This document shows positions 1 through 64,000 of a stretch of 64,000 nt of DNA, in pieces. Location of the stretch: assembly GCA_964607155.1 (NCBI GenBank), contig CAZSIF010000006.1:25048-89047 (forward strand). Reading direction: 5' to 3'. The translations under genes and the position numbers were made by a program. The notes under the pieces were generated by a model that saw nothing but the letters and a program-made list of their open reading frames with translations, was not told the DNA's origin and made no database searches. How positions within the stretch are numbered: the first letter of the stretch is position 1; the number at the start of each line of letters is the position of its first letter. Source of the stretch: an uncultured Oscillospiraceae bacterium (GTDB lineage Bacteria; Bacillota; Clostridia; Christensenellales; CAG-314).

Positions 1-2
1 AC

Positions 3-455
3 TTTACCTCGCCGATACGGCGTTATCCGGATTTGGTGGTGCATCGCATTATTAAAACCGCGCTTTGCGGCAAAATGACGGAAAAGGCATTGTGCGCCTA
101 TGAGGTTATGGCTACGGATACCGCAAAACAGGCGTCTATTAGGGAGCGTGTCGCCGTCGAGGCGGAGCGTAAAGCCGACGATATTAAAAAGTGCAGATAT
201 GCGCAAACCATTATCGGACAGTCGTTTGATGCCGTGATATCGGGCGTGTTGGATAGCGGTTTGTTTTGTTCGCTTGCCAACACAGTGGAAGGCTTTGTTT
301 CATTTGCCGATTGCGACGGATGTTTTAGTGTGGATAAGCAAAGTTTTACTGCCACTGACGGGCGCAGAACGTTTAGGCTCGGCGATGCCGTGCGTATACG
401 CGTTGTTGCGGTAAGCGTTGCAGATTGTAAAATCGATTTTTGCTTTGACGACTAA
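3..455 (+). CDS. rnr: Ribonuclease R, C-terminal part (5' end outside the window)
   Basis: The frame is open from the window edge. Translation begins FTSPIRRYPDLVVHR (RNase II/R RNB-domain signature) and ends in an S1-like segment (GFVSF...VRIRVVAV). smpB follows directly, as in many Firmicutes. Confidence 0.8.
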   Translation, partial: FTSPIRRYPDLVVHRIIKTALCGKMTEKALCAYEVMATDTAKQASIRERVAVEAERKADDIKKCRYAQTIIGQSFDAVISGVLDSGLFCSLANTVEGFVSFADCDGCFSVDKQSFTATDGRRTFRLGDAVRIRVVAVSVADCKIDFCFDD

Positions 456-504
456 GCACGTCGTTTGGGTTGACAAAATTCTTTTTACGGATATAATGAT
501 TGAT

Positions 505-963
505 ATGAAAGTTATTGCTACAAATAAAAAGGCACGTCACGATTATTTTGTCGTGGAAACGTTGGAGTGCGGAATAAATCTTGTCGGTTGTGAGGTTAAG
601 TCATTGCGCAAGGGCGAGGTTAATCTTGCCGATTCGTACTGTCGTGTGGATGGTGGAGATTTGACGCTTATTGGGTGCCATATCAAAAATTACGATAAGG
701 GCAGCTATTCTAACGTGGAAAGTCGTCGTGACCGTCGTTTGCTGGCGCACAAGCGTGAGATTATGCGTTTGCTTGGCAAGGTGAAGGAAAAAGGCTATTC
801 CATGGTGCCGCTTTCGATGTATTTTAAGGGTAGTTTGGTAAAGGTGGGGGTCGCACTGGTCAAGGGTAAACAAAACTACGACAAAAAAGAAGCAATCAAG
901 GCAAACGATATCAAGCGGGAGCAACAGCGTGCCGTTTCCGACTACAAGGCGCGCTCGCTATGA
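505..963 (+). CDS. smpB: SsrA-binding protein SmpB
   Basis: MKVIATNKKARHDYFVVETLECGINLVGCEVKSLR... is the canonical SmpB N-terminus. I chose the ATG at 505 within ORF 418..963; 496 is also possible. Confidence 0.9.
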   Translation: MKVIATNKKARHDYFVVETLECGINLVGCEVKSLRKGEVNLADSYCRVDGGDLTLIGCHIKNYDKGSYSNVESRRDRRLLAHKREIMRLLGKVKEKGYSMVPLSMYFKGSLVKVGVALVKGKQNYDKKEAIKANDIKREQQRAVSDYKARSL

Positions 964-1526
964 TGACGGCTGTCGATGTTTTTTGCGCTGCCGATCTCAG
1001 TCGCGTTGCGATAATCGGTAGCCCCGGTAGCGGCAAAAGTACGCTTGCGCTTGAGCTTTCACAGCTACTAAAACGCAATGCTGTGCACTTGGATCGCGTA
1101 ATGTGGCGCTCGGGCTGGCAGCTACCATCCAAGGAGGAGTGCAAGACAATCCATGACGGCTTGATTGCCGAGGAATGTTGGATAATTGACGGTATGTGGG
1201 GTAGTCTTGTCGCCGACCGCTTTGCCCACGCAACCACGGTGATTTTTCTCGATGTGAACAGGCTAACTTGTTTGCGACGCGCGTTTTTTAGGTCGCTCAA
1301 ATACCGTAACAAGCCGCGTGTTGATATGGCGGAGGGCTGTCGTGAAAGACTTGACCGTGATTTTGTTAGTCGCATTTGGGGCTTTCCGCAAAATATGCGC
1401 CCGCGTCTGCTAACGCTTGCCGAGGATAATTCGCAGGTTACGTTTATCGTTATAAAGGGTGTGGCGGCTTGTAAGCGATTTGTTAAAGGGATAAAGAATA
1501 ATTTGTTAAATGCGAAAAAGAATTAG
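960..1526 (+). CDS. P-loop NTPase, adenylate-kinase-like / topology-modulation (FlaR-like) family
   Basis: Walker A motif IIGSPGSGKST and a size of about 190 aa. The start overlaps the smpB stop (ATGA). Confidence 0.6.
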   Translation: MMTAVDVFCAADLSRVAIIGSPGSGKSTLALELSQLLKRNAVHLDRVMWRSGWQLPSKEECKTIHDGLIAEECWIIDGMWGSLVADRFAHATTVIFLDVNRLTCLRRAFFRSLKYRNKPRVDMAEGCRERLDRDFVSRIWGFPQNMRPRLLTLAEDNSQVTFIVIKGVAACKRFVKGIKNNLLNAKKN

Positions 1527-1857
1527 TTTTATGCTTTTTCGCTTTTTTATTATTTTGCGGCTTTTTGCACTATGATTTTGCGTTTTTGTCGTTGCATTTA
1601 TGGGGAGCTTACGCCGTACGGAATGATAAAATAACGAGCAAAATGATGGGCACAATTTGCAACGGGTGGTAAATAATAAACAAAGCGTTATTGATAAATC
1701 AAGTTTTTGTTTGTATCGGTTGTTTATTTGTCGCAAGTGTGATATAATGTATTTAATTGGCTTAGAACGTGCGCGCTATCGGCGCAATCGTTGCGAATCA
1801 AATTATGCTGATAACACATTTGTTTGCAGGTGTTAACGGCTTTGGAGATGTTTTATT

Positions 1858-3246
1858 ATGCAATTACGGGTTTACAATACGTTAACGAGAAAAAAAGAGG
1901 ATTTTGTTCCGCTAAAAGCCAATCAAGTTGGCATATATTCGTGCGGTCCAACCGTGTACAAATATGCGCACATAGGTAATCTTAGAGCGTATGTTTTTAT
2001 GGACGAGCTGCGCCGAGTGTTGGAATACGATGGCTACAAGGTTAAATCGGTAATGAATATAACCGACGTGGGGCACCTTGTTTCCGATGCCGATGACGGT
2101 GAAGATAAAATGCAAAAATCCGCCAATGAAACGGGCAAAACGCCGTTGGAAATTGCAGCATTTTATACCGACCAATTTATGAAGGATATCGACGCCCTGC
2201 ATATAAAGCGCCCCACAATTTGCCCGAAGGCAACGGATAACATTCCGGAAATGATCGAAATCGTGCAGGCGCTATTGGAAAAGGGGTACGCTTACGAAAC
2301 AGAGGACGGCATATACTATTCGGTGGAAAAATTTCCCGAGTATGGTCAGCTGTCCGGCATCAATCTTGAGGATCAGCGTCACGGTGCGCGCGTTGAAGTT
2401 AATAGCTTCAAGCGGCACCCAATCGATTTTGCTTTGTGGAAGCAGGCTGCGCCCAACCATTTGCAGCAGTGGGCAAGTCCGTGGGGACAGGGCTTCCCCG
2501 GATGGCACATCGAGTGCACGGCAATGTCCAAAAAATATCTTGGCGAACGCTTTGATATACACACCGGCGGCGTGGATCACATTCCCATCCATCACGAAAA
2601 CGAAATTGCACAGGCGGAGGCGTGGCTGGGGCACAAGGCTGTCAATTATTGGATGCATAGTGAGTTTATGCTTATTGATGGCGGCAAAATGAGCAAGTCG
2701 TTAGGAAACACATATACCGTAAACGACCTTGTTGCTAAGGGCTACGATCCTGTTGTGTTCCGCTATTTTTGCCTTAACGTGCAATATCGTCAAAAAATCA
2801 ACTTTACTTGGGATGGCTTAGAGGCGGCAAAAGTGGCGTACAATAAGCTGTGCGGATTGCTTGTGGCACACAAAAACGGCACGGAAAAAATCGACCAAGC
2901 CGTGCTTGACGACTTTGAACGTCGCTTTGACGAGGCTGTTAACGACGACCTTAACGTACCGCTTGCAATAGGCGTGCTTTGGACAATGCTCAAGCTGCCT
3001 CGCTCTGCAGACGTGTACAAGCTTGCACTAAAATTCGATAAGATTTTTGCGTTGGATTTTGACAAGGTAAAGGAGCAAAAACAGCAAATAGAGGTGCCTG
3101 CAGAGGTTACCGCGCTTGCAGAACAACGCCTTGCCGCACGCAAACAAAAGAATTGGGCGGAAAGCGACCGTTTGCGCGATGAACTTGCCGCTATGGGTTA
3201 CGCCGTAAAGGATACCGCAAGCGGATACGAAATTACACTTAAATAG
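1858..3246 (+). CDS. cysS: Cysteine--tRNA ligase
   Basis: A class I HIGH-type motif (YAHIGNLR), KMSKSLGN, and a typical CysS N-terminus (YNTLTRKKEDF..GIYSCGPTVY). A GGAG-type RBS lies upstream. Confidence 0.95.
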   Translation: MQLRVYNTLTRKKEDFVPLKANQVGIYSCGPTVYKYAHIGNLRAYVFMDELRRVLEYDGYKVKSVMNITDVGHLVSDADDGEDKMQKSANETGKTPLEIAAFYTDQFMKDIDALHIKRPTICPKATDNIPEMIEIVQALLEKGYAYETEDGIYYSVEKFPEYGQLSGINLEDQRHGARVEVNSFKRHPIDFALWKQAAPNHLQQWASPWGQGFPGWHIECTAMSKKYLGERFDIHTGGVDHIPIHHENEIAQAEAWLGHKAVNYWMHSEFMLIDGGKMSKSLGNTYTVNDLVAKGYDPVVFRYFCLNVQYRQKINFTWDGLEAAKVAYNKLCGLLVAHKNGTEKIDQAVLDDFERRFDEAVNDDLNVPLAIGVLWTMLKLPRSADVYKLALKFDKIFALDFDKVKEQKQQIEVPAEVTALAEQRLAARKQKNWAESDRLRDELAAMGYAVKDTASGYEITLK

Positions 3247-3253
3247 TTTGCAC

Positions 3254-3292
3254 GGGAGAACGTTTTTTTTGAGAACGCTCTCCCTTTTTTTT
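3254..3292 (+). terminator. Intrinsic terminator of cysS
   Basis: GGGAGAACGTT / AACGCTCTCCC stem with one mismatch, followed by T8. Confidence 0.7.
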
Positions 3293-3399
3293 GTGGGCGT
3301 TTGTTTGAACAAGTCGGTTTGGTGGTGTGTGGTGGATAAAATTTGCAATAAATTGCATTTTGTGCTGTAACTCGGCATAAGCTTTGTCGGAGATGTTTT

Positions 3400-3645
3400 A
3401 TGGCGACAAAGCATAGTGTTACCTATTGTGATAACATAATCACGTTCAACGGCGTAACGAGTGTATCGGCACTTACCGAGCGAGAGGCAGTGTTGCGATT
3501 GGACGGGCAAACCGTTACCGTCAGGGGCAGCGGACTTAACGTTACCTCCATCGATAAGGATAAAGGTGTGGCTGTGATCGAGGTGGAAAAGCTTGTCTCC
3601 GTTACCTATAAGGATGGGTTTAGCTTGAAGGGACTGTTAAAATGA
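3400..3645 (+). CDS. yabP: Sporulation protein YabP-like
   Basis: An 81-aa protein with the YabP/YqfC pattern (V.SF.E..I.L.T..G.L.I.G..L.I..L......I.G.I.S..Y). It overlaps the next small membrane gene by 4 nt, as in yabP-yabQ. Confidence 0.6.
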   Translation: MATKHSVTYCDNIITFNGVTSVSALTEREAVLRLDGQTVTVRGSGLNVTSIDKDKGVAVIEVEKLVSVTYKDGFSLKGLLK

Positions 3646-3995
3646 CGCTTGGCGCAAATATATCGCAGCTATACGTCTTTTTGCTGTTTTTTGTGTTGGG
3701 CGTTGCTATAACGGCGGTGTATATGCTGGGTTTCAAGTTGACGGAGCATAGCCGTGTTGCAACACTCGTTTTCGATTCTGTCTATGGCTGTGGCTGTGCT
3801 GTGTTGGTGTGGTATGCAAACCTAGTTAAAAATAACGGCGAAGCACGGGTGTTTGTTTTTGTGGGACTGGTTGTGGGCGCACTAATGGCAGTTAAGATAC
3901 TAAAAGATGTACTATTTAATGCCGTTTATCGGCTCAAAAAATTATTTTATAAATTAAAACGCGTTTGCGACAACGATAAACACAACGTTCCGTAG
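3642..3995 (+). CDS. yabQ: Small membrane protein, YabQ-like (spore cortex biosynthesis)
   Basis: A 117-aa protein with 3 predicted TM helices, translationally coupled to the yabP-like gene. The assignment rests on context and size only. Confidence 0.45.
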   Translation: MTLGANISQLYVFLLFFVLGVAITAVYMLGFKLTEHSRVATLVFDSVYGCGCAVLVWYANLVKNNGEARVFVFVGLVVGALMAVKILKDVLFNAVYRLKKLFYKLKRVCDNDKHNVP

Positions 3996-4836
3996 GCTAA
4001 TTGCTTTGAGCGAGCCGTTGCCTTTGGGGTGGTCTTGGCAACTTTCGAGTTTTATCCATAATCTATTTGTAAACGGGTGCGTTCGCTTCGTGCGAACTGT
4101 TTGTGGAAGTATTAGTCAATGGCGTTTTGCATTGTAAACCATAATGGCACGAATGTATTGCACACGGTATCCGAGCAAACGCCAAGCCCTGCAATGTTGG
4201 CGTAGTGGTGTTGAATGTATATTAAATTGTCAAGTTTTGCTTGGCTTTTTTTGTTTCTTATTATTTTGGGAGCTTGTGTTATTTGCAACTTTTATTTGAC
4301 GGTAATTATAGGTCGGGCAGCGGTTAACTTATACATCAAATTTCGATACATAACAAAGTGTGTTGCAATTTTGTAAATACAATAAAAACAGGGCGCAACG
4401 ATTATATGAACCGTCGGTTTACTATCCCTAAAGCACTTCAATAAATTCACGAAAAAGATTTATTTTGCCAAACGCTTTTTTCGCGTTAACTTTCGCTTGC
4501 CCTAATTTTGCCATTCAAAACAAAGGTTTAGCGCAAAAAGCTTGGTTTGGTTATTTGCAAAAAATAAGGTAAAATTCGTAGTTTTTTGATTGCCATTCCC
4601 TCGCGTTCATGGTATAATGTATCCAATTTAGAACACGTTCTGAAACTTTTATGTTTCGGTAGAAGGAGATATATGGTTAAAAAAATATAGTTAAAATAAA
4701 CAAGCAGATGTTGTTGCAAGGCGAAAACAAAACCTTTTGCGCTTGCACCTTAAAACAGATAAGTATTGCGAAAGAATAAACATTTTTAGCAATCTAAATA
4801 AAAAAACTCATTCTAAAAAATAAAAAAGGAGTATTT

Positions 4837-7800
4837 ATGAGAAAAATAACAACTATACTTTTGACCGTTCTATTGGTCGTTTGCATGGCGGCTTGTTTGA
4901 GTGCATGCAAGAAAACGGAAGAAAAGCTGTTATCTTTGGACGAGCAGATAGCGGCAATCAACACCTCTATCAACGAGCTTAAAACGATTGACGAGCAAAT
5001 AAAGCAGTCCATAGCCGAGTTGGAAGCCAAAGCCAACAGCACGGAGGAGCGAATTGAAGGCATCGACGAGGTTATTGCTGAATTAAAGGCAAAGGATGCC
5101 GAACTTGAGAGTAGAATTGCCGCTCTTGAAAGTGCAGCCAAAGCATTGACGGATAGGGTTAGCAAAAACGAAGAAGATATTACCGATATTAACGGCAGTG
5201 TTGACGAGATTCTTAAACGTTTGGAGACTATCGACGCGTTAAATAAAGCGTTGCAAACACGAATCGACTGTTTGGAAGGCAAACACAGTTGGGATTTTGA
5301 TGACGAAGGTTCGGGGTATTATTGGGCAAATGGACTTGTTTCTTGTCACGCAAATCTCAAGTGCGCCAACTGCAGCCAGTATATACGCATTGAAAGTCAG
5401 GAAATTACCTACGATAACTATGTTTTAACGGCAACCTTCCCCGAAAGCACCCATGTGCCGGCAAAAACGTTTGATATTACCGATGTAAGGGGTTTTGATA
5501 ATGATACCGTGCGCGCCGTAGTTAAATTGATGCTTAGCAGTGGCACGGCGGAAAGTGCAGAAGTAAGGCTGACGCTTTCAGCAGTTCCGCTTTATGAAAA
5601 TGTTTTCCAAGTAATTAGTGAAACGATTCGCGATTATGACGGCTTTGGCTATAATGGTCCTCAAAACGGCGCGGTTAAGCTTACGATTGCCGGCGTGGAA
5701 ACTATTAGCGATGAGGCATTTAGGCAAAGCGATTGGCTTGGCGAGTTGGTTATCGGCGAAGGAGTGAAAACAATCGGAACCAATGCGTTTAATTGGTGTA
5801 CTTATTTAAAGAGTGTTTCGATAGCGAATGATCTGGAAACAATCGGGAGATATGCATTTGAATGTTGTACCGGGCTTACAAACGTTAGTTTGGACGAAAA
5901 ATTGCGGGAAATCGGCGAATATGCATTTAATACATGCGAATCGTTGAAAACATTAAATATACCAAATGGCGTAACTTCTATTGGCGATTATGCGTTCAAC
6001 GAGTGTCGCTTGCTTGAAAGCATAACCTTTGGCAGTGGTATTACGGAGTGGAATTGTTGGCTGGATAATTGCAGTGAACTTACAAGTATCACGTTTACCG
6101 CTCCATTGGAGGTTGTTGAACCGCATGCATTGGATTTGTTTGAAACACGCAACATTACGCTAACGCTTGTCGACGGGCAAATGGATTTTGAACAATCTGT
6201 CGATAATTGGGTTGCCAAAGAAGATCAGTTGTTTGAAGTTAACGGTGACAATGTATTTTGCGAACACGAATTTAAGTCGATTGTGCTTTCCGTTTCGATT
6301 GACGCAACCAAAATGAATGCGGATGAGATTCAGTTTGCGATAGAACAAGCTGTTATGACCGGCAAGCTCAATATAAGCATTGCCCTTGCATCAACAGCCT
6401 CCACCGACGAATTTGCCGCAATACGAACCGCCCTTGCCGGAACGAAGGATTTAATAACGCTTTCGATAAGTGGCGCAACGGAAATACCGCAAGACGCGTT
6501 TAGGCAACTAAGTAACCTTAAACGTATCACTATCGGTGACGGAGTGACAAGTATTGGGCGGTATGCTTTTGCAAACTGTGATGCGTTAGTGGACGTACAT
6601 ATAGGCAAAAACGTAAGTACCATTGGCGAATTTGCTTTTGATAATTGTGGCGAATTGCAAAGCGTAAACATTCCGTTGAGTGTAACGAGTATTGGAGCTT
6701 CTGCATTTAACACATTTGTTTTGGCTGACGTGTATTATGCCGGCGAGTTGGAAAATTGGATAAAAATCCTCTTTGAAACTGCGTATTCTAATCCATGCTC
6801 AAGCGGTGCAAAACTGTATTTTAACGGAAAGCTTGTGGAGCGTGTGACCATTTCCGACGTGACAAACGTGCCGGACAGTTTGTTTTACGGCTGCGCGTCG
6901 CTTACGAGCGTTACTATCGAAGAGGGCGTTACAAGCATAGGCGTTGGCGCATTCGGTATTTGCACGTCGCTTGCGCAAATAACCATTCCGTCAAGCGTAA
7001 CGCATATTGGCGACGGTGCATTTGAGTGCACTGCAATTACGGATATTACGTTATCCGATAATGTAACGGAGTTGGGAGCAAACGTATTTAATGGTTGCGA
7101 TAAGTTGGAAAGCGTTGTTATTGGCAGCGGCGTTACGGATTTGGTATGTGTACAGCTTTTCCGTTTCTGTTATAGTTTGCAAAACATCACGTTTAAGGCG
7201 CCGATAACACGCATGTTGGTAAATACATTTATGGATTGCAATACGGAAAACATAACGCTTACATTTGCCAAGGGACAAAAGGAACTTGTGCAAGTCTATG
7301 AGGGGGACTGGGAAGCAGGCGAGCAAATGTTTGGCGGCGGTAACGAGTTTTGCGGATTAACTTTCGACAGAATTAATGTTCCTATCGTGTTGGACGCATC
7401 GGGAATGACCGCTGACGAATTGGAAGATGCATTGGCGCAAGTGGTACAAAACGGCAGTGAGGATATAACGGTGCAGTTTGATTCTACCACTACCGAGCAG
7501 CACTGGGGCGCAATCGTTAATGCCTTGTATTATGTCAACAGTGGCAGCATAAAGCTTACAATAGACGGTGTGTGGACTATTAGTGGCGCATTTTATAATT
7601 GTGAAGCAATAAAAAGCTTGACCATTGAGAACGTTTCGACTATTGCATGGGGAACTGTTAGGGAGTGCCACCACCTTAATAGCATAACGATTGGTAAAGG
7701 CGTTACTAAAATTGATAACCAAGCCTTTTTACGGTGCAGTCAACTTACAACTGTTATTTTTGAGGGCACGATAGAGGAATGGAACGCTATCGAAAAGGGT

Positions 7801-7869
7801 GATAGTTGGTTGGACGGCTGTGCTGGATATGAAGTTGTTTGCAGTGATGGATCTGTTAGCATTTGGTAA
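4837..7869 (+). CDS. Surface lipoprotein with an N-terminal coiled coil and BspA-type leucine-rich repeats
   Basis: Signal peptide with lipobox LSAC, then an approximately 110-aa heptad-rich segment. Repeated IGxxAFxxCxxLxx(V/I)xIPxxV units are arranged as two duplicated modules. AAGGAG RBS 7 nt upstream. Confidence 0.8.
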   Translation: MRKITTILLTVLLVVCMAACLSACKKTEEKLLSLDEQIAAINTSINELKTIDEQIKQSIAELEAKANSTEERIEGIDEVIAELKAKDAELESRIAALESAAKALTDRVSKNEEDITDINGSVDEILKRLETIDALNKALQTRIDCLEGKHSWDFDDEGSGYYWANGLVSCHANLKCANCSQYIRIESQEITYDNYVLTATFPESTHVPAKTFDITDVRGFDNDTVRAVVKLMLSSGTAESAEVRLTLSAVPLYENVFQVISETIRDYDGFGYNGPQNGAVKLTIAGVETISDEAFRQSDWLGELVIGEGVKTIGTNAFNWCTYLKSVSIANDLETIGRYAFECCTGLTNVSLDEKLREIGEYAFNTCESLKTLNIPNGVTSIGDYAFNECRLLESITFGSGITEWNCWLDNCSELTSITFTAPLEVVEPHALDLFETRNITLTLVDGQMDFEQSVDNWVAKEDQLFEVNGDNVFCEHEFKSIVLSVSIDATKMNADEIQFAIEQAVMTGKLNISIALASTASTDEFAAIRTALAGTKDLITLSISGATEIPQDAFRQLSNLKRITIGDGVTSIGRYAFANCDALVDVHIGKNVSTIGEFAFDNCGELQSVNIPLSVTSIGASAFNTFVLADVYYAGELENWIKILFETAYSNPCSSGAKLYFNGKLVERVTISDVTNVPDSLFYGCASLTSVTIEEGVTSIGVGAFGICTSLAQITIPSSVTHIGDGAFECTAITDITLSDNVTELGANVFNGCDKLESVVIGSGVTDLVCVQLFRFCYSLQNITFKAPITRMLVNTFMDCNTENITLTFAKGQKELVQVYEGDWEAGEQMFGGGNEFCGLTFDRINVPIVLDASGMTADELEDALAQVVQNGSEDITVQFDSTTTEQHWGAIVNALYYVNSGSIKLTIDGVWTISGAFYNCEAIKSLTIENVSTIAWGTVRECHHLNSITIGKGVTKIDNQAFLRCSQLTTVIFEGTIEEWNAIEKGDSWLDGCAGYEVVCSDGSVSIW

Positions 7870-7917
7870 ACGGCAAATTTAAGCAAGCAATTTGGTTTGC
7901 CAATAAATAATTGTAAA

Positions 7918-7958
7918 ATGTCGGGCGACTTTTTGTGTAAGTCGCTCGACATTTTTGT
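7918..7958 (+). terminator. Intrinsic terminator after the LRR lipoprotein gene
   Basis: ATGTCGGGCGACTT / AAGTCGCTCGACAT stem with one mismatch, followed by TTTTTGTG. Confidence 0.6.
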
Positions 7959-8215
7959 GTTTGGGCTATTTTGTGCGGGTGCGATTGTGGCAGTGGCACA
8001 ATTCGTTTTTGTGCCCAATGGTCATTGGGTGTGGGTAATTAAAAAAAGCAAGAGATGTTAGCGGATAGATTCACAAAACGGATAATAAAAGAATGATTGC
8101 AATACGCAAAAAAACACATTCGTGAACTAATAAGCTTTGGAAGTTTTGTGGCACAAGATGATAATTGGTAAAATCCTCGATTCGCGTTTTGGGACAGTGT
8201 TTTTATTGTAATAAT

Positions 8216-8247
8216 AAACGGAAGTCCCAAGCTCGGAACTTCCGTTT
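8216..8247 (-). terminator. Intrinsic terminator of prs
   Basis: AAACGGAAGT / ACTTCCGTTT 10-bp stem, followed on the minus strand by TTTATTATT. Confidence 0.6.
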
Positions 8248-8267
8248 GTAATGATAATATTCGTAAA

Positions 8268-9224
8268 TTACTCGTACAGTTTGGATACGGGCAGGTCGGT
8301 GTATACGCGTTCGATTGCTTCTGCAAAGAGTGACGCAACGGAAACGACCTGAATTTTATCCAGCTTTTTTTCTTCGGCAAGGGGGATTGTATCCAACACG
8401 ACCACCTTGGACAGCGGTGATGCTTTGAGCCGCTCGATTGCCGGTCCGGAAAGTACCGCATGCGAGCAGCACGCAATAACTTCTTTTGCACCGTTATCCA
8501 CAAGTGCTTGTGCGCCTTGACAGATGGTGCCGGCGGTATCAATCATATCGTCTAACATAAGGCAGGTTTTGCCGCGCACGTCGCCGATGATATTCATTAC
8601 TTCCATAACGTTTGCCTTAGGACGGCGTTTGTCGATGATTGCAAGCGGTGCGTTGAACTTGGACGCCATTGCTCTGGAGCGGGATACGCTGCCCACGTCC
8701 GGACTTACGATGGTAAGGTTATCTGCGCCAAAGCCCTGCTTTTTGAAGTAACTTGCCAACAGCGGCATGCCCATAAGGTTATCCACGGGAATGTTAAAAA
8801 AGCCTTGCAACTGACTGCTGTGCAAATCCATCGTGAGCACTCGGTTTGCGCCTGCGGTTTGCAAAATGTCCGCAACAAGCTTGGCGGAAATGGGATCTCT
8901 TGCGCGAGCCTTTCTGTCCTGACGGGCATAGCCGAAATACGGAATGACGGCGGTAATTCTTCCTGCCGAAGCGCGTTTTAGCGCGTCGATTATTACCAGC
9001 AGCTCCATGAGGTTGTCGTTAACGGGGCTGCATGTGGATTGAATAACAAACACGTCGCAACCGCGTACCGTTTCTTTGATGTTAACGGCTGTTTCGCCGT
9101 CGGAGAACTTTCCCACCTCGATGCTGCCAAGCTCCAACTCAAGGCGTTCGCAGATTTGTTCGGCAAGTTGCTTGCAGGCATTGCCGGCAAAAAGCTTTAT
9201 TGTACCGTGCGTTTGATTTAACAT
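8268..9224 (-). CDS. prs: Ribose-phosphate pyrophosphokinase (PRPP synthetase)
   Basis: Full-length match to the Prs pattern (KLFAGNA...FSDGE..V.I.E.VRG.DVF..QS, DLHS.Q.QGFF, PRPP-binding loop DDMIDTAGT). GGAGGG RBS. Confidence 0.95.
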   Translation of the reverse strand: MLNQTHGTIKLFAGNACKQLAEQICERLELELGSIEVGKFSDGETAVNIKETVRGCDVFVIQSTCSPVNDNLMELLVIIDALKRASAGRITAVIPYFGYARQDRKARARDPISAKLVADILQTAGANRVLTMDLHSSQLQGFFNIPVDNLMGMPLLASYFKKQGFGADNLTIVSPDVGSVSRSRAMASKFNAPLAIIDKRRPKANVMEVMNIIGDVRGKTCLMLDDMIDTAGTICQGAQALVDNGAKEVIACCSHAVLSGPAIERLKASPLSKVVVLDTIPLAEEKKLDKIQVVSVASLFAEAIERVYTDLPVSKLYE

Positions 9225-9330
9225 TTAGTAACCCTCCGTGGCGACGCTGTAAATAATACTTGCATCGGGCTGCTGCGTCGCAAACCGTCCCGTGCAAGGG
9301 CTTCGACGTCATTTTTACGTCGGTACCTTT

Positions 9331-9359
9331 ATTTTAATTGTTGACGAAAAATGTGTCAA
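9331..9359 (-). promoter_or_regulatory. Sigma-A type promoter for prs
   Basis: Minus strand reads TTGACA-17 nt-TAAAAT, about 100 nt upstream of the prs start. Confidence 0.5.
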
Positions 9360-9609
9360 GCAAAACGCCCGCGTGCCTGACATTTTCGCTGAGATAATTG
9401 CCGTTTTTGCGTCGTTTGGCTTTGCGGTTGTGGGATAATGGACGTAAAAGCATTTTGCACTGTGTGGCAACATGGACAGTGCTTGCTGTTGATAGAGGCA
9501 TTTAGCCGAGCCGCTAACAATGTGTTGTTCATGCGAGTATTTGTGGTGGTTGCGGTGCGAGATGTGGCGACTTGACAAGCGGTGTGACACGGAGCGGCTT
9601 GCATGGGTT

Positions 9610-10320
9610 TTAGACGAAAAGAAGTACCGAAAAGTATGTTTTTCCTTTGCGACTTTGTCCTTGCTCGCCGACGTACAAAAGCTTGCCCAGACCTCGAGCC
9701 GATACAACGTCGTTGGGCTTTAGCGGGCGCGATGGTTTTGTTACCACCAGACCGTTGATTTTTACCAGCTCCCGTTGAATGCGTTCGCATGCCTTTTCTC
9801 GCGAAATGTTAAAGGTGCGTGCTATAATAACGTCCAAGCGGTTGGAGTCCGCAGTGAAGCTTTTTTGCTCCGTTTGCGGACGACAAGAATCCGGCACATT
9901 CGTTACGGGTTCAACGCTGACGTAATTTGCGCCCACCTTGGATAGCTCTTGCACCAAAAAGTCGGCAACAGTGTTGTATACAACGGCGTAGCAAACCTCG
10001 CCGACAAAAATATCGCCAATTTTGCTGCGCTCCACGCCAAGTCCCGTGATTGCGCCAAGCACGTCGCGGTGGGATATGGGCGTTGCGTATTTGCCGCCGA
10101 GCGGCGTGATTTGTAGTATTTGTATGGGGAAGGCTTGCTCATCGCCGACGCCAAAGCGCACAATTTTGCGCTCTGCAAGGTCGGTGCCACCGTTGGCGAA
10201 TGCCGTTTTATCTATCTGCATTGCATGCAAAAGCTCGGCGCCGTCTAAAAAGTCCGTGTAGGTGTAGGTTGATTTTTCGTGGCTACGCTGCGCAAGCCGC
10301 TGTAAGATTTTTGTATCCAT
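9610..10320 (-). CDS. ylmH: YlmH-like RNA-binding protein with a C-terminal S4 domain
   Basis: C-terminal S4 motif (RLDVIIARTFNISREKACERIQRELVKINGLVV). I chose the ATG at 10320 (MDTKILQR...); the longer ORF extension to 10404 has no RBS. Confidence 0.6.
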   Translation of the reverse strand: MDTKILQRLAQRSHEKSTYTYTDFLDGAELLHAMQIDKTAFANGGTDLAERKIVRFGVGDEQAFPIQILQITPLGGKYATPISHRDVLGAITGLGVERSKIGDIFVGEVCYAVVYNTVADFLVQELSKVGANYVSVEPVTNVPDSCRPQTEQKSFTADSNRLDVIIARTFNISREKACERIQRELVKINGLVVTKPSRPLKPNDVVSARGLGKLLYVGEQGQSRKGKTYFSVLLFV

Positions 10321-10438
10321 ATAAAAATTATACATTTTTACGCGTAAAAACGCAACAAACGGTAAAGCGGTTGATAAAAAAAACGTATTGTGGTACAATA
10401 ACAATGTTAACTTTGTTTTGTATTGATTAGGAGGTATT

Positions 10439-11260
10439 ATGTCGGATTGTACTCACGATTGCTCGACTTGCTCGGCAAATTGCAGCGAGCGGCAAGAGGA
10501 AAGTCTTATAAAACAGCTGCACGACGGTTGTTCGGTCAAGCATGTTATCGGTGTAGTTAGTGGCAAGGGCGGCGTAGGCAAATCGCTTGTAACGTCACTG
10601 CTGGCGGTTGCGGCTCAACGCAGAGATAAGCGTACTGCCATTATGGATGCGGATATCACGGGACCGTCCATTCCGCAGGCATTTGGCTTGCATTGCAAGG
10701 CAAACGGCAACGAGGACGGAATTATTCCCGTTCAAACTGCAAACGGCACTCAAGTGATGTCTATTAACCTGCTTATGGCGGACGAAACAGACCCTGTTGT
10801 GTGGCGCGGTCCTGTTATTGCGGGCGCGGTTACTCAATTTTGGACGGACGTGCTTTGGAATGACGTGGACTATATGTTTGTTGATATGCCCCCGGGAACG
10901 GGCGACGTTCCGCTGACGGTTTTTCAATCACTACCGATTGAATGCATTGTTGTTGTGACAAGTCCGCAACAGCTTGTGGAAACGGTTGTTTGCAAGGCTG
11001 TGAAAATGGCAGAGCTGGTAAACGTGCCCGTGCTTGGCATTGTGGAAAACATGTCCTACTTTGCCTGCCCCGATTGTGGCAAAAAGCACTATATTTACGG
11101 ACAAAGCAGAGTGGAGGAATTTGCGGCACGCTTTGGTATTGATAACGTTGTGCGTTTGCCTATCGATCCGCAACTTGCGTCGTTGTGCGATAGCGGCGAA
11201 ATAGAGCGTGCGGATGTATCGGCGATAGCTCCGCTTACGGATGTAATTTTGAAAGATTAA
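10439..11260 (+). CDS. mrp: Mrp/NBP35 family Fe-S cluster carrier ATPase
   Basis: Cys-rich N-terminus (CTHDCSTCSANC), deviant Walker A GKGGVGKS, a CPDCG motif and the ParA/MinD-like fold pattern. AGGAGG RBS. Confidence 0.85.
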   Translation: MSDCTHDCSTCSANCSERQEESLIKQLHDGCSVKHVIGVVSGKGGVGKSLVTSLLAVAAQRRDKRTAIMDADITGPSIPQAFGLHCKANGNEDGIIPVQTANGTQVMSINLLMADETDPVVWRGPVIAGAVTQFWTDVLWNDVDYMFVDMPPGTGDVPLTVFQSLPIECIVVVTSPQQLVETVVCKAVKMAELVNVPVLGIVENMSYFACPDCGKKHYIYGQSRVEEFAARFGIDNVVRLPIDPQLASLCDSGEIERADVSAIAPLTDVILKD

Positions 11261-11293
11261 TTTGCGAAAGAGTGAGATTTCTTGCATATAAAG

Positions 11294-11351
11294 ACTGCCG
11301 TAGCGACGAGGCAAAGCGTGTTTTGCTTGCCCTCCGAACGGCAGTTTTTTT
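11294..11351 (+). terminator. Intrinsic terminator of mrp
   Basis: ACTGCCGT ... ACGGCAGT outer stem enclosing an inner GC stem, followed by T7. Confidence 0.6.
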
Positions 11352-11569
11352 GATGATATGCAATAATTGCGTAGACATTAATAAAAAAGATTTTTGGGGA
11401 CAATGACGGGCTTTTGCGGCTTGCAATAGCCCCTTTTTGCATTTTAATGCCATTTAGTGGGACGTTCCGTGTTATAGCGGCAAAGCGTGTGGGGTACTAT
11501 ATGGCGGCATTATTCTGTTGTTGTGTGTGAATATTGTGTGTGCATAGTCGGCTTTTGTTGCAAAGGCGT

Positions 11570-13606
11570 TCATGATAATAATTCGCAATCCGTAGCAAAC
11601 GGCTTTTCCGTATCCGGCAGACTGTGTAAAATTCGATAAGCAAGCCTGCCCGCTTTTTCGGTGAGAATGCACACGTTTGTATATGCTTGCGAAAGGCTTG
11701 CATTGCTATCGTTGATATTGTCGTGCAATGTCAAGTCGGCATAATCATTTGCAAGATTGAGCATTCTAAGCCGAGCGGTTTGCAAAAGCTCGATTCGTGC
11801 AGCGCAACACTCGGATAGCCTGCTTAGGCGCAGAATATGCCTGTGGAGTAAGTGACAGGGCAGTTTGTGTTCGGAACACATTGCGTATAGCGCAAGGCTG
11901 TCGTTCAAATGCTTGCGTGCGCAGGGCAAAAGGCTGTTTTGTAACATATCAACAAGTGTTTTTGCCTCGTTGGCGGCGCTTTCAATACGACTTTTTACCT
12001 TGCAACGAGCACGGATAAGCAGTTCCTCGTGCGATAATACTTTTGTTTGCGTAAATAGTTTTACTGCTTTGGGCGAGCTTAAGCATTGCGCCGACTGTAG
12101 CAGCTGTGTGTTAGATGGCATTTTTTTGTGGTAGCCGAGATTGGTGGCGTAGTAATCCCCGTTAAAAACAATGCGACCGTGCGTATCCAACGTACGTCTT
12201 ATTAGACGCTGTGCTTGCAGTGTGATGTCTGTGCCGTATAGTTCGGCGGAAAAATCGCGTAGCACTGCTGCAACGGCTGTGTTGAACGCCGTGTTTAGCT
12301 CGGCAATGGCGCCGTTGCTGCCAAGTATCCTTAGCTCAAGCTTGCATCGAGTAAAAACAGCGGGTGCGGTGCGATTGCGGTCAATAAGCTCCGATGGCGG
12401 TGGCGTAATGGCGGTTGGTATGCTGTTTAGCCAATGTAACAGTTCTTCACCGATGCACACGGACGGAACGTTTGGCGGAGCCTCGTTTTTGCCCAGTCTG
12501 CGCAAGTTGGATGTGGAGTCTACTGTGGCAAAGATAATTTCACCGTAGATATCCAGCGCTTGTATTATTGCAGATAGTAGCAGCGCAAAAATTATCGGTG
12601 GTGATGTTTTGGGGTCGATTAGATTTAATTTGTCTGTAAAAATCGACCAGTTGCTGTGCTTTCCGCTACCGTTTGTGTGTCCGAACGGCTTTTCGTCAAA
12701 TAGGCAGGTTAAAGCGTGCTTTTGTGCCGCCACTTGCAGGGTTTGCATTGCTATCAGATTGTGCATGCACGACGTTGTGGCATTTTCGTGCCCTGTTACC
12801 AGCTCGTATTGGTGTGGCGCGCCTTCGCTGTGAACGGTGGTCACGTCAATGTTCATTTTGCTTAGACGCTGCGTTACATCGTCAAAAAAGCGCTCGACAC
12901 GTTCTGGTAACGGTGATAAATAACTACTTGTAGCGTGTTGCGGTACAGTCGGCGTTAATAACGACCTTCCGCAATGCATAATGTCACGCCTCGCTTGCGC
13001 TGTGGCGGCATCGAGTAAAAAGAATTCTTGCTCGACGCCTACCGCAGGAAAAATCGTTTGGGGCTTATATCCGAACAAGGCGAGTAATGCCCTGCAGTTT
13101 TCTGCCAAGGCATTGCAAGAGCGTGCAAGTGGTGTAAGGCAATCGAGCGTTGTGCCGTTTGGGCAAAAAAGACCGCTTGTGAGATATAGCGTGTTATCAA
13201 TAACGTATGGCGATGCTAAGCCTGCACGCAGTATTCCACCGGCTTTTGCAGTGCTACGCGCTCCGCAGTGCGGTAGGCTCGATGCATCGCATTCGTTGCA
13301 TAGCGACAATGCCTTGTTTCGTTTTGAACCGTTGGGAACGGGCGTTTTTTTTATTGCAATGCTTCTGTCTATGCAAAAAGCAATGTGGGCATAGCTTGTT
13401 ATTCCGAGTCGTTTCGCCTTGCCTTCGAGTCGTTTCGCCTTGAATATTTTTCTTTTGTTGGTAGGCTCGATGTCGTTTTGCAGCGACGTATCTAAATTAA
13501 TTTCGGGCAAGTTGTGGTGTTGTGCACGAGTGTTATCGTGGCGTTTGGTTTTGTTGTGTAGCATGCTTTTTGCCTGATTATTATTTATATGCAATGACTC
13601 GCGCAA
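11570..13606 (-). CDS. Type III glutamine synthetase-like protein (divergent)
   Basis: GS-III blocks are present: ECDASSLPHCG (cf. EPDASSFPSGG), VGVEQEFFLLD, HSEGAPHQYE, NGSGKHSNWS, RLGKNEAPPNV and DRNRTAPAVFT. The first approximately 90 aa are low-complexity and unlike canonical GlnN. Confidence 0.65.
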   Translation of the reverse strand: MRESLHINNNQAKSMLHNKTKRHDNTRAQHHNLPEINLDTSLQNDIEPTNKRKIFKAKRLEGKAKRLGITSYAHIAFCIDRSIAIKKTPVPNGSKRNKALSLCNECDASSLPHCGARSTAKAGGILRAGLASPYVIDNTLYLTSGLFCPNGTTLDCLTPLARSCNALAENCRALLALFGYKPQTIFPAVGVEQEFFLLDAATAQARRDIMHCGRSLLTPTVPQHATSSYLSPLPERVERFFDDVTQRLSKMNIDVTTVHSEGAPHQYELVTGHENATTSCMHNLIAMQTLQVAAQKHALTCLFDEKPFGHTNGSGKHSNWSIFTDKLNLIDPKTSPPIIFALLLSAIIQALDIYGEIIFATVDSTSNLRRLGKNEAPPNVPSVCIGEELLHWLNSIPTAITPPPSELIDRNRTAPAVFTRCKLELRILGSNGAIAELNTAFNTAVAAVLRDFSAELYGTDITLQAQRLIRRTLDTHGRIVFNGDYYATNLGYHKKMPSNTQLLQSAQCLSSPKAVKLFTQTKVLSHEELLIRARCKVKSRIESAANEAKTLVDMLQNSLLPCARKHLNDSLALYAMCSEHKLPCHLLHRHILRLSRLSECCAARIELLQTARLRMLNLANDYADLTLHDNINDSNASLSQAYTNVCILTEKAGRLAYRILHSLPDTEKPFATDCELLS

Positions 13607-13951
13607 CGGTTACATCCGCTTGATGTTTTTTGTCTGATTGTAAATAATAGGACAATAAATACTATTGAAGTCCATAAAATGAACATTTTAATGCAAAAAA
13701 GTGGATATAAACAGAATGATAAATCAAAAAAAGTTCTTTTTTTTCGTGCGCTGCAAGCGCGCTTTTGTTTAATGCGTGGTTGCTTTTTGCGGCAGCTTAA
13801 AATTGCCAATGGGCGTTTTTCCGTGCAAACTTAGGTTAATAGACGTGTTGCTGTTTTGGGAAATTTATCGGTGTGGTGCGGAAGGTGTTGCTACATGTAA
13901 AAATGCGCCCCACGGGCAACTTACCCATAGAGCGCATTTTGAGTTGTATTG

Positions 13952-15124
13952 CTACATTGAATAGTTTTTGAAGTAGTTTTGTATCAAAACAAATGGTGTT
14001 CCCTTGTCACCGCTACCGCTTGTAAGGTCGGATAAGCTTGCAAGCAGGTCGGTTATTTGCCTCGGAGTGGTGCCCTGCGAAAGCATATTGTTAACAAGGT
14101 TCTTTTGTTTGTGGCTGATAACCTCCTTCATTTTTTCAACCGCCTCGTCACCGCTGAGGTCGGCAAGTTGGTTATCTGCAACGTACTTTAGCTTTATTTC
14201 GTTCGGCGTACCGATAAGTCCGCTTGTAAAGGCGGGGCTGCACACGGGGTCGGCAAGCTCCCAAATTCCACCCACGGGGTCCTTGAATGCTCCGTCGCCG
14301 TATACCATAACTTCGATGCTTTTGCCTGTTCGTTTCAACAGCTGTTCGTGCACGCTATCCACAAATTTTTGTGCATCGCGTGGAAACAGTTTTACGCTGT
14401 CGCTTGTGGCAAGATTGCTACCCAAAACGCCGTACTGGGAGTTATAGCCGCTACCGTTAACGGATTCGGTAAGTATTTCGTCCAAGCTTACAACTTTTTT
14501 TGCGCCGGCGGCAAGCAACATTCGTTTTGTGCGTTTGCGAGTGTGTATATCCGCATTGATTACATAAGGCGTGTGCTTTAGAATTTCCGTTGGATTGTTT
14601 GCAAGTATAAGTTCGCAACCGCTTTCCTTGATGTAGTAGTCTATGTAGTCAACGCCCGTAAATATATGCTTAACTTCGCCAAACGTGTTGTAAAACTCCT
14701 GTGACGTAAACACGTCTGCATATGGATTTACGCCCTTTTCCATCAACTGTTCAGTCGAAACGAGCGCATTGCCCACTTCATCCGACGGGTAAGCAAGCTG
14801 TACAATAAGCTTTTTTACACCTTTTGCAATGCCCTTTAGGATAAGTGAAAATCTATTGCGCGAAAGGATAGGGAACACTAAACCGACGGTGTTATCACCA
14901 AATTTTTGCTTTACGTCGGCGGCTATCTGGTCGATTGTTGCGTAGTTGCCCTGCGCCCGTCCGAGCACCGCCTCTGTTATGGCAAGCACGTCCCTATCAT
15001 GTAACTCAAAGCCGTCCTGTTCGGCTGCGTTTATCACGCAATCGCAGGCTATTGTGGCAAGGTCGTCGCCATGCTTGATTATTGGGGCGCGCACGCCTCT
15101 GGATACAGTTCCGATATAATCCAT
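13952..15124 (-). CDS. CofE-family (F420-0:gamma-glutamyl ligase-like) protein, long Firmicute form
   Basis: The N-terminus VSRGVRAPIIKHGDDLATI...VLAITEAVLGRAQGNY resembles the CofE-like ligase family as I remember it. This was not verified by search. Confidence 0.5.
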   Translation of the reverse strand: MDYIGTVSRGVRAPIIKHGDDLATIACDCVINAAEQDGFELHDRDVLAITEAVLGRAQGNYATIDQIAADVKQKFGDNTVGLVFPILSRNRFSLILKGIAKGVKKLIVQLAYPSDEVGNALVSTEQLMEKGVNPYADVFTSQEFYNTFGEVKHIFTGVDYIDYYIKESGCELILANNPTEILKHTPYVINADIHTRKRTKRMLLAAGAKKVVSLDEILTESVNGSGYNSQYGVLGSNLATSDSVKLFPRDAQKFVDSVHEQLLKRTGKSIEVMVYGDGAFKDPVGGIWELADPVCSPAFTSGLIGTPNEIKLKYVADNQLADLSGDEAVEKMKEVISHKQKNLVNNMLSQGTTPRQITDLLASLSDLTSGSGDKGTPFVLIQNYFKNYSM

Positions 15125-15527
15125 TTTTGCCCTCCGTGCGATAGCGGCGTATATGGTTTGTCGCTATCCAACACCGCATATTTTACTACATTTTGCTAAT
15201 GGCTGTCAATAAGCTGAAAACAAAACGCCTGCCGTTTTTTTTTGAATCGTAAATTCTCAAAGTAAATGCAACAGTGCAATTTAGAGTTGCATTTAGTCTG
15301 GTAAAGATTTTGCGGCGCAACGGCGGAACTTACGGCGGCGTTTGGCTTGAAAAACATTTTGTGCTAACTCGGCTTGCGGTTTGCTTGGCATTACGCATAT
15401 GCCAAAGGAATTGCGTTTGGCTATCCTTGCGATAGCGTACTGCCATTTGCCGCAGATGTCATATGACAACCTTTGAGTGTGATTGAGTGCGATAAATGCA
15501 AAACGCTTGTATAAGTCGTGTTTACGT

Positions 15528-15556
15528 TTGACTGTTTTTGCGGATGGTAGTATAAT
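15528..15556 (+). promoter_or_regulatory. Sigma-A type promoter for nagB
   Basis: TTGACT-17 nt-TATAAT, about 110 nt upstream of the nagB ATG. Confidence 0.55.
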
Positions 15557-15666
15557 ATATGCAGAAGCTGTGTGGCGTGCCGTAAAAGTTGTTGCGGTTG
15601 CATGATGCCAAGCGAATGCTTGTGGCGCAGGCTTGCGCCATACTATTACAAAAGGACGGTTTGAAC

Positions 15667-16401
15667 ATGAAAGTTATTGTTGTTAACGACTACGATGAGA
15701 TGAGTCGCAAGGCTGCCGAGATAGTGGCGGAGGTTGTGGATAAAAACGCCCAACCCGTATTGGGACTTGCAACGGGCAGCACGCCCATAGGCATGTACAA
15801 GTTGCTTGCCGATTTTTGCAGCGAGCGCAAGCTGTCGTTTGCCAAGGCACGCACGGTAAATTTGGACGAGTACGTTGGGCTGGATGCTCAAAGCGACCAA
15901 AGTTACGTTTACTTTATGGCAAAAAACTTTTTTGATAACGTGGATATAGATAAGCAAAACACCAATTTACCTAACGGCAAGGCGGCAAATTTGCAGGAAG
16001 AGTGCGATAGATACACTCGTCTTGTGGAAAGTATGCCGCAGGACGTGCAGGTATTGGGGCTTGGCAGCAACGGACATATCGGTTTTAACGAGCCTAACAC
16101 GGATTTTGATAGCCACACGCACGTTGTAAAGCTTGCCGAAAGTACCATCAGGGATAACTCGCGCTTGTTCGAGGACGAAAGCCTTGTGCCCCGTCAAGCA
16201 ATCACGATGGGCATTGCCGATATAATGCAAGCAAAAAAAATATTGATGCTTGCAAGCGGTGCCAATAAAGCCAAGGCGGTTGCGGCAATGGTGGAAGGGG
16301 ATGTTACCACAAGCGTGCCTGCAAGCGTTTTGCAAAACCATCCCGATTGCACCGTGATTGTTGATAGGCAAGCTGCCGCATTGCTTAAACACCACGCATA
16401 A
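15667..16401 (+). CDS. nagB: Glucosamine-6-phosphate deaminase
   Basis: MKVIVVNDYDEMSRKAAEIV...LGLATGSTP.GMY...GLGSNGHIGFNEP is the canonical NagB pattern. I chose the ATG at 15667, preceded by AAAGGA. Confidence 0.9.
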   Translation: MKVIVVNDYDEMSRKAAEIVAEVVDKNAQPVLGLATGSTPIGMYKLLADFCSERKLSFAKARTVNLDEYVGLDAQSDQSYVYFMAKNFFDNVDIDKQNTNLPNGKAANLQEECDRYTRLVESMPQDVQVLGLGSNGHIGFNEPNTDFDSHTHVVKLAESTIRDNSRLFEDESLVPRQAITMGIADIMQAKKILMLASGANKAKAVAAMVEGDVTTSVPASVLQNHPDCTVIVDRQAAALLKHHA

Positions 16402-16455
16402 TCCATTTTGAACAACATTTTTTGTAAATAAAAATAACCCTTCGTGCGTTTTGTT

Positions 16456-16496
16456 GATGTGAATCCTAAAAGTATCCAACTTTTGGGGTGCATATC
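16456..16496 (+). repeat. Copy A of a recurrent hairpin motif (GATGTGAATCC-stem-loop-stem-GGTGCATATC)
   Basis: Sequence GATGTGAATCCTAAAAGTATCCAACTTTTGGGGTGCATATC. It is nearly identical in its flanks and stem to the copy at 52667-52710. Confidence 0.7.
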
Positions 16497-16528
16497 GTTT
16501 TGTTGCACGGAGGGTTTTTGTTTTGCGG

Positions 16529-17110
16529 TTATATGGTTTTTACAAGCTCCGCCGCCTGATACTCTAAGCGTTGCTTTAACTCTGTATCGGTAATCAGCGA
16601 GGTGTTTGCGTGCACGTTATGCACGGAGCAGACGATAGCTTTTTTTAACAACTCTAAGCCGATATCGCAATCGCTACGAACGTATTCGTATAGATAGGGC
16701 AGGGCATTTTCTGCACAAGAGATTGCTTTTTGGCATAGCTGCATTAGTTCCAAAGGCACAAGCGCGGCTCGGTGGTACTGTTTTTGTAGCTCCGCGTTGC
16801 GTGTGTGTCGTTGCTCGTCGGTGGTTTTGGGCAGGCGCATTGCCTGTAAAATACGCTCGAATGCTTGCGCGTCCTCATCGGCAAGCTCGTAGGCTTTTGT
16901 GCGGCACCTAAAAAGCATTTTGCGACAGCCTTCAAGTTGCGTTGAATACTCAAAGTCGTTGCCGTATTTTTTTAGCGTAACGCTTGCGGACATTTCCACA
17001 AGCGAGCAAGCGTGTGCCGCAACCACGGCTAAGGTACAGCCTCCGCCCGGAGTAGGTTTGTCGGACGCCAAGACGTCGTCGTATTGTCGTAGTGTTTGTT
17101 GACTGAACAT
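16529..17110 (-). CDS. Cyclodeaminase/cyclohydrolase family protein (FtcD C-domain-like)
   Basis: N-terminus LASDKPTPGGGCTLAVVAAHACSLVEMSASVTL is typical of the formiminotetrahydrofolate cyclodeaminase / methenyl-THF cyclohydrolase family. Confidence 0.75.
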   Translation of the reverse strand: MFSQQTLRQYDDVLASDKPTPGGGCTLAVVAAHACSLVEMSASVTLKKYGNDFEYSTQLEGCRKMLFRCRTKAYELADEDAQAFERILQAMRLPKTTDEQRHTRNAELQKQYHRAALVPLELMQLCQKAISCAENALPYLYEYVRSDCDIGLELLKKAIVCSVHNVHANTSLITDTELKQRLEYQAAELVKTI

Positions 17111-17357
17111 TTTTTTTTCTCCGATTTGTGTGCCGCCCGAGCGGCTTTTATTGTGTCGCTTGTTGCAAAAGCAACTTCGGCTTAATGTGCGTTAATGCGT
17201 AGGCAGTTGCCATAGGCACACACTTTTAAGCCGTGCTTATTCGACTGTTTTGTATTTTAGCATATTTTGTTGTTTTTTACAAGAAAAAATTATTTTAAAT
17301 TGCAAGTGTACGCTATGCGTTTTTAGATGTTTGTTTTGCAAACTTAACTGCCATTGC

Positions 17358-17386
17358 TTGACTTTTTGTCAGGGGGGGGGTATAAT
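17358..17386 (+). promoter_or_regulatory. Consensus sigma-A promoter with a G9 homopolymer filling the 3' end of the spacer
   Basis: TTGACT (17358-17363), a 17-nt spacer TTTTGTCAGGGGGGGGG (G9 at 17372-17380), then TATAAT (17381-17386). It lies 38 nt upstream of the ATG of the TIR-LRR gene, whose RBS is AGAGAGG. Confidence 0.6.
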
Positions 17387-17424
17387 ATCGTTAATATAAT
17401 ACAATACAAAAGAGAGGTCTGCGA

Positions 17425-20400
17425 ATGGAACGATACGTCTGCAAAGTGTGCGGCGAACAGCTCGAACAAAAGATAGGCGACTTTTACGTCTGCAAATACT
17501 GTGGCTCACGTTGGAAGGTGGAAAAGGAAGTAACTCGTCTGCCCGTGTTGGATAACGCTTGGCAAGCCTTGCGCAACGGAGATTTCGACGTTGCGGAAGA
17601 GCTGTTTGAGGATGTCATCAACACGGATAACGCCAATCACGAAGCCTACTGGGGCAGGGCATTAGCCGCTGCAAGCATAATTTATGTAAACGACCTCAAC
17701 GAAAATAAAAAAGTACCCACTTGTAATAATATTTCGGAACAGGTGTTTGCCGATGGCACGTTTGTCAAAAAGGCAATCGAGCTTGCCCCTGCCGAGATAG
17801 CAGATAGCTACAAGCAACAAGCCGAGTACATAGATAAGGTTCGTATCGAGTGGTTAAACAAAGCCAGTAAAGAGCCTGCTTACGACGTGTTTATTAGCTA
17901 CAAGGATAGCGACAAGGAACACGGCATCGAACGCACTCAGGATAGTTATGACGCACAAGAACTGTACACCGAGCTTGTTCGCCGTGGATATAACGTGTTT
18001 TATAGCCGCGTTAGCTTGCGAGATAAGCTTTCCGAGCAGTACGAGCCGTACATATATAACGCCATCAAAACCGCAAAGGTAATGATAGTGCTTGCGGAAA
18101 AGCCTGAGTATATAACCGCAACGTGGGTAAAAAACGAGTGGTCACGCTTTCGTAATAGAATAGAGTGCGGTGAAAAGGACTCACGCAGCCTTGTGTTTGT
18201 TTACAAAAACCTTGACTTGTCGGATATACCTGCCGCTTTGCGTTCACGCCAGTGCTTGAACATGGCGGAAATGACATTTTTGCCTTCGCTAATATCTCAC
18301 ATCGAAAAGGTCATCGAAAGCACACGCAAAAACCAAGGTGTGGAAAAGATTGCAATAACAGGCGGCAAGATTGCCAAAAAGTCTACGGAGATATCTCAAA
18401 ACCAAATAACGGTTAGAGAGATAGGCAGCACGGTTGCACAAACGTCCCTTAACGATGCGCAAACGCTAAGCCTTGTTATGTCATATTTGGAAACAAATGA
18501 CTTTACTCATGCACAAAAATGTTTGGACGGCTTGTTGTTATCGGATTCGGAAAACGGTGAGTTTTTGCTTGCAAAACTGTTGCTTGAAAAACGCTGTTCT
18601 ACTATAAAAGCATTAATGACGGAGCTGTCAAATTTTGATAAAAGCGACTTTTCATTCATTGAAAGTATTATTAGTCGCTTGCCCAAAAAGGAAGCGAAAA
18701 AATTGCTTGCCGCAATGTATGAGCGCGCAAATGAAGTAAACGATATACTTGCGGCTCGCATATATGAAGTGATTTTGCCTTTTGCGTGCACAAATCGCGA
18801 TAAATTTATTCTTAACGCGGTGGACAATTGTATCGAAAATGGCAAGTTAAAAAGCTTCAAGCAGTTGCTTTTAACGCTGGATAAAAACGATACGGATAAG
18901 TATATTGAGTTGAATTTGCGCTTTGTTGAGCATAACAAGCCAAAGGACGATGAATATGCTGCCTGTATTGAGTGTTTACAAGCAGCTTTGGATGTGGACG
19001 AGGGTAATATTGTTGCTCTTGATGCGCTTTTGGAATTTGGCATTTGCAAAAATGATAAGTCGTCGGAGGAATTGTACGCTTTATTTGAAAGATTGTTGTC
19101 CTATTCCTCAGATGTTAACAAGGTAGTTGCAGAGTGGCTGCCTAAATTGCAAGCTTTGTATAATGACAATAATTGTGCGACTTGTATACTATGCTTTAGG
19201 CAAATGCTTAAATACTACCAAGCGGATCTATCAAATTTAGACGAAGCGATTTTGAATTTCGCAGATTTGTTATTGTCGGAATACAATTTCGCGGACGCCA
19301 ATGTTTTATATGACATCGTATTGGCTCATTCCACGCAATCACCGAGGGCATATTTGGGCATTGCGTTATCTAAAATTGGCGCGCCCGACATAAACAAATT
19401 GGGAATTAATTGTAGCAAGATAACCGACCTGCCGGAGTTCAGTAAGTACTTGTCGCTTTTGGATACTAAACAACGCAAGCAAATTTTGGCAAATATCCAA
19501 CGTCAACAAACAGATTTATCTCAACGAACCATTGCTGACGAGCAGTGTGCGTCGGAAAGGTATTCCGACTATGTGCATGCACGCAAAAATAGTTTTTTTG
19601 CTGCAAGAAAAGGTATAATAATTCGCAGCATAATATTTTCTGTAATTTGGCTTGTATTTTGCGGTGCAATAAACCTTTTAAGTAACCGCGAACTTTGGAC
19701 TTGGTGGCTGATACTTATTGCAGTCATCGTTGGCTTATTGTTTGCTTTTATTATTTCATATCGCACAGCACGTCGAATTGTACTATTTCCGTGGTTGTTA
19801 GGAGATGTTGCTATCGTATATGCTTTTAGGGGTATTTCGCCATCTGATTTGAGAGCCATAGTGTATGGTGCGTTGGGAGTGTATTTCTTTTTTACATTCA
19901 TTGGTATCTGTATGCCTACTGATGCTGATAGGATATTTGGAACTCGAAAAAGAATCCATTTGACGGAAGAAATAGCAAATAGATATATTGACCAAGATGG
20001 CCTTATGGAAGTTAAGTGGAGTGCTATCTCGAAACTTGACATTGATGGCAACGTAAAAGAAATCTGTAATGATTTATTTGAAAACTGCTGTGATTTACGC
20101 AAGGTATATTTTTGTGGAACTGCCGATAATTGGAACAAGATAAAGTTCAAATCCGGCAAGTCAAATCCGTTGCGTTGGGGCGCAGCTTTGTACGTTAAAG
20201 GTAAACGAGTTACTAACCTCAAACTGTCAGATGTGTCAGATTATGCATTTTACGGTTGTGGCTCGCTTACCGATGTTTGTTTGACTGAAGCTGTTAAGCA
20301 TATTGGTAAGGAAAGCTTTTACGGTTGTCGCTCGCTTGAAAATATTTCTATTGATTGCTCGTCGTTAACTATCGGAGAAGATGCGTTTGCATATTGCGAA

Positions 20401-20640
20401 AAGCTTGCGCAAGTATCGTTTGGCGCAAATGTAAAGCGTATTGGTTCAAGAATGTTTTATGGGTGTAGCTCGCTTTTGACCATTCGATACGATGGCAAGC
20501 AAAAGGATTGGGTTAAGCTACCCAAAAAGGCAGACTGGAATATTGGCACGGGCGGCTACAAGGTATACTGTACGGACGGAGTGTTGGACAAAAGTGGCAA
20601 TTGCATCGAGCAGTACGAAAGTGGTTACTTTCTGAAATAA
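17425..20640 (+). CDS. Multidomain membrane protein: zinc ribbon, TPR-like helices, TIR domain, helical repeats, 3-4 TM helices, BspA-type LRR
   Basis: Domains by residue: CxxC..CxxC at aa 6-26; a TIR-like block at aa ~152-290 (YDVFISYKDSD...VMIVLAEKPEYITATWVKNEWSRF); hydrophobic helices at aa ~731-830; LRR units (IGxxxFYGCxSL) at aa ~860-1050, ending in GYKVYCTDG as in the lipoprotein at 4837. Confidence 0.75.
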   Translation: MERYVCKVCGEQLEQKIGDFYVCKYCGSRWKVEKEVTRLPVLDNAWQALRNGDFDVAEELFEDVINTDNANHEAYWGRALAAASIIYVNDLNENKKVPTCNNISEQVFADGTFVKKAIELAPAEIADSYKQQAEYIDKVRIEWLNKASKEPAYDVFISYKDSDKEHGIERTQDSYDAQELYTELVRRGYNVFYSRVSLRDKLSEQYEPYIYNAIKTAKVMIVLAEKPEYITATWVKNEWSRFRNRIECGEKDSRSLVFVYKNLDLSDIPAALRSRQCLNMAEMTFLPSLISHIEKVIESTRKNQGVEKIAITGGKIAKKSTEISQNQITVREIGSTVAQTSLNDAQTLSLVMSYLETNDFTHAQKCLDGLLLSDSENGEFLLAKLLLEKRCSTIKALMTELSNFDKSDFSFIESIISRLPKKEAKKLLAAMYERANEVNDILAARIYEVILPFACTNRDKFILNAVDNCIENGKLKSFKQLLLTLDKNDTDKYIELNLRFVEHNKPKDDEYAACIECLQAALDVDEGNIVALDALLEFGICKNDKSSEELYALFERLLSYSSDVNKVVAEWLPKLQALYNDNNCATCILCFRQMLKYYQADLSNLDEAILNFADLLLSEYNFADANVLYDIVLAHSTQSPRAYLGIALSKIGAPDINKLGINCSKITDLPEFSKYLSLLDTKQRKQILANIQRQQTDLSQRTIADEQCASERYSDYVHARKNSFFAARKGIIIRSIIFSVIWLVFCGAINLLSNRELWTWWLILIAVIVGLLFAFIISYRTARRIVLFPWLLGDVAIVYAFRGISPSDLRAIVYGALGVYFFFTFIGICMPTDADRIFGTRKRIHLTEEIANRYIDQDGLMEVKWSAISKLDIDGNVKEICNDLFENCCDLRKVYFCGTADNWNKIKFKSGKSNPLRWGAALYVKGKRVTNLKLSDVSDYAFYGCGSLTDVCLTEAVKHIGKESFYGCRSLENISIDCSSLTIGEDAFAYCEKLAQVSFGANVKRIGSRMFYGCSSLLTIRYDGKQKDWVKLPKKADWNIGTGGYKVYCTDGVLDKSGNCIEQYESGYFLK

Positions 20641-20826
20641 TTGTTCGTTATTTGTTCGGGGCTTTTTATGTCTGCGTACAAAGAGTAGGCGTATGATTTT
20701 TCACTAAAGCTTTGGCGTGAGTTACAATGCTTTTGCTATTCGAGTTGGCACTTGTTTGCATTATAGTGATAATTTGTGAATTAAGCTTTAGAATATCAGT
20801 TTTGCGTAAAGTGTGCAAAACTATGC

Positions 20827-20855
20827 TTGACAAAGTTGCGTGTAGGCTGTATAAT
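20827..20855 (+). promoter_or_regulatory. Consensus sigma-A promoter for the divIC-like gene
   Basis: TTGACA-17 nt-TATAAT, 28 nt upstream of the ATG at 20884. Confidence 0.55.
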
Positions 20856-20883
20856 CTACTTACTAAATTATTCGAGGTAAAAA

Positions 20884-21174
20884 ATGGAGCAGCTGTTTTA
20901 CAGAAAGTCAACCGCTATACTTACCGTTGCGGCAATTTTGGTATTGATACTTTTGCTGTGCGCGTTGTTAACGTTTTTAACGCAGTATACCTCGATGGCG
21001 GCAAACGCCAAGCAGTTGGAGGAGCTTGCCAATCAGGTTGAAAGCGGCAATAAGGATAAGCAGGAGCTTATCGATTACATGAACAGCAACGAATATGTTC
21101 GTCAATGGGCAGAAGCAAACAATCTTATTCCGGCTGATACTATCAAGTATATTCAAACCGTTACGGGTAAATAA
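20884..21174 (+). CDS. divIC: Septum formation initiator family protein (FtsB/DivIC-like)
   Basis: A 96-aa protein with a single N-terminal TM helix, a short coiled coil, and a YVRQWAEANNLIPADTIKY tail (cf. the YIE..AR..LG motif of DivIC/FtsB). Confidence 0.6.
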   Translation: MEQLFYRKSTAILTVAAILVLILLLCALLTFLTQYTSMAANAKQLEELANQVESGNKDKQELIDYMNSNEYVRQWAEANNLIPADTIKYIQTVTGK

Positions 21175-21428
21175 GTCGCAAAAACACAATCAATGCGTCC
21201 GAAAGCTTTCTTTTGGGGCGCATTTTTGTTATTGCAGTGCTTGCTCGTTTGGTGCGGCGGGTTGTGTGTTGGCTGTCAATCGAACAAATGGAACGCGCCG
21301 TTGAAAAGCCGCAACCGGCTAATAAGCTCGGTTTGTTGGCTTGTTGAGCGGAGTACCGTTGCATATATAATAAAATGGTATAGCGGTGCGAAAAATCGTG
21401 TAGAATATTGCACAGAAGGAGATAATGT

Positions 21429-22586
21429 ATGTCTGCAAAAAAGCCGACTTTGGCAAGCAATTTTATAATGTCCGTCGGTCGCAGTTGTTACGGAACGCGT
21501 TATTTTACTAAAAAAGTAAAGCTTATTTCGGACGGTGCGTTAAAGGACATAGAACCGCCATATATAATTGTGGCAAATCACAGCAGTTTTGCGGATGTTG
21601 GCGGCGTTATTATGCTCACCAAGCCGCACAACGCAAGTTTTGTTATTTCCGTCACTCAGCTTGCAAGGTGGCCAAAACTGATACGGCACATGGGCGTGCT
21701 GCCCAAAAAACAGTTTACTGTGGATACGTCGCTTGTGCGAGATATAAAATATGTGCTTGACCACAAACGTCCGGTGGTAATCTATCCGGAAGCTAAGCTA
21801 TCGGTTGACGGTACGCTTAACGTAATCAAGCCGGCGGTGGCAAAGCTGATAAAGCTTGTAAAAGCGCCGCTTGTAACCGTGCGCTTTGACGGAAACTATC
21901 TGCATCACCCCAGATGGGCAAAAAGCAAGCGTTTTGTGCCACTTAAAGCGGAAGTTAAGCTTGCCGTTACAAGGGACGAGCTTGCTACAATATCCGTGGA
22001 CGAAATTCACCGTCGCATAGTGCAAAACCTTGCTTGCGACGACTACGCCTATCAGCTGGAAAATAAGATTGAAATCGATGTGCCGGATTTGGCGGAGGGG
22101 CTGCAAAGTATTTTGTACAAGTGTCCGCAGTGCGGCGCAGAGTTTTGCATGGATGCGCGCGGCAACGAGCTTATTTGCAATGGGTGCGGTGCAAAGGTAA
22201 TGCAAAACAAATACGGCGGCTTGGAAGGCGGCAAGTTCGAGCGTGTGACCGATTGGTATGGGTGGCAAAAGGAGTGCGTCCGAGAGGAATTGCAAAACGG
22301 CACCTATAATTTTGATATGCCGTTTGACGCGCAAAAGCTTGTTGGCAAAAAGTATGTTGAGCTGGGCGAGGCAACAATCACGCACGACGCAAGCGGAATA
22401 ACCGCGCGGATAGGCGAGCAAACGTTGTTTTTCAAAAGGGGACTTTTCTACACGCTGTCGTTCAATAATGATTATGTGTTTTTGCCCACGCAAGAAGCAG
22501 TGTATCGCTTTAAGCGTAGGGGAAATACGGGGTGCACAACTAAGCTCAATATTGCCGTTGAGCAGCAAGCAGATTTGGAACAATAA
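21429..22586 (+). CDS. Lysophospholipid acyltransferase (PlsC-like) with a central zinc-ribbon
   Basis: HX4D acyltransferase motif (ANHSSFAD), an IYPEA block and CPQCG...CNGCG. GGAG RBS. Confidence 0.7.
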   Translation: MSAKKPTLASNFIMSVGRSCYGTRYFTKKVKLISDGALKDIEPPYIIVANHSSFADVGGVIMLTKPHNASFVISVTQLARWPKLIRHMGVLPKKQFTVDTSLVRDIKYVLDHKRPVVIYPEAKLSVDGTLNVIKPAVAKLIKLVKAPLVTVRFDGNYLHHPRWAKSKRFVPLKAEVKLAVTRDELATISVDEIHRRIVQNLACDDYAYQLENKIEIDVPDLAEGLQSILYKCPQCGAEFCMDARGNELICNGCGAKVMQNKYGGLEGGKFERVTDWYGWQKECVREELQNGTYNFDMPFDAQKLVGKKYVELGEATITHDASGITARIGEQTLFFKRGLFYTLSFNNDYVFLPTQEAVYRFKRRGNTGCTTKLNIAVEQQADLEQ

Positions 22587-23000
22587 AGCATTGTGTTTGG
22601 GCGCAATGGCGGCTGTGAGTTGGACTTTAGGAACGCAAATTAAGGCGTAAAAATGTGTTTTGAAGCGTAAAAAAAGTGCCCAAATCAAAGGTGCAGTAAA
22701 TACGATTTTGGCAAAAGTTGCGGTTAATGGCGCAAAACTAAACGAATTTTATTGTGCTTGCTTTGTATAACAGAATAGAATAATCACTGCATTATTGCCC
22801 TTAGGCTTATCGAAACCGAGCAAACGCCTTTGGGTAATTTTTTTTGTCCGTTGGATATATTGCTTTTGATTTGGACGAAAGTGTGCTATTTTTGTGTGTT
22901 AAAACTGTCAAAGTGCTGTATTTAAGCTTGATTTGTGGGCTTGAATATAAAAAGATTGTTTGCGTATACTAACGGTACATTTCAAACAAGGAGGTATAAT

Positions 23001-23267
23001 ATGAAAACTTTTAACGTGTTTTCCGTCATAGCGTTGATACTGACGATTATCGGTGCGCTCAACTGGCTGTCGGTGGGCGTTATAGGCTTTAACTTTGTGG
23101 CTTGGGTAACCTTTGGCATGGTTTGGATCGAGCGTGCTGTGTATGCCCTTGTCGGTGCGGCGGGAGTGTTTATGATTGTGTGGCTTGCCGTATCGCATTG
23201 TCGCATGGTAAACGATATGTCGTATTCAAACAAGTATGCCGAGCACAAGGCTTACGGCAGTAATTAA
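23001..23267 (+). CDS. DUF378 family small membrane protein
   Basis: IGALNWLSVGVIGFNFVAW...RAVYALVGAAGVFMI matches the DUF378 pattern. I chose the ATG at 23001, preceded by AGGAGG. Confidence 0.7.
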   Translation: MKTFNVFSVIALILTIIGALNWLSVGVIGFNFVAWVTFGMVWIERAVYALVGAAGVFMIVWLAVSHCRMVNDMSYSNKYAEHKAYGSN

Positions 23268-23329
23268 CAACGCGCCTTGTTTGCGCTGAGTGGTACGCTT
23301 GTACAAGGACGACTTGCGGCAGGTGACAG

Positions 23330-23366
23330 AGAAGCATTGCTTTTATTTGCAGTGCTTCTTTTTTTG
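23330..23366 (+). terminator. Intrinsic terminator after the DUF378 gene
   Basis: AGAAGCA / TGCTTCT stem followed by T7. Confidence 0.65.
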
Positions 23367-23812
23367 TGGTTTTTTGTGGGTGCAAAATGGTTGACGGTGG
23401 GCGCGGTGAGTAAGTTCTGTGGTTGGTGGTGGTAGCTTTGTCCCTATTTGTGGCGTGGACTTGTGTAATGACGATATTATACGTCTCACAGATGAGATAT
23501 TCGCTCTGCGCAAGGCTGCTTGCGTGCGCTTGTCGCACATCGGCGTTGTGTTTTGCCGTCCGTTGCGCCGTATAACTTTTTTGGGCTAAAAGCTTGTGCG
23601 TTTTCGTTTGGTGTGGGGCATATATATGTTGTCGTGCACGTTATCGCCTTTTTTTTGTTTGTGAGGGCTTGCAAAAAAGCCTGTGTAAGGGTTTACAAAA
23701 AAATAAATAAATGATAAAATATATCTAAACAGAGAAAGATTTTTTATGTCGACGGTGGTCTGCTCGCAACGGGCTAATAAAATGCTTTTACCGTCGAAGC
23801 GGAGCTGTAAAA

Positions 23813-24805
23813 ATGCAAACTAAATTATTGGGCTTTTCTCACGAGGAGCTTGTTGAGGCGGGACGGCTTATTCGCGACGGACAGCTGGTTGCCTTTCCTA
23901 CTGAAACGGTGTACGGTTTGGGTGCAAACGCGCTTGACGAACAAGCCGTTAAAAGCACTTATGTTGCCAAGGGACGTCCGAGCGACAATCCGCTTATCGT
24001 ACACGTTTGGAATAAGCAACAAATATTTGATATCGCAAGCTATGTTTCGCCCGATGCGGAAAAAATAATTGACGATGTTATGCCGGAAAGCATAACCATT
24101 GTGTTGCCCAAAAAGCCGATAATATCCGATGTGATAACCGCCGGATTGCCTACTGTCGCAATTCGCATGCCAAGGTCGGCGGAGGCACGCAAGTTTTTGC
24201 AATATGCCGATGTGCCTGTAACTGCACCGAGCGCAAACACAAGCTCGCGACCGAGCCCCACAAACTGGCAGCGTGTTCGCGACGATATGGACGGCAAAAT
24301 TGCGGCGATATTGTGCGGCGAGGATTGCGACGTGGGTATAGAATCCACCGTGCTTGATTTGACGGGCGACGCCCCTCGCATTTTGCGTCCCGGTATCGTT
24401 ACCCCTGAGCGGTTGCGGCGGGTACTTGGCAAGTCCGTAGAGGTTATCACGGATCCTAAAAGTAAGGTTAATTCTCCCGGAGTCAAATACAAACATTATG
24501 CGCCCAAGGTGCCCATGGCGTTGGAGCTATTGGGCGATACAGCCAAGCTTGTCGATTACTACGACGCCCTTGCGGCTCGCGGCATAAAGCCTGTTTTGCT
24601 GGTGGAACATCCGGAGCTGTTTGGCAATCGCAATGCCGTGTGTATCGGGAATACCGACTTGGCTGTGGCACAAGGGTTATTTGAAAATTTGCGCCTGCTG
24701 GAAAACGAGTATGACTACATAATTGCAAGCTTTTCGTCCAAAACGGAGCTTGCTCAAAGCATTATCAACAGACTTGTTCGCTCGGCGGCACACAACGTAA
24801 TCTGA
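23813..24805 (+). CDS. tsaC: L-threonylcarbamoyladenylate synthase (Sua5/YwlC long form)
   Basis: FPTETVYGLGANAL, KGRPSDNPLIVH and SANTSSRPSPT motifs, plus a C-terminal Sua5 domain. Confidence 0.9.
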   Translation: MQTKLLGFSHEELVEAGRLIRDGQLVAFPTETVYGLGANALDEQAVKSTYVAKGRPSDNPLIVHVWNKQQIFDIASYVSPDAEKIIDDVMPESITIVLPKKPIISDVITAGLPTVAIRMPRSAEARKFLQYADVPVTAPSANTSSRPSPTNWQRVRDDMDGKIAAILCGEDCDVGIESTVLDLTGDAPRILRPGIVTPERLRRVLGKSVEVITDPKSKVNSPGVKYKHYAPKVPMALELLGDTAKLVDYYDALAARGIKPVLLVEHPELFGNRNAVCIGNTDLAVAQGLFENLRLLENEYDYIIASFSSKTELAQSIINRLVRSAAHNVI

Positions 24806-24840
24806 ATTTACATCGCGTTTATTTTTGTGAGGTATCATTT

Positions 24841-25269
24841 ATGAAAATTGCAATGGGCTGCGATCACGGCGGCTTGGAACTCAAAAACAGTATCAAGGAC
24901 TATCTCGTGGCGCATGGGCACGAGGTTGTGGATTTTGGCACTTTTAGCAAGGATAGCTGCGATTATCCTGATTTTGCCAAGCCTGCGGCGGAGGCTGTGG
25001 GCAGCGGCGAGTGCGACCGCGGTATAGTGTGTTGCACTACAGGTATCGGCGTTAGCATTGTTGCAAACAAGGTAAAAAACGTTAGGTGCGCACTGTGTCA
25101 AAGCTGCGATATGGCGGAGTTAACTCGTAGGCACAACAATGCAAATATGCTTGCATTCGGGCAAAAATATACGTCGGCTGCGGACGCAATAAAAATGACG
25201 GATGTCTTTTTGGCTACTCCGTTTGAGGGCGGCAGACATCTGGCGAGAGTGGAAAAGATAGAAAAATAA
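24841..25269 (+). CDS. rpiB: Ribose-5-phosphate isomerase B
   Basis: MKIAMGCDHGG.ELK..I...L...GHEV.DFG and GIV.C.TGIG.SI.ANK are the canonical RpiB/LacAB pattern. Confidence 0.9.
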   Translation: MKIAMGCDHGGLELKNSIKDYLVAHGHEVVDFGTFSKDSCDYPDFAKPAAEAVGSGECDRGIVCCTTGIGVSIVANKVKNVRCALCQSCDMAELTRRHNNANMLAFGQKYTSAADAIKMTDVFLATPFEGGRHLARVEKIEK

Positions 25270-25392
25270 AAACGGCTTGTCATATTGTCGCAAGCTTACG
25301 TCAAGGTGTTTGACGTAAACTTAAAATACAGACCTTGTGCGCACGACGGTGCGGCAAGGGGTGTTGAAGCGAAAAAACGCAATGAGGTTACT

Positions 25393-25698
25393 ATGATAGA
25401 AGAGATTGTAAATTCTATTTTGCAAGCGGAGGATACTGCAAAGCAACGTATCCAGCAGGCGGAAAATAAGGCGGCGGAGATAATCAACGCTGCGGAAATA
25501 GCCGCCGAGCAAATAAAAAAACAGGCAGTCGCCGATAATAAGGCGTTTGTCGCCGAGCAAGGTCAGGCTATCGACGACGAGGTTAAGGCACAAGCCGAAG
25601 CTTTTTTGCAACAGCGCAGTGCCGAGGTTGATAATGAAATTAAGCATTATCAACGCAACGTCGATAAAGCCGTCAAGCTGATTTTGGAGTCGGTGTAA
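25393..25698 (+). CDS. ntpF: V/A-type ATPase peripheral-stalk small subunit (G/H type)
   Basis: A 101-aa all-helical Ala/Glu/Gln-rich protein placed first in the V-ATPase operon. I chose the ATG at 25393 after GAGG; its stop overlaps the subunit I start. Confidence 0.6.
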   Translation: MIEEIVNSILQAEDTAKQRIQQAENKAAEIINAAEIAAEQIKKQAVADNKAFVAEQGQAIDDEVKAQAEAFLQQRSAEVDNEIKHYQRNVDKAVKLILESV

Positions 25699-27689
25699 TG
25701 GCAATAGTAAAAATGAAAAGACTTTCCTTGCTGGCGTTGCAGTCAGATAAGGAAAACATATTCGACGCGCTCATTCGTACCAAGGCGGTTGAGTTGCGGC
25801 GTAGTGCGGATATCGAACTGTGCGTTAACGTCGATACCTCACTCGAGCGAGAAAAACTTGCGGAAAAAATCAAGCGTGCAGAAGAAGCGGCAACGTACGT
25901 TACCGAGCAGGTGGAGCGTTACAACGCTCTGCATAAAACCGAAAAGGCAACGCTTGCATCCAATAGCTTTTCAAGACCGCTAACCGAGGTGAGCTTTGAC
26001 GTGTTGTTGGGCTTTTCGCATAAAGCGGAGCAAGTCGAGGCGGAGTTGCAAGACCTGCTGAACCACAAAAACGAGCTATCCGCACTGGAAACGGAGCTTA
26101 ATCGCACAGAGGCGGAAAAAAATCAGACGGAGCTTTACCGCAAGCTGCCGCATCCGACGGGGTGGTATCGCGATACAGATTTTGCAACGGTGCAACTTTC
26201 GCTATTGCCCTCGTCCGATTGGGATAAGGTGTGCGCACTTGCAGAGCAATACGATGCTGTGGAGCTTGAGCAAATAGATAGCAACGGAACAACAAGTCTT
26301 GCGGTTGTGGTTGCTCATCGCAGTCAGGCGGATTTTCTTCAACGTGCGACGGCGTTCGGGTTGGTGCGTAGCAGCTTTAGTTGCGATGTGTTGCCTGCGG
26401 CTTATTTGGATACGCTGGATAGAAAAATCAACGGTTTGGCGGCGCAAATAGAAGGCTTGCAAAAAACGATAGCAGGTTTTGGCAGCTGCATTCTCGACTG
26501 GAAAGTTTATTTGGATTACCTTGGTATTTTGGATAAAAAGCTTGCCGCCGATGCCGATTTGCAAAGCACTGCATCCACGTTCGTGTTGGAAGCGTACTAC
26601 CCAGCCGAGGACGAACAAAGAGTTTTGGACGCAATAGACGCAGTATCGAGCTGTACGGAAACGTATTTGTACGATATTGGCGAGGACGAGTTTGCGCCTA
26701 CGCTAACACGCAATAATGCTGTGGTTAGTCAGTTTGAGTTTGTGACCAACAATTATACAGCACCCGATTACCACGAAATTGATCCCAATCCCGTTATGTC
26801 GTTTTTCTATTTTGCCATATTCGGGCTTATGGTTGCAGACGTGGGTTACGGATTACTGTTGTGTCTTGTTGGCTTGTTTGCGCATTTTGCGATAAAACAA
26901 AAAACAACGATGCGCACGATGTTGCAACTGTTCGGTATATGTGGCGTTGCCGCAATTATTGTCGGCGCGTTGTTCGGTAGCTTTTTTAGCTTTCCGATTC
27001 CGTGGTGGGAGCCTGTGATACCAGATCCGTCGCAGCAGCCAATGGTGATGATGATAATCAGTCTGCTGTTCGGCGTGGTGCATATCACTGCCGGCGTGTG
27101 TTGCAATATGGCGGTAAAAATAAAGCACAAACAAGTACTTTCGGCATGGCTTACGGATTTTCCATGGGTTGTCGTCTTTGTGAGTTTTATTTTGGCAATA
27201 CTTAACCCCGCCTTGGATATGGCGGCTTACGAGGGGTATTCATTCCGTTTGCCGCAAACTGTTGCGCAGGCAAGTTTGTACGTTTGCTTGGGCTCGCTCG
27301 CCGTGGCAATCCTGTTTGCAGGATTGGGCACTAAGGGTATTATCGGCAAGGCAATGAAAAGCTTTGGCAGTGCCTATGGGCTCATCAACTACTTTTCCGA
27401 TATCATGAGCTATATCCGCGTGTTCGGGCTTATGCTTAGCTCCGCACTTATGGGGCAGGTGGTAAATCAGCTTGCCGCAATGGTGCTTGGCGATGGCGGA
27501 ATCGGATACATATTTGCGGCTGTGTTGCTCATATTCGCCCATCTGTTTAATCTCGTTATGGGAATTTTGGGCGTGTACATTCACAACGGACGTTTGCAAT
27601 ACGTTGAGTTTTTCGGTAAGTTCTACACGGGCGACGGACAGCTGTTTGTGCCGTTTTGTAGCGATACTAAATATACCGTGGTGCAATAG
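25698..27689 (+). CDS. ntpI: V/A-type ATPase subunit I (membrane a-subunit)
   Basis: A 663-aa protein with a soluble coiled N-terminal half and a multi-TM C-terminal half containing the conserved ...SY.RL.AL.L... region (MSYIRVFGLMLSSAL). Confidence 0.9.
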   Translation: MAIVKMKRLSLLALQSDKENIFDALIRTKAVELRRSADIELCVNVDTSLEREKLAEKIKRAEEAATYVTEQVERYNALHKTEKATLASNSFSRPLTEVSFDVLLGFSHKAEQVEAELQDLLNHKNELSALETELNRTEAEKNQTELYRKLPHPTGWYRDTDFATVQLSLLPSSDWDKVCALAEQYDAVELEQIDSNGTTSLAVVVAHRSQADFLQRATAFGLVRSSFSCDVLPAAYLDTLDRKINGLAAQIEGLQKTIAGFGSCILDWKVYLDYLGILDKKLAADADLQSTASTFVLEAYYPAEDEQRVLDAIDAVSSCTETYLYDIGEDEFAPTLTRNNAVVSQFEFVTNNYTAPDYHEIDPNPVMSFFYFAIFGLMVADVGYGLLLCLVGLFAHFAIKQKTTMRTMLQLFGICGVAAIIVGALFGSFFSFPIPWWEPVIPDPSQQPMVMMIISLLFGVVHITAGVCCNMAVKIKHKQVLSAWLTDFPWVVVFVSFILAILNPALDMAAYEGYSFRLPQTVAQASLYVCLGSLAVAILFAGLGTKGIIGKAMKSFGSAYGLINYFSDIMSYIRVFGLMLSSALMGQVVNQLAAMVLGDGGIGYIFAAVLLIFAHLFNLVMGILGVYIHNGRLQYVEFFGKFYTGDGQLFVPFCSDTKYTVVQ

Positions 27690-27820
27690 CCGCAAACGTG
27701 TCTTGTGCGTGCAAGGTTTAAGCAAGCGGTGCAGGGCAATCGACTTATGGTAAAAGCAATAAAAAAACGGCGAAAGCCGAAAAATACAAAAAATAAAACA
27801 ATTTTCGGAGGAAAATAAAA

Positions 27821-28381
27821 ATGACAGGACTAACAATAGGCATTATCGGTCTGGCTATGTGCGCAATTTTGTGCGGTATCGGGTCAGGCTTGGGACTTAA
27901 AGCTACGGGCTCGGCGTCTACAGGCGTTATGGCGGAAGAACCTTCCAAATTTAGCAAGGTAATCGTGCTTGCGTTGCTGCCTGCAACACAGGGTATCTAC
28001 GGCTTTGTTATTGCAATCTTGGGCGCAAGCTATTTGCCGACGGTTTCCGCTTTGACAAGTGCGGGCATTCTCGACGTGGTTACAGAGGCGCAAATTACGG
28101 CGCAGGGCTGGAACGTTTTTTGGGCGGTTATGCCTATGACGCTTGGCGGTGCAATATCTGCTTACTTGCAGGGACGCACCGCGGCAACAACCATTATTGG
28201 CGTTGGCAAAAAGGGCGAAATTTCCTCTAAGGCACTCATTTTCCCTGCAATGATCGAGTTCTATGCATTGCTTGGCTTGGTGGTGTCCATTTTGCTTCTC
28301 GGTAACATTCCCGTATCCAATATCGCAAGCTACAAAATTGCAGAAGTGGTATCTGAGGCTGCACAAATCGTAACGCCATAA
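27821..28381 (+). CDS. ntpK: V/A-type ATPase proteolipid subunit K (c-ring)
   Basis: A double-hairpin proteolipid with PATQGIYGF, AYLQG and AMIEFYALLG motifs. At 186 aa it is longer than typical. Confidence 0.85.
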   Translation: MTGLTIGIIGLAMCAILCGIGSGLGLKATGSASTGVMAEEPSKFSKVIVLALLPATQGIYGFVIAILGASYLPTVSALTSAGILDVVTEAQITAQGWNVFWAVMPMTLGGAISAYLQGRTAATTIIGVGKKGEISSKALIFPAMIEFYALLGLVVSILLLGNIPVSNIASYKIAEVVSEAAQIVTP

Positions 28382-28407
28382 CGCCACAAAAAAAAACGAG
28401 GTTCATC

Positions 28408-28989
28408 ATGAACGGTAAAGAAAACATTATTCAGCGGATTCTTGCCGATGCCGATAGCAAATGCGAATATATTTTGTCTGAGGCGGAAGCAAGAGCTGCC
28501 GAGATAATTGCTACGGCTAACCAAACTGTTAGCGACGAGCGTAAGGCTCTTGACGAAAAAACAAAGCTGTTGGCAGAGGAAAAACGACGTAACGGTCTTG
28601 CTGCCGCTCAGCTTGCAGCACGCAAATATCGTCTGCAAAAAAAGCAGGAGCTTATTTCCGAGTGTTACAACAAGGCACTAAAGGAGCTTGCGCAATTACC
28701 GCCCGATGGCGTAAAGCAACTTGCAACCCGTTTGATTACGGCGTATGCCGAGCAAAACGAGCACGTTTGCATATCTGCAATGTACGAGAATGTAATTACG
28801 CAGCAATTACTTGACGGCTTTAATATGGGGCTGGTGCTTGACGAGCGGCGCATCGAGGACGACGGCGGCTTACTGCTTTTGGGCGATGGGTATCAAAAGG
28901 AGCTTTCGCTAAATAGGCTGGTTGCGTATTCGCGCGAGCGCACAGAGGCAAAGCTTTCCGCAGCCCTGTTTGGAGATAACAATGGATAG
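28408..28989 (+). CDS. ntpE: V/A-type ATPase subunit E
   Basis: A 193-aa protein with a long N-terminal helix (ILADADSKCEYILSEAEARAAEII) and operon position between K and C. Confidence 0.8.
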   Translation: MNGKENIIQRILADADSKCEYILSEAEARAAEIIATANQTVSDERKALDEKTKLLAEEKRRNGLAAAQLAARKYRLQKKQELISECYNKALKELAQLPPDGVKQLATRLITAYAEQNEHVCISAMYENVITQQLLDGFNMGLVLDERRIEDDGGLLLLGDGYQKELSLNRLVAYSRERTEAKLSAALFGDNNG

Positions 28990-29926
28990 CAATCAAATTT
29001 TTGCAAACGGCAGATTGGCAGTGATGTCAACCAAGCTTTTCGGCGTGGATAAATTCAACCGTCTTGCCGATTGCTCTTGCCTTGCGGAGGCGGTCAGTGT
29101 GCTTTCGGAATTAGGTTACGGCAATGGTGTGGCATTGGATAATCCCAACGACTACGAGCGTTTGCTGGTCGCTGAATTGGATACTGCCATGCGTGACTTT
29201 AAGGAGCTTTGCTGCGACAGACGTACCAAGGAGTACTTTTTTGCTACATACGATTTTGTCAATGCAAAAGCTATTATGAAAGCTAAATATATGCGCACGG
29301 ACGGTTTGCCATATTGTTTTGTGAACGCTACCTACGATGTGGCGAAAATGCAGCAGGATTTTGTTGCGGATAATTATGGCGATTATTATGTCGAAATGGC
29401 AGAGGCTTGCGACTATATTGACGGGCAGTTTGCCGACGGCAATCGTTCTCCGCAGGTTATCGACGTGGCGTTGGATAGGGCTGCGTTTGCTTGTAGGCGT
29501 AAGCGTGCAAGGACGGGGCTGCTAAAAAACTTATACGTTTGGCAGGCGGATACAGCAAACCTGCTTGCGCTTGCTCGCTGCAAAAAGGCGGGCGCGGATA
29601 GGCAAGCTTTTGAGCAGTTGCTTATTGGCGGAGGCAAGATATCCGAAAAGATTTTGTTGCAACTGTGGAACGGCAACAGCTCGGAGCTGTGCGATAGCTA
29701 CAGAACTTTTTGGAATCTGCTTAACAACGGCGGATTAATGGAAGCGGAAACAATACAGAGTAAAACGACGCGTGCCATGCTATCGGAAAACGTTAACGAG
29801 CTTTCCGTGCAGCCGGCTGTCAATTATTTTGCGGCAAAACAGCGCGAAACGGACGTTATTCGTTATATACTTATCAGCATCAAAAACGGCGTCGATAAGG
29901 AAAGAATAAAGCAATTTTTCGCCTAA
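28982..29926 (+). CDS. ntpC: V/A-type ATPase subunit C (d-type)
   Basis: A 314-aa helical protein in the expected operon position. I chose the ATG at 28982, which overlaps the end of ntpE. Confidence 0.75.
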   Translation: MDSNQIFANGRLAVMSTKLFGVDKFNRLADCSCLAEAVSVLSELGYGNGVALDNPNDYERLLVAELDTAMRDFKELCCDRRTKEYFFATYDFVNAKAIMKAKYMRTDGLPYCFVNATYDVAKMQQDFVADNYGDYYVEMAEACDYIDGQFADGNRSPQVIDVALDRAAFACRRKRARTGLLKNLYVWQADTANLLALARCKKAGADRQAFEQLLIGGGKISEKILLQLWNGNSSELCDSYRTFWNLLNNGGLMEAETIQSKTTRAMLSENVNELSVQPAVNYFAAKQRETDVIRYILISIKNGVDKERIKQFFA

Positions 29927-29948
29927 TTTTTGCGTAAGGAAGCAACTT

Positions 29949-30275
29949 ATGGTAAACAAGATAGCAGTTATAGGAGATAAGGACGCTGTATCGGGCTTTA
30001 AGGCGGTGGGCGTTGAGGTGTTTGACGCAACCACTCCGGAACAAGCACAGGAGCTTTTGAAAAGGCTTTCGAGGCAGGGATATGCCGTGCTTTTTATTGC
30101 CGAGGCTCTTGCCGAGCAGATACCCGATACCCTTGCCAAGCTAAAGACGCAGGCATTCCCCGCTGTGGTGCCGATACCTACAAACGGTAAAAGCAGCGGC
30201 TTTGGAATGAAGGGCATCAAGGCGGATGTGGAAAAGGCAATCGGCGTGGATATTATTTTTAATAAAGAGGACTAA
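29949..30275 (+). CDS. ntpG: V/A-type ATPase subunit F
   Basis: A 108-aa protein starting [22 protein letters not shown], typical of V-ATPase subunit F. Confidence 0.85.
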
Positions 30276-30277
30276 CA

Positions 30278-32035
30278 ATGACAGGAAAAATCGTAAAGGT
30301 CAGCGGACCGCTTATCGTTGCGGAAAATCTTGCCGACGTGGAAATGTATGACGTTGTAAAGGTTTCGGATAAAAAGCTTATCGGTGAAGTCATCGAGCTA
30401 CGCAATGACAAGGCAAGCATACAAGTTTACGAGGAAACGGGCGGCTTAAAGGTGGGCGACGAGGTTGTATCGACGGGCGCGCCGCTTTCGGTGGAGCTCG
30501 GTCCGGGGCTTATCGAAGGCATATTTGACGGCATACAGCGTCCGTTGGACGTTTTGATGCAACAATCCGGCTCGCGTATTGGCAGGGGTATAGAGGTGTT
30601 TTCACTCAACCGTCAGCGCAAATGGCGTTTTAACCCCGTTGCCAAGGTGGGAGACGAAGTTGTTCCTGGCGACGTGTTGGGCACCGTGCAGGAAACGAGC
30701 ATCGTTTTACACAAAATAATGGTACCGCACGGCGTTAGCGGCAGGCTCACTTTTGTTGCGGATAGCGGTGATTACACAATTACGGAGCCAATTGCAAAGG
30801 TGGGCGACACAACGCTTACAATGATGCAAAAGTGGCCGGTGCGTAAGGGTAGACCGTACAAGCAAAAACTTTCGCCGGATTTGCCAATGGTAACAGGTCA
30901 GCGTGTTATAGATACGCTGTTCCCCATTGCAAAAGGCGGCGTGGCTGCCGTGCCGGGACCGTTTGGAAGTGGCAAAACGGTGGTGCAGCATCAGCTTGCA
31001 AAGTGGGCGGATGCGGATATTATCGTGTACGTTGGCTGCGGTGAACGCGGTAATGAAATGACGGACGTTTTGCGTGAGTTTCCCGAGTTAAAGGATCCCA
31101 AAACGGGCGAGCCTCTTATGAAGCGTACCGTGCTTATCGCCAACACGAGCGATATGCCAGTTGCCGCGCGTGAGGCAAGTATATATACTGGCATAACTAT
31201 TGCGGAATATTTCCGCGATATGGGCTACACTGTTGCAATCATGGCGGATAGCACTTCGCGTTGGGCGGAGGCTCTGCGTGAAATGAGCGGTCGCTTGGAG
31301 GAAATGCCGGGCGAAGAGGGCTACCCTGCCTATCTATCCAGCCGTCTGGCGGAGTTCTACGAGCGTGCAGGCATCGTCAAGGTGCTTGGTAGCAACGATA
31401 CCGTTGGCGCAATATCGGCAATCGGCGCGGTTTCGCCCCCGGGCGGCGATCTTTCGGAACCTGTTTCGCAAGCTACGCTTAGAATTGTCAAGGTGTTTTG
31501 GGGACTTTCCGCAAGTCTTGCGTACAAGCGGCACTTCCCTGCAATCGATTGGCTTACCAGCTACTCGTTGTATGACGACAAACTTGAGGATTGGTATGCG
31601 GATAACGTTGCGGAGGACTTTAATGCTCTCAAACAGGAGTTGCGCTTTGTTTTGCAGGAAGAAAATCAGCTAAACGAGATTGTTCGCCTTGTGGGTATGG
31701 ACGCACTCGGCGCGCGCGACCGCTTGACTATGGAAACGGCAAAATCCATCCGCGAGGACTATTTGCACCAAAATGCTTTCCACGAGGTGGATACATATAC
31801 ATCGCTAAACAAGCAGTACAAGATGATGAAGCTGATACTTAGCTTTTACCATCTTGCAACGGATGCATTGGAGCACGACGTTGAGCTAAACGACCTGCTG
31901 AGCTTACCCGTTAGGGAACAAATCGGCAGGGCAAAGTATGTTGAAGAATCGTCAATCGAAAGACTGGACGAAATTCAACGCAATATCAAAAGGGAAATTA
32001 ACGCTCTCGTAAATAAAGGAGACGCAAATGCTTAA
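30278..32035 (+). CDS. ntpA: V/A-type ATPase catalytic subunit A
   Basis: Walker [10 protein letters not shown], the non-homologous insertion region typical of A subunits, and 585 aa. Confidence 0.95.
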
Positions 32036-33407
32036 GGAATACAAAACCATCCGCGAGGTTGTGGGACCGCTAATGCTTGTGGATAGAGTCGAAGGCGTAA
32101 GCTATAATGAGCTTGTGGAAATCACGCAGGAAAACGGTGAGGTTCGCAAGGGTAAAGTGCTGGAAGTTAATGGCGACAAGGCACTTGTTCAGCTGTTCGA
32201 AGGCACGCAGGGACTTAAAATTGCCACTTCTAAGGCGAGATTTTTGGGCAGAAGCCTTGAACTTGCCGTATCGGAAGATATGCTTGGCAGAGTTTTTAAC
32301 GGTATGGGCGAGCCTATCGACGGCGGTGCGCCTATAATTGCCGATATGCGTATGGATATTAACGGTCAGCCGATAAACCCGTATGCGCGTGATTATCCCA
32401 ATGAGTTTATTCAAACCGGTATTTCCGCCATCGACGGACTTAACACACTGGTAAGGGGGCAAAAGCTACCTGTATTTTCAGCAAGCGGTTTGCCTCACGC
32501 ACAGTTGGCGGCACAAATCGCTCGTCAGGCACGCGTGCTTGGCGATGACGAAAGGTTTGCCGTTGTGTTCGGCGCAATGGGTATCACCTACGAGGAAGCG
32601 GACTTTTTTATCAAGGACTTCAATAAAACGGGTGCAATCGAGCGTACTGTGATGTTTATCAACCTTGCAAACGATCCGGCAATCGAGCGTATCAGCACGC
32701 CCCGTATGGCACTTACCGCCGCAGAGTATCTCGCCTTTGAAAAGGGCATGCAGGTGCTTGTAATTTTGACGGATATCACCAACTATGCAGAGGCTTTGCG
32801 TGAAACGTCCGCTGCCCGTAAGGAAGTGCCCGGTCGTCGTGGCTACCCCGGATATATGTACACCGACCTTGCTTCGATGTACGAGCGTGCCGGACGCATT
32901 CACGGTTGTAGCGGTTCGATAACGCAAATTCCCATTTTGTCCATGCCGGAGGACGACAAAACGCATCCCATTCCGGACCTTACGGGCTATATCACAGAAG
33001 GGCAAATTATTTTGTCGCGTGATTTGTATAAACGTGGCTACAATCCGCCAATCGACGTTCTGCCAAGCCTATCCCGTTTGAAGGATAAGGGCATAGGCAA
33101 GGGTAAGACTCGCGAGGACCATGCCAGTACAATGAACCAGCTGTTTTCCGCCTACGCGCAGGGTAAGGAGGCAAAGGAGCTTTCTGCAATACTTGGCGAG
33201 GCGGCACTTTCAGATGTAGATAAGCTGTATGCACGCTTTGCGGTGGAATTTGAAAAACAATACATTGCACAGGGCTTTACGGAAAACCGCTCAATCGAGC
33301 AAACTCTCGATCTTGGCTGGAAGTTGTTGGGTATTTTGCCGAGAAGCGAATTGAAACGTATCTCCGACGAAATGCTGGATAAATACTACAAACCGTACCA
33401 GTTTTAG
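32028..33407 (+). CDS. ntpB: V/A-type ATPase subunit B
   Basis: A 459-aa protein starting [16 protein letters not shown], typical of V-ATPase B. It overlaps the end of ntpA. Confidence 0.95.
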
Positions 33408-33708
33408 GGATAGAGTGCACCTTTATGTCGCATTAAAACGAGCTTGACGTTGCATATGTGCGGAACACCATACACGTTATTTGTAATCGTACGCCGTGTA
33501 TTGCATTGTTCGCTTGGCATTAAAATAGTGCTATAGTATGCCTTGCGGCATGCAGTTCGGCGCGACGTTGACAGTGTGGTTTGCCACAGGCTGTATTCGT
33601 ATTAAAGCAGTAAAGTAGACGATATTTTGATTAAGGCGGTGCGCTTGTGCGCATCAAAATGGAGTGTAAAACGCAAAAAGCGTTGGCACGCAAAGGAATC
33701 TTGTTGTT

Positions 33709-34332
33709 ATGGCAATAATGAACGTTAATCCAACTCGAATGGAAATGAAGCGGCTGCAAGCGCGACTAAAAACGGCAACGCGCGGACACAAGTTGTTAAA
33801 GGATAAAACGGACGAAATGATCCGTCGCTTTATCACGCTTGCACAGGAAAATAAACGTCTCCGTGCGGAAACGGAGCGTGAGTTATCCGATGCGCTTGTC
33901 AGTTTTACGCTGGCTAAGGCGGCAACCGACGGACGTATGGTGGACGAGGCAATAATGATGCCCTCGCGCACGGTGAGTTTAACCTGCTCCAAGCGCAAGG
34001 TGATGGGTATCGACGTGCCGGCAATTGATATCGACGATACGCAAGACTCGCTGTATCCATATGGTTTTTTGGCGCAAAGCGGTAGTTTGGATGAAGCTGT
34101 TAGGGGACTTAATGCTGTGCTGTACAAGCTAATACGACTTGCAGAAACGGAAAAAACCTGCAATATGCTCGCCGACGAAATTGAAAAAAATAAGCGTCGC
34201 GTTAACGCACTTGAAAATATCATGATACCGCAGCTGACGGAAACCATTCGCTATATCAAAATGAAGTTGGACGAAAGCGAGCGTTCCGCTACGGTGCGCT
34301 TGATGAAGGTCAAAGATATGCTAAACAATTAA
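33709..34332 (+). CDS. ntpD: V/A-type ATPase subunit D
   Basis: NVNPTRMEMKRLQARLKTATRGHKLLKDK is the canonical subunit D N-terminus. The gene is separated from ntpB by an unusual 300-nt spacer. Confidence 0.9.
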   Translation: MAIMNVNPTRMEMKRLQARLKTATRGHKLLKDKTDEMIRRFITLAQENKRLRAETERELSDALVSFTLAKAATDGRMVDEAIMMPSRTVSLTCSKRKVMGIDVPAIDIDDTQDSLYPYGFLAQSGSLDEAVRGLNAVLYKLIRLAETEKTCNMLADEIEKNKRRVNALENIMIPQLTETIRYIKMKLDESERSATVRLMKVKDMLNN

Positions 34333-34339
34333 TTGCAAG

Positions 34340-34365
34340 GAGCCCTGTATTGGGGCTCTTTTTTT
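34340..34365 (+). terminator. Intrinsic terminator of the V-ATPase operon
   Basis: GAGCCC / GGGCTC stem followed by T7. Confidence 0.75.
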
Positions 34366-34460
34366 GCGATGGCGTTTTTTTTTTGATTCTTTATAAGGCT
34401 AAATAAAAAGATACTGGTGGCAAATAAATATGCTGATAGAATAGGAGCAACAATCTTGAA

Positions 34461-34501
34461 AGTTAAAACACAAAGCGCAGGCTAATTTTAGCCTGCGCTT
34501 T
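34461..34501 (-). terminator. Distal intrinsic terminator of the orphan minus-strand unit
   Basis: AAAGCGCAGGC / GCCTGCGCTTT 11-bp perfect stem, followed on the minus strand by GTGTTTT. Confidence 0.6.
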
Positions 34502-34600
34502 GTGTGTGTTGTTTATGTCTAATTCTCGCTTGAAAGGAAAACTAAACAAATCCCTCCGTAAAAGTTTTTTGTTGATGTGGTGTTTTCGATTATTTGTCGT

Positions 34601-34643
34601 ATAAATAAAAACGCTATCCGATAGCCAAAAGCGTCGGATAGCG
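34601..34643 (-). terminator. Proximal intrinsic terminator of the orphan minus-strand unit
   Basis: CGCTATCCG / CGGATAGCG 9-bp perfect stem, followed on the minus strand by TTTTTATTTAT. Confidence 0.6.
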
Positions 34644-34735
34644 CAAAAGGAACGCCTAGTGGCGTTGTGTGCTAATGTTCCGACTTTGTTCCGCCAAGGT
34701 CTGTCGGCTACCAAGGCGTCTGACGAGTATGCGCG

Positions 34736-34775
34736 GTACATCTCCAAGCGTATTTGAGCTTTGGGATTTACAATG
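34736..34775 (-). repeat. Copy E of the recurrent hairpin motif (inside the candidate ncRNA)
   Basis: Minus strand reads TTGTAAATCCCAAAGCTCAAATACGCTTGGAGATGTAC. Compare copy B, GATGTGAATCCCAAAAGTTGGACGCTTTTGGAGGTGCAT. Confidence 0.6.
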
Positions 34776-34811
34776 CTACTCGTATTTGATGGCATATAAA
34801 AATATATTAGT

Positions 34812-34840
34812 ATTATAAAGCCTTGCTTGTGTCGTGTCAA
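34812..34840 (-). promoter_or_regulatory. Perfect consensus sigma-A promoter (P1) of the orphan unit
   Basis: Minus strand reads TTGACA-CGACACAAGCAAGGCTT(17)-TATAAT. Confidence 0.55.
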
Positions 34841-34891
34841 GAATATTTAGTTTATTTTATCGGAAAATAAACAAATATTTAGGATAATAGC

Positions 34892-34922
34892 ATTATACCC
34901 CCCCCCCCCCGAATATTGTCAA
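34892..34922 (-). promoter_or_regulatory. Second promoter (P2) with a G13 homopolymer in the spacer
   Basis: Minus strand reads TTGACA-ATATTC-G13-TATAAT, a 19-nt spacer. The G run abuts the -10 hexamer exactly as at 17372-17380. Confidence 0.45.
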
Positions 34923-35056
34923 GCTCTTGAAGTTATCTTGTAAAAAAAAGTACAAAAAGTACGGAATAGTGAGTTTGTCTTATTCGGCTCGTTTTGTTTG
35001 CGGGGCAGCTGCCGTCAATGAACGTCATAAAAAGGCGGCAGGATGGAAATTTGACT

Positions 35057-35092
35057 GAAAAAAAAATGACGGTGGCAAATTGCCATCGTCAT
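35057..35092 (-). terminator. Intrinsic terminator of glyQS
   Basis: A 13-bp stem ATGACGATGGCAA / TTGCCACCGTCAT with one mismatch, followed on the minus strand by T9. Confidence 0.7.
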
Positions 35093-35109
35093 TTATATGG
35101 TTTTTTGTA

Positions 35110-36498
35110 TTAGTAGATGTAAATGCGTTTTTTGAGATAATCTTTCAGTTCGGCGACGGGAATGCGCTCCTGCTGCATGGAATCTCTTTCGCGCACGGTA
35201 ACACAGCCGTCGACCTCGGTGTCGAAGTCGATGGTGATGCAAAACGGCGTGCCGATTTCGTCTTGACGGCGATAACGTTTACCGATGCTACCTGCCTCGT
35301 CGTAATCGCAAGTAAACTCCTTTATCAGGTCGTTGTATATATCTGTTGCCTTGTCGCTAAGCTTTTTGGATAGCGGCAACACGCACGCTTTGACGGGGGC
35401 AAGCTCGGGGTGGAGGTGCAACACTACGCGTGTGTCGTTTTCACCAACAACCTCTTCGTCGTAGGCATTGGATAAAAATGCCAAAAAGGCTCTGTCTACG
35501 CCAAGGCTTGGCTCAATAACGTACGGAATGTACTTTTCGTTGGTAACGGGATCGAGGTAATCCAGTGTTTGACCGCATGCTTCGCTGTGGCGCGTAAGGT
35601 CGTAATCGGTGCGGTCGGCAATGCCCCAAAGCTCACCCCAACCGAATGGGAATTTAACCTCAAAGTCGGTGGTGGCTTTGCTGTAAAAGCACAGCTCGTC
35701 TTTATCATGGTCGCGCAGACGCAAGTTTTCTTCCTTCATGCCAAGGTCAAGCAGCCACTGTTTGCAAAAGTTCTTCCAGTAATCAAACCACTCGAGGTCT
35801 GTGCCGGGCTTGCAGAAGAATTCCAGCTCCATCTGTTCAAACTCGCGCTGTCTAAAAATAAAGTTGCCTGGGGTTATCTCGTTGCGGAATGCCTTGCCGA
35901 TTTGTCCGATTCCGAAAGGTACTTTGCGCCTTGTGGTACGGCATACGTTTTTGAAGTTTACAAAAATTCCTTGTGCTGTTTCCGGACGGAGATATACGGT
36001 GGAGGTAGAGTTTTCCGTTACGCCGATAAAGGTTTTGAACATCAGGTTGAACTTGCGAATGGAGGTAAAATCGCATTTTCCGCACACGGGGCAATGTATT
36101 TGATGCTCCACAATGTAGGCGGAAATCTCGTCATCGCTCATTGCTGCAACGGTATTGGGCAGATTATGCTTTGATTGATATTCCTCAATCAAGTTGTCTG
36201 CACGATAGCGAGTTTTGCAACCTTTACAGTCGATTAGCGGATCGGAAAAGCCTGCAAGGTGTCCTGTTGCCTCCCATGTTTTGGGATTCATTATGATTGC
36301 TGCGTCAATACCGACGTTAAGAGGATTTTCCTTGATAAACTTGCGGTACCAAACGTTTTTGATGTTGTTTTTCAGTTCCACGCCAAGAGGACCGTAGTCC
36401 CACGAGTTGGATAGACCGCCGTAAATCTCACTGCCGGAGTACACAAAGCCCCTGCCCTTTGCAAGATTTACAAGCTTGTCCATTGTAAGTTGAGCCAT
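35110..36498 (-). CDS. glyQS: Glycine--tRNA ligase (homodimeric class II type)
   Basis: N-terminus [36 protein letters not shown] and a full-length 462-aa GlyRS pattern. GGAG RBS. Confidence 0.95.
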
Positions 36499-36530
36499 AG
36501 TAACTAATCTCCTAAAAATAATCTAAAAGT

Positions 36531-36559
36531 ATTCTAAGTTTTTATCTGAAATTTGTCAA
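36531..36559 (-). promoter_or_regulatory. Sigma-A type promoter for glyQS
   Basis: Minus strand reads TTGACA-17 nt-TAGAAT, about 30 nt upstream of the glyQS start. I could not recognise a T-box leader. Confidence 0.5.
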
Positions 36560-37219
36560 GCGTGTGTGCCGTCTTGATACGCTGTTGCGGCGTATTTTTT
36601 TTTTGTTGGAATCGCTTTTGTGGCGGTATTGGCATTTGTTTGCGATGTTTTTTATAATTGAGCAAAATTCCCGTGACTAAATAAATGTGTTTTTAGAAAA
36701 CTATATCAAATACAAGTGTTTTTAAAGAACCATACTAAATAAACGTCCTTTGGGGGAACTATACTATATATATCCATACCGTTAGCAATGCATTCGAGCG
36801 ATTGGAAGTCAGCCCCGTTATGACCACTTTGATACCTATCCATAGATTATTTATTCGATTTTAGCGGAGAACAACATGATTGGAAGTTGTATTTTGTTTT
36901 TACGTTGTCAAATATAGATTTCCGGCGGGTGTTGTGTGCAGGGGCGGACTATGTAATAGGGCTATACGAGATGTTTATTGAGTGTTGTGCGGTGACGTTT
37001 TTCATGGGGTGCGTGGCGATAGCAATAAAAAAGTTATTTCTTGCGTTTTTTCAGCCCGATTTTAGCATAATATGATAGTATAACTATAAAATATAGGCAT
37101 GCTTGGTTGATTTGTGACGCAAAAGCTTTTTTGGAATGCGGCTTGTTGTAGGGGATTGCTTACTATGGAGCGTCGCACACGAGCATTGTGCACTATTGTA
37201 TCCCCATCGGGAGGTAAAA

Positions 37220-37996
37220 ATGAGATTTGAAAATTATGCGGTAAGGCGCTTGGAAAACAAAGCCAACAATGGACAGATGTCCATCGAAACCTCGCCTGCG
37301 ACCTATGGCGGAATTGTCAAAAAAAGCCTTGTTTACGGCATAACCACGCTGATAGCGGCAATTGTATCCTACGTCATTATGACGCAGTCGGTGCTAAATC
37401 AAAATGCGGAAATGCTAAGTACCATGTTGCTTATCGCCTTTGGCACGGCGTTGCCGATGTTTATCGTGTCGCTCGTGATTGCTTTTGCACCAAGTACTGT
37501 TAAAGTAATGGGCATTGTGTACGCGCTGTTGCAGGGTATTTTGCTCGGCACGTTGGTTATGATTGTTGACCTCGCTTTGCCCGGAGTATCCATTGCGGCG
37601 GTTTTGGGAACGGGCATCGTGTTTGTTATTGCAGTTGCGCTCAACAAACTGTTGGAGGTGCGTGTTAGTAGCAAGCTTATGAAGGGCGTTATAATATCCT
37701 TTGTGAGTATAACCGTGCTTGCGGCCGTGATTGGCATTCTTTCCGCCTTTGAGATTGTTAGTTTTGGCGTGTATTGGTGGGTGGAACTGCTGGTTTCCGC
37801 CGTTTGCGTGATTATGGCAACAATTATGCTGCTTGGCGATTTGCAAAGCGCGGATAATATGGTGGCTTGCGGTGTGGATAGCAAATACGAGTGGAATGTT
37901 GCGTTTGCAATTGTTACAACGCTGATTTATATCTACATTGAAATTCTGGAGCTAATCATTCGCTTGGCTGCTATCTTTGGCAGAAACAGAGATTGA
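37220..37996 (+). CDS. Bax inhibitor-1/YccA family membrane protein
   Basis: A 258-aa protein with about 7 TM helices, a short polar N-terminus and a basic C-terminal tail (LAAIFGRNRD). I chose the ATG at 37220 after GGGAGG. Confidence 0.55.
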   Translation: MRFENYAVRRLENKANNGQMSIETSPATYGGIVKKSLVYGITTLIAAIVSYVIMTQSVLNQNAEMLSTMLLIAFGTALPMFIVSLVIAFAPSTVKVMGIVYALLQGILLGTLVMIVDLALPGVSIAAVLGTGIVFVIAVALNKLLEVRVSSKLMKGVIISFVSITVLAAVIGILSAFEIVSFGVYWWVELLVSAVCVIMATIMLLGDLQSADNMVACGVDSKYEWNVAFAIVTTLIYIYIEILELIIRLAAIFGRNRD

Positions 37997-38298
37997 TGAT
38001 TTTGCCAGAAACCCTGTGCATGTGCAATGCGGTAGCTTGCGACGGATAGCCTACTACCGTTCGCCAAGTTGCTGTGGCGTGGTTGTTTTGGGCTAATGAG
38101 CCATTTTGTTGTGTTTGGCGTGGTACTTTATGGTATTAAAAACTATTAAATGTTGCGTAAAACGCTACCGACAAACAAACCTTGTGCAAAAACGGTTGCG
38201 ACTTTTATGCGTTAATTTCGCACGTCGTTGTGTACTTAATGGGTATGTTGTTTGAACAAAACGTTATGTGGCGGAATACTTAGAACGGATTATGTGAA

Positions 38299-38355
38299 TA
38301 AAAAAAAGAGCTGTGAGCGGCATACCATAGTGCGGTAGGCGTAGCTTCACGGCTC
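38299..38355 (-). terminator. Intrinsic terminator of spoIIID
   Basis: GAGCCGTGAAGC ... GCTCACAGCTC imperfect stem, followed on the minus strand by T8. Confidence 0.55.
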
Positions 38356-38411
38356 CTTTTTGTTTGTTGACGTTCATACAAAGAACTTTTTGTGGTTGGT
38401 TGCGGTTTTGG

Positions 38412-38657
38412 CTATTGCTTAAATCTGCGTTTGGTTGCCAATCCGCCGCGCATATGTTTTTCACTGTTGTTTTGCACAAGTACAGTTTGTACCTGTGCGT
38501 ACTTGGCGTAGTCGATTTGTTTTAATCGTTCGGTCAAATCCTTGTGTGTTGTGGATTTTCCTACTTTGTAACGGCGGCAGGCGCATCTAACGGTGCAGTG
38601 TGTTTGCAGCACATAATCTGCCGTTTGTAAAACTCGCTCCGTAATGTATTGCTTCAA
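38412..38657 (-). CDS. spoIIID: Sporulation transcriptional regulator SpoIIID
   Basis: KQYITERVLQTADYVLQTHCTVR..C.RYKVGKSTTHKDLTERL....MRGGLATK matches SpoIIID (cf. YIKERT..IG.YIVE...TVR.IA..FGVSKSTVHKDLTERL). I chose the TTG start at 38657, 6 nt after GGAG. The ORF track extends to a GTG at 38705. Confidence 0.8.
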   Translation of the reverse strand: MKQYITERVLQTADYVLQTHCTVRCACRRYKVGKSTTHKDLTERLKQIDYAKYAQVQTVLVQNNSEKHMRGGLATKRRFKQ

Positions 38658-38789
38658 GCCCAGCTCCAAATCGATTTTGCTTCGATATATTATATTGCAC
38701 GGCACGGCAAATATTACGTTTTTTAGGCACGGTGCACGAAAGCATTTGTGCCATCGGCTTTGCAGCGAGCGTTTTTTGTGTGAGGTAAC

Positions 38790-39518
38790 TTATTCTTCTT
38801 TGGTGGGTTTTTCCCATAGATTGTAACGCTCGGGGTGCATGATGGCGTTTGCAAATCTTTGCGTAAGCCCGGGGTTATCCGCAGAAAGCGTTTTTAATAG
38901 TTGCTTCATGTATTCGCGTTGCGTGTGTTTGTTTGCCGGACACGGGTTGTGCACAACGGGCAAGCCTTGCGCAAAGCCGCTAATATCTCGCTCATCGATG
39001 TAAATCATCGGTCGGATAAGCGTCACGTTGCTACGCGACATGTACGACTTAGGTTGAAAGGTGTTCAATCTGCCCTCGTAAAAAAGGCTTAGCAAAAAGG
39101 TTTCCACAACGTCGTCGCGGTGGTGCCCCAGTGCAAGCTTGTTGTAGCCTTGTGCAATAATCTCGTTGTTGAGTGCGCCACGCCGCATTTTTGCGCATAG
39201 GCTACACGGATTTTTTTCCTTGCGTACGTCAAAAATAATTTCCGCAATGTCGGTTTTTACGACGTGATATTTAATATCTAACTTGGCGCAGTAATCGGCA
39301 ATTGGGGCGTAGGCATCTGGTATAAAGCCCATATCAATGGTGATACCCATCAGCTCAAACGGTTTGTCGCTAAAACGTTGAAAGGCTTTTAGCAGTGTTA
39401 GCAAAACAAGGCTATCTTTTCCGCCGGAAACTCCAACGGCAACCTTGTCGTTAGGGGCAAGCATATCAAAGTCGTTTATTGCTCGGCGCATTGGCGAAAG
39501 CAACTCTTGCGTGGTCAT
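38790..39518 (-). CDS. ttcA: PP-loop ATPase, tRNA 2-thiocytidine synthase TtcA-like
   Basis: PP-loop VGVSGGKDS and a CSLCAKMRRGAL motif. I chose the ATG at 39518 after GAGG; the upstream ORF extension has no homology-like features. Confidence 0.8.
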   Translation of the reverse strand: MTTQELLSPMRRAINDFDMLAPNDKVAVGVSGGKDSLVLLTLLKAFQRFSDKPFELMGITIDMGFIPDAYAPIADYCAKLDIKYHVVKTDIAEIIFDVRKEKNPCSLCAKMRRGALNNEIIAQGYNKLALGHHRDDVVETFLLSLFYEGRLNTFQPKSYMSRSNVTLIRPMIYIDERDISGFAQGLPVVHNPCPANKHTQREYMKQLLKTLSADNPGLTQRFANAIMHPERYNLWEKPTKEE

Positions 39519-39816
39519 TGTTGTACCTCGTAGTTGTAGTGCCGATTGCTCGGTCGCTAATATTGTATTGCAGTTTTGTGTTTTTTTCAAGCGTTTCTCT
39601 GCAAAATCAGTTGCTTTTGTTGCAATAAATGCGGATTTCGTATATAATATTATTCGTAGAAATTTGCGTTGCAAATTTGTTTGCGGTAATGTGATGCTTA
39701 ATTGTGGCACTGCGTTGTCAACGTGCGTTGAGCTTTGCGGTTGCTTTGCATAGCATTATTCGATTTATTACAAACTAACGAAAAGAATGTGCGCTTTTGC
39801 GCCAAGAGGTGTAATT

Positions 39817-42126
39817 TTGTCTACTTACAACAATTTGCCCGTGCTTGCAATGCGGGGTAATTTTTTCTTTCCGAATATCAAGGCAAAAATAGAGGTGGCT
39901 CGCACAGTTTCGCGCAATGCCATCAAGTTTGCTATGGAAAATGGCGGCAAGTTTTTGATGCTCAGTCAAAAAGAACCGTCCGCATCGGATGTGATGGAAC
40001 AGTCCGATTTGTATTCTGTCGGCGTAGTATCGGAAGTGGTTTCCGTTCAGGGGGTAACGTCCGACTCGATGAATTTGGTCGTGCGCACGTTAGAGGCGGC
40101 GTCGATTACTAAGCTGACAATTTCAAGTAATATTATCTTTGCCGATTGCGATGCGCTCAATTATATCTGCAAAAACGATGGCGAAATGTTTGCGTTGTAT
40201 AATGTGGCATTAAAGCTTATCGACAAGCTTCGTCCGGACGATCCTGCTGCAAAAAGCTTTAAGACGGATACTTTTGCCACGCCGCAAGGAACGGATTACC
40301 TTGCTTTTTCAAACGTGGCAGCCAACGAGCTTGTTATCACCTTGCCGGAACGCCAATCGTTGTTGGAAGAAACGGACGTTGCATTGCGTATTGAAAAGCT
40401 TTGCGCTTATTTGCAAGGCAAGTTGGATTTGATTGCGGCGGAAAAGCGTATTGCAAACCGTGTTAAAAAACAGGTGGCGGACGGACAAAAGGAATACTAT
40501 TTGCGTGAGCAAATGAAGGCGATTTCTGCCGAGCTTGGCGACGACGCTAACGAAAAGCAGGAGTATTTGGATAAAATTAAAAGTTGCGGCATGCCCGACG
40601 AAGTGGCGTCAAAGGCAAAAAAAGAGCTTTCACGTTTGTCTAAAATGGCGCCGACTTCGCCCGATGCGGCTGTTATACGCAACTATCTTGATTGGCTTTG
40701 CGATGTGCCTTGGAAAACGGAAACGGAAGATAACAAGGACCTTGACTTGGCTCGCTGCATTTTGGACGAGGATCACTACGGACTGGAAAAAATCAAGGAC
40801 AGAATTGTGGAGTATCTTGCCGTTATGCAGTTGACAGGCAAGCTTAACGGGCCTATTTTGTGCTTTGTTGGTCCTCCGGGGGTGGGCAAAACGTCTATCG
40901 TAAAAAGCATTGCACGAGCGTTGGGGCGTAAATACGTCCGCATGAGTTTGGGCGGCGTTAGGGACGAGGCGGAAATTCGTGGTCATCGTCGCACTTACGT
41001 CGGCGCAATCCCCGGAAAAATTGTGTATATGATGAAGCAAGCGCAGTGCGTAAACCCCGTGTTGCTTTTGGACGAAATTGACAAGATGGGCAAGGATAAC
41101 AGGGGCGATCCGGCAAGCGCAATGCTTGAAGTATTAGATCCGGAACAGAATTTTAGCTTTACCGACCATTATCTGGAAGTGCCGTATGATTTGTCGAAAG
41201 TATTGTTCGTGTGTACCGCAAATGCTACGGACGATATCCCCGAGCCGCTTTTGGACAGAATGGAACTTATTGAGCTATCCGGCTATACCGAGCCTGAAAA
41301 GGTGGAAATTGCAAATAAGTTTTTACTCAAAAAGAACCTTGTTTTGCACGGTATAAAGGATGGCGTGGTGCAAATATCTGACGAAACATACGCCAAGATT
41401 ATTGAACGCTACACAAGTGAATCGGGCGTGAGAGGTCTGGAGCGTGAAATTGCAACCATTTGCCGTAAGGCGGCGTTGCGATTGGTTAAAAATCCCGATG
41501 AAAAATTGGTTGTTACTACCGAAAATTTGCACGAATTTTTGGGCGCGGAAAAGCGCAAGGATGAGCAAGGCGTTACGCCTGCGTCCGTTGGCTCGGCTCG
41601 TGGTTTGGCATGGACGCGCGTTGGTGGCGTTACCCTTAATGTGGATGCGACTTTGTTTTCCGGCAAGGGAGAAGTACTTTTGACGGGTAAACTTGGCGAC
41701 GTGATGAAGGAATCTGCTCGCACTGCGATATCGTTGGTGCGCAGCTATGCCGAGCAATACGGTATTGATCCGTCACGTTTTGAAAAGACCGATATCCACA
41801 TTCACGTTCCGGAAGGAGCTGTGCCCAAGGACGGACCTTCGGCTGGCGTTACAATGGCAACGGTTATTATGTCTGCATTTACGGGCATTCCTGTTCGTGG
41901 CGACGTGGCTATGACGGGCGAAATAACATTGCGTGGCAAAGTGTTGCCCATCGGAGGCTTGCGAGAAAAGGCGTTGGCTGCTTATCGTGTTGGTATCCGC
42001 AACGTTATTATGCCAAAGGATAATGTTACCGATTTGGAGGATATCCCAGCCGAAATACGCGAAAAAATTAAGTTCATCCCCGTGGAAACAGTCGAAGAAG
42101 TTTTTGCAAATGCGCTTGCAAAATAA
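39817..42126 (+). CDS. lon: ATP-dependent Lon protease (LonA)
   Basis: N-terminal LON domain ([13 protein letters not shown]), Walker [10 protein letters not shown] and a protease Ser motif PKDGPSAG. I chose the TTG at 39817 after AAGAGGTG; 39787 is an alternative. Confidence 0.9.
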
Positions 42127-42311
42127 TTATGTTTGTTGCGTGGGCGCGTTTTGGCAGAGGTTGCAAAACGGTCGCTGTGATACAAAAGTTGAACTAATTG
42201 TGTGCATGCACGCAAATGGCTGTGTTGCTTATTGTAAGTTATTGCAATATGGCGCATGGAGTGCGTTGCACACAACCGAGCATAAGATAAAAGCTTTGAG
42301 GAGCGGTGCAA

Positions 42312-42929
42312 ATGGTTATCAAAAAATCTTCATATGTAAAGGGAGCGGCGCAGTACGGGCAGTGTATCGTATCGGATTTGCCTCAAATTGCCGTTGCCGG
42401 TAAGTCTAACGTAGGTAAAAGCAGTTTTATCAATTACTTGGTAAACGATAGCAAACTTGCACGCACTTCAAAACTCCCCGGAAGAACAAGGCTTATCAAC
42501 TTCTTTTTGATAAATCAGGATATGCCTGACCAGTTTTTGCTTGCGGATTTGCCCGGTTACGGCTTTGCAAAAGTATCCGACGCCGAAAAACTGAAATGGG
42601 CTGATTTGTTGGAAAAGTATCTTGCAAACGAAACCAAGTTGACGCACGTTTTCTTTTTGGTAGATATTCGGCACGATCCCACGGCGGACGACGTTACTAT
42701 GTACAATTACCTGTTCAAAAACAACGTTCCGTACACAATCGTAGCAACCAAGGCGGATAAAATTTCCAAAAGTCAAGTTAAAAACCGTTTGCGTAGCATT
42801 GCCGCATATCTCAAAGTGGGCGAAGCAAACCTGATAGCGGTGTCCTCTACGGCAAAAACCGGCAAAGATGCCGTTCTTGACCGAATAGGCAAGGTGCTGG
42901 ACGCTTACTATCACCCAATAGTCGATTAA
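42312..42929 (+). CDS. engB: Ribosome biogenesis GTPase EngB/YsxC
   Basis: G1 motif GKSNVGKSSFIN, plus DLPGYG and TKADK motifs. It directly follows lon, as in Bacillus lonA-ysxC. Confidence 0.9.
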   Translation: MVIKKSSYVKGAAQYGQCIVSDLPQIAVAGKSNVGKSSFINYLVNDSKLARTSKLPGRTRLINFFLINQDMPDQFLLADLPGYGFAKVSDAEKLKWADLLEKYLANETKLTHVFFLVDIRHDPTADDVTMYNYLFKNNVPYTIVATKADKISKSQVKNRLRSIAAYLKVGEANLIAVSSTAKTGKDAVLDRIGKVLDAYYHPIVD

Positions 42930-43465
42930 CATTGCGACGAGCTTTCTTGTTGAAGGCTCGCCGTTTTTTTGCATTAAAGGAGTGTGGCAACACAGGGGAG
43001 AACAACGTGGCTTTGCGCGTTTGGTATGCTTAAAAAAGCGATTTTATTGTGAAGTGTAGAGAATTTGTCGGTTTTGCAGAATACTATTACAATCATAGTT
43101 TATTTGACGGCACAAAAAACTTGTGAATTTAGAAAATTTATTCTAAATCGTGCAAAAAACTCTGTGGTATACGTTTGTTTTTTTTTATTTATTGTGATAA
43201 TATATATGTAGGTCGTATCACGATAAAACAACCCAATCACAAAAGGGCTACTTTGTTTTGCCGATATGCAAAATTTGGTGGTGTGGTGCTGACGGTGATT
43301 GCGGTTCGTTTTTGGCGGAGCGATACTATTCTTTTTTATCTTTTTACCGCAAAAAAGGTGTTCGTACCGAAGTTTAAGGCTGTTATGAGGATGCACTCGG
43401 CAACGCCTGTAGCGTTGTGCGCATGGGGGCTTGGCGGCTACTCGGCAACGAAGTTGAGGTTTTTT

Positions 43466-44134
43466 ATGGTAAACAATAAAGCTAAGCAGGTGGCAAGATA
43501 TGCCATTATGTTTGCGATAATTTTTGTCGCAATGATGATAGATAAAGCTATCAGCATTTTGCCAATCAGCTTTTCAATGGCTGCATGCGTTTTGCTGGTT
43601 ACTTTATCTTTTTGTTTTTTGGATAACAGCTGGAAAACTGGCGTTTTATCGGGGCTGTTTTTTGGAATTGCAAGCTTTCTCAAAGAGTTTATTATTCCAA
43701 GCCTATCTGTTGGGCAGGCGTTTCCGCCGCAGTATTGGCTATTGATAACTATACCGTCGCGCGTGTTGATGTCCACAGCGGCATTTGCTGCTTATAGGCT
43801 TATGCTTGTGCTAACAAGGCAAATGCAAAATGCGCGTCGTCGTCAGATAGTTTGCCTAACGGTGGGCACACTGGTTGGTTTGGTTGTCAATACGCTGGCT
43901 TTTATCTCGTCGCTTGAGTTGTGCCGTTCAATCTATACTGCGGCGCACGGTGTTTCGGAAGCAACGCAAAACAAGGGCGTATTCGCGCTTATATATGCAA
44001 GTCTTGTTACAAATATTATTCCTGAGTACCTTATCAGTCTTATCTGCGTGCCATTTGTAGTTTTGGGCGTTAGGCGTGGATTACATATGAATATCACGCA
44101 TAACGGCGGCGGTTCTGCGCAGTCGGCAGAGTAG
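43466..44134 (+). CDS. Polytopic membrane protein, possibly an ECF-type substrate-capture (S) component
   Basis: A 222-aa protein with about 6 TM helices. I chose the ATG at 43466. It lies next to coaX; the S-component idea is context-based only. Confidence 0.4.
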   Translation: MVNNKAKQVARYAIMFAIIFVAMMIDKAISILPISFSMAACVLLVTLSFCFLDNSWKTGVLSGLFFGIASFLKEFIIPSLSVGQAFPPQYWLLITIPSRVLMSTAAFAAYRLMLVLTRQMQNARRRQIVCLTVGTLVGLVVNTLAFISSLELCRSIYTAAHGVSEATQNKGVFALIYASLVTNIIPEYLISLICVPFVVLGVRRGLHMNITHNGGGSAQSAE

Positions 44135-44425
44135 GACTATAAATTATCCAATGTGTGATGCTGTGGCAAAACGCAATGCTTGCAATGACAAGGCTATATC
44201 GTGAGCTTTCGAACAAGGTAGCTTTGCGTGGTTTATGCAATAAGCTTACGCTTGGTTGCAATGATTGGCGTTAATATCAAATTTAGTATGAAAGTGTAAT
44301 TTTTGCCGTGATTTTTGCAGCATTATACACGAAAGCTTGAACGATACATGCGTTTTCTGTCAATGGGTTTTGGGAAAATGTATTATTGTAAAAAATTTTG
44401 TGAATAAACAATCGGAGTACTACAA

Positions 44426-45196
44426 ATGATTTTTACTGTGGATATAGGTAACACAAATATCAAAATCGGTTTATTTGAAAAAAACGGACAGCTTGCGCAT
44501 TCCTTCAAAATGAGTACCGCTGTCAAGCGCACCTCGGATGAGTATGTTGCGTTGCTGTTGCAACTTTTATCGCATGCAAAAATTGACGAAAAATCCGTTA
44601 CGGGTGCAATCGTGTCGTCGGTTATTCCGCAATTAGACTACACTTTTACCAACGTGATTAACTACGTTTTCGGAGTGAAGCCGTTGGTTGTGGGCGTCGG
44701 CGTAAAAACCGGTTTGGCAATCAGATACGACTTCCCTCGTGAACTGGGCAGCGACCGTATTATTACCTGCGTTGCGGCGGAAAAACGCTATGGCGCACCC
44801 TTTATTCTTGTGGACTTTGGCACTGCAACTACTTTTAACGTTGTAAACGAACGCAAGGAGTTTATCGGCGGTGCAATTACGCTGGGCATTAAATCCACAG
44901 TGGAAAGTCTTGCCGGTTGTACGGCAAAGTTGCCAAACGTGGAGCTGGAAACGCCGCAAAAAGTTGTGGCTCAATCTACCGGCAAGGCAATACAAAGCGG
45001 TGTAATCTACGGCGCAGTGGGGCAAGTTAAGTATATGTTGGATCGCATCCGTCGAGAAACCGGCTTGACTGATGCCAAGGTTATTGCCACCGGCGGCTTG
45101 TCGCAAATCGTTTACGACGTTGAACCTATCTTCGACCACGTTGATAGGGAGCTGTCGTTAAAGGGATTGTACGAAATATACAAGCTCAATTCCTAA
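44426..45196 (+). CDS. coaX: Type III pantothenate kinase
   Basis: MIFTVDIGNTNIKIGLF... and the VDFGTATTF motif are typical of CoaX. Confidence 0.9.
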   Translation: MIFTVDIGNTNIKIGLFEKNGQLAHSFKMSTAVKRTSDEYVALLLQLLSHAKIDEKSVTGAIVSSVIPQLDYTFTNVINYVFGVKPLVVGVGVKTGLAIRYDFPRELGSDRIITCVAAEKRYGAPFILVDFGTATTFNVVNERKEFIGGAITLGIKSTVESLAGCTAKLPNVELETPQKVVAQSTGKAIQSGVIYGAVGQVKYMLDRIRRETGLTDAKVIATGGLSQIVYDVEPIFDHVDRELSLKGLYEIYKLNS

Positions 45197-45294
45197 CGGT
45201 GGACGATGTTGTTGTTAACAGGCACGGTTAAGTTGGCAATAACATAACGCACAAACCCTTTTATTAGTTTATTTGATTGATTTTTTGACTGATT

Positions 45295-47262
45295 ATGGAA
45301 CAAAAATTTATTTTACACTCCAAATACAAGCCGTGCGGAGATCAGCCGCAGGCAATAGCCGAGCTTACGCAGGGCGTGCGTGACGGACTTGCCACGCAGG
45401 TGTTGCGTGGTGTTACGGGTAGCGGAAAAACCTTTACCATGGCAAATATTATTGCCAACGTAAATCGTCCTGCGCTTATTATTTGCCACAACAAAACATT
45501 GGCGGCGCAGCTTTGCAACGAGTTTAGGGAGTTTTTCCCCGAAAACAGAGTGGAGTTTTTTGTTTCGTACTACGATTATTACATGCCGGAAAGCTACATT
45601 CCATCTCGTGATTTGTACATCGAAAAGGAAATCGACATCAACGACGAGATAGATAAGTTGCGGCACTCCGCCACATGCTCGCTTTTTGAGCGGCGTGATA
45701 CCATTGTGGTTGCAAGCGTTTCGTGCATATACGGTTTGGGTGCACCGGGAGAGTACTACAAAATGAGTTTGTCGCTACGTCCCGGGGATACTGTTTCGCC
45801 GAGCGAGGTTATAAAAAAACTTGTTTCGATACAGTATCAGCGGAACGATATGGATTTCCATCGTGGCACATTCAGGGTGCGTGGCGATATTATCGAAATT
45901 TATCCTGCGTCCTACTCCGAGCATGCCATTCGCGTTTCCTTTTGGGGGGATGAGGTAGAGGCAGTTTCCGAAATCGACGTGATGACGGGCAGCACTGTTG
46001 CAAAGCTTTTGCATACCATTATATTCCCTGCAAGCCACTATGTGGTGGAGGGCGTAACGATGGAATCGGCAATACAAAATATCAAGCGTGATATGGAGGA
46101 GCAGTCGCAAGACTTTATCGACGCGGGTAAGATTGTTGAAGGACAACGCCTTAAACAGCGTGTGAGCTACGATATGGAAATGCTGCAAGAAGTCGGTTAT
46201 TGCAGCGGTATAGAAAATTACAGCAGATATTTTGACGGCAGAGTTCCCGGACAGCCCCCGTACACGCTTATCGATTATTTCCCCGATGATTTTTTGACCT
46301 TTATTGACGAAAGCCACATGACGATACCGCAAATACGCGGTATGTACAACGGCGACCGTGCACGCAAAGGCAATCTTGTGGGATATGGTTTTCGCCTTAA
46401 AAGTTCGTACGACAACCGTCCGTTGACATTTGACGAATTTGATAGTCGTATCGGACAACTTATTTGCGTATCGGCTACTCCTGCGGAGTACGAGTTGAAC
46501 AGGGCAGATAACGTTGCCGAACAACTTATTCGTCCTACCGGATTGTTAGATCCGAGCGTTGAAGTTCGTCCTGTGGACGGGCAAATTGACGACCTTATGG
46601 GGGAAATCCAACAGGTTGTTTGTGGTGGAGGCAGGGTGTTGGTTACAACGCTTACCAAACGCATGGCGGAAAGTCTTACCGATTTTTTGGCAAAGCACGA
46701 TATCAAGGTTAGATATATGCATTCCGAAATCGACACGTTGGAGCGTGTGGAAATTGTCAGTGGACTTAAAAAGGGCGAGTTTGACGTGCTTGTGGGCATA
46801 AACTTGTTGCGTGAGGGGTTGGATATGCCGCAAGTTAAGCTTGTTGCAATACTCGACGCCGATAAGGAAGGTTTTTTGCGTAGCGACACTGCGCTTATCC
46901 AAACAATAGGGCGTGCCGCGCGTAACAGCGAAGGTAGGGTGATAATGTATGCCGATGTTATCACGGACAGTATGAAGCGTGCCATCGACGAAACCAATCG
47001 CCGCAGAAGTATCCAAAACGAATACAATTTGCAGCACGGAATTACGCCCAAAACAATTACGCACGAGGTGGAAAATACGCTTGAAATTACAAAAAAGGGC
47101 AGTGCGGCTTTATCTCTTGGCGAATTGGAAAAGGAAATTGCTGCCGTAACGGCTTGTATGAAAACTGCGGCAAATCAGTTGGACTTTGAAAAAGCAATTG
47201 AGTTGAGAGAGCAACTTTCTTGCTTGACAAAGCAGTTGGAAAAAATCAAGCGAAAAAAATAA
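45295..47262 (+). CDS. uvrB: Excinuclease ABC subunit B
   Basis: GVTGSGKTFTMA Walker A, a beta-hairpin region, helicase motifs and a C-terminal UVR domain (LDFEKAIELREQL). Confidence 0.97.
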   Translation: MEQKFILHSKYKPCGDQPQAIAELTQGVRDGLATQVLRGVTGSGKTFTMANIIANVNRPALIICHNKTLAAQLCNEFREFFPENRVEFFVSYYDYYMPESYIPSRDLYIEKEIDINDEIDKLRHSATCSLFERRDTIVVASVSCIYGLGAPGEYYKMSLSLRPGDTVSPSEVIKKLVSIQYQRNDMDFHRGTFRVRGDIIEIYPASYSEHAIRVSFWGDEVEAVSEIDVMTGSTVAKLLHTIIFPASHYVVEGVTMESAIQNIKRDMEEQSQDFIDAGKIVEGQRLKQRVSYDMEMLQEVGYCSGIENYSRYFDGRVPGQPPYTLIDYFPDDFLTFIDESHMTIPQIRGMYNGDRARKGNLVGYGFRLKSSYDNRPLTFDEFDSRIGQLICVSATPAEYELNRADNVAEQLIRPTGLLDPSVEVRPVDGQIDDLMGEIQQVVCGGGRVLVTTLTKRMAESLTDFLAKHDIKVRYMHSEIDTLERVEIVSGLKKGEFDVLVGINLLREGLDMPQVKLVAILDADKEGFLRSDTALIQTIGRAARNSEGRVIMYADVITDSMKRAIDETNRRRSIQNEYNLQHGITPKTITHEVENTLEITKKGSAALSLGELEKEIAAVTACMKTAANQLDFEKAIELREQLSCLTKQLEKIKRKK

Positions 47263-47337
47263 TGTTAGACGTGCAATGTGCAATGCGGTCAACAATCACA
47301 TTGTACAATGCTAAATTGCAAGATATTATCGAGTAAT

Positions 47338-50139
47338 ATGAAAGAAATAATAGTAAAACACGCAAAAGAGAATAATCTTAAAAACGTAAGCGTTGCCATT
47401 CCTCGTGATAAGCTGGTGGTTTTTACGGGGCTTTCGGGCAGTGGCAAATCATCGCTGGCATTTGATACGATTTTTGCCGAAGGGCAGCGCAGGTATATGG
47501 AAAGCCTATCCTCGTATGCAAGGCAATTTTTGGGATTGATGGAAAAGCCAGATGTGGAAAGTATCGAGGGGCTTTCTCCTGCAATATCCATTGACCAAAA
47601 AACAACAAGCTCCAATCCTCGTTCCACCGTCGGCACGGTTACGGAAATTTACGATTATTTGCGTTTGTTGTACGCCCGTATCGGCACACCGTACTGTCCG
47701 CATTGCGGTTTGGAAATCAAAAAGACGACGGTTGACCAAATTTGCGATAGAATAATGCAGTATCCGCTTGGCACAAAGTTGCAAATTCTTGCGCCGGTAG
47801 TGCGTGGAAAAAAAGGCGAGTACGCAAAACTGTTCGACCAATTGCGCCGTCAGGGGTATGCTCGGATTATCGTGGACGGAAACGGCTACACGTTGGACGA
47901 GGAAATTAAATTAGAAAAAAACATCAAGCACAACATCAGCGTTGTGGTGGACAGAATTGTTGTCAAGCAGGAAATTAGCACTCGTTTGGCGGATAGTGTG
48001 GAAACTGCACTTAAACTTTCGGACGGTTTGGTTGTTGTGTTGGATGGTCAAAACGAAACGTTGTTTTCCGATAAATTTGCCTGTCCGCAATGTGGTTTTA
48101 CCTTGGAAGAAATGGAACCACGCAGTTTTTCGTTCAACAGTCCGTTTGGCGCATGCTCGGAGTGTTCCGGCTTGGGCTTTAAGCAGGAGTTTGACGAGCG
48201 CCTGATTTTGCCCGACGACAGCAAAACTTTGCACGAAGGCGCGGTGCGATTGCTTGGCTTTAATCTTGGCGCGGCAAGTTGGATGCGCACGTTGTTTGAC
48301 GCCCTTGCGGAAAAGTACGGTTTTTCGTGCGATGTGCCCGTTAGGGAGCTTTCGCCTGCGGCGTACAAAACCATTATGTACGGCAACGGCGGCGAGACGT
48401 TAACTTGCTACTTGGATAACGGCAGAAGCTTTAACACCACTTGGGAAGGTATAATCCCAATGATGACGCGTCGACATGCGGAGTGCAAAAGCGATTGGAC
48501 GCGTGCCGAGTACGAAAAATTTATGGTGGACAAGCCCTGTGCCAAGTGTGGCGGTAAGCGGCTTAAAGAGGAAATTTTATCCGTCAAAATCGGCGGCATG
48601 AATATTTGGGAAATCGGCGAGCTTTCCATAACATCGCTGCTTGCCTTTTTTGACGAACTTTGTTTGGACGACACAAAAGCCAAAATTGCCGCAATGGTAA
48701 TCAAGGAAATAAAAGCTCGTTTGCGTTTTTTGGTAGATGTCGGGTTGGGGTATCTGACGTTGAACAGGGCGGCAGGTACGCTTTCCGGCGGCGAGGCGCA
48801 ACGCATTCGTTTGGCAACGCAAATAGGCAGCGGACTTACTGGCGTGTTGTATATCTTGGACGAGCCAAGCATCGGTTTGCATCAACGAGATAACGCCAAG
48901 CTGATAGCAACGTTAACCAAGCTGCGTGACGCAGGCAATACACTAATTGTTGTGGAGCACGATGAAGATACAATCCGTGCGGCAGATTTTGTTGTGGACG
49001 TTGGACCGCAAGCGGGCATTCACGGCGGCGAAATTGTTTGCGCGGGTACGGTTGAAGATATTATCAACTGTCCGCAATCGATAACCGGCAAGTACCTTTC
49101 TGGCGAGTTGCGCATTGCTGTTCCCACTGAACGTAGGCAAGGTAACGGAAAATACCTTACCGTTAGGGGCGCACGCAAGAATAATCTTAAAAATATCAAC
49201 GTAAGCTTCCATTTGGGGTGTTTAACGGTCGTTACAGGTGTGTCCGGCAGCGGAAAAAGCAGTTTAGTCAACGAGGTATTGCTGCCGTATTTGTCGGAAA
49301 AGCTTAACAGAGCAAAACCGCAAAGCGTAGAGTGCGATGGCATTGACGGCGTTGAATATTTGGATAAAGTGATAGCCATCGACCAAAGCGCAATAGGGCG
49401 CACTCCGCGTAGTAATCCTGCCACATACACCGGCGTTTTTACTATGATACGAGATTTGTTTGCCGCAACGGTGGACGCAAAGGAGCGCGGATACCAATCC
49501 GGTCGTTTTAGCTTTAACGTTAAGGGCGGCAGGTGCGAGCATTGCGACGGTGACGGTATTTTGAAAATAGCAATGAACTTTTTGCCCGACGTGTATGTTC
49601 CGTGTGAAGTGTGCCACGGGGCGCGTTATAATCGTGAAACGCTTGCGGTAAAGTACAAAGGCAAATCCATTGCCGATGTGTTGGATATGACGGTTGAAGA
49701 AGCCGTGGGATTTTTTGAAAACATATCGTCGATACGCAACAAAATACAGACCTTGTACGACGTTGGTTTGGGATATATCAAGTTGGGGCAATCTGCAACA
49801 ACGCTTTCTGGCGGAGAGGCACAACGTGTTAAGTTGGCAACGGAATTGTCCAAACGCAGCACCGGCAAAACGCTGTATATTTTGGACGAGCCTACCACCG
49901 GCTTGCACACACACGACGTCGCTAAACTTATAACCATTTTGCAAAGGCTTGTTTCAGCAGGAAATACCGTTATTGTTATCGAACATAATTTGGACGTGAT
50001 AAAGGTTGCGGATAACATTGTTGACCTTGGTCCGGAAGGTGGCGACGGCGGTGGTACTGTTTTGGCTGTCGGCACGCCGGAGCATATTGCAGATGTCGAG
50101 CAAAGCTACACCGGACAGTTTTTGAAAAACGTGCTGTAA
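47338..50139 (+). CDS. uvrA: Excinuclease ABC subunit A
   Basis: Two ABC modules ([14 protein letters not shown] and [11 protein letters not shown]), zinc-finger CxxC pairs and LSGGEAQR signatures. I chose the ATG at 47338. Confidence 0.97.
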
Positions 50140-50247
50140 CCAATGGTAGCGCAGCAAAAAAATCGTTCGTTATATTACGTTTTTTGATTGTGTTGTAAAG
50201 TGGCGCATTGTGCAAAATCGAAAGGAAATCTTAATAAAAAACTTAAA

Positions 50248-50284
50248 GGCACTCCCTGCTATAATATGCAAGGAGTGCCTTTTG
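50248..50284 (+). terminator. Intrinsic terminator of uvrA
   Basis: GGCACTCC / GGAGTGCC stem followed by TTTT. Confidence 0.75.
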
Positions 50285-50456
50285 CGTTGACGTGATGAAT
50301 GTAATTTGACGTGTGCCGCCCTTAGATTCTGCTCGGGGTGAACCCTCGCACTGCTACGCAGTTCGACTTCGCTGCGCTCCGCTCAGAATGACATTTGGGG
50401 CGGAGCCGATTGATCAATTGATTTTCTTATAACCATTATATATATCAAAAAGCACG

Positions 50457-50492
50457 GATGGATTGTCCTATCCGTGCTTTTTAAGGCTGTTA
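50457..50492. terminator. Bidirectional hairpin terminator (serves the araC-family gene on the minus strand)
   Basis: AGCACGGAT / ATCCGTGCT 9-bp stem flanked by an A-run and a T-run. Confidence 0.6.
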
Positions 50493-50557
50493 ATTGGCGC
50501 TATTTTCGATGTTATGCTTCGAGAAACCTTTTTGCAAGCGGCAATGCTTTCGCCTAA

Positions 50558-51424
50558 TCATGGCTCTGTACCCCCCCCCGTTTGACGTCTAAATTGTCCC
50601 GGAGAAACGCCGTATCTGTTTTTGAAGTTTGCGCTGAATTGCGAAAGCTTTGCGTAGCCGACAAGTTGGCAAACTTCAATAACCTTTATGTCCGTACTTC
50701 TTAGCAGGTTGGCGGCATATTGCAGTTTGTAGCTTACCAAATATTGATGAGGTGTAACGCCAAAGTGCTGTTTGAACAGTCGCAGCAGCTGCATACGGCT
50801 ATAGTCCAAGCTGGCGCAAAGGTCGTCCACGTTGTACGACAAAAAATCTTTTTTATCCATCAAGCGTATCAGTCGTGCCTGAAATGTGGATTTTTGTTGA
50901 GATAACTCGTGCAAAAAATGTCCGTAAAAGCGTTGCAGCAACAGCAAAACGGCGGAGCACACCAAATCGTTGTATTTTTTGTATTGCGAGCTTGCCAGCA
51001 GGTTTAGTTGGTGAATTATTTCGTCAATTTCGTCCACGATATATGGCATCAAAGCGAGGCTTTTTTGTTTCGCTTGCACAAGCTGCTGCCAAAAATCAGG
51101 CGATATGGCATCTGCAAGTTGCTTTAAGGTTGCCTCTCTCACAGCAAGGTTAATGTAGCGTATCTGTTGACTGCGTTTTTTCAGGTAGTGTTCGTCGTCT
51201 GTGGTGGAGTAAAAAACGATATTTTTTTCGTAAACCTGTTCCGTGCCGTTGGATACGTTGCCCAATTTGCCGTCGGTAATCACGGTGAACTCCCAATAAT
51301 CGACATGTCCGTGGGGGATGGGGAAATCGAAGGTGTTAACGTGATAGGTGTACGAAATTTGCTCCATGTCGCTCATCAGTACATACGCATTACTGTTGTT
51401 AAGTGAAAAAGAATAGCGTTCCAT
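50558..51424 (-). CDS. AraC family transcriptional regulator
   Basis: C-terminal double HTH (LCASLDYSRMQLLRLFKQHFGVTPHQYL...IEVCQLVGYAKLSQFSANFKNRYGVSPGQF). I chose the ATG at 51424 after AAGGAG. It is divergent from the GH130 gene. Confidence 0.8.
   Translation of the reverse strand: MERYSFSLNNSNAYVLMSDMEQISYTYHVNTFDFPIPHGHVDYWEFTVITDGKLGNVSNGTEQVYEKNIVFYSTTDDEHYLKKRSQQIRYINLAVREATLKQLADAISPDFWQQLVQAKQKSLALMPYIVDEIDEIIHQLNLLASSQYKKYNDLVCSAVLLLLQRFYGHFLHELSQQKSTFQARLIRLMDKKDFLSYNVDDLCASLDYSRMQLLRLFKQHFGVTPHQYLVSYKLQYAANLLRSTDIKVIEVCQLVGYAKLSQFSANFKNRYGVSPGQFRRQTGGGTEP
50571..50579 (-). repeat. G9 (C9 on the plus strand) homopolymer inside the last codons of the araC-family gene
   Basis: It encodes the GGG of ...RRQTGGGTEP*. 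A length change alters only the C-terminal tail: +1 gives an approximately 25-aa extension and -1 gives a 6-aa alternative tail. Confidence 0.9.
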
Positions 51425-51626
51425 CTGTTGTTGCTCCTTATCCCGACGGCGTTGCGACAGTCGAGTTTTAGTAGGCATATTGTACGATAACAAAATCAAA
51501 ATTGCAACAATTTGACGAAAAAAGTTACAAAAAAAGATTTTTGTGTTGTATTTGGGTATAGAAAACCGAATGCCTCGTTTGATATAATTTTTTTTAGAAA
51601 GTTATTCGAGTGAGGTTGATTTCCAT

Positions 51627-52646
51627 ATGAGGTTTCAAAAATATATTGAAAATCCTATTTTCAAGCCAAACCCAAAGAACGCTTGGGAAAGTTTTTGCGT
51701 ACTTAATCCTGCCGTCATTTACGACAACAAAAGCAATCGCTTTGTAATGCTATATAGGGCAGCTGGGGACGATATTAAACATAAAATTCGCTTGGGCTTA
51801 GCAATCAGCGAGGACGGCGTGCATTTTACACGCCAAAGCGATGAACCTGCGTTTGACGCGCTGGACTACGAACCGGACGGCGGTTGCATCGAGGATCCCC
51901 GTATGGTGGAAATCGGCGGTCGTTTTTATATAACCTATGCGGCAAGGGCTTTTGCTCCCGGTCGTTATTGGTTGCCGCCGGAGGAGCACAAGGCGGAGCG
52001 TTCGGCTTGGGTTAAACCGCAACCGGACGATGCTCCCATGTTTATCAAGGCTAACCATACGGTCACATATCTTGCTTATACCGACGATTTTATAACATAC
52101 AAAAAGCTTGGCAGAATTACCGATAGCCGCAACGACGACCGCGACGTTGTAATATTCCCTCGTGCCGTAAACGGTAAATACGTTCGCATTTCTCGTCCGG
52201 AAATTAACGGCGAAAAATCGATGTATATTGCCTATTCCGACGATTTGATAGAGTGGGGCGAAAGGAAGCTGTTGTATCGTGCCACCACGGAGTGGGAAGG
52301 CGTTCGACTTGGGGCAGGTTGTCCGCCCGTCGAAACGGACGAAGGCTGGTTGCTTATCTACCACGGCGTTGATTTGCAAGCGGAGATATATCGAGTGGGC
52401 GTAATGTTGCTGGCCAAAAACGATCCGTCAAAAGTATTGGCTCGCACAAAATCTTTTGTTATGGAGCCGGAGTTCGATTACGAAACAAGCGGTTTGTACA
52501 ACGGATGTGTGTTCCCGACGGGCGTTGTGGAGCGTGACGGCGTGTTGTATGTTTATTACGGATGCGCGGATAAATATATTTCGCTTGCTACTGTTAAAAC
52601 GGCGGACGTACTTGCCGAGCTTAGAAAAAGCGAAAATAGGCTGTAA
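51627..52646 (+). CDS. GH130 family glycoside phosphorylase/hydrolase (beta-mannoside specific family)
   Basis: ENPIFKPNPKNAWES..VLNPAVIYD...F.MLYRA, a five-bladed propeller pattern, IEDPRMVEIGGRFYITY and 339 aa. Confidence 0.8.
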   Translation: MRFQKYIENPIFKPNPKNAWESFCVLNPAVIYDNKSNRFVMLYRAAGDDIKHKIRLGLAISEDGVHFTRQSDEPAFDALDYEPDGGCIEDPRMVEIGGRFYITYAARAFAPGRYWLPPEEHKAERSAWVKPQPDDAPMFIKANHTVTYLAYTDDFITYKKLGRITDSRNDDRDVVIFPRAVNGKYVRISRPEINGEKSMYIAYSDDLIEWGERKLLYRATTEWEGVRLGAGCPPVETDEGWLLIYHGVDLQAEIYRVGVMLLAKNDPSKVLARTKSFVMEPEFDYETSGLYNGCVFPTGVVERDGVLYVYYGCADKYISLATVKTADVLAELRKSENRL

Positions 52647-52666
52647 CTGCAAAAAATCCCCCAAAT

Positions 52667-52710
52667 GATGTGAATCCCAAAAGTTGGACGCTTTTGGAGG
52701 TGCATATCAC
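52667..52710 (+). repeat. Copy B of the recurrent hairpin motif
   Basis: Sequence GATGTGAATCCCAAAAGTTGGACGCTTTTGGAGGTGCATATCAC, located 20 nt after the GH130 stop. Confidence 0.7.
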
Positions 52711-52803
52711 AAATGAAGTTATTTATTCTATGAGCAATTTTGGGAGTACGTTTCAGTGCGCGCGTTTGCGTGAAATGCAGACATTTATTGCCCATACTAA
52801 AGC

Positions 52804-52836
52804 GTGGCGGTAGCTTTGCCTTGGTGTGGCGGTAGC
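52804..52836 (+). promoter_or_regulatory. Direct repeat GTGGCGGTAGC x2 at 22-bp spacing (candidate activator site)
   Basis: Exact 11-mers at 52804-52814 and 52826-52836, each followed by (GC)TTTGC(C/G), in the GH130-SBP intergenic region. Confidence 0.35.
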
Positions 52837-52888
52837 GCTTTGCGGTTGTAACGGCATTTCTAAGTTTTTCTTAGGACGTTTGGACCGT

Positions 52889-52933
52889 GATGCGAAACCA
52901 AAAGTCCAGATACCTTTTGGGAGTGCATTTCAC
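52889..52933 (+). repeat. Copy C of the recurrent hairpin motif (more diverged)
   Basis: Sequence GATGCGAAACCAAAAGTCCAGATACCTTTTGGGAGTGCATTTCAC, located 175 nt upstream of the SBP start. Confidence 0.6.
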
Positions 52934-53108
52934 TGTCAATGACGGCAGTATTTTGCTCGTTGCAAGCAGGCTGTATGAAAGGCTGATAACGCAGATTATA
53001 TTAAAGGTTAATAACGGCATTTGCCGAAAATATGTAACAAACAAGCATTTGTGGGCACGCCTCGGCATTGGAGTGCAGCCCATTATCAAAAACAACAAGG
53101 AGTGTAAT

Positions 53109-54872
53109 ATGAAAAAGACTATCGAAAGAATTGTCGCAGTTGTTTTGCTACTGGTTCTTATGGCAACGTTTTTTGTTGCCTGCGACCGTAGCGAAGTCGA
53201 AGCCAAAAATGACATCGTAAAAAAGGATAATACCAAAACGCAACTGTACGTCCAGTACGTTAACGGCGGTTTCGGGCGCACTTGGCTGGATAATCTGATT
53301 GCCGAGTTCGAGGAAATGTACAAGGATGTTTCATTCGAAACGGGCAAAAAGGGCGTTCAGGTAATGAAGAATTTTACTAAAAATGTAGTGAACGTGCAAA
53401 ATATGAAGGGCGATGTTAACAACGTGTATTTGATGGAGGACACAAATTATTACGATTTTATTGCAAAAAACACGTTGCTTGATATTACCGATATTGTAAC
53501 ATCCGGCGCAATCACGTCGCTGGACGCAAGCGGTAACGCAATAAGAGAAACTGCCACAATCGAAAGTAAAATTCCGGATACTTACAAGAGCTTTTTCAAT
53601 GTGAATACGGACGGCACTTCCAAGTATTACGGCTTGCCCTTGTTTGAAACAGCAATCAATATTGTGTACAACAAGGACGTTTTTGAGGAGCAGTATCTGT
53701 ATATGCGGAGCGGCGCGTCTGCCGACGACTTTACAGAAGAGGATTTTGCCGATAGCAATAAGATTACGGCACTGTTTGCTTTTAACGAAAGTCAAGGTAA
53801 ATCCAACGGTCCGGACGGTATTGCAGGCACAAGCGACGACGGTTTGCCTGCAACCTATGCGGACTTCCGCGCGCTGCTTATCCACATGAAAACGATGGGC
53901 GTTACTCCGTTTGTGTGGAACGGCTACGAAACGGGCTACCTTACGGGACTTATCAACGATATGTGGGCAAACAATGTCGGCGCAGAGCAAATGATGCTCA
54001 ACTTTACTCTCGAGGGTACGGCAAAAGCTAACACACTTGTTCAGTTGGATAACGACGGCAATATTATGTACAACGACGACGGCAGCGTTAAGCTTATCGA
54101 CCACGACGTTGAAATTACCGCTGATAATGCATATATGCTACATCAGCAAAAGGGCAAGTTGGACGCACTTGAGTTTGCCGGTCTGATTATGTCTGACGAG
54201 GAAAACTACTATTCGAGCTCCTTCGATAGCGGTTTTAAGCACACTAACGCGCAGGATATTTTCCTTAATCCCGATAGCTACAACTCGCAACCGATAGCCT
54301 TCCTTGTTGAAGGCGGCTGGTGGTACAAGGAAATGGACCAGCGCGGTGTATTCAAAACGGAAGCGGAGCGTCTTTCGTACAACTATGCGATTTTGCCGTT
54401 GCCCAAATCGGACGCGTCACACATCGGCGAGCCTGATACAAAAGTGAGCGACCGCAAGAGTATGATATTTATCAATAACTATATTGACGAGGCTATCATC
54501 CCCTTGGCAAAGGCGTTTGTAAGCTTTTTGCAAAACGACCATGCGCTGCAAACTTACACCCGCTACACGGACGCTTTCCGCGCGATGAACTACACGCTTA
54601 CCGAGGAAACTTACAACGCACTTAGCCCGTTTGGTAAATGCGTTAGCGCAATGCGCGATAGCACAAGCGTAACAATGATGCCTTGGGCGCCCATGAGCGT
54701 AACGGCGCGTAAAAACGTAAATTACTTGGGCTACCGTACCTACGGTTTTAGTGCGTATGGCGGTAGCGTGCCCATGATTGTGTTAAAGGACAATGCTAAA
54801 AACGGCGTTACTTACGAGGACTACTTTGAAGCAATCATCAAGTCGGCAAAGGCAACAACCTTGTCCAAGTAA
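53109..54872 (+). CDS. ABC transporter extracellular solute-binding lipoprotein (large, LplA/YtcQ-like)
   Basis: Signal peptide with lipobox FVAC, 587 aa, and a family-1 SBP pattern. I chose the ATG at 53109 after AAGGAG. Confidence 0.8.
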   Translation: MKKTIERIVAVVLLLVLMATFFVACDRSEVEAKNDIVKKDNTKTQLYVQYVNGGFGRTWLDNLIAEFEEMYKDVSFETGKKGVQVMKNFTKNVVNVQNMKGDVNNVYLMEDTNYYDFIAKNTLLDITDIVTSGAITSLDASGNAIRETATIESKIPDTYKSFFNVNTDGTSKYYGLPLFETAINIVYNKDVFEEQYLYMRSGASADDFTEEDFADSNKITALFAFNESQGKSNGPDGIAGTSDDGLPATYADFRALLIHMKTMGVTPFVWNGYETGYLTGLINDMWANNVGAEQMMLNFTLEGTAKANTLVQLDNDGNIMYNDDGSVKLIDHDVEITADNAYMLHQQKGKLDALEFAGLIMSDEENYYSSSFDSGFKHTNAQDIFLNPDSYNSQPIAFLVEGGWWYKEMDQRGVFKTEAERLSYNYAILPLPKSDASHIGEPDTKVSDRKSMIFINNYIDEAIIPLAKAFVSFLQNDHALQTYTRYTDAFRAMNYTLTEETYNALSPFGKCVSAMRDSTSVTMMPWAPMSVTARKNVNYLGYRTYGFSAYGGSVPMIVLKDNAKNGVTYEDYFEAIIKSAKATTLSK

Positions 54873-54992
54873 CTCAGTCGTTTAAATAACTCAAATGAAT
54901 AAAAGCGTCGCGGTTACTCTTTTGTGGCTGCGGCGGCAGGCGGAGGAGCGGTCAAAAGCGGCTGCTCTCCGTTGGCATAATCGGAGCATGTT

Positions 54993-55904
54993 ATGGTAAA
55001 AAAATCTAAGGGCGGGGCAATCAAACGTAGCGGAAAAGTCTTCTTTTACACGATGATTGCGCTCCCCGTCATACAATTTTTGATATTCTACGTCTACGTT
55101 AACTTTAACAGCTTTTTGATGGGTTTTCAAAACTATGACGACAGCACGGGACAAGCCGTTATCACTTGGACGTTTGATAACTTTAAAAAGTTGTTTTCCG
55201 ATACGGTAATGGCGGATTTGCGTGTTTGTTTGAAAAATTCGTTGATTTATTTTGGCGTGTTTTTGGCTAACATTCCCGTTTCGCTGTTATTTTCGTACTA
55301 TATCTACAAAAAGTATAAGGGCTCGGAGTTTTTCAAGATAATTCTGTTTTTGCCCAGCATCGTGTGCGTTTCCGCGTTGGCAATATTCTACAGATATTTT
55401 GTTAACAACGGCATTGGCGACATTATCGGTACGGGGGCACTTATCGGCCCTGACTACAAGGACGGACAGCAGTTGGTATTGATACTGTTTTATGCACTGC
55501 TCAATCTGTCAAGCAACATTTTGCTGTACATCAATGCCTTTTCACGCGTGTCAGATTCGGTAGTGGAGGCTGCGGAGGTGGACGGCGCAAACGAGTGGCA
55601 GGTGTTTTTGCACGTTATCGTGCCGGAGATATACGGTTCGCTTGTGTCAATATTGGTTATCGCAATCGGCGGCATAGCAACCAATCAGGCGTGTTTGTTC
55701 CTGTTCTTTGGCGGCGGTGCAAATCCGCAGTATCAAACGATAGGTTACTATCTGTTCTGCTTGGTGCAGAATGACGGTTCCGGCGGTCTTGAACAAAAGT
55801 ATCGCTTTGCTGCGGCGTTAGGCTTGTTCCTTACGTTGATTGTGGCTCCAGTCACGATAATTATCCGTAGGCTGCTGTTAAAGCACGGCCCGAGTGAGGA
55901 TTAG
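54993..55904 (+). CDS. Carbohydrate ABC transporter permease (LplB/MalF-like)
   Basis: Six TM helices and an EAA-like loop (VVEAAEVDGANEWQVFLHVIVP). Confidence 0.85.
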   Translation: MVKKSKGGAIKRSGKVFFYTMIALPVIQFLIFYVYVNFNSFLMGFQNYDDSTGQAVITWTFDNFKKLFSDTVMADLRVCLKNSLIYFGVFLANIPVSLLFSYYIYKKYKGSEFFKIILFLPSIVCVSALAIFYRYFVNNGIGDIIGTGALIGPDYKDGQQLVLILFYALLNLSSNILLYINAFSRVSDSVVEAAEVDGANEWQVFLHVIVPEIYGSLVSILVIAIGGIATNQACLFLFFGGGANPQYQTIGYYLFCLVQNDGSGGLEQKYRFAAALGLFLTLIVAPVTIIIRRLLLKHGPSED

Positions 55905-55913
55905 GAGGTGCGC

Positions 55914-56813
55914 ATGAAAACACAACTGAATTGTAACAAAAAGCGTCGTCCCAAACCTTTACAGGGCATAACGTTTGTTTTGCTGTGCGTGTATTGTGCC
56001 ACGGTGATCATACTGTTTTTGTGGTCGTTGGTTTCATCATTTAAGTCGGAAATCGATATTATCACAAACCCATTCGGCTTGGACGCGTCTTGGTCGATTG
56101 AAAGCTGGACTAACGTGTTCAACAAGCTTGCCTCAACCAAGTGGATTGACGGTGAAAAATACAACGTGTTTTTTGAGGAGATGTTCCTTAACTCCGTGCT
56201 ATACTCCGTTGGAAGTTCGTTTTTGATGACCTTTTGTACGGCAATTATGGCATATTGTACCAGCAAGTACAAGGGACCGGTAAGTACCGTTATCTACTAC
56301 ACCGTGCTTGTAACGATAATTTTCCCCGTGGTGGGTAATTTGGCAAGCATGCTTGAAGTAACAAAGGCACTGGGATTTTACGACAGCATATTGGGTTTAT
56401 GTCTTATGCGGTTTGGCTTTAACAATATCTACTATTTCATTTTCTATGCCGCATTTGAAAAAATTTCGTGGGACTATGCCGAGGCTGCCTTTATCGATGG
56501 CGCAAGCCACTTCAAGGTGTTTTTCAAGGTGATGTTGCCGCTGGTCGCAAACTTGTTTGGCACCGTGTTCATTTTGAACTTTATCGGCGCATGGAACGAC
56601 TTTGAAACGGCATATATGTTCTTGCCAAATCACCCGACCGTATCTGTCATTTTGTACGCCGTGGTGGTATCAGGCGGCTCACTGATTATTCATCCGGACG
56701 CGCCCATGCAAATATCCACGGCATTCATGGTATTTTTGCCGATTTTGCTGTTGTTTATCGGCTTTAAGGATAAAATCATGTCTAATTTAACCGAAGGAGG
56801 AATCAAAGGGTAA
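55914..56813 (+). CDS. Carbohydrate ABC transporter permease (LplC/MalG-like)
   Basis: Six TM helices and an EAA-like loop (YAEAAFIDGASHFKVFFKVMLP). I chose the ATG at 55914, 5 nt after AGGAGG. Confidence 0.85.
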   Translation: MKTQLNCNKKRRPKPLQGITFVLLCVYCATVIILFLWSLVSSFKSEIDIITNPFGLDASWSIESWTNVFNKLASTKWIDGEKYNVFFEEMFLNSVLYSVGSSFLMTFCTAIMAYCTSKYKGPVSTVIYYTVLVTIIFPVVGNLASMLEVTKALGFYDSILGLCLMRFGFNNIYYFIFYAAFEKISWDYAEAAFIDGASHFKVFFKVMLPLVANLFGTVFILNFIGAWNDFETAYMFLPNHPTVSVILYAVVVSGGSLIIHPDAPMQISTAFMVFLPILLLFIGFKDKIMSNLTEGGIKG

Positions 56814-59800
56814 TGACTAAACGTAAAGCTTTACTTATCGTATTGCTCGCCGTGCTGTTTTGCTCTGTCACTGCCTTGTACACGGCAAATGCGGTGTTCG
56901 CCGATACAATGGAAGGCGGCAAGGTATTTAGCACGCAAGCGGGCACCGTAGGATACAAAACGGTGCAATACGATCCCGATGACGAATCGGCAGGCAAGGG
57001 CTTGTTGCTGTATTCCTACGACAGCGGCTCGGTTGCCAACTTTTCGTTAAAGCAGACCGGTGCATTTAGCGCAAAGCTAAAGCCCGTCAAAAATCTTTTT
57101 GGCAACAAGGATTTATCGGCATTTTCGCTGATATTTACCGATATCCCCACAGGCGGCAGTTTTGCCGTTTCGGTAACCGATGGTAGCGTCTGCGTGGAAT
57201 ACGACGGACAAAAGGCAGGTATCTGTTACTATTGGAACGGTTGGAGCGCTGCAACGCCCTCGCCTATTACGGCGGAATTTAACTCAAATGGCATATTTAC
57301 GGAAATAAATCGCAATTCCGTTGTGGAGCTGCAATTCGATCCGCAAACGCTTACCGTTTCGGCTAAGCTTACGGACGGCAGTATTCACACCGTGTGGAGC
57401 TTTTCGTCGGAGTACAATGCAGGCAAGCAGTTAACAAACACACTGCAACCATTTACTTTCTACGAGGTTGCGTTGCGCTTTGATAGTGTTGCGGCTAACG
57501 GACGCGGCGATTTGCTTGTATATTCATTCGGCGGCTATTCCTTTGCTGAAAAAAACGTAGCTCGCGCCTCTGCAATCAATGTAATTTTCCCCGTCAAAGC
57601 AGTGGTGGGCAAGCAGTTCACTTTGCCGCAGGCTGAGGTGTACGACCCTATTGACGGCAAGCTTTCCTCCGAGGACGTAACCGTAGAGGTTTGCGATAAG
57701 GACAGCACAGTAGTCAACGACGGCTATGCATTCACGCCGCAATCGGCACAAAACTACTACATTTGCTACACTTATAGCAAGGGCAACGTAATGCAAAAGG
57801 CGTTTTACACGCTAACGGCGATAAACGAAAGCGATATTCAGTCCACTTTCTACTACGAAAGCGAGCTTAGCAACGGCGCCGTTGTCGGCTCGGGTGCAAG
57901 GGTATATATTCCCGTCGCTACTGTCGAAAGCTCTGTTGTAAGCGCAAGCCGTGTGGCAACAAAGGTGACTGTGTATAAGGACGGCAATGCCCTAACGGAG
58001 TACACAAACGTGGACAGCGGTTTTTATCTGCCCGTAACGGCAGGTGAATACGCTGTAAAATACACTGCGCAGGGCTTGGATTACGATATTTCCGAGCAAA
58101 TTGCATTCACGGCAACAAACGATATGCTTGCCGTAAACGTTCAACTCGATGAAGTGTACGACCTTGGCACAGAGCTACAACTTCCGCAAGCGGAAATTTA
58201 CGTTAACGGCAACCGCGTGGAAAATGTCGGCAGAGTGGTTTTCCCGTCGGGCAAGACGGACGGCTCGCAGACCGTTATTCTCGACGAGGAAGGTAAATAT
58301 ACGCTGGAATATGCGTACATGCTTGACGGCGTTCAGCAAGCTGTTACTCGTGAGATGCTTGTAAAACGTACCTACGCAAGCCTTTTTGGCGGTAGTTACG
58401 AGCAAATGAACGTCAACAACGAGCTTTCAGGCGTCAAGGTAACGCTTACAAACAATAAAACCGTTACCTTTAACAAAATCGTTGATTTGAACAAATACAG
58501 TTTCGATTCGTCGCTGGACGATCTGTCGCAAAACTTGCCGTTCATTCAAATTTACGCACAGCCGCAAACGCAAGGCGTAAGCGATATTGACAGTCTATTT
58601 GTAACTATAACCGACGCGCACGATTCGTCCAACTATCTTACGGTTCGTATGAAGCTTATTACCTACTTCCAAGACGGTACGCTTATCCGCGCAAAGGCAT
58701 CAAATCAAATGACATATGTCGGCTATAACTACGAGTTTACCACAACCGAGCTTGCAGTGCACTCGGCTGCATCTCACGAGGACGGCGGCTTCCAAAGCTA
58801 CTTTAACTTTACGCACAATCTAACTGGATCCGAGCTTGAACAAATCGGACTGCCGTTGTATTTCGATTATTCGTCGTCGCAGCTGTTTTCTCGTCCGGCA
58901 TGGCTCACGGGACATAAGGCGGAAGATGGTAACGACTACTCTGACTTGCAAGTGCCTTGGCTTGTGTACGACTTCGATGCAAGCGATCGTACGTTGCTTG
59001 CAGGCAATAAGCCGTGGCAGGGCTTCACCACCGGCGAGGTGTATATTTCGCTTTCCGGCAAGGGCATTTCCACAACGGCGGATTTCTTTGTTACCGGCAT
59101 TGACGGATACGACCTATCGGAACGTTACATTGAGGATAACGGCAATCCGCAAATAACGGTTGACGTGCCCGATGTTGGCGCACCCACTGCAAAAACCAAT
59201 GCGGCGTACAGAATTTTTGACTTTACCGCAACGGATGCGGAAACGTGCGTTGTTAAAACTGACGTTACGGTTACCATCAACGGCACATCTGTGGAAATTT
59301 TTGATGGTGACGACGGTTACAAATACTTCAAGCCGACCGTCCAAAACGGCAAATACACAATAACGTATACCGCAACGGACGCCTTTGGTAATACCTCGGC
59401 AGTGGCGGTGGACGTAATGGCACTGCGCAAGCTTGCGGCAATCGAGTTGGAAGTGGACGGCATAGCCGATTGCGTTTACGGGCAGACGGTCACGTTACCT
59501 ATACCGACGTATAGCGGCGGCTCTGGGTTACTAACGCTTTCCGTCAAGGTGCTGTGCGACGGAAAGGAAGTTCCCGTTGAGTACGGCGAGGTAGCAACAA
59601 GCGGTAACGGTACGCAATACACGGTGGAATACATCGTTACGGACTATGCAGGACAGGTTGCAACAAAGCAAATAAGCTTTAACGCAGTCAGGACGGATAA
59701 GCCCGTGTTCGACGAAAAAACAGTGGTACTTCCTACAGCGTTTATTGCGGGCGATATCTTTACGTTCGATAAATATACGGCAGTCTATTACGACGAGGCG

Positions 59801-61066
59801 CACAAAGCAACGCTCGTTATTGCCGGCATTAGCGTATCGGACGGCAAGGGCACGCGTACAATAGGCACCGACGGCAAGTATACGCCTGCCGTTTCGGATA
59901 GCGTTACCGATGCAACCGTCACGCTCACTTTCGAGCACGGCGGTAAGCAGGACGCGTACACATACGTTGTGCCTATTCAGGCGCCTCAAATGGGCGACGG
60001 ACAGTATCTAACAGGCTTCTTTACAGCAAAGAATGCAAGCGTCGTTGCAACGGATAAGGGTATCGAGTTTACCGCAGATGGCAACCAAATGTCTTTTGCG
60101 TTTGCTCGTGCAGTGCATTCTCGCCAGTTGATTTTGCGCTTTGTCGCAGGTCAGGAGCAAATGGGTAACGGCACGTTTACGTTGACTCTTTCCGATACGC
60201 GCGATTGTAACGCCGTGCAGCAATTTACTTTTAGCTACGATAACGGCTATCGCGTAGCCGTCAACGGCGGCAAGTCCGTCAAAGTGAGCACCGATAACAA
60301 CGGATATCTGTATTTTGGCTATAACGCTGCGGATAACACCGTAACGGACGGCTTATCCAATGTTGTTGCAACCCTTTCGAGCACTGCAAACGGCAGACCG
60401 TTTAGCGGTTTTGCAAGCGGTAGCGTTTACGTTTCGGTTGAGGCAAGCGGTGTAAGCAAGCTGTATATCAATACAATTAATAACCAAAAAACCAACAACA
60501 CACCCATCGATAGCGCCACTCCGTACATGTTCGTTAACGGCGTGTTCGAGGGTAGAATACCGAGCAATACCGAAGTTGTAATTCCCTCTGCAGAGGCTTA
60601 CGATGTGCTTGGCATGATAGGCGATATTACCGTTACTGTGTACGGTCCGGATAACAGCGTGCTGCTTAGCGCGTCCGCAAGTTCGGAAAACAGAATAAGC
60701 GTTAGTGCGCTTGGCTCATACACGGTGGAATACCTTGTGCGCGATTCAAACAATAAAAAGAAGTCCGTTAAGGAATACTTTACTGTATACGATGCGTGCA
60801 AGCCCACACTCACATTTACAAGCGAGTTACAGCCTCGTGCATTGGTTGGCGCAAAGATAAAACTGCCAACGTATACCGTTTCCGATAACGACGACGTTGC
60901 CAACGTTAAGGTTGTTGTAACGGTGTTGTCGCCGGACGGAAGAGCAACCGCAGTTACTGACGAAAGCTACACCTTTGAACAAAAGGGGTGGTACACGGTG
61001 TGCTATTACGCGTACGACGCTAACAATAACTGTGCATTTTACTCGTTCAATATTCAAATAGTGTAA
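56813..61066 (+). CDS. 1417-aa secreted protein with alternating lectin-like jelly-roll and Ig-like (DUF5011/HYR-like) repeats
   Basis: Sec signal peptide (…ANAVFA/DT). At least 7 repeats end in the pattern Y.(V/I).Y.(A/V).D..GN (for example KYTITYTATDAFGN, QYTVEYIVTDYAGQ, WYTVCYYAYDANNN). The start overlaps the permease stop (TAATG). Confidence 0.7.
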   Translation: MTKRKALLIVLLAVLFCSVTALYTANAVFADTMEGGKVFSTQAGTVGYKTVQYDPDDESAGKGLLLYSYDSGSVANFSLKQTGAFSAKLKPVKNLFGNKDLSAFSLIFTDIPTGGSFAVSVTDGSVCVEYDGQKAGICYYWNGWSAATPSPITAEFNSNGIFTEINRNSVVELQFDPQTLTVSAKLTDGSIHTVWSFSSEYNAGKQLTNTLQPFTFYEVALRFDSVAANGRGDLLVYSFGGYSFAEKNVARASAINVIFPVKAVVGKQFTLPQAEVYDPIDGKLSSEDVTVEVCDKDSTVVNDGYAFTPQSAQNYYICYTYSKGNVMQKAFYTLTAINESDIQSTFYYESELSNGAVVGSGARVYIPVATVESSVVSASRVATKVTVYKDGNALTEYTNVDSGFYLPVTAGEYAVKYTAQGLDYDISEQIAFTATNDMLAVNVQLDEVYDLGTELQLPQAEIYVNGNRVENVGRVVFPSGKTDGSQTVILDEEGKYTLEYAYMLDGVQQAVTREMLVKRTYASLFGGSYEQMNVNNELSGVKVTLTNNKTVTFNKIVDLNKYSFDSSLDDLSQNLPFIQIYAQPQTQGVSDIDSLFVTITDAHDSSNYLTVRMKLITYFQDGTLIRAKASNQMTYVGYNYEFTTTELAVHSAASHEDGGFQSYFNFTHNLTGSELEQIGLPLYFDYSSSQLFSRPAWLTGHKAEDGNDYSDLQVPWLVYDFDASDRTLLAGNKPWQGFTTGEVYISLSGKGISTTADFFVTGIDGYDLSERYIEDNGNPQITVDVPDVGAPTAKTNAAYRIFDFTATDAETCVVKTDVTVTINGTSVEIFDGDDGYKYFKPTVQNGKYTITYTATDAFGNTSAVAVDVMALRKLAAIELEVDGIADCVYGQTVTLPIPTYSGGSGLLTLSVKVLCDGKEVPVEYGEVATSGNGTQYTVEYIVTDYAGQVATKQISFNAVRTDKPVFDEKTVVLPTAFIAGDIFTFDKYTAVYYDEAHKATLVIAGISVSDGKGTRTIGTDGKYTPAVSDSVTDATVTLTFEHGGKQDAYTYVVPIQAPQMGDGQYLTGFFTAKNASVVATDKGIEFTADGNQMSFAFARAVHSRQLILRFVAGQEQMGNGTFTLTLSDTRDCNAVQQFTFSYDNGYRVAVNGGKSVKVSTDNNGYLYFGYNAADNTVTDGLSNVVATLSSTANGRPFSGFASGSVYVSVEASGVSKLYINTINNQKTNNTPIDSATPYMFVNGVFEGRIPSNTEVVIPSAEAYDVLGMIGDITVTVYGPDNSVLLSASASSENRISVSALGSYTVEYLVRDSNNKKKSVKEYFTVYDACKPTLTFTSELQPRALVGAKIKLPTYTVSDNDDVANVKVVVTVLSPDGRATAVTDESYTFEQKGWYTVCYYAYDANNNCAFYSFNIQIV

Positions 61067-61078
61067 GGAGGTGCGAAA

Positions 61079-63058
61079 ATGACAAAGAAAATTGTTTCCA
61101 TTGTGGCGTTGCTTTTGTGCTGTGTGTTTATTTTTAGCGCATGTGCGCACAACGACAACCCAACTCCGGACGAAAACGTCATTCCGGACGCACCGTCCCA
61201 AAAAGTATATCCCAAAACGGATATTCCTTTCGTTTCCGACGGCGCAAGCAAGTATATAGTGCTTGTTGCCGCGGACGCGGATAGCAACGTGCGCTTCGCC
61301 GCAAACGAAATTCAGCTGTTTGTGGAAAAGGCAACCGGCGTAACGCTACCTATTGTCACAGAAGACGGCACAGCGGAGTATTCAGAAAACGATTACGTTA
61401 TCGCACTTGGCGATACGTCGCTGTTTACTCTTTCCGGACTCACGCTAACCGACGATATGGGGCAAACGGGTTATTACGCAAAGCGTATGGGTAATGCAGT
61501 TGTTCTCAATGCCAAGGATGGTAACGGCGTTGCTTCGGCTGTGTACGAGTTCCTGCGTCAAGCTATCGACCTCGAAGTGTACTCCGTGGACGAATTTGAT
61601 TACACCGTATCGGATAGAGTGATGCTGCCCGATATAGATGTCAAGTGCATTCCGTCCATCGACATACGCAGATTGCTGATTAAGTCTGTTTACCACGATT
61701 CGCAATACAATTTACGCGTTGGCTTTTATAATGACAACACTCCATACGGCATTTGGGCGGCGTTCGCACACACAACCATAACCGACTTTTTGCCGCTCGG
61801 CACCTACTACGACGAGCATCCGGATTGGTACGCGGCAGATAAATCGCAGGTGTGCTACGCCAACGACGAAATGCGTGCGGAAATGGTTAACGTTATCAAA
61901 CAACGTCTTACCAAAAACGACGAGGCGCTGTATATTCAAATCGGGCACGAGGATAATACCAACATGTGCACATGCTCCGAGTGTGTGGCAGAGCGCGAAA
62001 AATACGGCGGATATAGCGGACAAGAACTGAACTTTACTAACCTTGTCGCTCGCGAAGTGAACGAATGGTTGGAGGAGGCATACCACGGACGTACCGTTAA
62101 ATTTGTGTTCTTTGCTTATGGTTCCAACCAAAGCCCTCCCGTCAAAACACAAAAGGTGACGGAAAACGGCACGGAAAAGGAAATTGCCATTTTGGACGAA
62201 AACGGCAGGTACATTCCCTATTACGATGACCTTAAAGTTGAGGATAACGTTATGGTTATGTACGCTCCCGTGGACGCTGACTTTTCCAAAGGTTTTAGCG
62301 AAACGGAAAACAGCTATGCCTACGAACAAATCCGCGGTTGGCGCGATTTGTTCTTGCGTGAAGGTCGCGATGACGGTATTATCGTTTGGGCTTACACCAT
62401 TTATTGTTGGGGATATTTCGTTCCCTTCTATCAATTCGGTGCGAGCAAGGCGCAGTACGAGTTTTACGACGAGTTGGGCGTTTCGTACGTTATGGATCAG
62501 GGACAATACGATAGCAATACGCCCTGCTTTGAGGCGTTGCGCATCTACACGATGGCAAAGCTGATGCAGGATAGCTCGCTGGATTATAACGAACTTGCCT
62601 ACGACTTTATTGATCACTACTACGGAGCGGCGGCGGATACCTTTAAGCAGTATTTTGATTTCTTCCGTTCCTACTACAAGTTGCTCGATGCAACCTACGG
62701 TATCAACGGCACAATCAAGTTTAATATGAACGACCCCAACTTTTGGCCGACAGGCATAGTCGATCAAATGTTGGAGTATTTGGATAAATGTTTGCAGGAT
62801 ATCGAGCCGTTAAAGCAAACGGATTACGAGCGGTGGTCGGTGCTTAACGACCGCATTCGTCGCGAAAGGCTTACGCCTATTTATCTGATGTTCACCCTAC
62901 ACGTCAACGAAATTCCGCTTGACGTCCGCGAGGAGTATTACAACGACATGGCTTACTACACCAAAAAATATGAGATTTTGGAAACGGGCGAGGGAGCGAT
63001 GGATATCGACCTTATGCTCGAGCAATGGTATTCGCAGCTGTTTGGAGGTAACGCATAA
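61079..63058 (+). CDS. DUF4838-like lipoprotein (GH20/GH67-related fold family, function unknown)
   Basis: Lipobox FSAC. The N-terminal pattern KYIVLVAADADSNVRFAANEIQLFVEKATGVTLPIV...VIALGD and the central CTCSEC motif match my recollection of DUF4838 proteins. Confidence 0.55.
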   Translation: MTKKIVSIVALLLCCVFIFSACAHNDNPTPDENVIPDAPSQKVYPKTDIPFVSDGASKYIVLVAADADSNVRFAANEIQLFVEKATGVTLPIVTEDGTAEYSENDYVIALGDTSLFTLSGLTLTDDMGQTGYYAKRMGNAVVLNAKDGNGVASAVYEFLRQAIDLEVYSVDEFDYTVSDRVMLPDIDVKCIPSIDIRRLLIKSVYHDSQYNLRVGFYNDNTPYGIWAAFAHTTITDFLPLGTYYDEHPDWYAADKSQVCYANDEMRAEMVNVIKQRLTKNDEALYIQIGHEDNTNMCTCSECVAEREKYGGYSGQELNFTNLVAREVNEWLEEAYHGRTVKFVFFAYGSNQSPPVKTQKVTENGTEKEIAILDENGRYIPYYDDLKVEDNVMVMYAPVDADFSKGFSETENSYAYEQIRGWRDLFLREGRDDGIIVWAYTIYCWGYFVPFYQFGASKAQYEFYDELGVSYVMDQGQYDSNTPCFEALRIYTMAKLMQDSSLDYNELAYDFIDHYYGAAADTFKQYFDFFRSYYKLLDATYGINGTIKFNMNDPNFWPTGIVDQMLEYLDKCLQDIEPLKQTDYERWSVLNDRIRRERLTPIYLMFTLHVNEIPLDVREEYYNDMAYYTKKYEILETGEGAMDIDLMLEQWYSQLFGGNA

Positions 63059-64000
63059 TGCAAAAAAGATTTTTAATAATACTGCTGGCTGTCGTATTAG
63101 CGGTGTGCTCCTTTGCGGCGGTTGCTTGCAAGGAGGAACCCACTCCCGAACCCACACCGACACCGACGCCAACGCCAACACCCACTCCGGAGCCGACAGT
63201 ACTAACGTTGGATAAAACCTCGCTTAGGCTTTACGATGGCTCCGGCGCAGTGCTAACTGCAACAGTATCGGACGGCTCGCGTGTAACCTATTCGTCGGAT
63301 AACGCAAGCGTGGCTTCTGTTTCGTCGCGCGGCGAAGTGCTTGCTAAATCGGTTGGCACTGCGGTTATAACAGCAAAGGCGGGCACTGCAACGGCAACTT
63401 GCGCAGTGGAAGTGGTTGCGGAAACCGCTAATGCCGCAACATTCTATCTGCCCACAGGGCCGATAAAGCTTTCTCTTGCGGAATACGGTGATTACAGTCC
63501 GAGCTACGAGCGTGATCAATATGTAACGCTTGCAGACGGTACAATCGATTCCGTTCCGGAGACTGTTTCTTCCGATAACGCAATATGCACCGTGGATGAA
63601 AACGGCAAAATTACAGCCAACAAGGCAGGCACGGCAACAGTCACGGTAACGTTAGGCGGCTATTCTGCAAGCGTGGATGTGAGCGTGTACACCATGTGCG
63701 TCTACGATGCCGCAAGCTGGCTGGATATGATAAACAACCACCTTAATCAAAGGGAAAATCGCTATCTCGTAACGGACGATATTGATATGTCCGGCTTCGA
63801 TTATAAAACAAAATCCATGTGGTTGAACGAAATTTCTGCCTTTACCGGCGAGTTGGACGGCAACGGTCATACCGTATCCAATATCACTTGGATAGATCCA
63901 AGCTTTGAGCAATCCGTTTTCGGCATCACGTCGAGCGTGTACATCCACGACTTGTCACTTGTAAACGTTACATTTACCGGTGATAGCTCCAACACTAACA
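63058..64000 (+). CDS. Lipoprotein with a Pro/Thr linker and two Big_2 Ig-like domains (3' end outside the window)
   Basis: This ORF is absent from the ORF track because it has no stop in the window. My translation is MQKRFLIILLAVVLAVCSFAAVAC/KEEPTPEPTPTPTPTPTPTPEPT, then two ...SSDNA..(A/C)(S/T)V...G.(V/I).A...GTA.(I/V)T... modules, then FTGELDGNGHTVSNI. The start overlaps the previous stop (TAATG). Confidence 0.7.
   Translation, partial: MQKRFLIILLAVVLAVCSFAAVACKEEPTPEPTPTPTPTPTPTPEPTVLTLDKTSLRLYDGSGAVLTATVSDGSRVTYSSDNASVASVSSRGEVLAKSVGTAVITAKAGTATATCAVEVVAETANAATFYLPTGPIKLSLAEYGDYSPSYERDQYVTLADGTIDSVPETVSSDNAICTVDENGKITANKAGTATVTVTLGGYSASVDVSVYTMCVYDAASWLDMINNHLNQRENRYLVTDDIDMSGFDYKTKSMWLNEISAFTGELDGNGHTVSNITWIDPSFEQSVFGITSSVYIHDLSLVNVTFTGDSSNTN

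Follow-up and report, generated by a model that had tools for sequence, protein, structure and literature searches.

A poly-G tract of strain-variable length in the promoter spacer of a TIR-LRR gene: a candidate contingency promoter in an uncultured Clostridia bacterium

Introduction

Phase variation by repeats located in promoter spacers is textbook knowledge for a few pathogens (Neisseria, Haemophilus, Treponema and Mycoplasma), and sigma-70-type promoters have their spacer optimum at 17 nt. In the window analyzed here, a stretch of 64,000 nucleotides from an uncultured gut-type Clostridia bacterium, a run of nine G residues occupies part of a 17-nt spacer upstream of a gene coding for a TIR-LRR protein. 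The question raised by this locus is whether the G tract renders the promoter prone to length changes which alter the expression of the gene, as an earlier note on this DNA had proposed in the form of a slipped-strand ON/OFF switch, or whether the tract has no such role.

Architecture of the Promoter

The putative promoter spans positions 17358 to 17386 of the + strand. Its -35 hexamer, TTGACT (17358–17363), which was read directly and also recovered by a consensus scan, is followed by a unique spacer part, TTTTGTCA (17364–17371, read directly), by the G9 homopolymer (17372–17380), which forms the variable part of the spacer, and by the -10 hexamer TATAAT (17381–17386), against which the G run abuts. 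Together, TTTTGTCA and G9 give a spacer (17364–17380) of 17 nt, and this description, already made in the earlier note, proved exact on direct reading. The -10 hexamer ends 38 nt before the ATG (17425), which is itself preceded, at a distance of 7 nt, by the RBS GAGAGG (17412–17417, read from the sequence). With a score of 11/12 in the consensus scan, this TTGACT-17-TATAAT promoter is one of the 12 sites reaching at least 11/12 with spacers of 16–19 nt in the whole window, both strands included, and the only one on the + strand of the 314-nt intergenic region, consensus matches alone not being evidence of promoter function according to the scan tool's own caveat. The promoters at 20827, 15528 and 34812, previously cited as being devoid of any tract, were borne out by the same scan, and the spacers of the tract-free promoters of the window measure 16–18 nt, save for one intragenic 19-nt match.

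It might be argued that transcription of the gene depends on a promoter other than these hexamers, or that the effect of the tract is exerted via DNA structure or a factor binding G runs and not via spacing, a view to which we assign a very low probability. A second TATAAT, at 17395–17400, could speak for another promoter, but it is devoid of a -35 element, no further strong promoter is present on the + strand of the intergenic region, and homologs of the TIR-LRR gene show this promoter type, too, at a comparable distance. Indeed, the closest homologs (L018, L019 and L011) possess plain TTGACA/TTGCAA-17-TATAAT-like promoters located 54–60 nt before the ATG, so that promoter type and approximate position are normal for the family and the tract is a lineage-specific addition. 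Spacing-independent action has a precedent in Treponema pallidum tprL, whose promoter poly-G acts without altering the -35/-10 spacing (PMC7864442), yet the two longest G runs of the window sit in two of its 12 best promoter matches, which is far beyond chance.

Two other candidates were considered at this locus and rejected. As a fallback promoter, the second TATAAT (17395–17400) has GGGGGG at the -35 position for a 17-nt spacer and no TG extension, while a G-quadruplex at G9 cannot be formed by a single run.

A Second Strain With a Shorter Tract

Divergent from the G9 promoter, an FTCD_C gene is located at 16529–17110 (- strand), and the 90% cluster of its product contains three other members (P0274, P0275 and P0276). 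One of them, P0275, which shares 96.4% amino-acid identity with the FTCD_C protein of the window, is carried by L327, a 2141-bp Logan contig from run SRR10277276. When aligned with window positions 15257–17403, L327 displays 96.4% nucleotide identity over 2136 aligned nt and, because of this identity, was taken as another strain of the same species. Its promoter reads TTGACT-TTTTGTCA-G7-TATAAT, the -35 hexamer, the unique spacer part and the -10 hexamer being the same as in the window, and its spacer is of 15 nt vs 17 nt in the window. The flanks of the tract are without any difference over 14 nt upstream and 23 nt downstream (the -10 hexamer and the following 17 nt), the length-variant form of the tract with its flanks being TTGACTTTTTGTCA-Gn-TATAATATCGTTAATA. 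Between the two strains compared, the length of the tract varies and its flanks are conserved. This outcome of the tract-length comparison, G9 vs G7 with identical flanks, lends support to the slipped-strand reading put forward in the earlier note, which is also fitted by a second promoter of the window, with a G13 tract, and by the scattered spacers found in IMG/VR contigs (see below). GCTTGA, examined as an alternative -35 for the G7 allele, matches the consensus at 1/6 positions and was rejected.

Only two indels are present in the 293-nt intergenic stretch that was compared, each of them being a loss of two nucleotides in a 9-nt homopolymer (G9 and A9, the latter at 17110–17118). Three runs of 7–8 nt (A8 and two T7, all coding) are unchanged in length between the window and L327. 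Since A8 and both T7 runs are constant and both 9-nt runs changed, the 9-nt runs are indel hot spots between the strains. In the FTCD_C gene, the A9 run (- strand, T9 on the + strand) separates the RBS GGAG from the ATG and is A7 in L327; the RBS-to-start spacing of this gene differs by 2 nt between the window strain and L327.

These lengths have to be weighed against a technical artefact, in which the tract would be real but its assembled lengths (9, 7 and 13) unreliable, making both the 17-nt spacer and the G9/G7 difference meaningless. The fact that both 9-nt homopolymers are exactly 2 nt shorter in L327 leaves some room for a platform effect, and L327 is a short, probably low-coverage contig ending beside the tract. 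However, the A8 run and the two T7 runs are equal in both assemblies within the same 2.1 kb, and a 2-nt error exceeds the usual stutter of +/-1. Furthermore, Logan drops once-seen k-mers and assembles exact 31-mers (PMC12424806), so that the G7 tract was read in its full length two or more times. Such an artefact appears very improbable to us. A chimeric join through the poly-G was also considered and rejected: the independent assembly L327 has the promoter with its G tract, a run of 9–13 nt cannot bridge k-mers of at least 21, and the synteny break with a sister species (see below) is found 35 nt or more upstream of it.

The way in which L327 ends may be informative in another respect. Its terminus is located 23 nt past the tract, and thus before the ATG of the TIR-LRR gene, and its terminal 31-mer corresponds to these 23 nt, C7 and one anchor base. 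Because Logan relies on 31-mers, L327 stops at the very point where a further tract length in the sample would make the assembly graph branch. This end position is suggestive of several tract lengths in that sample, as a hint only; the other side of the tract was passed unbranched, i.e., there is no clean two-allele bubble, and stutter arising in PCR or sequencing could break the contig in the same way.

The difference between the two strains can be explained otherwise, by a fixed strain polymorphism or by promoter decay. In such a scenario, the tract would be a hot spot undergoing rare changes, G9 and G7 would be fixed in their respective strains, and the G7 strain would have lost the expression of an accessory gene, with no bet-hedging involved. 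We regard this explanation as unlikely. It draws support from the fact that the two alleles come from two strains which are 3.6% apart, leaving time for ordinary indels. Decay, on the other hand, would be expected to affect the hexamers as well, but the strains do not differ at any of 37 flanking nt.

Long Homopolymers and a Second Poly-G Promoter in the Window

The G/C runs of the window comprise twelve G5, one G6, four C5, one G9, one C9 and one C13, with none of 7–8 nt. Three runs of at least 9 nt are thus seen vs 0.105 expected under a first-order Markov model of the window. In two of the three, the G run, read on its own strand, is directly followed by a perfect TATAAT (P ~4e-7), and both intergenic long tracts form part of the spacer of a near-perfect promoter and adjoin its -10 hexamer. 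The G9 tract is long enough for slippage and is an outlier for its genome surroundings; in T. pallidum, poly-G tracts of at least 8 nt have been shown to be mostly length-variable in vivo (PMC7864442). No other candidate for repeat-type contingency was found in the window. The local absence of runs of 7–8 nt while runs of 9–13 nt persist speaks against a fixed polymorphism or decay, as do two independent promoters in which the tract abuts a perfect -10 hexamer and accompanies a perfect or near-perfect -35 hexamer.

The second of these promoters is located on the - strand (34892–34922) and consists of TTGACA (34922–34917), ATATTC, G13 (34910–34898, C13 on the + strand) and TATAAT (34897–34892). 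Its hexamers are perfect and, its spacer being of 19 nt, it would be in a weak state, with the optimum at G11. A perfect tract-free TTGACA-17-TATAAT promoter follows 80 nt downstream, at 34840–34812 (- strand); the earlier note, which mentioned this 34812 promoter, omits the poly-G promoter lying ~80 nt upstream of it. The ~200-nt non-coding stretch after the 34812 promoter is predicted to fold well, with an MFE of -62.3 kcal/mol (z = -3.8), and its end is formed by a terminator near 34640–34605 (region 34600–34922, - strand), the whole being inside a 780-bp gap between the convergent glyQS and V-ATPase D genes. Nothing was found above the Rfam threshold, either in the whole window or downstream of the G13 promoter, there are no tRNAs in the window, and no homolog of the non-coding stretch was found in any fetched locus. 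We regard this stretch as a candidate for a new sRNA under tandem promoters, of which one may be phase-variable.

The third long tract is coding. This G9 (50571–50579, - strand, C9 on the + strand) falls on codon 307 of ORF 50558–51499, which encodes an AraC-family regulator whose HTH_18 domain ends one codon earlier, at residue 306. The protein has 313 residues, and a tract of G8 or G10 would lead to proteins of 314 and 336 residues, respectively, in which only the C-terminal tail is altered. Slippage may hence be tolerated at this site, or the C-terminal tail may be switched. Being placed where slippage is harmless, it shows that such tracts can persist without a switching role, a point in favor of the fixed polymorphism discussed above.

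Recurrence of the Design in IMG/VR Contigs

A scan of IMG/VR contigs for TTGAC-N6-12-G9-TATAAT returned five matches, all of them having a perfect TTGACA and G runs ranging from 9 to 13. A perfect TTGACA at most 13 nt upstream was present at 7 of the 101 usable sites at which at least nine G residues precede TATAAT, vs 0.4% of control positions. At the nine sites whose -35 hexamer matches at least 5/6, the spacers measure 14, 17, 17, 17, 19, 19, 19, 21 and 21 nt. Intact hexamers combined with spacers scattered about 17 nt fit the expected appearance of randomly sampled slippage-prone tracts, and they argue against a fixed polymorphism. The genes located downstream of the IMG/VR sites mostly encode signal-peptide, lipoprotein, membrane or pilin-like products. 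When length variants of four of these IMG/VR promoters were sought by means of their flanks, only the original contigs came up.

Two of the IMG/VR contigs carry homologous promoters, TTGACA-(G/A)AACATTCA-G10-TATAAT, with a 19-nt spacer (L106, 9885–9915; L109, 13061–13091). They are located 5–6 nt upstream of an ATG which opens a type IV pilin-like N-terminus, MKKHKHYQGFTIIEVVLVLAIA, and possibly represent a leaderless pilin gene under poly-G control.

The TIR-LRR Gene and its Family

The gene presumed to be under the control of the G9 promoter (17425–20640, + strand) encodes a protein of 1071 residues composed of a Zn ribbon, TPR, TIR_2, a helical region, 3–4 TM segments and a BspA-type LRR_5 region. 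The label TIR-LRR, already in use in the earlier note, is right, since TPR_16, TIR_2 and LRR_5 were found in 17425–20640, with TIR_2 at residues 155–281 and the C-terminal BspA-type LRR_5 at residues 935–1022. The zinc ribbon is of the form CxxC...CxxC. C6, C9, C23 and C26 are invariant in the family alignment, and the ATG at 17425 is supported as the start by the invariance of C6 and C9. Within the TIR domain, the family alignment shows an invariant glutamate, E238, which is one of many invariant residues of the N-terminal module, W234, K236, N237 and W239 being others. Hydrophobicity analysis indicated three strong segments and one weak segment at ~727–831, and the topology of the protein, and with it the surface exposure taken as probable in the earlier note, is accordingly ambiguous, the TM count being odd or even depending on the weak segment. 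Compared with Toll-like receptors, in which an LRR ectodomain, a TM segment and a cytosolic TIR domain follow each other, the domain order is reversed. The gene appears to be monocistronic because a separate perfect promoter, at 20827, is present downstream of its stop codon.

The 90% cluster of the TIR-LRR protein has a single member, and its next relative is 51% identical. The family is very large: among 8000 candidates scored, 1683 proteins fall at E <= 1e-10, mostly from gut, rumen or Clostridia metagenomes, and the relatives bearing a name are "Clostridia bacterium" MAGs. While the N-terminal module of ~700 residues (Zn ribbon, TPR, TIR and helical region) is conserved, the C-termini are swappable: LRR_5, InlB B-repeat/Flg_new and other types occur, and some members have none. 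Across the 473 kb of 80 metagenomic loci that carry family members, no G/C run of at least 9 nt was found, nor was one found in the promoter of any homolog.

With regard to function, no curated defence system (PADLOC, Thoeris) was matched above cut-off by the TIR-LRR protein, the weak TIR-level matches being ThcB4 (19 bits vs a cut-off of 220) and PDC-S66 (E = 4e-4), and no defence gene stood above noise among the neighbors of the gene. No NCBIfam family was matched above cut-off, and literature searches returned no report of this TIR-LRR protein family. A second large BspA-type LRR_5 protein is encoded in the window at 4837–7869 (+ strand; 1010 residues, five LRR_5 stretches, E = 5e-102), and no G/C tract is present upstream of its gene.

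Genomic Context and Lineage

On the other side of the intergenic region, the divergent promoter of the FTCD_C gene, TTGTAA-17-TAAAAT (17254–17282, - strand), is kept in a sister species and lies at the edge of conserved synteny. This sister species, at ~85% nucleotide identity, is the source of P0274 and P0276 (89.6% amino-acid identity). Synteny with it extends from 11570 to ~17300, and similarity ends between ~17300 and 17335. Beside FTCD_C, the sister species has hrcA-grpE instead of the TIR-LRR gene; past the break, the window contains the G9 promoter, the TIR-LRR gene, small ORFs and genes for an acyltransferase, Sua5 and RpiB, followed by the V-ATPase operon. The G9 locus is absent from the sister-species contigs L095–L104 and L328.

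Further relatives were reached through GlyRS, which shares 84% identity with its counterpart in Candidatus Fimimonas merdipullorum and 91% with metagenomic sequences. In the latter relatives (L091–L094, 91% identity, ~46 kb), neither a G/C run of at least 6 nt nor a homolog of the G13 intergenic region was found. Exact-protein look-ups (TIR-LRR protein, P0001–P0003, FTCD_C and V-ATPase D) returned no record, and a scan of genome contigs with the FTCD_C protein gave distant matches only. The contigs related by GlyRS carry SpoIIID. The NCBI taxonomy copy files Candidatus Fimimonas under Myxococcota/Myxococcaceae, and this lineage entry looks wrong, as the genomes closest by GlyRS have SpoIIID and Firmicute-type promoters and RBS, and as relatives are labelled Clostridia or Acutalibacteraceae.

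The location of the gene in lineage-specific DNA at a synteny break, as is typical of dispensable genes, speaks for a fixed polymorphism. Against the slippage reading, the tract is absent from the 80 homologous loci, from the GlyRS relatives and from the sister species, and has no deeper conservation.

Proposed Mechanism and Significance

Collectively, the promoter anatomy, the outlier status of the tract, its different lengths in two strains in which the flanks are the same, and the recurrence of the design in unrelated metagenomic contigs lead us to favor, as fairly probable, a contingency promoter of the porA / tp0126 type, in which slippage shifts the G count and thereby the spacer, with G9 as the optimal state, G8 and G10 as reduced states and G7 as the off state. 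The G9 run would be a hypermutable tract in a housekeeping-sigma (sigma-70/SigA-type) promoter, the hexamers being presumably functional, of a monocistronic TIR-TM-LRR gene. Replication slippage would add or remove G residues, and any gain or loss between the two hexamers would alter both the distance separating them and their relative rotation. The window genome, with G9 and the optimal 17-nt spacer, would be in a state of high expression. With G8 or G10, i.e., spacers of 16 and 18 nt, expression would be reduced, and with G7, the 15-nt state assembled for L327, the promoter would be essentially off. If tract length does alter expression in this way and if switching is frequent and reversible, the TIR-LRR gene would be a contingency locus, expressed to different degrees in different cells or lineages with no regulator involved. 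From the ON/OFF switch of the earlier note, the slippage part is thus retained but the strict ON/OFF part is not, as a change of +/-1 G is expected to grade expression in the manner of a "volume control."

A broader and doubtful extension is that the Fimimonas-related Clostridia lineage may run a "phasome" of independent poly-G-spacer promoters, with at least two of them in 64 kb, one serving the TIR-LRR gene, whose product would be a bacterial counterpart of the Toll-like-receptor architecture, and the other a structured non-coding RNA, stochastic TIR expression being a form of bet-hedging. If true, this would be bet-hedging on a costly TIR sensor or effector (e.g., a phage- or host-sensing suicide or signalling module), which has not yet been described for TIR proteins or for gut Firmicutes. 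Apart from this extension, the G9/G7 difference, the second locus nearby and the recurrence of the design suggest that strains and cells of commensal Firmicutes may owe part of their heterogeneity to homopolymer promoters, which have been overlooked in this role, and that the large uncharacterised family of TIR-TM-variable-ectodomain proteins may need turning on and off in these bacteria. The idea of a poly-G promoter is directly testable in existing metagenomic reads.

Comparison With Known Systems

Within the Clostridia, phase-variable transcription of envelope and signalling genes is known from Clostridioides difficile (PMC11868660). In contrast to the slippage proposed in the window, C. 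difficile cwpV, flgB, cmrRST and pdcB/C rely on invertible promoters and site-specific inversion, and the G9 promoter involves no inverted repeats or recombinase, unlike these switches. Literature searches returned no poly-G promoter switch in gut Clostridia, invertible promoters being all that the searches and a review (PMC11868660) gave. The statement that the mechanism is not commonly described for Clostridia is consistent with these searches, though absence is weak evidence.

Promoters in which the homopolymer is not a poly-G provide a second comparison. Poly-A is reportedly found in the promoter spacer of Mycoplasma hyorhinis vlp, according to work by Yogev, Citti and colleagues. As proposed here, the length of a core-promoter homopolymer sets the expression of variable surface proteins in vlp and in Neisseria opc, with several loci switching independently. 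For opc, the poly-C overlaps the -35 element, so that another mechanism is probably at work (PMC7864442). Both differ from the window promoter by having A or C instead of G, and the Mollicutes are only distantly related to the Clostridia.

The closest parallels are the poly-G promoters of Neisseria meningitidis porA, on which the original work is said to be that of van der Ende et al. in 1995, and of T. pallidum tp0126. In both, the poly-G sits between the -35 element and the -10 element and transcription is strongest at 17 nt (PMC7864442). Like the window promoter, porA has a G homopolymer within a sigma-70-type spacer; its expression is highest at 17 nt and lost upon shortening of the spacer, and its target is an envelope protein (PMC7864442). 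Unlike porA, the window promoter belongs to an uncultured Clostridia, its tract abuts the -10 hexamer, its target is a TIR-TM-LRR protein instead of a porin, and its switching, with the effect on expression, is proposed from sequence. Similarly, tp0126, coding for an OmpW homolog, is one among several genomic poly-G tracts, which parallels the multiple tracts of the window, but T. pallidum is a spirochete pathogen in which variability was demonstrated by fragment-length analysis and reporters, vs the two-strain comparison used here. Compared with these systems, the mechanism is already known, and what is new is the lineage, the class of the target gene and a hint of several poly-G promoters per genome.

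Follow-up and report, generated by a model that had tools for sequence, protein, structure and literature searches.

A membrane-anchored TIR protein with a predicted catalytic head and a leucine-rich-repeat tail, and its large family in gut Firmicutes

A single open reading frame of the window (the whole 64-kb stretch of DNA analysed here) joins a TIR domain, hydrophobic helices, and a BspA-type leucine-rich-repeat (LRR) module in one polypeptide. Two possible arrangements may describe how such a protein sits in the membrane. The LRR could lie outside the cell with the TIR domain inside, as in a trans-membrane receptor. Alternatively, the anchor could return the chain to the cytoplasm, leaving both ends on the same side. 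We weighed these arrangements, and what each would mean for function, from the composition of the protein, its relatives, its membrane topology, and its genomic neighbourhood.

The encoded protein is 100% identical to the database protein P0001, and M1 is kept in 118 of 120 homologues. The coordinates of the frame and all six elements that the original prediction had placed in it were confirmed; its product is a Zn-ribbon/TIR/TPR/membrane-anchor/LRR protein, and a real feature. From the upstream sequence, the gene is predicted to have its own promoter, placed 39 nt 5' of the ATG, and its own Shine-Dalgarno sequence. The features are listed below with the basis of each assignment.

17358..17386, + strand: predicted sigma-70-like promoter, TTGACT-17 nt-TATAAT (by consensus match alone, 11/12)
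17410..17417, + strand: Shine-Dalgarno sequence AAGAGAGG, 7 nt 5' of the ATG (visible in the sequence)
17425..20640, + strand: coding sequence of the whole protein, 1071 aa (open reading frame list)
17434..17517, + strand: Zn ribbon, aa 4-31, with C6, C9, C23, and C26 (Cys invariance; modelled beta strands)
17536..17868, + strand: helical domain with a beta-hairpin, aa 38-148, in the constant head (AlphaFold; conservation)
17878..18336, + strand: TIR domain, aa 152-304 (Pfam TIR_2; Foldseek; family profile)
18136..18138, + strand: codon of Glu238, at the catalytic-Glu position, in W234-V-K-N-E238-W (invariance; alignment)
18337..18447, + strand: conserved linker closing the constant head, aa 305-341, with I-x-I-x-G-G-x-I-A-K-K (comparison with P0002)
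18448..19464, + strand: TPR-type alpha-solenoid, aa 342-680, first section of the variable tail (AlphaFold; Foldseek)
19465..19614, + strand: juxtamembrane helix with a basic end, aa 681-730 (AlphaFold helix 681-752)
19615..19920, + strand: membrane anchor, aa 731-832 (Kyte-Doolittle peaks; insertion energies; AlphaFold)
19921..19986, + strand: basic amphipathic helix after the anchor, aa 833-854 (AlphaFold)
20002..20613, + strand: BspA-type LRR module, aa 860-1063 (Pfam LRR_5; AlphaFold; cassette identity)

The protein begins with a head that is near-invariant as a whole across the 120 homologues. The four cysteines of the zinc ribbon, proposed earlier at aa 6-26 from its CxxC...CxxC pattern, are invariant in 119 to 120 of the 120; Pfam Zn-ribbon matches are weak, and beta strands appear in the AlphaFold model at aa 15-31. 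The stretch that follows (aa ~40-150) had been described as TPR-like. It is helical, yet it is not a pure TPR, since Pfam TPR_16 scores 26.8 bits, under the cut-off of 32.7, and a beta-hairpin stands amid the helices. In the model, helices 38-82 are followed by the conserved hairpin (85-100) and by helices 112-148, with a pLDDT of about 80-95 and many invariant residues. The linker at the end of the head is modelled at low pLDDT. We define the Zn-ribbon/TIR-head family by a colinear head of ~340 aa starting at residue 1 and carrying the four Cys, the beta-hairpin motif, E-P-Y-I-[YF], and W-x-K-N-E-W; the query has all of these motifs.

The Pfam and Foldseek checks that the original prediction had named for its TIR-like block were both run, and they returned a significant match and a TIR fold. 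TIR_2 (PF13676) matches aa 155-281 with 34.5 bits (cut-off, 28), and the AlphaFold model (pLDDT 83) follows the canonical, flavodoxin-like order of elements, betaA-alphaA to betaE-alphaE. The best Foldseek matches are SPARTA TIR-APAZ, TIR-STING, and TIR-1; the probability is 1.0 to the SPARTA, TIR-STING, TIR-1, TRIF, and MyD88 TIRs, and the TM-score against the MyD88 TIR, normalised to that domain, is 0.71-0.75. As modelled, the fold most resembles TIRs that cleave NAD, namely those of SPARTA, TIR-STING, and SARM1/TIR-1. A profile of the family matches the TIRs of TLR15/TLR2, Roq1, and RUN1, with the TcpB TIR as a weak match. The Glu that had been equated with the W-x-x-x-E position of the WCxxEL motif of NAD-cleaving TIRs held up on alignment: Glu238 pairs with the Glu in the WCLDEL of RUN1 and the WCLEEL of Roq1, both plant TIR NADases; this is where alphaC begins and where NAD+-cleaving TIR enzymes carry their catalytic residue. 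Glu238 is invariant in 120/120 sequences, and the W-x-K-N-E-W motif is invariant in the 120 homologues and across distant loci. The TIR keeps a catalytic-type Glu, and NADase activity is predicted for it.

The only family member that we found with experimental data is EUBELI_RS07950 of Eubacterium eligens ATCC 27750. Its excised TIR gave no NADase product in vitro, and the authors of that study caution that isolated domains may yield false negatives (Weagley et al. 2022, PMC9092222). The head of this protein is colinear with query aa 6-304 (30% identity, E = 2e-39) and shares the Zn ribbon, the hairpin, and the VWVKNEW motif; it is divergent, without the otherwise invariant R-T-x-D-S loop. TcpF of Enterococcus faecalis was also considered as a motif-bearing, ADPR-producing member and was rejected because its own sequence (MSNGKKIFISHSS...; PMC9092222, supplementary file 2) is without the family motif.

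The query belongs to a very large TIR family of gut Firmicutes with a constant head and swappable tails. The architecture is common and not unique: clustered at 50% identity, the proteins with this head (aa 1-341) fall into about 3,400 groups, almost all of gut or rumen Firmicutes origin. At E <= 1e-30, 3,419 representative proteins match it, and at least 590 family loci lie in species-representative genomes. Searches of open-access papers yielded no functional description of the head-tail architecture, and tblastn found no match to the head in the INPHARED phage and PLSDB plasmid collections. The tails are hypervariable, and tandem arrays of paralogues are common. Between the query and P0002, its closest full-length relative, identity is 96-98% to about aa 341 and then drops abruptly to 20-35%; in 20 comparisons of tandem paralogues, it is 48-91% in the head versus 5-69% in the tail. 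Such a contrast is expected of a constant effector coupled to recognition parts that diversify.

The tail of the query consists of the solenoid, the anchor with its flanking helices, and the LRR module. Helical repeats are present, as originally described, over about 340 aa rather than ~400 aa; AlphaFold models about 20 helices with pLDDT above 90, and Foldseek matches the superhelix to consensus TPR, the TPR of OGT, and APC/C subunits. Identity to relatives is just 27-40% in this section. The C-terminal LRR module was corroborated by Pfam LRR_5 (PF13306; 88.4 bits against a cut-off of 27.7) and by profile matches to LRR_5 structures in the PDB, and its model has regular beta-solenoid strands at aa 870-1063, with pLDDT above 85 from about aa 940. 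LRR_5 is also present in many of the 120 closest homologues. The upstream gene at 4837-7869, whose lipoprotein signal ends in ...LSAC, carries a related cassette at 6730-7029; the identity of ~40% estimated earlier proved to be 45% over 98 aa, and a wider alignment reaches 31.7% over 230 aa (6484-7146). This likeness had been offered as an argument that the LRR lies outside the cell, but it shows common ancestry, not location.

Across the family, sequence statistics favour an outward-facing tail. One TM helix was found in 170 of 298 sampled members, 146 of which have tails of at least 120 aa. These single-pass, long-tailed members show a charge bias of 5.9 versus 1.5 K/R and score as N-in/C-out in 142/146. 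Since the charge statistics put so many tails outside, they indicate that a TLR-like plan (TIR inside, one TM helix, repeats outside) would be dominant across the family, whose tail modules include LRR_5, DUF6273, RCC1, and Flg_new.

The query is atypical in this respect, most relatives being single-pass with tails outside. It is membrane-anchored: where three or four hydrophobic helices had been noted (aa ~731-830), we found four segments, TM1 (731-752), TM2 (759-781), a marginal TM3 (785-801), and TM4 (810-832), with summed insertion energies of -1.4, -5.2, +3.2, and -0.3 kcal/mol; for soluble parts, the sums are +10.5 kcal/mol or higher. The juxtamembrane helix runs on into TM1, which is preceded by a K/R-rich stretch. 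AlphaFold places anchor helices at 758-781, 789-800, and 806-829; the second of these, in TM3, has 12 residues and low confidence (pLDDT below 50 in this region), and TM3 holds a Pro and an Asp. P0002 has four helices at the same positions, each with a negative insertion energy, and its unambiguous third helix coincides with TM3. The 15 residues past the last TM helix of the query hold 4 K/R. At least four are present in 1/146 external flanks, and exactly four in 15/146 cytoplasmic ones; in its basicity, the query resembles the cytoplasmic group, at a likelihood ratio of about 15. Where long tails follow multi-TM anchors, flanks are more basic at even than at odd TM counts. Given the match of TM3 to the third helix of P0002 and the 4 K/R in the flank, the LRR of the query is probably cytoplasmic rather than outside. 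An even number of TM helices placing the LRR in the cytoplasm, which the original prediction had itself named as evidence against its trans-membrane layout, is thus the probable state of this protein, and the original interpretation is upheld in part. A separate idea, that the TM block is a fused copy of the 4-TM protein encoded beside many family genes, was rejected (hhalign probability, 17.6%).

The gene is solitary among housekeeping genes, as originally described, with an F420-ligase-like gene, NagB, FTCD_C, an FtsB-like ORF, and an acyltransferase alongside. Close homologues are likewise solitary, and the flanking genes of the window do not recur beside them. No defence-island setting was found in the 64-kb window. 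The best PADLOC-DB match was the candidate model PDC-S66 (17.8 bits, E = 4e-4), whose partner genes were not found in the window. A general association of the family with defence islands was also rejected, the 148 neighbours at 64 loci being mostly metabolic or housekeeping genes. One sub-branch adjoins an IetA-like ATPase and a protease, which fits a conflict role. At 33-39 of 74 family loci, the gene forms a same-strand cluster with a Band_7_1 SPFH gene and a conserved 4-TM gene of 233 aa, to which NCBIfam gave no name; the clustered SPFH proteins often carry Zn ribbons or SHOCT. Both genes are absent from the whole window by tblastn.

The explanation that we favour, tentatively and at somewhat less than an even chance, is a solitary membrane-anchored TIR protein acting as a self-contained sensor-effector, with a 4-TM hairpin anchor and a cytoplasmic LRR. 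The anchor would consist of two helical hairpins with the head and the LRR on the cytoplasmic side, so that the query would be tethered to the membrane and would not be a receptor spanning it. Until a ligand binds, possibly a component of a phage or a product released by damage to the envelope, the TIR head would be kept inactive by the variable TPR and LRR sections. Clustering of the tethered molecules would follow, the TIR domains would pair, and Glu238 would then cleave NAD+, ending in NAD+ depletion or a cyclic-ADP-ribose-type signal. In its favour are the TIR fold with its aligned and invariant Glu238, the near-invariant head joined to a mosaic tail, the TPR solenoid, the predicted promoter with its Shine-Dalgarno sequence, the solitary setting, and the sub-branch beside an IetA-like ATPase and a protease; the helix positions of P0002 and the basic flank favour four TM helices. 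Several observations weigh against a sensor-effector: the head is very strongly conserved, as fast-evolving defence genes usually are not, it is missing from the phage and plasmid collections, there is no defence-island setting in the window or generally at family loci, and the excised TIR of EUBELI_RS07950 was NADase-negative (PMC9092222). The four-helix part has against it the marginal TM3 and the 45% identity of the LRR cassette to that of an exported lipoprotein in the same genome.

The layout of the original prediction, read here with three TM helices, puts the LRR outside the cell and the TIR in the cytoplasm, such that a ligand would cluster or re-orient the heads and lead to NAD+ cleavage, by a logic likened to that of TLRs or PknB-type receptor kinases. 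It would match the dominant plan of the family (N-in/C-out in 142/146 single-pass members) and its surface-type tail modules, and it gains from the marginal energy of TM3 (+3.2 kcal/mol), the short, low-confidence helix there, and the shared lipoprotein cassette; a hand count of charges restricted to the short loops slightly favours three TM helices. Even so, we regard it as quite unlikely, given that TM3 aligns with a clear TM helix of the four-helix P0002, that 4 K/R follow the anchor as in one external flank of 146, and that long tails are rare after multi-TM anchors (6/57 in the first sample).

A reading without catalysis, which we consider unlikely, makes the head a scaffold whose TIR serves homotypic clustering in an envelope-stress or membrane-microdomain system. 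The family would replace SamG/YdjG beside the SPFH and 4-TM proteins, its tails touching the cell wall or surface, and the query would be an orphan. The SPFH/4-TM clusters, which mirror samGHI, agree with this, as do the NADase-negative TIR of one member, the housekeeping-like neighbourhoods, and the very strong head conservation. Yet the Glu at the catalytic position and the motif around it, invariant in 120/120 and at distant loci, are hard to account for without catalysis. In addition, the best structural matches are enzymatic TIRs, the window has neither partner gene, and the head shares just the N-terminal CxxC with SamG/YdjG. TIR mimicry is documented for TcpB, TcpC, and TcpF, and BspA-type LRRs are known adhesion modules; together with a source that is probably a gut bacterium, this raises the prospect of a host-directed, Tcp-like TIR that disrupts animal TLR/MyD88 signalling, with the LRR as an adhesin. 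We hold this to be very improbable. The protein has no signal peptide, and its TIR lies in the 730-aa region N-terminal to the anchor, so that it would stay in the bacterial cytoplasm; moreover, members of the family occur in thousands of commensal lineages and form tandem arrays, and TcpF is without the family signature.

Beyond the query, the family may consist of bacterial trans-membrane pattern-recognition receptors with exchangeable repeats outside, one TM helix, and a constant TIR enzyme, a proposal that is possible but on balance rather doubtful. The ligands may be phage particles, neighbouring cells, or the host or envelope, control may often pass through an SPFH scaffold, and the query may be a derived, hairpin-anchored member. 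If true, prokaryotes would have in this family a functional equivalent of Toll-like receptors and receptor kinases. The bacterial TIR domains known so far are chiefly soluble NAD-cleaving components of anti-phage systems; here, instead, thousands of gut-Firmicutes proteins have a near-invariant TIR head tethered at the membrane to hypervariable tails. Should the head be an enzyme gated by the tail, the family would represent a surface- or membrane-coupled bacterial TIR signalling system, with a bearing on the origin of receptor-type TIR architectures and on the metabolism of NAD among gut microbes. Until now, the scoring of members as inactive has come from one excised domain, and E. eligens ATCC 27750 is a cultured carrier.

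Among known systems, ThsB and other defence TIRs have a TIR_2-type domain in common with the query. In Thoeris, the TIR is of the ThsB type and its neighbour is a ThsA effector (SIR2/SLOG or Macro); no ThsA-type partner lies near the query, and the Thoeris III ThcB4 model scores 19 bits against a cut-off of 220, a weak similarity. In Bacillus subtilis, the membrane-stress module pspA-ydjGHI/samGHI encodes one TM protein with a Zn ribbon, a further TM protein, and an SPFH protein that is soluble and has a Zn finger (PMC8581546, PMC9239133, bioRxiv 10.64898/2026.02.06.704340). Roughly every second sampled family locus matches the SamG/SamH/SamI composition, but no PspA gene was seen, and the likeness to SamG and SamH is one of composition. 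With plant TNLs (RUN1, Roq1), SARM1/TIR-1, SPARTA TIR-APAZ, and TIR-STING, the query has the fold in common and, for RUN1 and Roq1, the aligned W-x-x-x-E position. It also shares the fusion of a TIR to sensor- or regulator-type repeats: TNLs carry LRR, SARM1 carries an ARM solenoid, and the query carries TPR and LRR. In contrast to these enzymes, it has no NB-ARC, STAND ATPase, SAM, Argonaute, or STING partner domain, and its TIR, with a predicted activity, sits in a unique constant Zn-ribbon head on a membrane-anchored protein.

Animal Toll-like receptors likewise combine LRR, a membrane segment, and a TIR in one polypeptide, and the single-pass relatives of the query share with them repeats outside and a TIR inside. 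The TLR order of signal peptide, N-terminal LRR, one TM helix, and C-terminal TIR is not that of the query: its domain order is reversed, it has no signal peptide, its repeats are LRR_5 rather than TLR-type, and it has three to four hydrophobic segments, probably four TM helices with an internal LRR. Its TIR also retains the catalytic Glu, and a Zn ribbon and a TPR solenoid are added. The resemblance is an analogy through domain shuffling, not orthology. PknB/PrkC-type receptor kinases have a cytoplasmic N-terminal enzyme domain, one TM helix, and extracellular C-terminal repeats. Their topology is like that of most family members; the output is a kinase in one case and a TIR in the other, and the ectodomains are PASTA in the kinases versus LRR_5, DUF6273, RCC1, or Flg_new in the family.

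The TIR protein is a real feature. It joins a TIR effector to sensor domains of the repeat type and adds to them a membrane anchor and a unique head. Its gene has a Shine-Dalgarno sequence 7 nt ahead of the ATG and is laid out as follows:

17425..20640, forward strand: coding sequence of the TIR protein, 1071 aa, identical to database protein P0001
17358-17386, forward strand: predicted sigma-70-like promoter of the TIR gene, TTGACT-17-TATAAT, a consensus match

Pfam profiles recognize LRR_5 (88.4 bits; curated cutoff, 27.7) and TIR_2 (34.5 bits; curated cutoff, 28), with TPR_16 slightly under the threshold, and homologs show no variation at the four cysteines of the N-terminal ribbon. Every element listed in the original prediction is present, as judged from Pfam, the invariant cysteines, hydropathy, a comparison of LRR cassettes, and the flanking genes. 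An AlphaFold model of the head (aa 1-330; pLDDT 83) begins with a three-stranded zinc ribbon and three helices, continues through a conserved beta-hairpin and two further helices, and closes with a canonical TIR domain, from betaA (155-158) through alphaE (285-304). Foldseek matched this model to TIR domains in the PDB at a probability of 1.0, the top matches being SPARTA TIR-APAZ, TIR-STING, and C. elegans TIR-1; with normalization to the isolated MyD88 TIR, TM-scores were 0.71-0.75. A profile built on the TIR segment of the family matches the TIRs of TLR15/TLR2, Roq1, RUN1, RPV1, and L6 and aligns the family motif W-v-k-N-E-W onto W-C-L-D/E-E-L, so that Glu238 coincides with the glutamate of the latter motif, the catalytic residue in plant TIR NADases. 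The full-length AlphaFold model (pLDDT 80.8) extends this with a confidently modeled alpha-solenoid (aa 342-680) that resembles TPR superhelices, a long helix (681-752) continuing into the first membrane segment (TM1), TM2 (758-781) and TM4 (806-829) with a short low-confidence helix (789-800) between them, and a basic amphipathic helix (833-854) followed by the LRR solenoid. The protein is membrane tethered and combines a highly constrained TIR head bearing a catalytic-type glutamate with a TPR solenoid and an LRR tail.

Our searches of the open-access literature turned up no functional account of this architecture. It had been taken to be rare, a view that did not survive an exhaustive phmmer search of 1.84 billion representative proteins with aa 1-330 alone, which returned 6,475 matches, 3,419 of them at an E value of <=1e-30. 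The head module nearly always begins at the first residues of its host protein, whose length ranges from 277 to 3,301 aa. A word-indexed search gave 1,687 relatives, in which the first ~65% of the TIR protein is conserved at ~44% identity and the C termini diverge. In the 120 closest homologs the head is almost frozen, with dozens of invariant positions that include W234, N237, E238, W239, and R241. Species-representative genomes hold at least 590 family loci, carried almost exclusively by gut and rumen Firmicutes (Christensenellaceae, Oscillospiraceae, Lachnospiraceae, Acutalibacteraceae, and Erysipelotrichia, with isolates such as Anaerotignum sp. MSJ-24). The best match in this set is only 62% identical, which implies that the species of the window is absent from it. 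Judging by the nearest homologs, the source is probably an uncultured member of the Clostridia. TcpF was considered as a family member and rejected.

A constant head joined to a diversifying tail is the family-wide pattern. Compared with P0002, its closest full-length relative, the TIR protein is 96-98% identical over aa 1-341 and only 20-35% identical from aa 342 to the end; this sharp mosaic boundary near codon 341 (17425-18447 versus 18448-20640) suggests that the head has undergone gene conversion or been exchanged as a cassette. Tandem paralogs in other genomes, in arrays of up to three or four copies (loci L054 and L030), have heads that are 48-91% identical and tails that are 5-69% identical (20 comparisons). 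Behind a single TM helix, the tail domains at 45 loci were DUF6273 (21), LRR_5 (9), RCC1 (8), and Flg_new (4), and TPR and RHS also occur. In the window, the LRR cassette of the TIR protein recurs at 6730-7029, inside another LRR_5 protein with a lipoprotein signal:

4837-7869, forward strand: lipoprotein gene, 1010 aa; signal ending in LSAC, then a coiled-coil stretch, and five LRR_5 stretches (337 bits)

This resemblance had been noted by eye and is borne out at 45% identity over 98 aa; judging from this one cassette, an LRR module has been exchanged between the two genes or inherited by both from a common source.

The original prediction placed the TIR domain inside the cell and the LRR outside. 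We evaluated topology in 298 family proteins with the head motif, in 170 of which a single TM helix follows the head, with a tail of at least 120 aa behind it in 146. These 146 average 5.9 K/R in the 15 residues before the helix and 1.5 in the 15 after it, and the bias has the same direction in 142 of them (Wilcoxon P = 2e-25). By the positive-inside rule, single-pass members with long tails are predicted to be N-in/C-out, which would put the repeat domains on the outside. The proposed orientation therefore holds for the family plan (142/146), but probably not for the LRR of the TIR protein itself, which has four segments and a basic flank. A long tail occurs in only 6 of 57 multi-TM members in a first sample, and the TIR protein belongs to this minority. 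Hydropathy places four hydrophobic segments at aa 731-832, the third weak, with the following summed apparent insertion energies:

aa 736-752: TM1, -1.4 kcal/mol
aa 761-777: TM2, -5.2 kcal/mol
aa 785-801: TM3, +3.2 kcal/mol
aa 812-830: TM4, -0.3 kcal/mol

No soluble 19-mer of the protein falls under +10.5 kcal/mol, and the four segments of P0002, which occupy the same positions (739-755, 763-779, 785-801, and 807-823), are all clearly negative. The flank behind TM4, DADRIFGTRKRIHLT, contains 4 K/R. At least 4 K/R occur in 1 of 146 external flanks and exactly 4 in 15 of 146 cytoplasmic flanks, a likelihood ratio of ~15 for a cytoplasmic C terminus. Among multi-TM members with long tails, flanks after an odd number of helices have 0-2 K/R and those after an even number mostly 2-4. 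Two observations count against four TM helices: TM3 contains a proline and an aspartate and is poorly modeled by AlphaFold, and the LRR cassette resembles an exported one. Weighing these flanks and segments, we favor a four-TM anchor with a cytoplasmic LRR as the probable arrangement and consider a true transmembrane receptor with an external LRR unlikely.

A minority of the family (P0012, P0118, P0157, and P0217) have two clear TM helices followed by 130-260 aa of tail; in P0012 and P0118 this tail is an LRR_5 module. Since two-TM members carry such tails, cytoplasmic LRR_5 tails may be a recurring subarchitecture beyond the TIR protein alone.

The TIR gene is solitary in the window and, as originally described, sits among housekeeping genes (F420-ligase-like, NagB, FTCD_C, acyltransferase, Sua5, RpiB, and type III glutamine synthetase). 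Two close homologs are likewise solitary amid housekeeping genes, and we found no synteny shared with close relatives. Sua5 or RpiB homologs lie ~3-7 kb from family members at three distant loci (L040:2763-3740, L052:2847-3824, and L056:15611-16036), with a window counterpart at 23813-25269; this proximity could be coincidental or a weak remnant of synteny. Downstream, a predicted 12/12 sigma-70 consensus promoter, TTGACA-17-TATAAT (20827-20855, forward strand), lies just upstream of a small FtsB-like open reading frame (20884-21174), and the interval from the TIR stop codon to the promoter showed no intrinsic terminator.

Of 74 loci in a distant branch of the family, 39 encode a Band_7_1 SPFH protein that often bears zinc ribbons or SHOCT, and 33 also encode a conserved four-TM protein of 233 aa, whose C-terminal domain is helical and which matches nothing in Pfam or NCBIfam. 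The usual order is SPFH (~400 aa), four-TM protein, and one to three TIR genes. Same-strand clusters of these genes lie at:

L054:1542-13198
L033:8020-12565
L046:7876-12553
L069:10001-14325

Directly beside the family genes of a small subbranch (L013, L015, and L018-L020) lie genes for an IetA-like AAA ATPase, with PADLOC E values as low as 1e-43, and for a ~260-aa trypsin-like protease matching RT-Protease_XI over its protease portion; the pair may be a defense-type partner module:

L018:6215-8498
L019:15693-17608
L013:3856-4686
L015:3656-4792
L020:16995-18110

No general defense-island signature appeared among 148 other neighbors scanned, and the head did not occur in the phage or plasmid collections searched. 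A 65-aa ribbon-helix-helix (RHH_1) gene, L083:4090-4287 (forward strand), lies 14 nt upstream of the close homolog P0012 and could encode a small regulator or antitoxin-like partner.

We propose that the head would be an NAD+-cleaving or signal-generating enzyme restrained by the variable parts and switched on by ligand-induced clustering in the membrane, with both ends of the TIR protein probably facing the cytoplasm. Among the 152 excised gut-bacterial TIR domains assayed by Weagley et al. (2022; PMC9092222) was that of Eubacterium eligens EUBELI_RS07950, a divergent family member (30% identical to the TIR protein across aa 6-304; E = 2e-39). This domain proved negative for NADase product, a result that led to metagenomic relatives being labeled inactive; the authors note that false negatives are possible with fixed-length isolated domains. 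A nonenzymatic scaffold within an SPFH-linked envelope-stress module is a doubtful alternative to a restrained enzyme. Neither the SPFH nor the four-TM gene, which accompany distant-branch loci, was found in the 64-kb window. A host-directed Tcp-like protein is very improbable.

Two known systems invite comparison. At locus L081, a 233-aa SIR2-family gene (7108-7809, reverse strand) lies divergently upstream of the close TIR homolog P0021 (8001-11396), an arrangement reminiscent of Thoeris, although this gene may be an ordinary CobB-type deacetylase. In the pspA-ydjGHI/samGHI system of Bacillus subtilis, a soluble SPFH protein is recruited by two membrane proteins, one of them with a zinc ribbon, and restrains their signaling (PMC8581546, PMC9239133, bioRxiv 10.64898/2026.02.06.704340); the SPFH, four-TM, and TIR-head composition of the distant branch parallels SamG/SamH/SamI.

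Follow-up and report, generated by a model that had tools for sequence, protein, structure and literature searches.

The 777-nt spacer that separates the convergent ntpD and glyQS genes in the window (the whole 64,000-nt stretch of DNA that was analysed) carries on its minus strand an orphan unit that has the sequence signals of a non-coding RNA gene. We tentatively interpret it, at a little short of an even chance, as a non-coding unit composed of strong promoters, a lineage-specific leader, a probably conditional terminator (T1), and a functional, conserved 3' module that is closed by a second terminator (T2). The unit is regarded as self-contained because two perfect promoters are combined with two ordered terminators and with insulation from glyQS, and the 3' module is taken as the likely functional part because it is the sole part conserved in a sister species. 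A lineage-restricted regulatory RNA is plausible on this basis, rather than a new widespread RNA family, because the last ~110 bases alone recur in the sister species.

The first-pass annotation of this DNA had proposed either a stand-alone sRNA or a riboswitch-like leader controlling a micro-ORF. The self-contained non-coding unit survives from this proposal, whereas the ~200-nt structured RNA and the micro-ORF protein are not supported.

Genomic Location and Transcription Signals

The window has a GC content of 46%; its GlyRS shares 94% identity with the enzyme of a MAG that carries the label "uncultured Oscillospiraceae". On the plus strand, Pfam identifies the V-type ATPase subunits B (32028–33407) and D (33709–34332) on one side of the spacer, and a class-II GlyRS is encoded on the minus strand (35110–36498) on the other side. 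The glyQS gene has a plain promoter of its own, ~60 nt ahead of its start, and its palindromic terminator insulates the orphan unit from glyQS read-through. The features of the unit and of its surroundings are listed in Table 1.

Table 1. Positions of the sequence features in and around the orphan unit, in window coordinates.
Feature	Position	Strand	Description and basis
glyQS intrinsic terminator	35064–35094	−	Palindromic; 14–15-bp stem followed by a T-run
Promoter P1	34892–34922	−	TTGACA-atattc+G13 (34910–34898)-TATAAT; 19-nt spacer; perfect hexamers
AT-rich imperfect palindrome	34842–34879	.	Between the −10 box of P1 and the −35 box of P2; core arms 34847–34858 / 34864–34875, 92% complementary
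Promoter P2	34812–34840	−	TTGACA (34840–34835)-17-TATAAT (34817–34812); 12/12 consensus match
Hairpin H1	34723–34783	−	Outer arms ACGAGUA/UACUCGU (34783–34777 / 34729–34723), inner CCAA-GC/GC-UUGG; stable in all predicted folds
Hairpin H2 and switch strand	34679–34721	−	CGCCUUGGU / ACCUUGGCG (34718–34692), loop CCGAC (34707–34703), switch GUCGGA (34684–34679); folding
Hairpin H3	34651–34666	−	AACGCC-ACUA-GGCGUU; folding
CU-rich single-stranded segment	34644–34652	−	UUCCUUUUG; anti-SD-like; predicted fold
Terminator T1	34601–34644	−	Intrinsic; 10–11-bp stem (10 bp at 34643–34634 / 34621–34612), 12-nt loop, U-rich tail UUUUUAUUUAU (34611–34601); −19.4 kcal/mol; hairpin folding
Conserved core of the 3' module	34509–34574	−	A-rich lead-in, SD-like GGAGGG (34557–34552), hairpin with CU-rich apex (UGUUUAGUUUUCCU / AGCGAGAAUUAGACA, 34548–34516); 62/66 identical to L174
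TTG micro-ORF	34463–34549	−	28 codons; ORF scan
Terminator T2	34468–34505	.	18-bp palindrome; −31 kcal/mol; scores as a terminator on both strands
125-codon open frame	34463–34840	−	Spans P2, T1, and T2; judged non-coding

As shown in Table 1, the perfect promoter recorded in the first-pass annotation was recovered as P2, from which the start of transcription is predicted to lie near 34805. A second perfect promoter, P1, had been overlooked; it lies 80 nt upstream of P2, and its G13 run directly abuts TATAAT. Perfect TTGACA-N16–19-TATAAT promoters are found four times in the 64-kb window, compared with 0.05 expected, and two of the four fall in tandem in the ntpD/glyQS spacer. The remaining two drive real genes, namely a 96-aa gene and smpB, which seems to be leaderless. 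The AT-rich palindrome that lies between P1 and P2 had also been overlooked and is a candidate operator.

Both terminators were confirmed, the canonical one as T1 and the strong one that closes the unit as T2. T1 was missed by a simple terminator scan because its loop is longer than 8 nt. On these sequence signals, the unit combines the three features of an sRNA gene: a promoter of its own, an intrinsic terminator of its own, and no coding capacity.

The G tract of P1 lies between the −35 and −10 hexamers, which makes P1 a candidate for a slipped-strand, phase-variable promoter. In promoters of this type, the tract length sets the spacing of the −35 and −10 hexamers, and the activity is optimal at 17 nt (PMC7864442). 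P1 is probably sub-optimal in its current state; a tract of G11 would yield the optimal 17-nt spacer. A second G-tract promoter is found at 17358–17386 (TTGACT, 8 nt, G9, TATAAT; 17-nt spacer), and it drives a 1071-aa TIR/TPR/BspA-LRR protein at 17425. The G tracts are regarded as non-random and as specific to this genome, because the 1.14 Mb of relatives' loci hold only one run of at least eight G, which is outside any promoter.

Conservation of the 3' Module

The sister species is represented by the two Logan contigs L174 and L175 (runs SRR33036532 and SRR33013276), which were obtained from cluster members of a 97%-identical NtpD; its ntpD is 97% identical to that of the window at the amino acid level and 88% at the nucleotide level. 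A block of 110 nt in the window, 34465–34574, matches positions 1986–2096 of L174, where it follows ntpD in the same relative orientation, and the spacer outside this block cannot be aligned with the sister species. The core of the block, ACGGAGGGATTTGTTTAGTTTTCCTTTCAAGCGAGAATTAG, includes a 44-nt perfect run within its 62 identical positions of 66, while the four-fold sites of ntpD and ntpB (n = 145) are 68% identical (binomial P = 4e-7). The T2 hairpin is kept through two fully compensatory pair changes, as counted between the two species compared, and the core hairpin shows one change from U-A to U-G, which is G-U-compatible. From this comparison, the GGAGGG region and T2 appear to be the sole part of the unit under detectable purifying selection. 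The constraint on the core would best be explained by a minus-strand RNA ending at T2, or by a DNA site, because the core lies beyond T2 for transcripts of the plus strand.

Ahead of the block, the sister species has ~145 nt that contain no consensus promoter and, before these, the 3' end of an unrelated, repeat-rich gene of at least 351 aa (gene X). None of P1, P2, the leader, and T1 is found upstream of the block, which indicates that the 3' module does not need this leader. Rfam gave no credible match in the sister-species region either. Conservation is confined to the 3' 110 nt and to one sister species; two other relatives have no block in the sequence available after ntpD, which amounts to 280 nt in L184 (ntpD 96%) and 84 nt in L161.

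Folding of the Leader and Competition with T1

The transcript from P2 to T1 is predicted to have two isoenergetic folds, a terminator fold of −62.1 kcal/mol, in which H1, H2, H3, and T1 all form, and an antiterminator fold of −62.3 kcal/mol. The antiterminator fold is built on two pairings with T1 that had been overlooked. In the first helix, GUCGGA..UAGC (34684–34671) pairs with the T1 5' arm GCUA-UCCGAC (34642–34633), and this helix is the minimum-free-energy fold by 175 nt, prior to the synthesis of the T1 3' arm. In the second helix, AGACGC.UUGGUAGCCGA (34721–34704) pairs with the loop, the 3' arm, and the first U's of T1 (34628–34609), where the segment UUGGUAGCCGA in the H2 region (34714–34704) can pair with the 3' arm.

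The competition with T1 was evaluated using dinucleotide shuffles (n = 400) of the upstream 162 nt, with the terminator held fixed. The native energy difference between the two folds is +0.2 kcal/mol, compared with −7.8 ± 3.5 kcal/mol in the shuffles, and the native value was reached in 4 of the 400 (p ~0.01, which is not an overwhelming level). A promoter, a leader, and a terminator with a mutually exclusive antiterminator are all present, as in an attenuator. Because each arm of T1 has a segment farther up the leader that can sequester it, T1 is probably a conditional terminator of the attenuator type. The strand GUCGG has a further choice of partner, which is either the H2 loop CCGAC, in a pseudoknot, or UCCGAC of the T1 5' arm; the pseudoknot consists of 5 bp and is at chance level when taken alone (8 such pattern matches in the window). 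In terms of attenuator logic, an H-type pseudoknot between GUCGG and CCGAC would leave T1 free to form. When T1 is read through, UCCUUUU (34651–34645) in the longer RNA is a predicted pairing partner of the conserved GGAGGGA (34557–34551).

The hairpins themselves had largely been recognized in the first-pass annotation. The CCGAC/GTCGG pair (34707–34703 / 34684–34680), the AACGCC-ACTA-GGCGTT hairpin, and the ACGAGTA/TACTCGT stem are all present, but the recurrence of the hairpin motif said to lie inside that stem was not confirmed, as no further copy of the inner hairpin occurs in the window. The description of ~200 nt rich in hairpins also needs to be reduced. The whole unit has a fold z-score of −7.5, which is mostly owed to T1 and T2; for the 159-nt 5' domain (34806–34648), from which the terminators are excluded, z is −1.99, compared with −2.67 for its reverse complement. 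The richness in structure is therefore modest and is not strand-specific.

No homolog of the 5' leader (34600–34806) was found in plasmids, phages, viral contigs, or the 1.15 Mb covered by 176 related loci, and the loci that lack it include those with GlyRS 94% and NtpD 96–97% identical. The ~200-nt promoter-proximal "novel structured RNA" of the first-pass annotation, which had itself made the proposal dependent on conservation in related genomes, is not sustained by these results. For a riboswitch-like leader, the antiterminator test on T1 gives some intrinsic support, and comparison gives none: a conserved aptamer or sensor with covariation was not found, the leader is lacking even in the sister species, and the 28-codon TTG ORF alone, with no regulated protein gene, lies downstream of the terminator.

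The same data bear on the possibility that the product is a ~200-nt trans-acting sRNA running from P2 to a constitutive T1, in which case the interval between T1 and T2 would be an unrelated, conserved 3'-UTR or terminator relic that belongs to the flank on the ntpD side. Such an RNA would fit the perfect promoter and the strong T1, as well as the GC content of 46.5% at 34600–34799, compared with 31–35% in the flanking spacer. It would also fit the single-stranded, CU-rich UUCCUUUUG located just 5' of T1; CU-rich stretches of this kind resemble the SD-targeting seeds of Firmicute sRNAs. However, the 200-nt part has no homolog wherever it was searched for, its fold z-score is about −2, and the upstream region outcompetes 99% of the shuffles in the contest with T1, which is unexpected for a constitutive terminator. 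We consider this explanation unlikely, although its share of the probability is appreciable.

Search for Known RNA Families and Other Elements

The first-pass annotation had matched the RNA to none of tmRNA, SRP, RNase P, 6S, T-box, and the common riboswitches, and this statement was upheld. Rfam 15 gave no match at the gathering threshold in the whole window, and at E ≤ 10 all matches in the region 34300–35150 were driven by the terminators and scored far under threshold, the highest being GibS on the opposite strand (35.5 bits against a threshold of 115). ARAGORN detected no tRNA or tmRNA. The other families of Rfam 15, including tmRNA, SRP, RNase P, riboswitches, raiA, and ROOL, did not reach the gathering threshold, and 6S RNA was rejected on the predicted folds, which form a series of local hairpins instead of the long irregular rod with a central bubble that marks 6S RNA, and on the lack of an Rfam match. 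A T-box leader was rejected as well, with no match to RF00230 at E ≤ 10 and the unit lying downstream of glyQS. The octamer GUACCGCG in H1, which we take to resemble a T-box sequence, lies ~95 nt from T1.

Several other kinds of element were considered and rejected. The sole long-range inverted repeat, which could have indicated an inverton, is a 70% complementary poly-A/T, and its flip gives the promoters no gene; the 21-nt direct repeat at 34405/35060, which could have marked an insertion with target duplication, is at chance level. For oriC or dif, there is no cluster of DnaA boxes and no skew change. Searches with the spacer by blastn against plasmids and phages gave no match, and pattern scans of viral contigs gave chance matches alone, inside unrelated coding sequence.

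Rearrangement of the ntpD Flank and the 125-Codon Frame

Among the relatives compared, this genome alone joins ntpD to glyQS. No V-ATPase operon follows the GlyRS gene in any of 80 GlyRS loci (68–94% amino acid identity; GTDB species), and glyQS is absent from all 80 NtpD loci taken from metagenomes; a search of both sets with the spacer by blastn and nhmmer found nothing. NtpD relatives at 89% identity have other genes downstream, and the region is likewise lacking next to C-terminal GlyRS fragments at 85–87% identity. Relatives whose ntpD is at least 96% identical show four different forms of the 3' flank of this gene, and L161 and L184 diverge again immediately after ntpD. On these alignments, the ntpD 3' flank is apparently a rearrangement hot spot.

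A frame of 125 codons remains open through the unit on the minus strand. Its codon usage scores −0.006 bits/codon, compared with 0.305 ± 0.09 for the genes of the window, and its translation has no Pfam match and no homolog among 5.8 billion proteins in a word-based index. An exhaustive HMMER search of 1.8 billion proteins gave a single match of E = 1e-4, to a 410-aa repeat protein, in which a 30-residue stretch encoded over the −10 box and H1 hits the repeat unit four times. This match is regarded as repeat-inflated chance, because nothing else links the frame to the 410-aa protein. The first-pass judgement that the unit encodes no convincing protein is in agreement with these results and with the fact that the frame runs through both terminators.

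The variable flank raises the question of whether the unit is evolutionary debris, left from a disrupted gene or operon, such as a phase-variable surface-protein gene, and devoid of current function, with only T2 and its neighbourhood maintained. The four forms of the flank and the unique junction are consistent with this origin, and so are the 125-codon frame, which exceeds its expected length (26 of 2000 shuffles) and carries the marginal repeat-protein match, the TIR/LRR repeat protein driven by the window's one other G-tract promoter, and the position of the sister-species block behind a repeat-rich gene. However, two hexamer-perfect promoters and an intact, strong T1 are unlikely to have outlasted neutral decay; the four-fold sites have already diverged by ~32% from the sister species. 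The codon usage of the frame is non-coding, and the spacer shows no similarity to gene X, of which it might have been a remnant, or to the LRR proteins of the window, nor does P0121 to gene X. Debris is judged unlikely, with about the same probability as the ~200-nt sRNA.

Coding Potential of the Micro-ORF

The GGAGGG-containing stretch and the 28-codon TTG ORF of the first-pass annotation are both present, and this ORF is the only SD-led one on either strand of the spacer. On neither strand does the sister species retain another frame as an ORF with a start codon. A type I toxin and small ORFs on the plus strand were rejected, as they showed neither an SD nor a hydrophobic or transmembrane peptide.

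The micro-ORF could be a small-protein gene, in which GGAGGG is a true RBS and a 28–31-codon ORF (MFSFPFKREL...) is translated, with the leader and T1 as its attenuator, or with translation through T2 modulating termination. The order of promoter, leader, terminator, SD, and ORF is the classical layout of an attenuator; moreover, identity with the sister species is complete for the SD, the initiation codon, and codons 1–11, and the ORF runs through the entire T2 hairpin in both species. However, the start codon is TTG at a distance of 2–3 nt from the SD, compared with 6–10 nt in the real genes of the window, and every substitution after codon 10 is non-synonymous. A 2-nt indel shifts the frame in the sister species, where the C-terminal 60% differs, and neither transmembrane nor toxin-like character is seen in the peptide. 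The conservation begins 17 nt upstream of the SD, at the nucleotide level. A regulated micro-ORF protein is not borne out by these properties; the ORF probably yields no functional protein, and a small-protein gene is quite improbable.

Proposed Mechanism

We propose a stand-alone, sigma-A-type unit on the minus strand, which would be transcribed from the tandem promoters P1 and P2, with P2 constitutive-looking and P1 carrying the G13 tract in its spacer. Transcription that ends at T1 would produce an RNA of ~200 nt, corresponding to the leader. T1 may be regulated by the leader segments that can sequester both of its arms, and read-through of T1 would add the ~110-nt 3' module, with an exposed GGAGGG, the hairpin with the CU-rich apex, and T2. 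The 3' module might then act as RNA, for example through base pairs formed by GGAGGG or the CU-rich loop, or as a binding partner of a protein or the ribosome. T2 would also shield the convergent V-ATPase operon from antisense transcription.

A more elaborate version of this scheme, which is very improbable, would make the unit a two-gate antisense generator or a new attenuator-gated RNA: the very strong tandem promoters, one of them phase-variable, would fire towards the 3' end of the V-ATPase operon, a signal sensed by the leader would open T1, and either the SD-like/CU-rich module would act in trans, or ribosome loading on the ORF that spans T2 would open T2 and send antisense transcription into ntpD–ntpB, thereby tuning the V-ATPase. 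If true, it would give gut Clostridia a new class of sensor whose output is non-coding.

The simpler, preferred reading of a non-coding unit with a conserved 3' module would, if the unit is transcribed, add a lineage-restricted regulatory RNA to an uncultured lineage of gut Clostridia/Oscillospiraceae. Its practical value is limited, with a distribution of two species so far.

Comparison with Known Systems

The combination of a leader, a conditional terminator, and a conserved non-coding module has so far been documented for only a few RNAs, such as EutX/Rli55. These riboswitch-gated ncRNAs of Enterococcus faecalis and Listeria monocytogenes have the closest documented architecture (PMC5821096). 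EutX/Rli55 and the orphan unit alike have a stand-alone promoter and a structured leader whose final hairpin is a terminator, with no protein gene downstream, and any orientation relative to the neighbours is possible. In both, a short form stops at the leader terminator and a long read-through form carries the functional module, which is a prediction in the present case. However, EutX/Rli55 have an AdoCbl aptamer, whereas the orphan unit has neither this nor any other Rfam aptamer, and they have an ANTAR site with dual hexaloops of AxxGxx, whereas the loops of the 3' module are UUCA and AAAAUU/AACAUU. The orphan unit is not a member of EutX/Rli55 because it lacks both the AdoCbl aptamer and the ANTAR site. 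The orphan leader also differs in not being conserved even in the sister species.

Attenuating riboswitches with pseudoknot aptamers, in the style of preQ1-II and SAM-II, share with the orphan unit a consensus promoter followed by hairpins. The likeness extends to the switch strand, as GUCGG has two possible partners, CCGAC in an upstream loop and UCCGAC in the 5' arm of the terminator, and to the isoenergetic terminator and antiterminator folds. In contrast to these riboswitches, the orphan leader has no conserved aptamer, no downstream protein gene, and no Rfam match at E ≤ 10.

DapZ, CpxQ, and SroC are Hfq-dependent enterobacterial sRNAs that are embedded in 3' UTRs or share a terminator. 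The 3' module resembles this type in having a short, highly conserved, seed-like stretch directly upstream of an intrinsic terminator, amid unalignable sequence, and in its position in the sister species, where the 3' UTR of a protein gene contains it. Unlike DapZ, CpxQ, and SroC, the module of the window is fed by dedicated promoters and not by an mRNA.

In gut commensal Firmicutes, phase variation is commonly described via invertible promoters, not via homopolymer tracts. With its G-tract promoters, the window points to slipped-strand phase variation in a member of this group. P1 and the promoter at 17358 have the G tract between the −35 and −10 hexamers, as do porA of N. meningitidis and tp0126 and the tpr genes of T. 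pallidum. Whereas those are surface-antigen genes of pathogens, the genome here is a MAG of gut Clostridia, and the tract lies ahead of a non-coding unit. The orphan unit further differs from the porA, tp0126, and tpr cases in having a second, tract-free perfect promoter, P2, 80 nt downstream of P1.

G-tract promoters

As shown in the table, the window holds three runs of at least eight G residues, two of which lie precisely in the spacer that separates the −35 from the −10 hexamer and abut TATAAT. One of the two is in P1, the upstream promoter of the orphan unit, the candidate non-coding transcription unit between ntpD and glyQS. Only one run of this length was found in the 1.14 Mb of relatives' loci compared with the window. 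The two promoters of this gut Clostridia genome are candidates for phase variation by slipped-strand mispairing.

Features of the window and of relatives' contigs (window positions unless a contig is named)
Feature	Position	Strand	Description
smpB promoter and start	470-510	+	perfect TTGACA-16-TATAAT ending at 497; ATG at 506
G9-tract promoter	17358-17386	+	17-nt spacer; upstream of 1071-aa TIR/TPR/BspA-LRR protein
ntpD 3′ flanks	window 34366-34464; L174 1820-1985; L161 1440-1493; L184 1368-1648		compared among relatives
125-codon frame	34463-34840	-	open across one promoter and two terminators
G13-tract promoter (P1)	34892-34922	-	19-nt spacer
glyQS promoter	36499-36560	-	plain TTGACA-17-TAGAAT, about 60 nt ahead of start codon
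Three tandem 29-nt repeats	36676-36770		AT-rich (ACTAAATAAATGTGTTTTTAGAAAACTATA...); divergent glyQS/Bax-inhibitor intergenic region
Third G run (G9)	50571-50579		inside last codons of AraC-like ORF (50558-51499, minus strand)
Sister-species gene	L174 2242-3297	-	at least 351 aa; Gly/Thr/Asn-rich, beta-helix-like

The ntpD-glyQS interval

The length of the 125-codon frame was reached in 26 of 2000 shuffles, and its one marginal match (E = 1e-4), to a repeat unit in P0121, a repeat protein of 410 aa, was judged to be due to chance.

The flank just 3′ of ntpD takes four wholly different arrangements in relatives whose NtpD is at least 96% identical. In the sister-species contig L174, it is made up of successive small GC hairpins with a T-run after each one (TTTTTTAACGGC...TGCC), and the GGTGGCAAAT motif recurs in the window at 34416 and, within the glyQS terminator, at 35071. 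The place held in the window by the orphan leader and glyQS is occupied in L174 by the sister-species gene, which has no Pfam match and no homolog in the window or the other loci.

smpB and glyQS starts

The ATG of smpB lies 8 nt past the −10 box with no Shine-Dalgarno sequence ahead of it, an apparently leaderless arrangement; the window as a whole yielded no tmRNA gene. No T-box leader is present at glyQS, and Rfam gave no T-box match across the window; a plain promoter without such a leader is unusual for a Firmicute glyQS. The three 29-nt repeats on its upstream side are possibly iterated protein-binding sites.

Follow-up and report, generated by a model that had tools for sequence, protein, structure and literature searches.

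Organization of the locus

The window, i.e. the whole stretch of DNA that was analysed (64 kb), is part of a single 93,826-nt NCBI contig from one assembly. Its GlyRS and V-ATPase subunit D proteins assign it to an uncultured lineage of gut Clostridia/Oscillospiraceae-like bacteria, with MAGs from rabbit, deer and other animals. Among ~15 billion proteins, the GlyRS of the window stands alone in its cluster at 90% identity, and exact look-ups of six window proteins revealed no second assembly of the same species. The glyQS gene lies beside the V-ATPase operon in this genome only; in the relatives, the neighbours on either side are different genes.

The spacer between glyQS (stop codon at 35110, minus strand) and the convergent V-ATPase D gene (stop codon at 34332, plus strand) is 777 nt long, and no credible protein gene was found in it. 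On the minus strand, the order of the features is: the glyQS terminator, a first promoter (P1) with a run of 13 G residues, an inverted repeat, a second promoter (P2), a region of ~200 nt (sRNA-A), the terminator T1, a block of ~65 nt, and the terminator T2 (Table 1). One hydrophobic frame at ~34470-34335 (minus strand, IVAPILSAYLFATSIFLFSLIKNQKK) is similar to small membrane toxins; it was rejected as a gene, because it lacks both a start codon (ATG, GTG or TTG) and a ribosome-binding site. The hydrophobic stretch with its basic tail (IVAPILSAYLFATSIFLFSLIKNQKKNAIAKK) is probably an effect of the AT-rich composition.

Table 1. Coordinates of the spacer features and of the long G runs in the window and in related contigs (L numbers).
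Feature	Record	Position	Strand	Description	Basis
glyQS terminator	window	35094-35052	minus	14-bp stem and T9; bounds the unit on its upstream side	
P1, -35 hexamer	window	34922-34917	minus	TTGACA	direct reading and pattern search
P1, spacer bases before the G run	window	34916-34911	minus	ATATTC	direct reading
P1, G13 homopolymer	window	34910-34898	minus	C13 on the plus strand	direct reading
P1, -10 hexamer	window	34897-34892	minus	TATAAT	direct reading
Inverted repeat	window	34880-34842	minus	AT-rich, imperfect; between P1 and P2	repeat search and direct reading
P2	window	34840-34812	minus	tract-free; TTGACA 34840-34835, 17-nt spacer CGACACAAGCAAGGCTT, TATAAT 34817-34812	12/12 in promoter scan
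Candidate sRNA-A	window	34805-34601	minus	~200 nt, P2 to T1	fold, GC, terminator
Terminator T1	window	34643-34634 and 34621-34612	minus	arms CGCTATCCGA and TCGGATAGCG, then T5 (U5 in the RNA)	
Candidate sRNA-B	window	34574-34460	minus	block 34574-34506 and strong two-way terminator T2 34505-34468	
Copy of sRNA-B in the sister species	L088	1982-2102	minus		
Sister promoter	window	17358-17386	plus	TTGACT-TTTTGTCA-G9-TATAAT, 17-nt spacer; G run from 17372	direct reading and pattern search
G9 run	window	50571-50579	minus		
Long G run	L001	8553-8561			
G10 promoter of a related genome	L006	12927-12956	minus	TTGACA-TTTTCGAC-G10-TATCAT, N8 before G10 (12933-12942), 18-nt spacer	
G9 run	L016	675-683	plus	within signal-peptide codons (MKKLLAIILALTMIAGGGIPLAVSA)	

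Searches for known RNA families did not assign the spacer. No tRNA or tmRNA was found in the window by ARAGORN, and Rfam 15 gave zero matches at gathering thresholds over the whole window. At E <= 10 the spacer gave only terminator-driven or chance matches, and none to a T-box or riboswitch. Many Firmicutes control glyQS by a T-box leader. The proximity of glyQS and the presence of GUACCGCG in the spacer RNA led us to consider a T-box leader, which was rejected with zero T-box matches. Moreover, no T-box leader was detected in the upstream region of glyQS (36499-36900, minus strand), and a T-box match occurs nowhere in the window.

The promoter P1 and its G tract

On direct reading, P1 agrees exactly with the original prediction, which described TTGACA-ATATTC-G13-TATAAT with a 19-nt spacer and with the G run abutting TATAAT. 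The tract fills 13 of the 19 spacer positions, all in the 3' part, and touches the -10 hexamer. No longer G/C run occurs in ~1 Mb of sequence from the lineage. P1 has all the sequence features of a sigma-A/sigma-70 type promoter, and its sole defect is the length of the spacer; in the 64-kb window, spacers of 16-17 nt occur in all five of the other TTGACN-N15-20-TATAAT sites. The start site might be located at ~34885, given the usual distance of 6-7 nt to the -10 hexamer.

The predicted spacer follows the length of the tract, and would be 16 nt with G10, 17 nt with G11, 18 nt with G12, and 19 nt with G13. It had been proposed that the loss of two G residues restores 17 nt; indeed, G11 places the two perfect hexamers exactly 17 nt apart. 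At the assembled length, P1 should be weak. Homopolymers of 13 are error-prone in short-read and long-read assemblies alike, and the assembled G13 could be wrong by a base or two. To call this length an 'OFF state', as was done originally, is too strong, since the assembled length is uncertain and a perfect promoter with the same target lies downstream. One cannot read the state of the locus from that of P1, because P2 is both perfect and tract-free.

The promoter P2 and the inverted repeat

P2 was the sole 12/12 match in the promoter scan of the region. It had been reported as a perfect promoter at 80 nt from P1, and the measured distance is 82 nt from -35 to -35, with P2 downstream. Its start site is expected near 34805. 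The region upstream of P2 is AT-rich and includes the inverted repeat. This repeat had been described as AT-only; the repeat itself was confirmed, whereas its composition was not, because each arm carries one G or C and the loop is CCGAT. Pairing of the outer part requires a bulge of 1 nt (12 nt at 92%, 16 nt at 75%). The repeat could be an UP element or an operator for P2, and it appears as the 5' hairpin of the predicted P1 transcript (centroid fold). A second good copy, as part of a regulon, was not found in the window.

Candidate small RNAs downstream of the promoters

The features downstream of P1 and P2 suggest that the candidate target of both promoters is a non-coding RNA and not a protein gene, which was overlooked in the original prediction. 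The first candidate, sRNA-A, has an AU-rich 5' end, a long first hairpin, and four CCGAC/GUCGG segments, which permit a terminator fold or, alternatively, an antiterminator-like one. Its GC content is 0.465 vs 0.32-0.36 in the surrounding DNA. The predicted fold has a free energy of -62.3 kcal/mol (z = -4.1), and the form initiated at P1 has z = -5.2. When the terminator fold was forced, the energy was -59.9 vs -62.3 kcal/mol for the MFE fold, which occupies both arms of the terminator. In these fold models the T1 region resembles an attenuator; the only unit downstream of it is the sRNA-B module. No homologue of sRNA-A was found in any locus fetched from the relatives. A search for RNA targets within the window gave complementary 11-13-mers at chance level only.

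The predicted fold of the second candidate, sRNA-B, consists of a single-stranded GGAGGG, a 14-bp hairpin, a CA-rich linker, and the terminator (z = -7.45). sRNA-B was the only part of the spacer that is conserved in contigs of a sister species (L088 and L089, Logan assemblies). It shares 88.7% identity over 97 nt with the copy in L088, and ~95% in the block that precedes T2 (3 of ~65 nt differ); the adjoining atpD coding DNA has ~88% identity between the two species, which is below that of the block. Moreover, two pairs of the T2 terminator are changed on both sides between the window and the sister species, with the pairing kept. The L088 block has its own TTGACG-17-TAATAC ~35 nt upstream, and is preceded by a repeat-rich gene for a probable surface protein. 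A remnant of this upstream gene in the window was considered and rejected, as the tblastn search of the L088 protein against the window was empty. A covariance model used to search for further copies of sRNA-B gave only weak terminator-like matches. As judged from its sequence conservation and predicted fold, the sRNA-B module is, whatever the role of the G tract, a candidate new small RNA that is absent from Rfam.

The upstream part of the unit has a different distribution. The segment from P1 through the inverted repeat and P2 to sRNA-A was absent near glyQS or atpD in the relatives retrieved via GlyRS (80 loci) and via AtpD, in which the gene order around the locus breaks on both sides. It was also absent from the sister species in L088 and L089. 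The segment and its adjacency to glyQS thus appear specific to the species of the window, because the sister species keeps only sRNA-B, located after another gene. In metagenomes, neither the promoter flanks nor the conserved sRNA-B block had a match (0 in each scan), and two viral-contig scans also returned 0 matches.

Long G runs in the lineage

The pattern TTGACW-N4-14-G7-TATAAT has 2 matches in the window vs a mean of 0.00 in 100 dinucleotide-preserving shuffles, and a chance origin of the G-tract promoter pattern is excluded. Only three G/C runs of at least 9 nt occur in the window. The G runs were counted on both strands of the window and 87 related loci (~995 kb), and the counts were 481 for G5, 58 for G6, 3 for G7, 0 for G8, 4 for G9, 1 for G10, and 1 for G13. 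There are six runs of 9-13 G where none is expected from the decay between G5 and G8, and the length distribution is bimodal. The long runs are a population apart from the shorter ones, since the lengths fall to zero at G8 and reappear at G9-G13. Long G runs are otherwise purged from the lineage.

Half of the six long runs lie in promoters of the form TTGAC[AT]-N6-8-Gn-TAT[AC]AT and abut the -10 hexamer; two of these are in the window and one is in L006. Two others are within coding sequence. Promoter spacers and signal-peptide codons are typical settings of contingency loci. The G10 promoter of L006, an independent MAG from another study, precedes a gene whose product has a signal peptide or membrane anchor at its N-terminus, and the G9 run of L016 is located in the gene of a secreted protein. 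From their sequence context, these tracts in related MAGs look like contingency tracts.

The original prediction proposed a genome-wide class of such promoters. The recurrence was supported by the sister promoter and by L006, but the genome-wide scale was not, with 2 sites in 64 kb and 1 in ~930 kb of relatives. A lineage-level class of G-tract promoters is plausible, because the same layout recurs in the sister promoter and in L006. P1 and the sister promoter have little in common besides the hexamers, the G run, and the sequence GCTTGAC. A mobile promoter cassette was therefore rejected; flanking repeats were also not found.

The sister promoter is located 39 nt upstream of a gene (17425-20640, plus strand) that encodes a product of 1071 aa. 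Judged from the spacer length (G9, 17 nt), the sister promoter is nominally ON. The protein contains an N-terminal zinc ribbon, TPR and TIR domains, predicted membrane-spanning segments, and a C-terminal BspA-type LRR region. Its family is large (1666 proteins at E <= 1e-30), and only a weak PADLOC match was obtained. The promoter tract was absent from the retrievable contigs of the TIR/LRR homologues, which are ~50% identical and have unrelated upstream DNA. A transmembrane TIR/LRR protein under predicted control by slippage merits a study of its own.

The remaining long run of the window (G9 at 50571-50579) lies in the gene of an AraC-family regulator (50558-51499, minus strand), 12 nt ahead of the stop codon. 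It encodes Gly-Gly-Gly, and a slip of +1 or -1 would alter the last few residues only.

The sequence flanking the long runs is also restricted. TA follows all six G runs of at least 9 nt in ~1 Mb, and C precedes five of them. TA follows only ~9% of the G5 runs (43/481), and it is in none of the eight commonest contexts listed for the 58 G6 runs. The naive probability of TA after six of six long runs is ~5e-7. The -10 hexamer accounts for TA in three of the six; the coding and other intergenic cases are unexplained by it.

Proposed function of P1 and alternative explanations

P1 is very probably a real promoter with a hypermutable tract in its spacer, as suggested by its sequence. Simple-repeat tracts of a length like G13 are expected to slip readily in replication. 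We propose, with about even confidence, that P1 is a sigma-A-type contingency promoter (phase- or rheostat-variable) of the porA/tp0126 type, and that, as the distal promoter of a tandem pair, it serves a non-coding RNA. Slippage of the G tract would shift the spacing around the 17-nt optimum, which is reached at G11. Both P1 and P2 would transcribe the gene-free spacer; the first product would be sRNA-A, ending at T1, and read-through of T1 would lead into the sRNA-B module and end at T2. The tract would most likely alter the amount of the RNA and the presence of an 80-nt 5' extension with the AT-rich hairpin, rather than switch a protein on or off. Activity of P1 could also interfere with P2, whose AT-rich upstream region lies inside the P1 footprint and transcribed region, or could relieve a repressor bound at the inverted repeat.

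A more specific form of this proposal should be regarded as rather doubtful. It holds that the G tract toggles the distal promoter, so that subpopulations vary the amount or the 5'-extended isoform of an attenuator RNA that gates read-through into sRNA-B, that the locus is thereby a phase-variable riboregulator, and that the tract belongs to a set of 'C-Gn-TA' contingency tracts found across the lineage. If such a set is true, its other members would control the transmembrane TIR/LRR protein and secreted proteins.

Several points stand against P1 as a contingency promoter. With the perfect P2 only 82 nt away on the downstream side, the state of P1 may not matter; G13 is outside the productive range of G10-G12, and also fits a decaying and unselected tract; the function of sRNA-A has no comparative support, as no homologue was found. 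The uncertain assembled length, the absence of the segment from the sister species and from the glyQS and atpD neighbourhoods of the relatives, and the chance-level complementarity within the window also count against it. P1 might be a redundant or decaying relic, with P2 alone expressing the RNA locus and slippage having no consequence. This is somewhat unlikely, but it is a serious possibility. P2 is a 12/12 promoter with an AT-rich upstream region and could drive the locus by itself, the spacer of 19 nt in P1 is beyond the 16-18 nt range, and the segment from P1 to sRNA-A is lineage-specific and evolutionarily young. However, both hexamers of P1 are still perfect, which is unexpected if they are unselected. 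Tracts of the same layout with lengths in the range precede intact genes at the sister promoter and in L006, whereas long G runs are otherwise purged from the lineage.

The tract might also be mis-assembled. In this case the true spacer would be 17-18 nt, P1 would be an active partner in a strong tandem pair, and its 'OFF' state would be an artefact. We consider this quite improbable. The general error rate of 13-nt homopolymers and the single available assembly are in its favour; however, the tract is flanked by unique sequence, and shorter tracts occupy the same position elsewhere in this assembly as well as in the independent MAG L006. Moreover, G11-G12 would still be hypermutable, and so the inferred state changes but the mechanism does not.

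It is very unlikely that the product of the locus is a small protein, encoded either by an ORF of 110/125 codons (ORF125, 34463-34840, minus strand) or by a TTG ORF of ~27 codons after GGAGGG in the conserved block. ORF125 is the spacer's only long ORF and its frame is open for 125 codons, but it starts at the TTG inside the -35 hexamer of P2. The first ATG would have a leader of ~10 nt without a Shine-Dalgarno sequence, and the frame crosses both terminator hairpins. No homologues were found by word search. A phmmer search against 1.84 billion representatives gave one match, the BspA-LRR repeat protein P0246 (E = 1.1e-4), in which one similarity of 30 residues is counted against 4-5 near-identical LRR-like repeats and lies partly over translated promoter DNA; no Pfam LRR was found in ORF125 even at E <= 10. 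The similarity to P0246 was rejected as a repeat-inflated chance match. As for the TTG frame, the GGAGGG precedes its start codon, but the distance from GGAGG to the TTG is just 3 nt. The block differs between the species by three substitutions, each of which changes the amino acid in this frame; this argues against a peptide from the sRNA-B block.

The G tract might instead act at fixed length, via DNA structure (a rigid A-like G:C tract or non-B DNA) or as the binding site of a regulator. The shared Gn-TA context, with C before five of the six runs, points to a sequence-specific constraint beyond spacer length, but this reading is very unlikely, since two of the six runs are inside coding sequence, where promoter structure is meaningless, the lengths differ among the sites (9, 10 and 13), and no binding protein or motif was identified.

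Comparison with known phase-variable promoters

Promoter switching driven by simple repeats is well established in a few pathogens. For example, slipped-strand mispairing reversibly alters transcription at the poly-A tract of the Mycoplasma hyorhinis vlp genes, the poly-C tract of the Bordetella fim genes, and the TA repeats of the Haemophilus hif genes. Repeat slippage in or near the promoter also reversibly alters the transcription of opc and nadA in Neisseria meningitidis (PMC7864442, PMC2791445). The repeats of these five systems differ from that of P1 in type and position (overlapping the -35, upstream of the core, or in the activator spacing), and all of them control surface structures, unlike P1.

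The layout of P1 is similar to that of porA (N. meningitidis) and tp0126 (Treponema pallidum), which have a poly-G tract between the -35 and -10 hexamers and whose expression peaks at 17-nt spacing; in T. pallidum, poly-G tracts of at least 8 nt are mostly length-variable (PMC7864442). In P1 the G homopolymer is also located between recognisable hexamers, and G11 would give the same 17 nt. However, porA and tp0126 drive genes of outer-membrane proteins in Gram-negative or spirochaete pathogens, and both their variation and their length-dependent activity have been measured. P1 further differs in its candidate non-coding target, its host among the gut Clostridia, the second promoter downstream, and the tract abutting the -10 hexamer. 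The proposed mechanism of P1 is of a known kind; the interest lies in the host (uncultured commensal Clostridia) and in the candidate RNA target.

Phase variation in Clostridia has been described mainly as DNA inversion, for example at the invertible promoters of Clostridioides difficile (PMC11868660). Heritable and stochastic promoter switching, as proposed for P1, would thus be shared with C. difficile in one bacterial class; whereas the C. difficile switches use site-specific inversion, the G-tract site has no associated inverted repeats or recombinase. A recent review also asks whether repeat-driven switching is truly confined to pathogens or only seems so through biased sampling (PMC11868660). 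If the tracts vary, uncultured commensal Clostridia of the gut would also keep several slippage-controlled loci, and a true lineage-wide set would extend multi-locus, repeat-based phase variation to this group. Homopolymers in promoter spacers are easy to scan for in MAGs, and easy to validate with existing reads.

The closest functional precedent for P1 is NikS (HPnc4160), an sRNA of Helicobacter pylori whose level is tuned by the variable length of a T stretch directly before the -10 (PMC8322730). As with NikS, the product of P1 is a candidate small RNA and the homopolymer is directly upstream of the -10 hexamer. NikS differs in its T stretch, its repression by NikR, its targets (the mRNAs of cagA, vacA and outer-membrane proteins), and its species-wide conservation; whereas the P1 locus has a G tract, tandem promoters, and an orphan RNA. 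If the tracts vary, one of these loci would control a regulatory RNA and not a surface protein, for which NikS was the sole precedent located.
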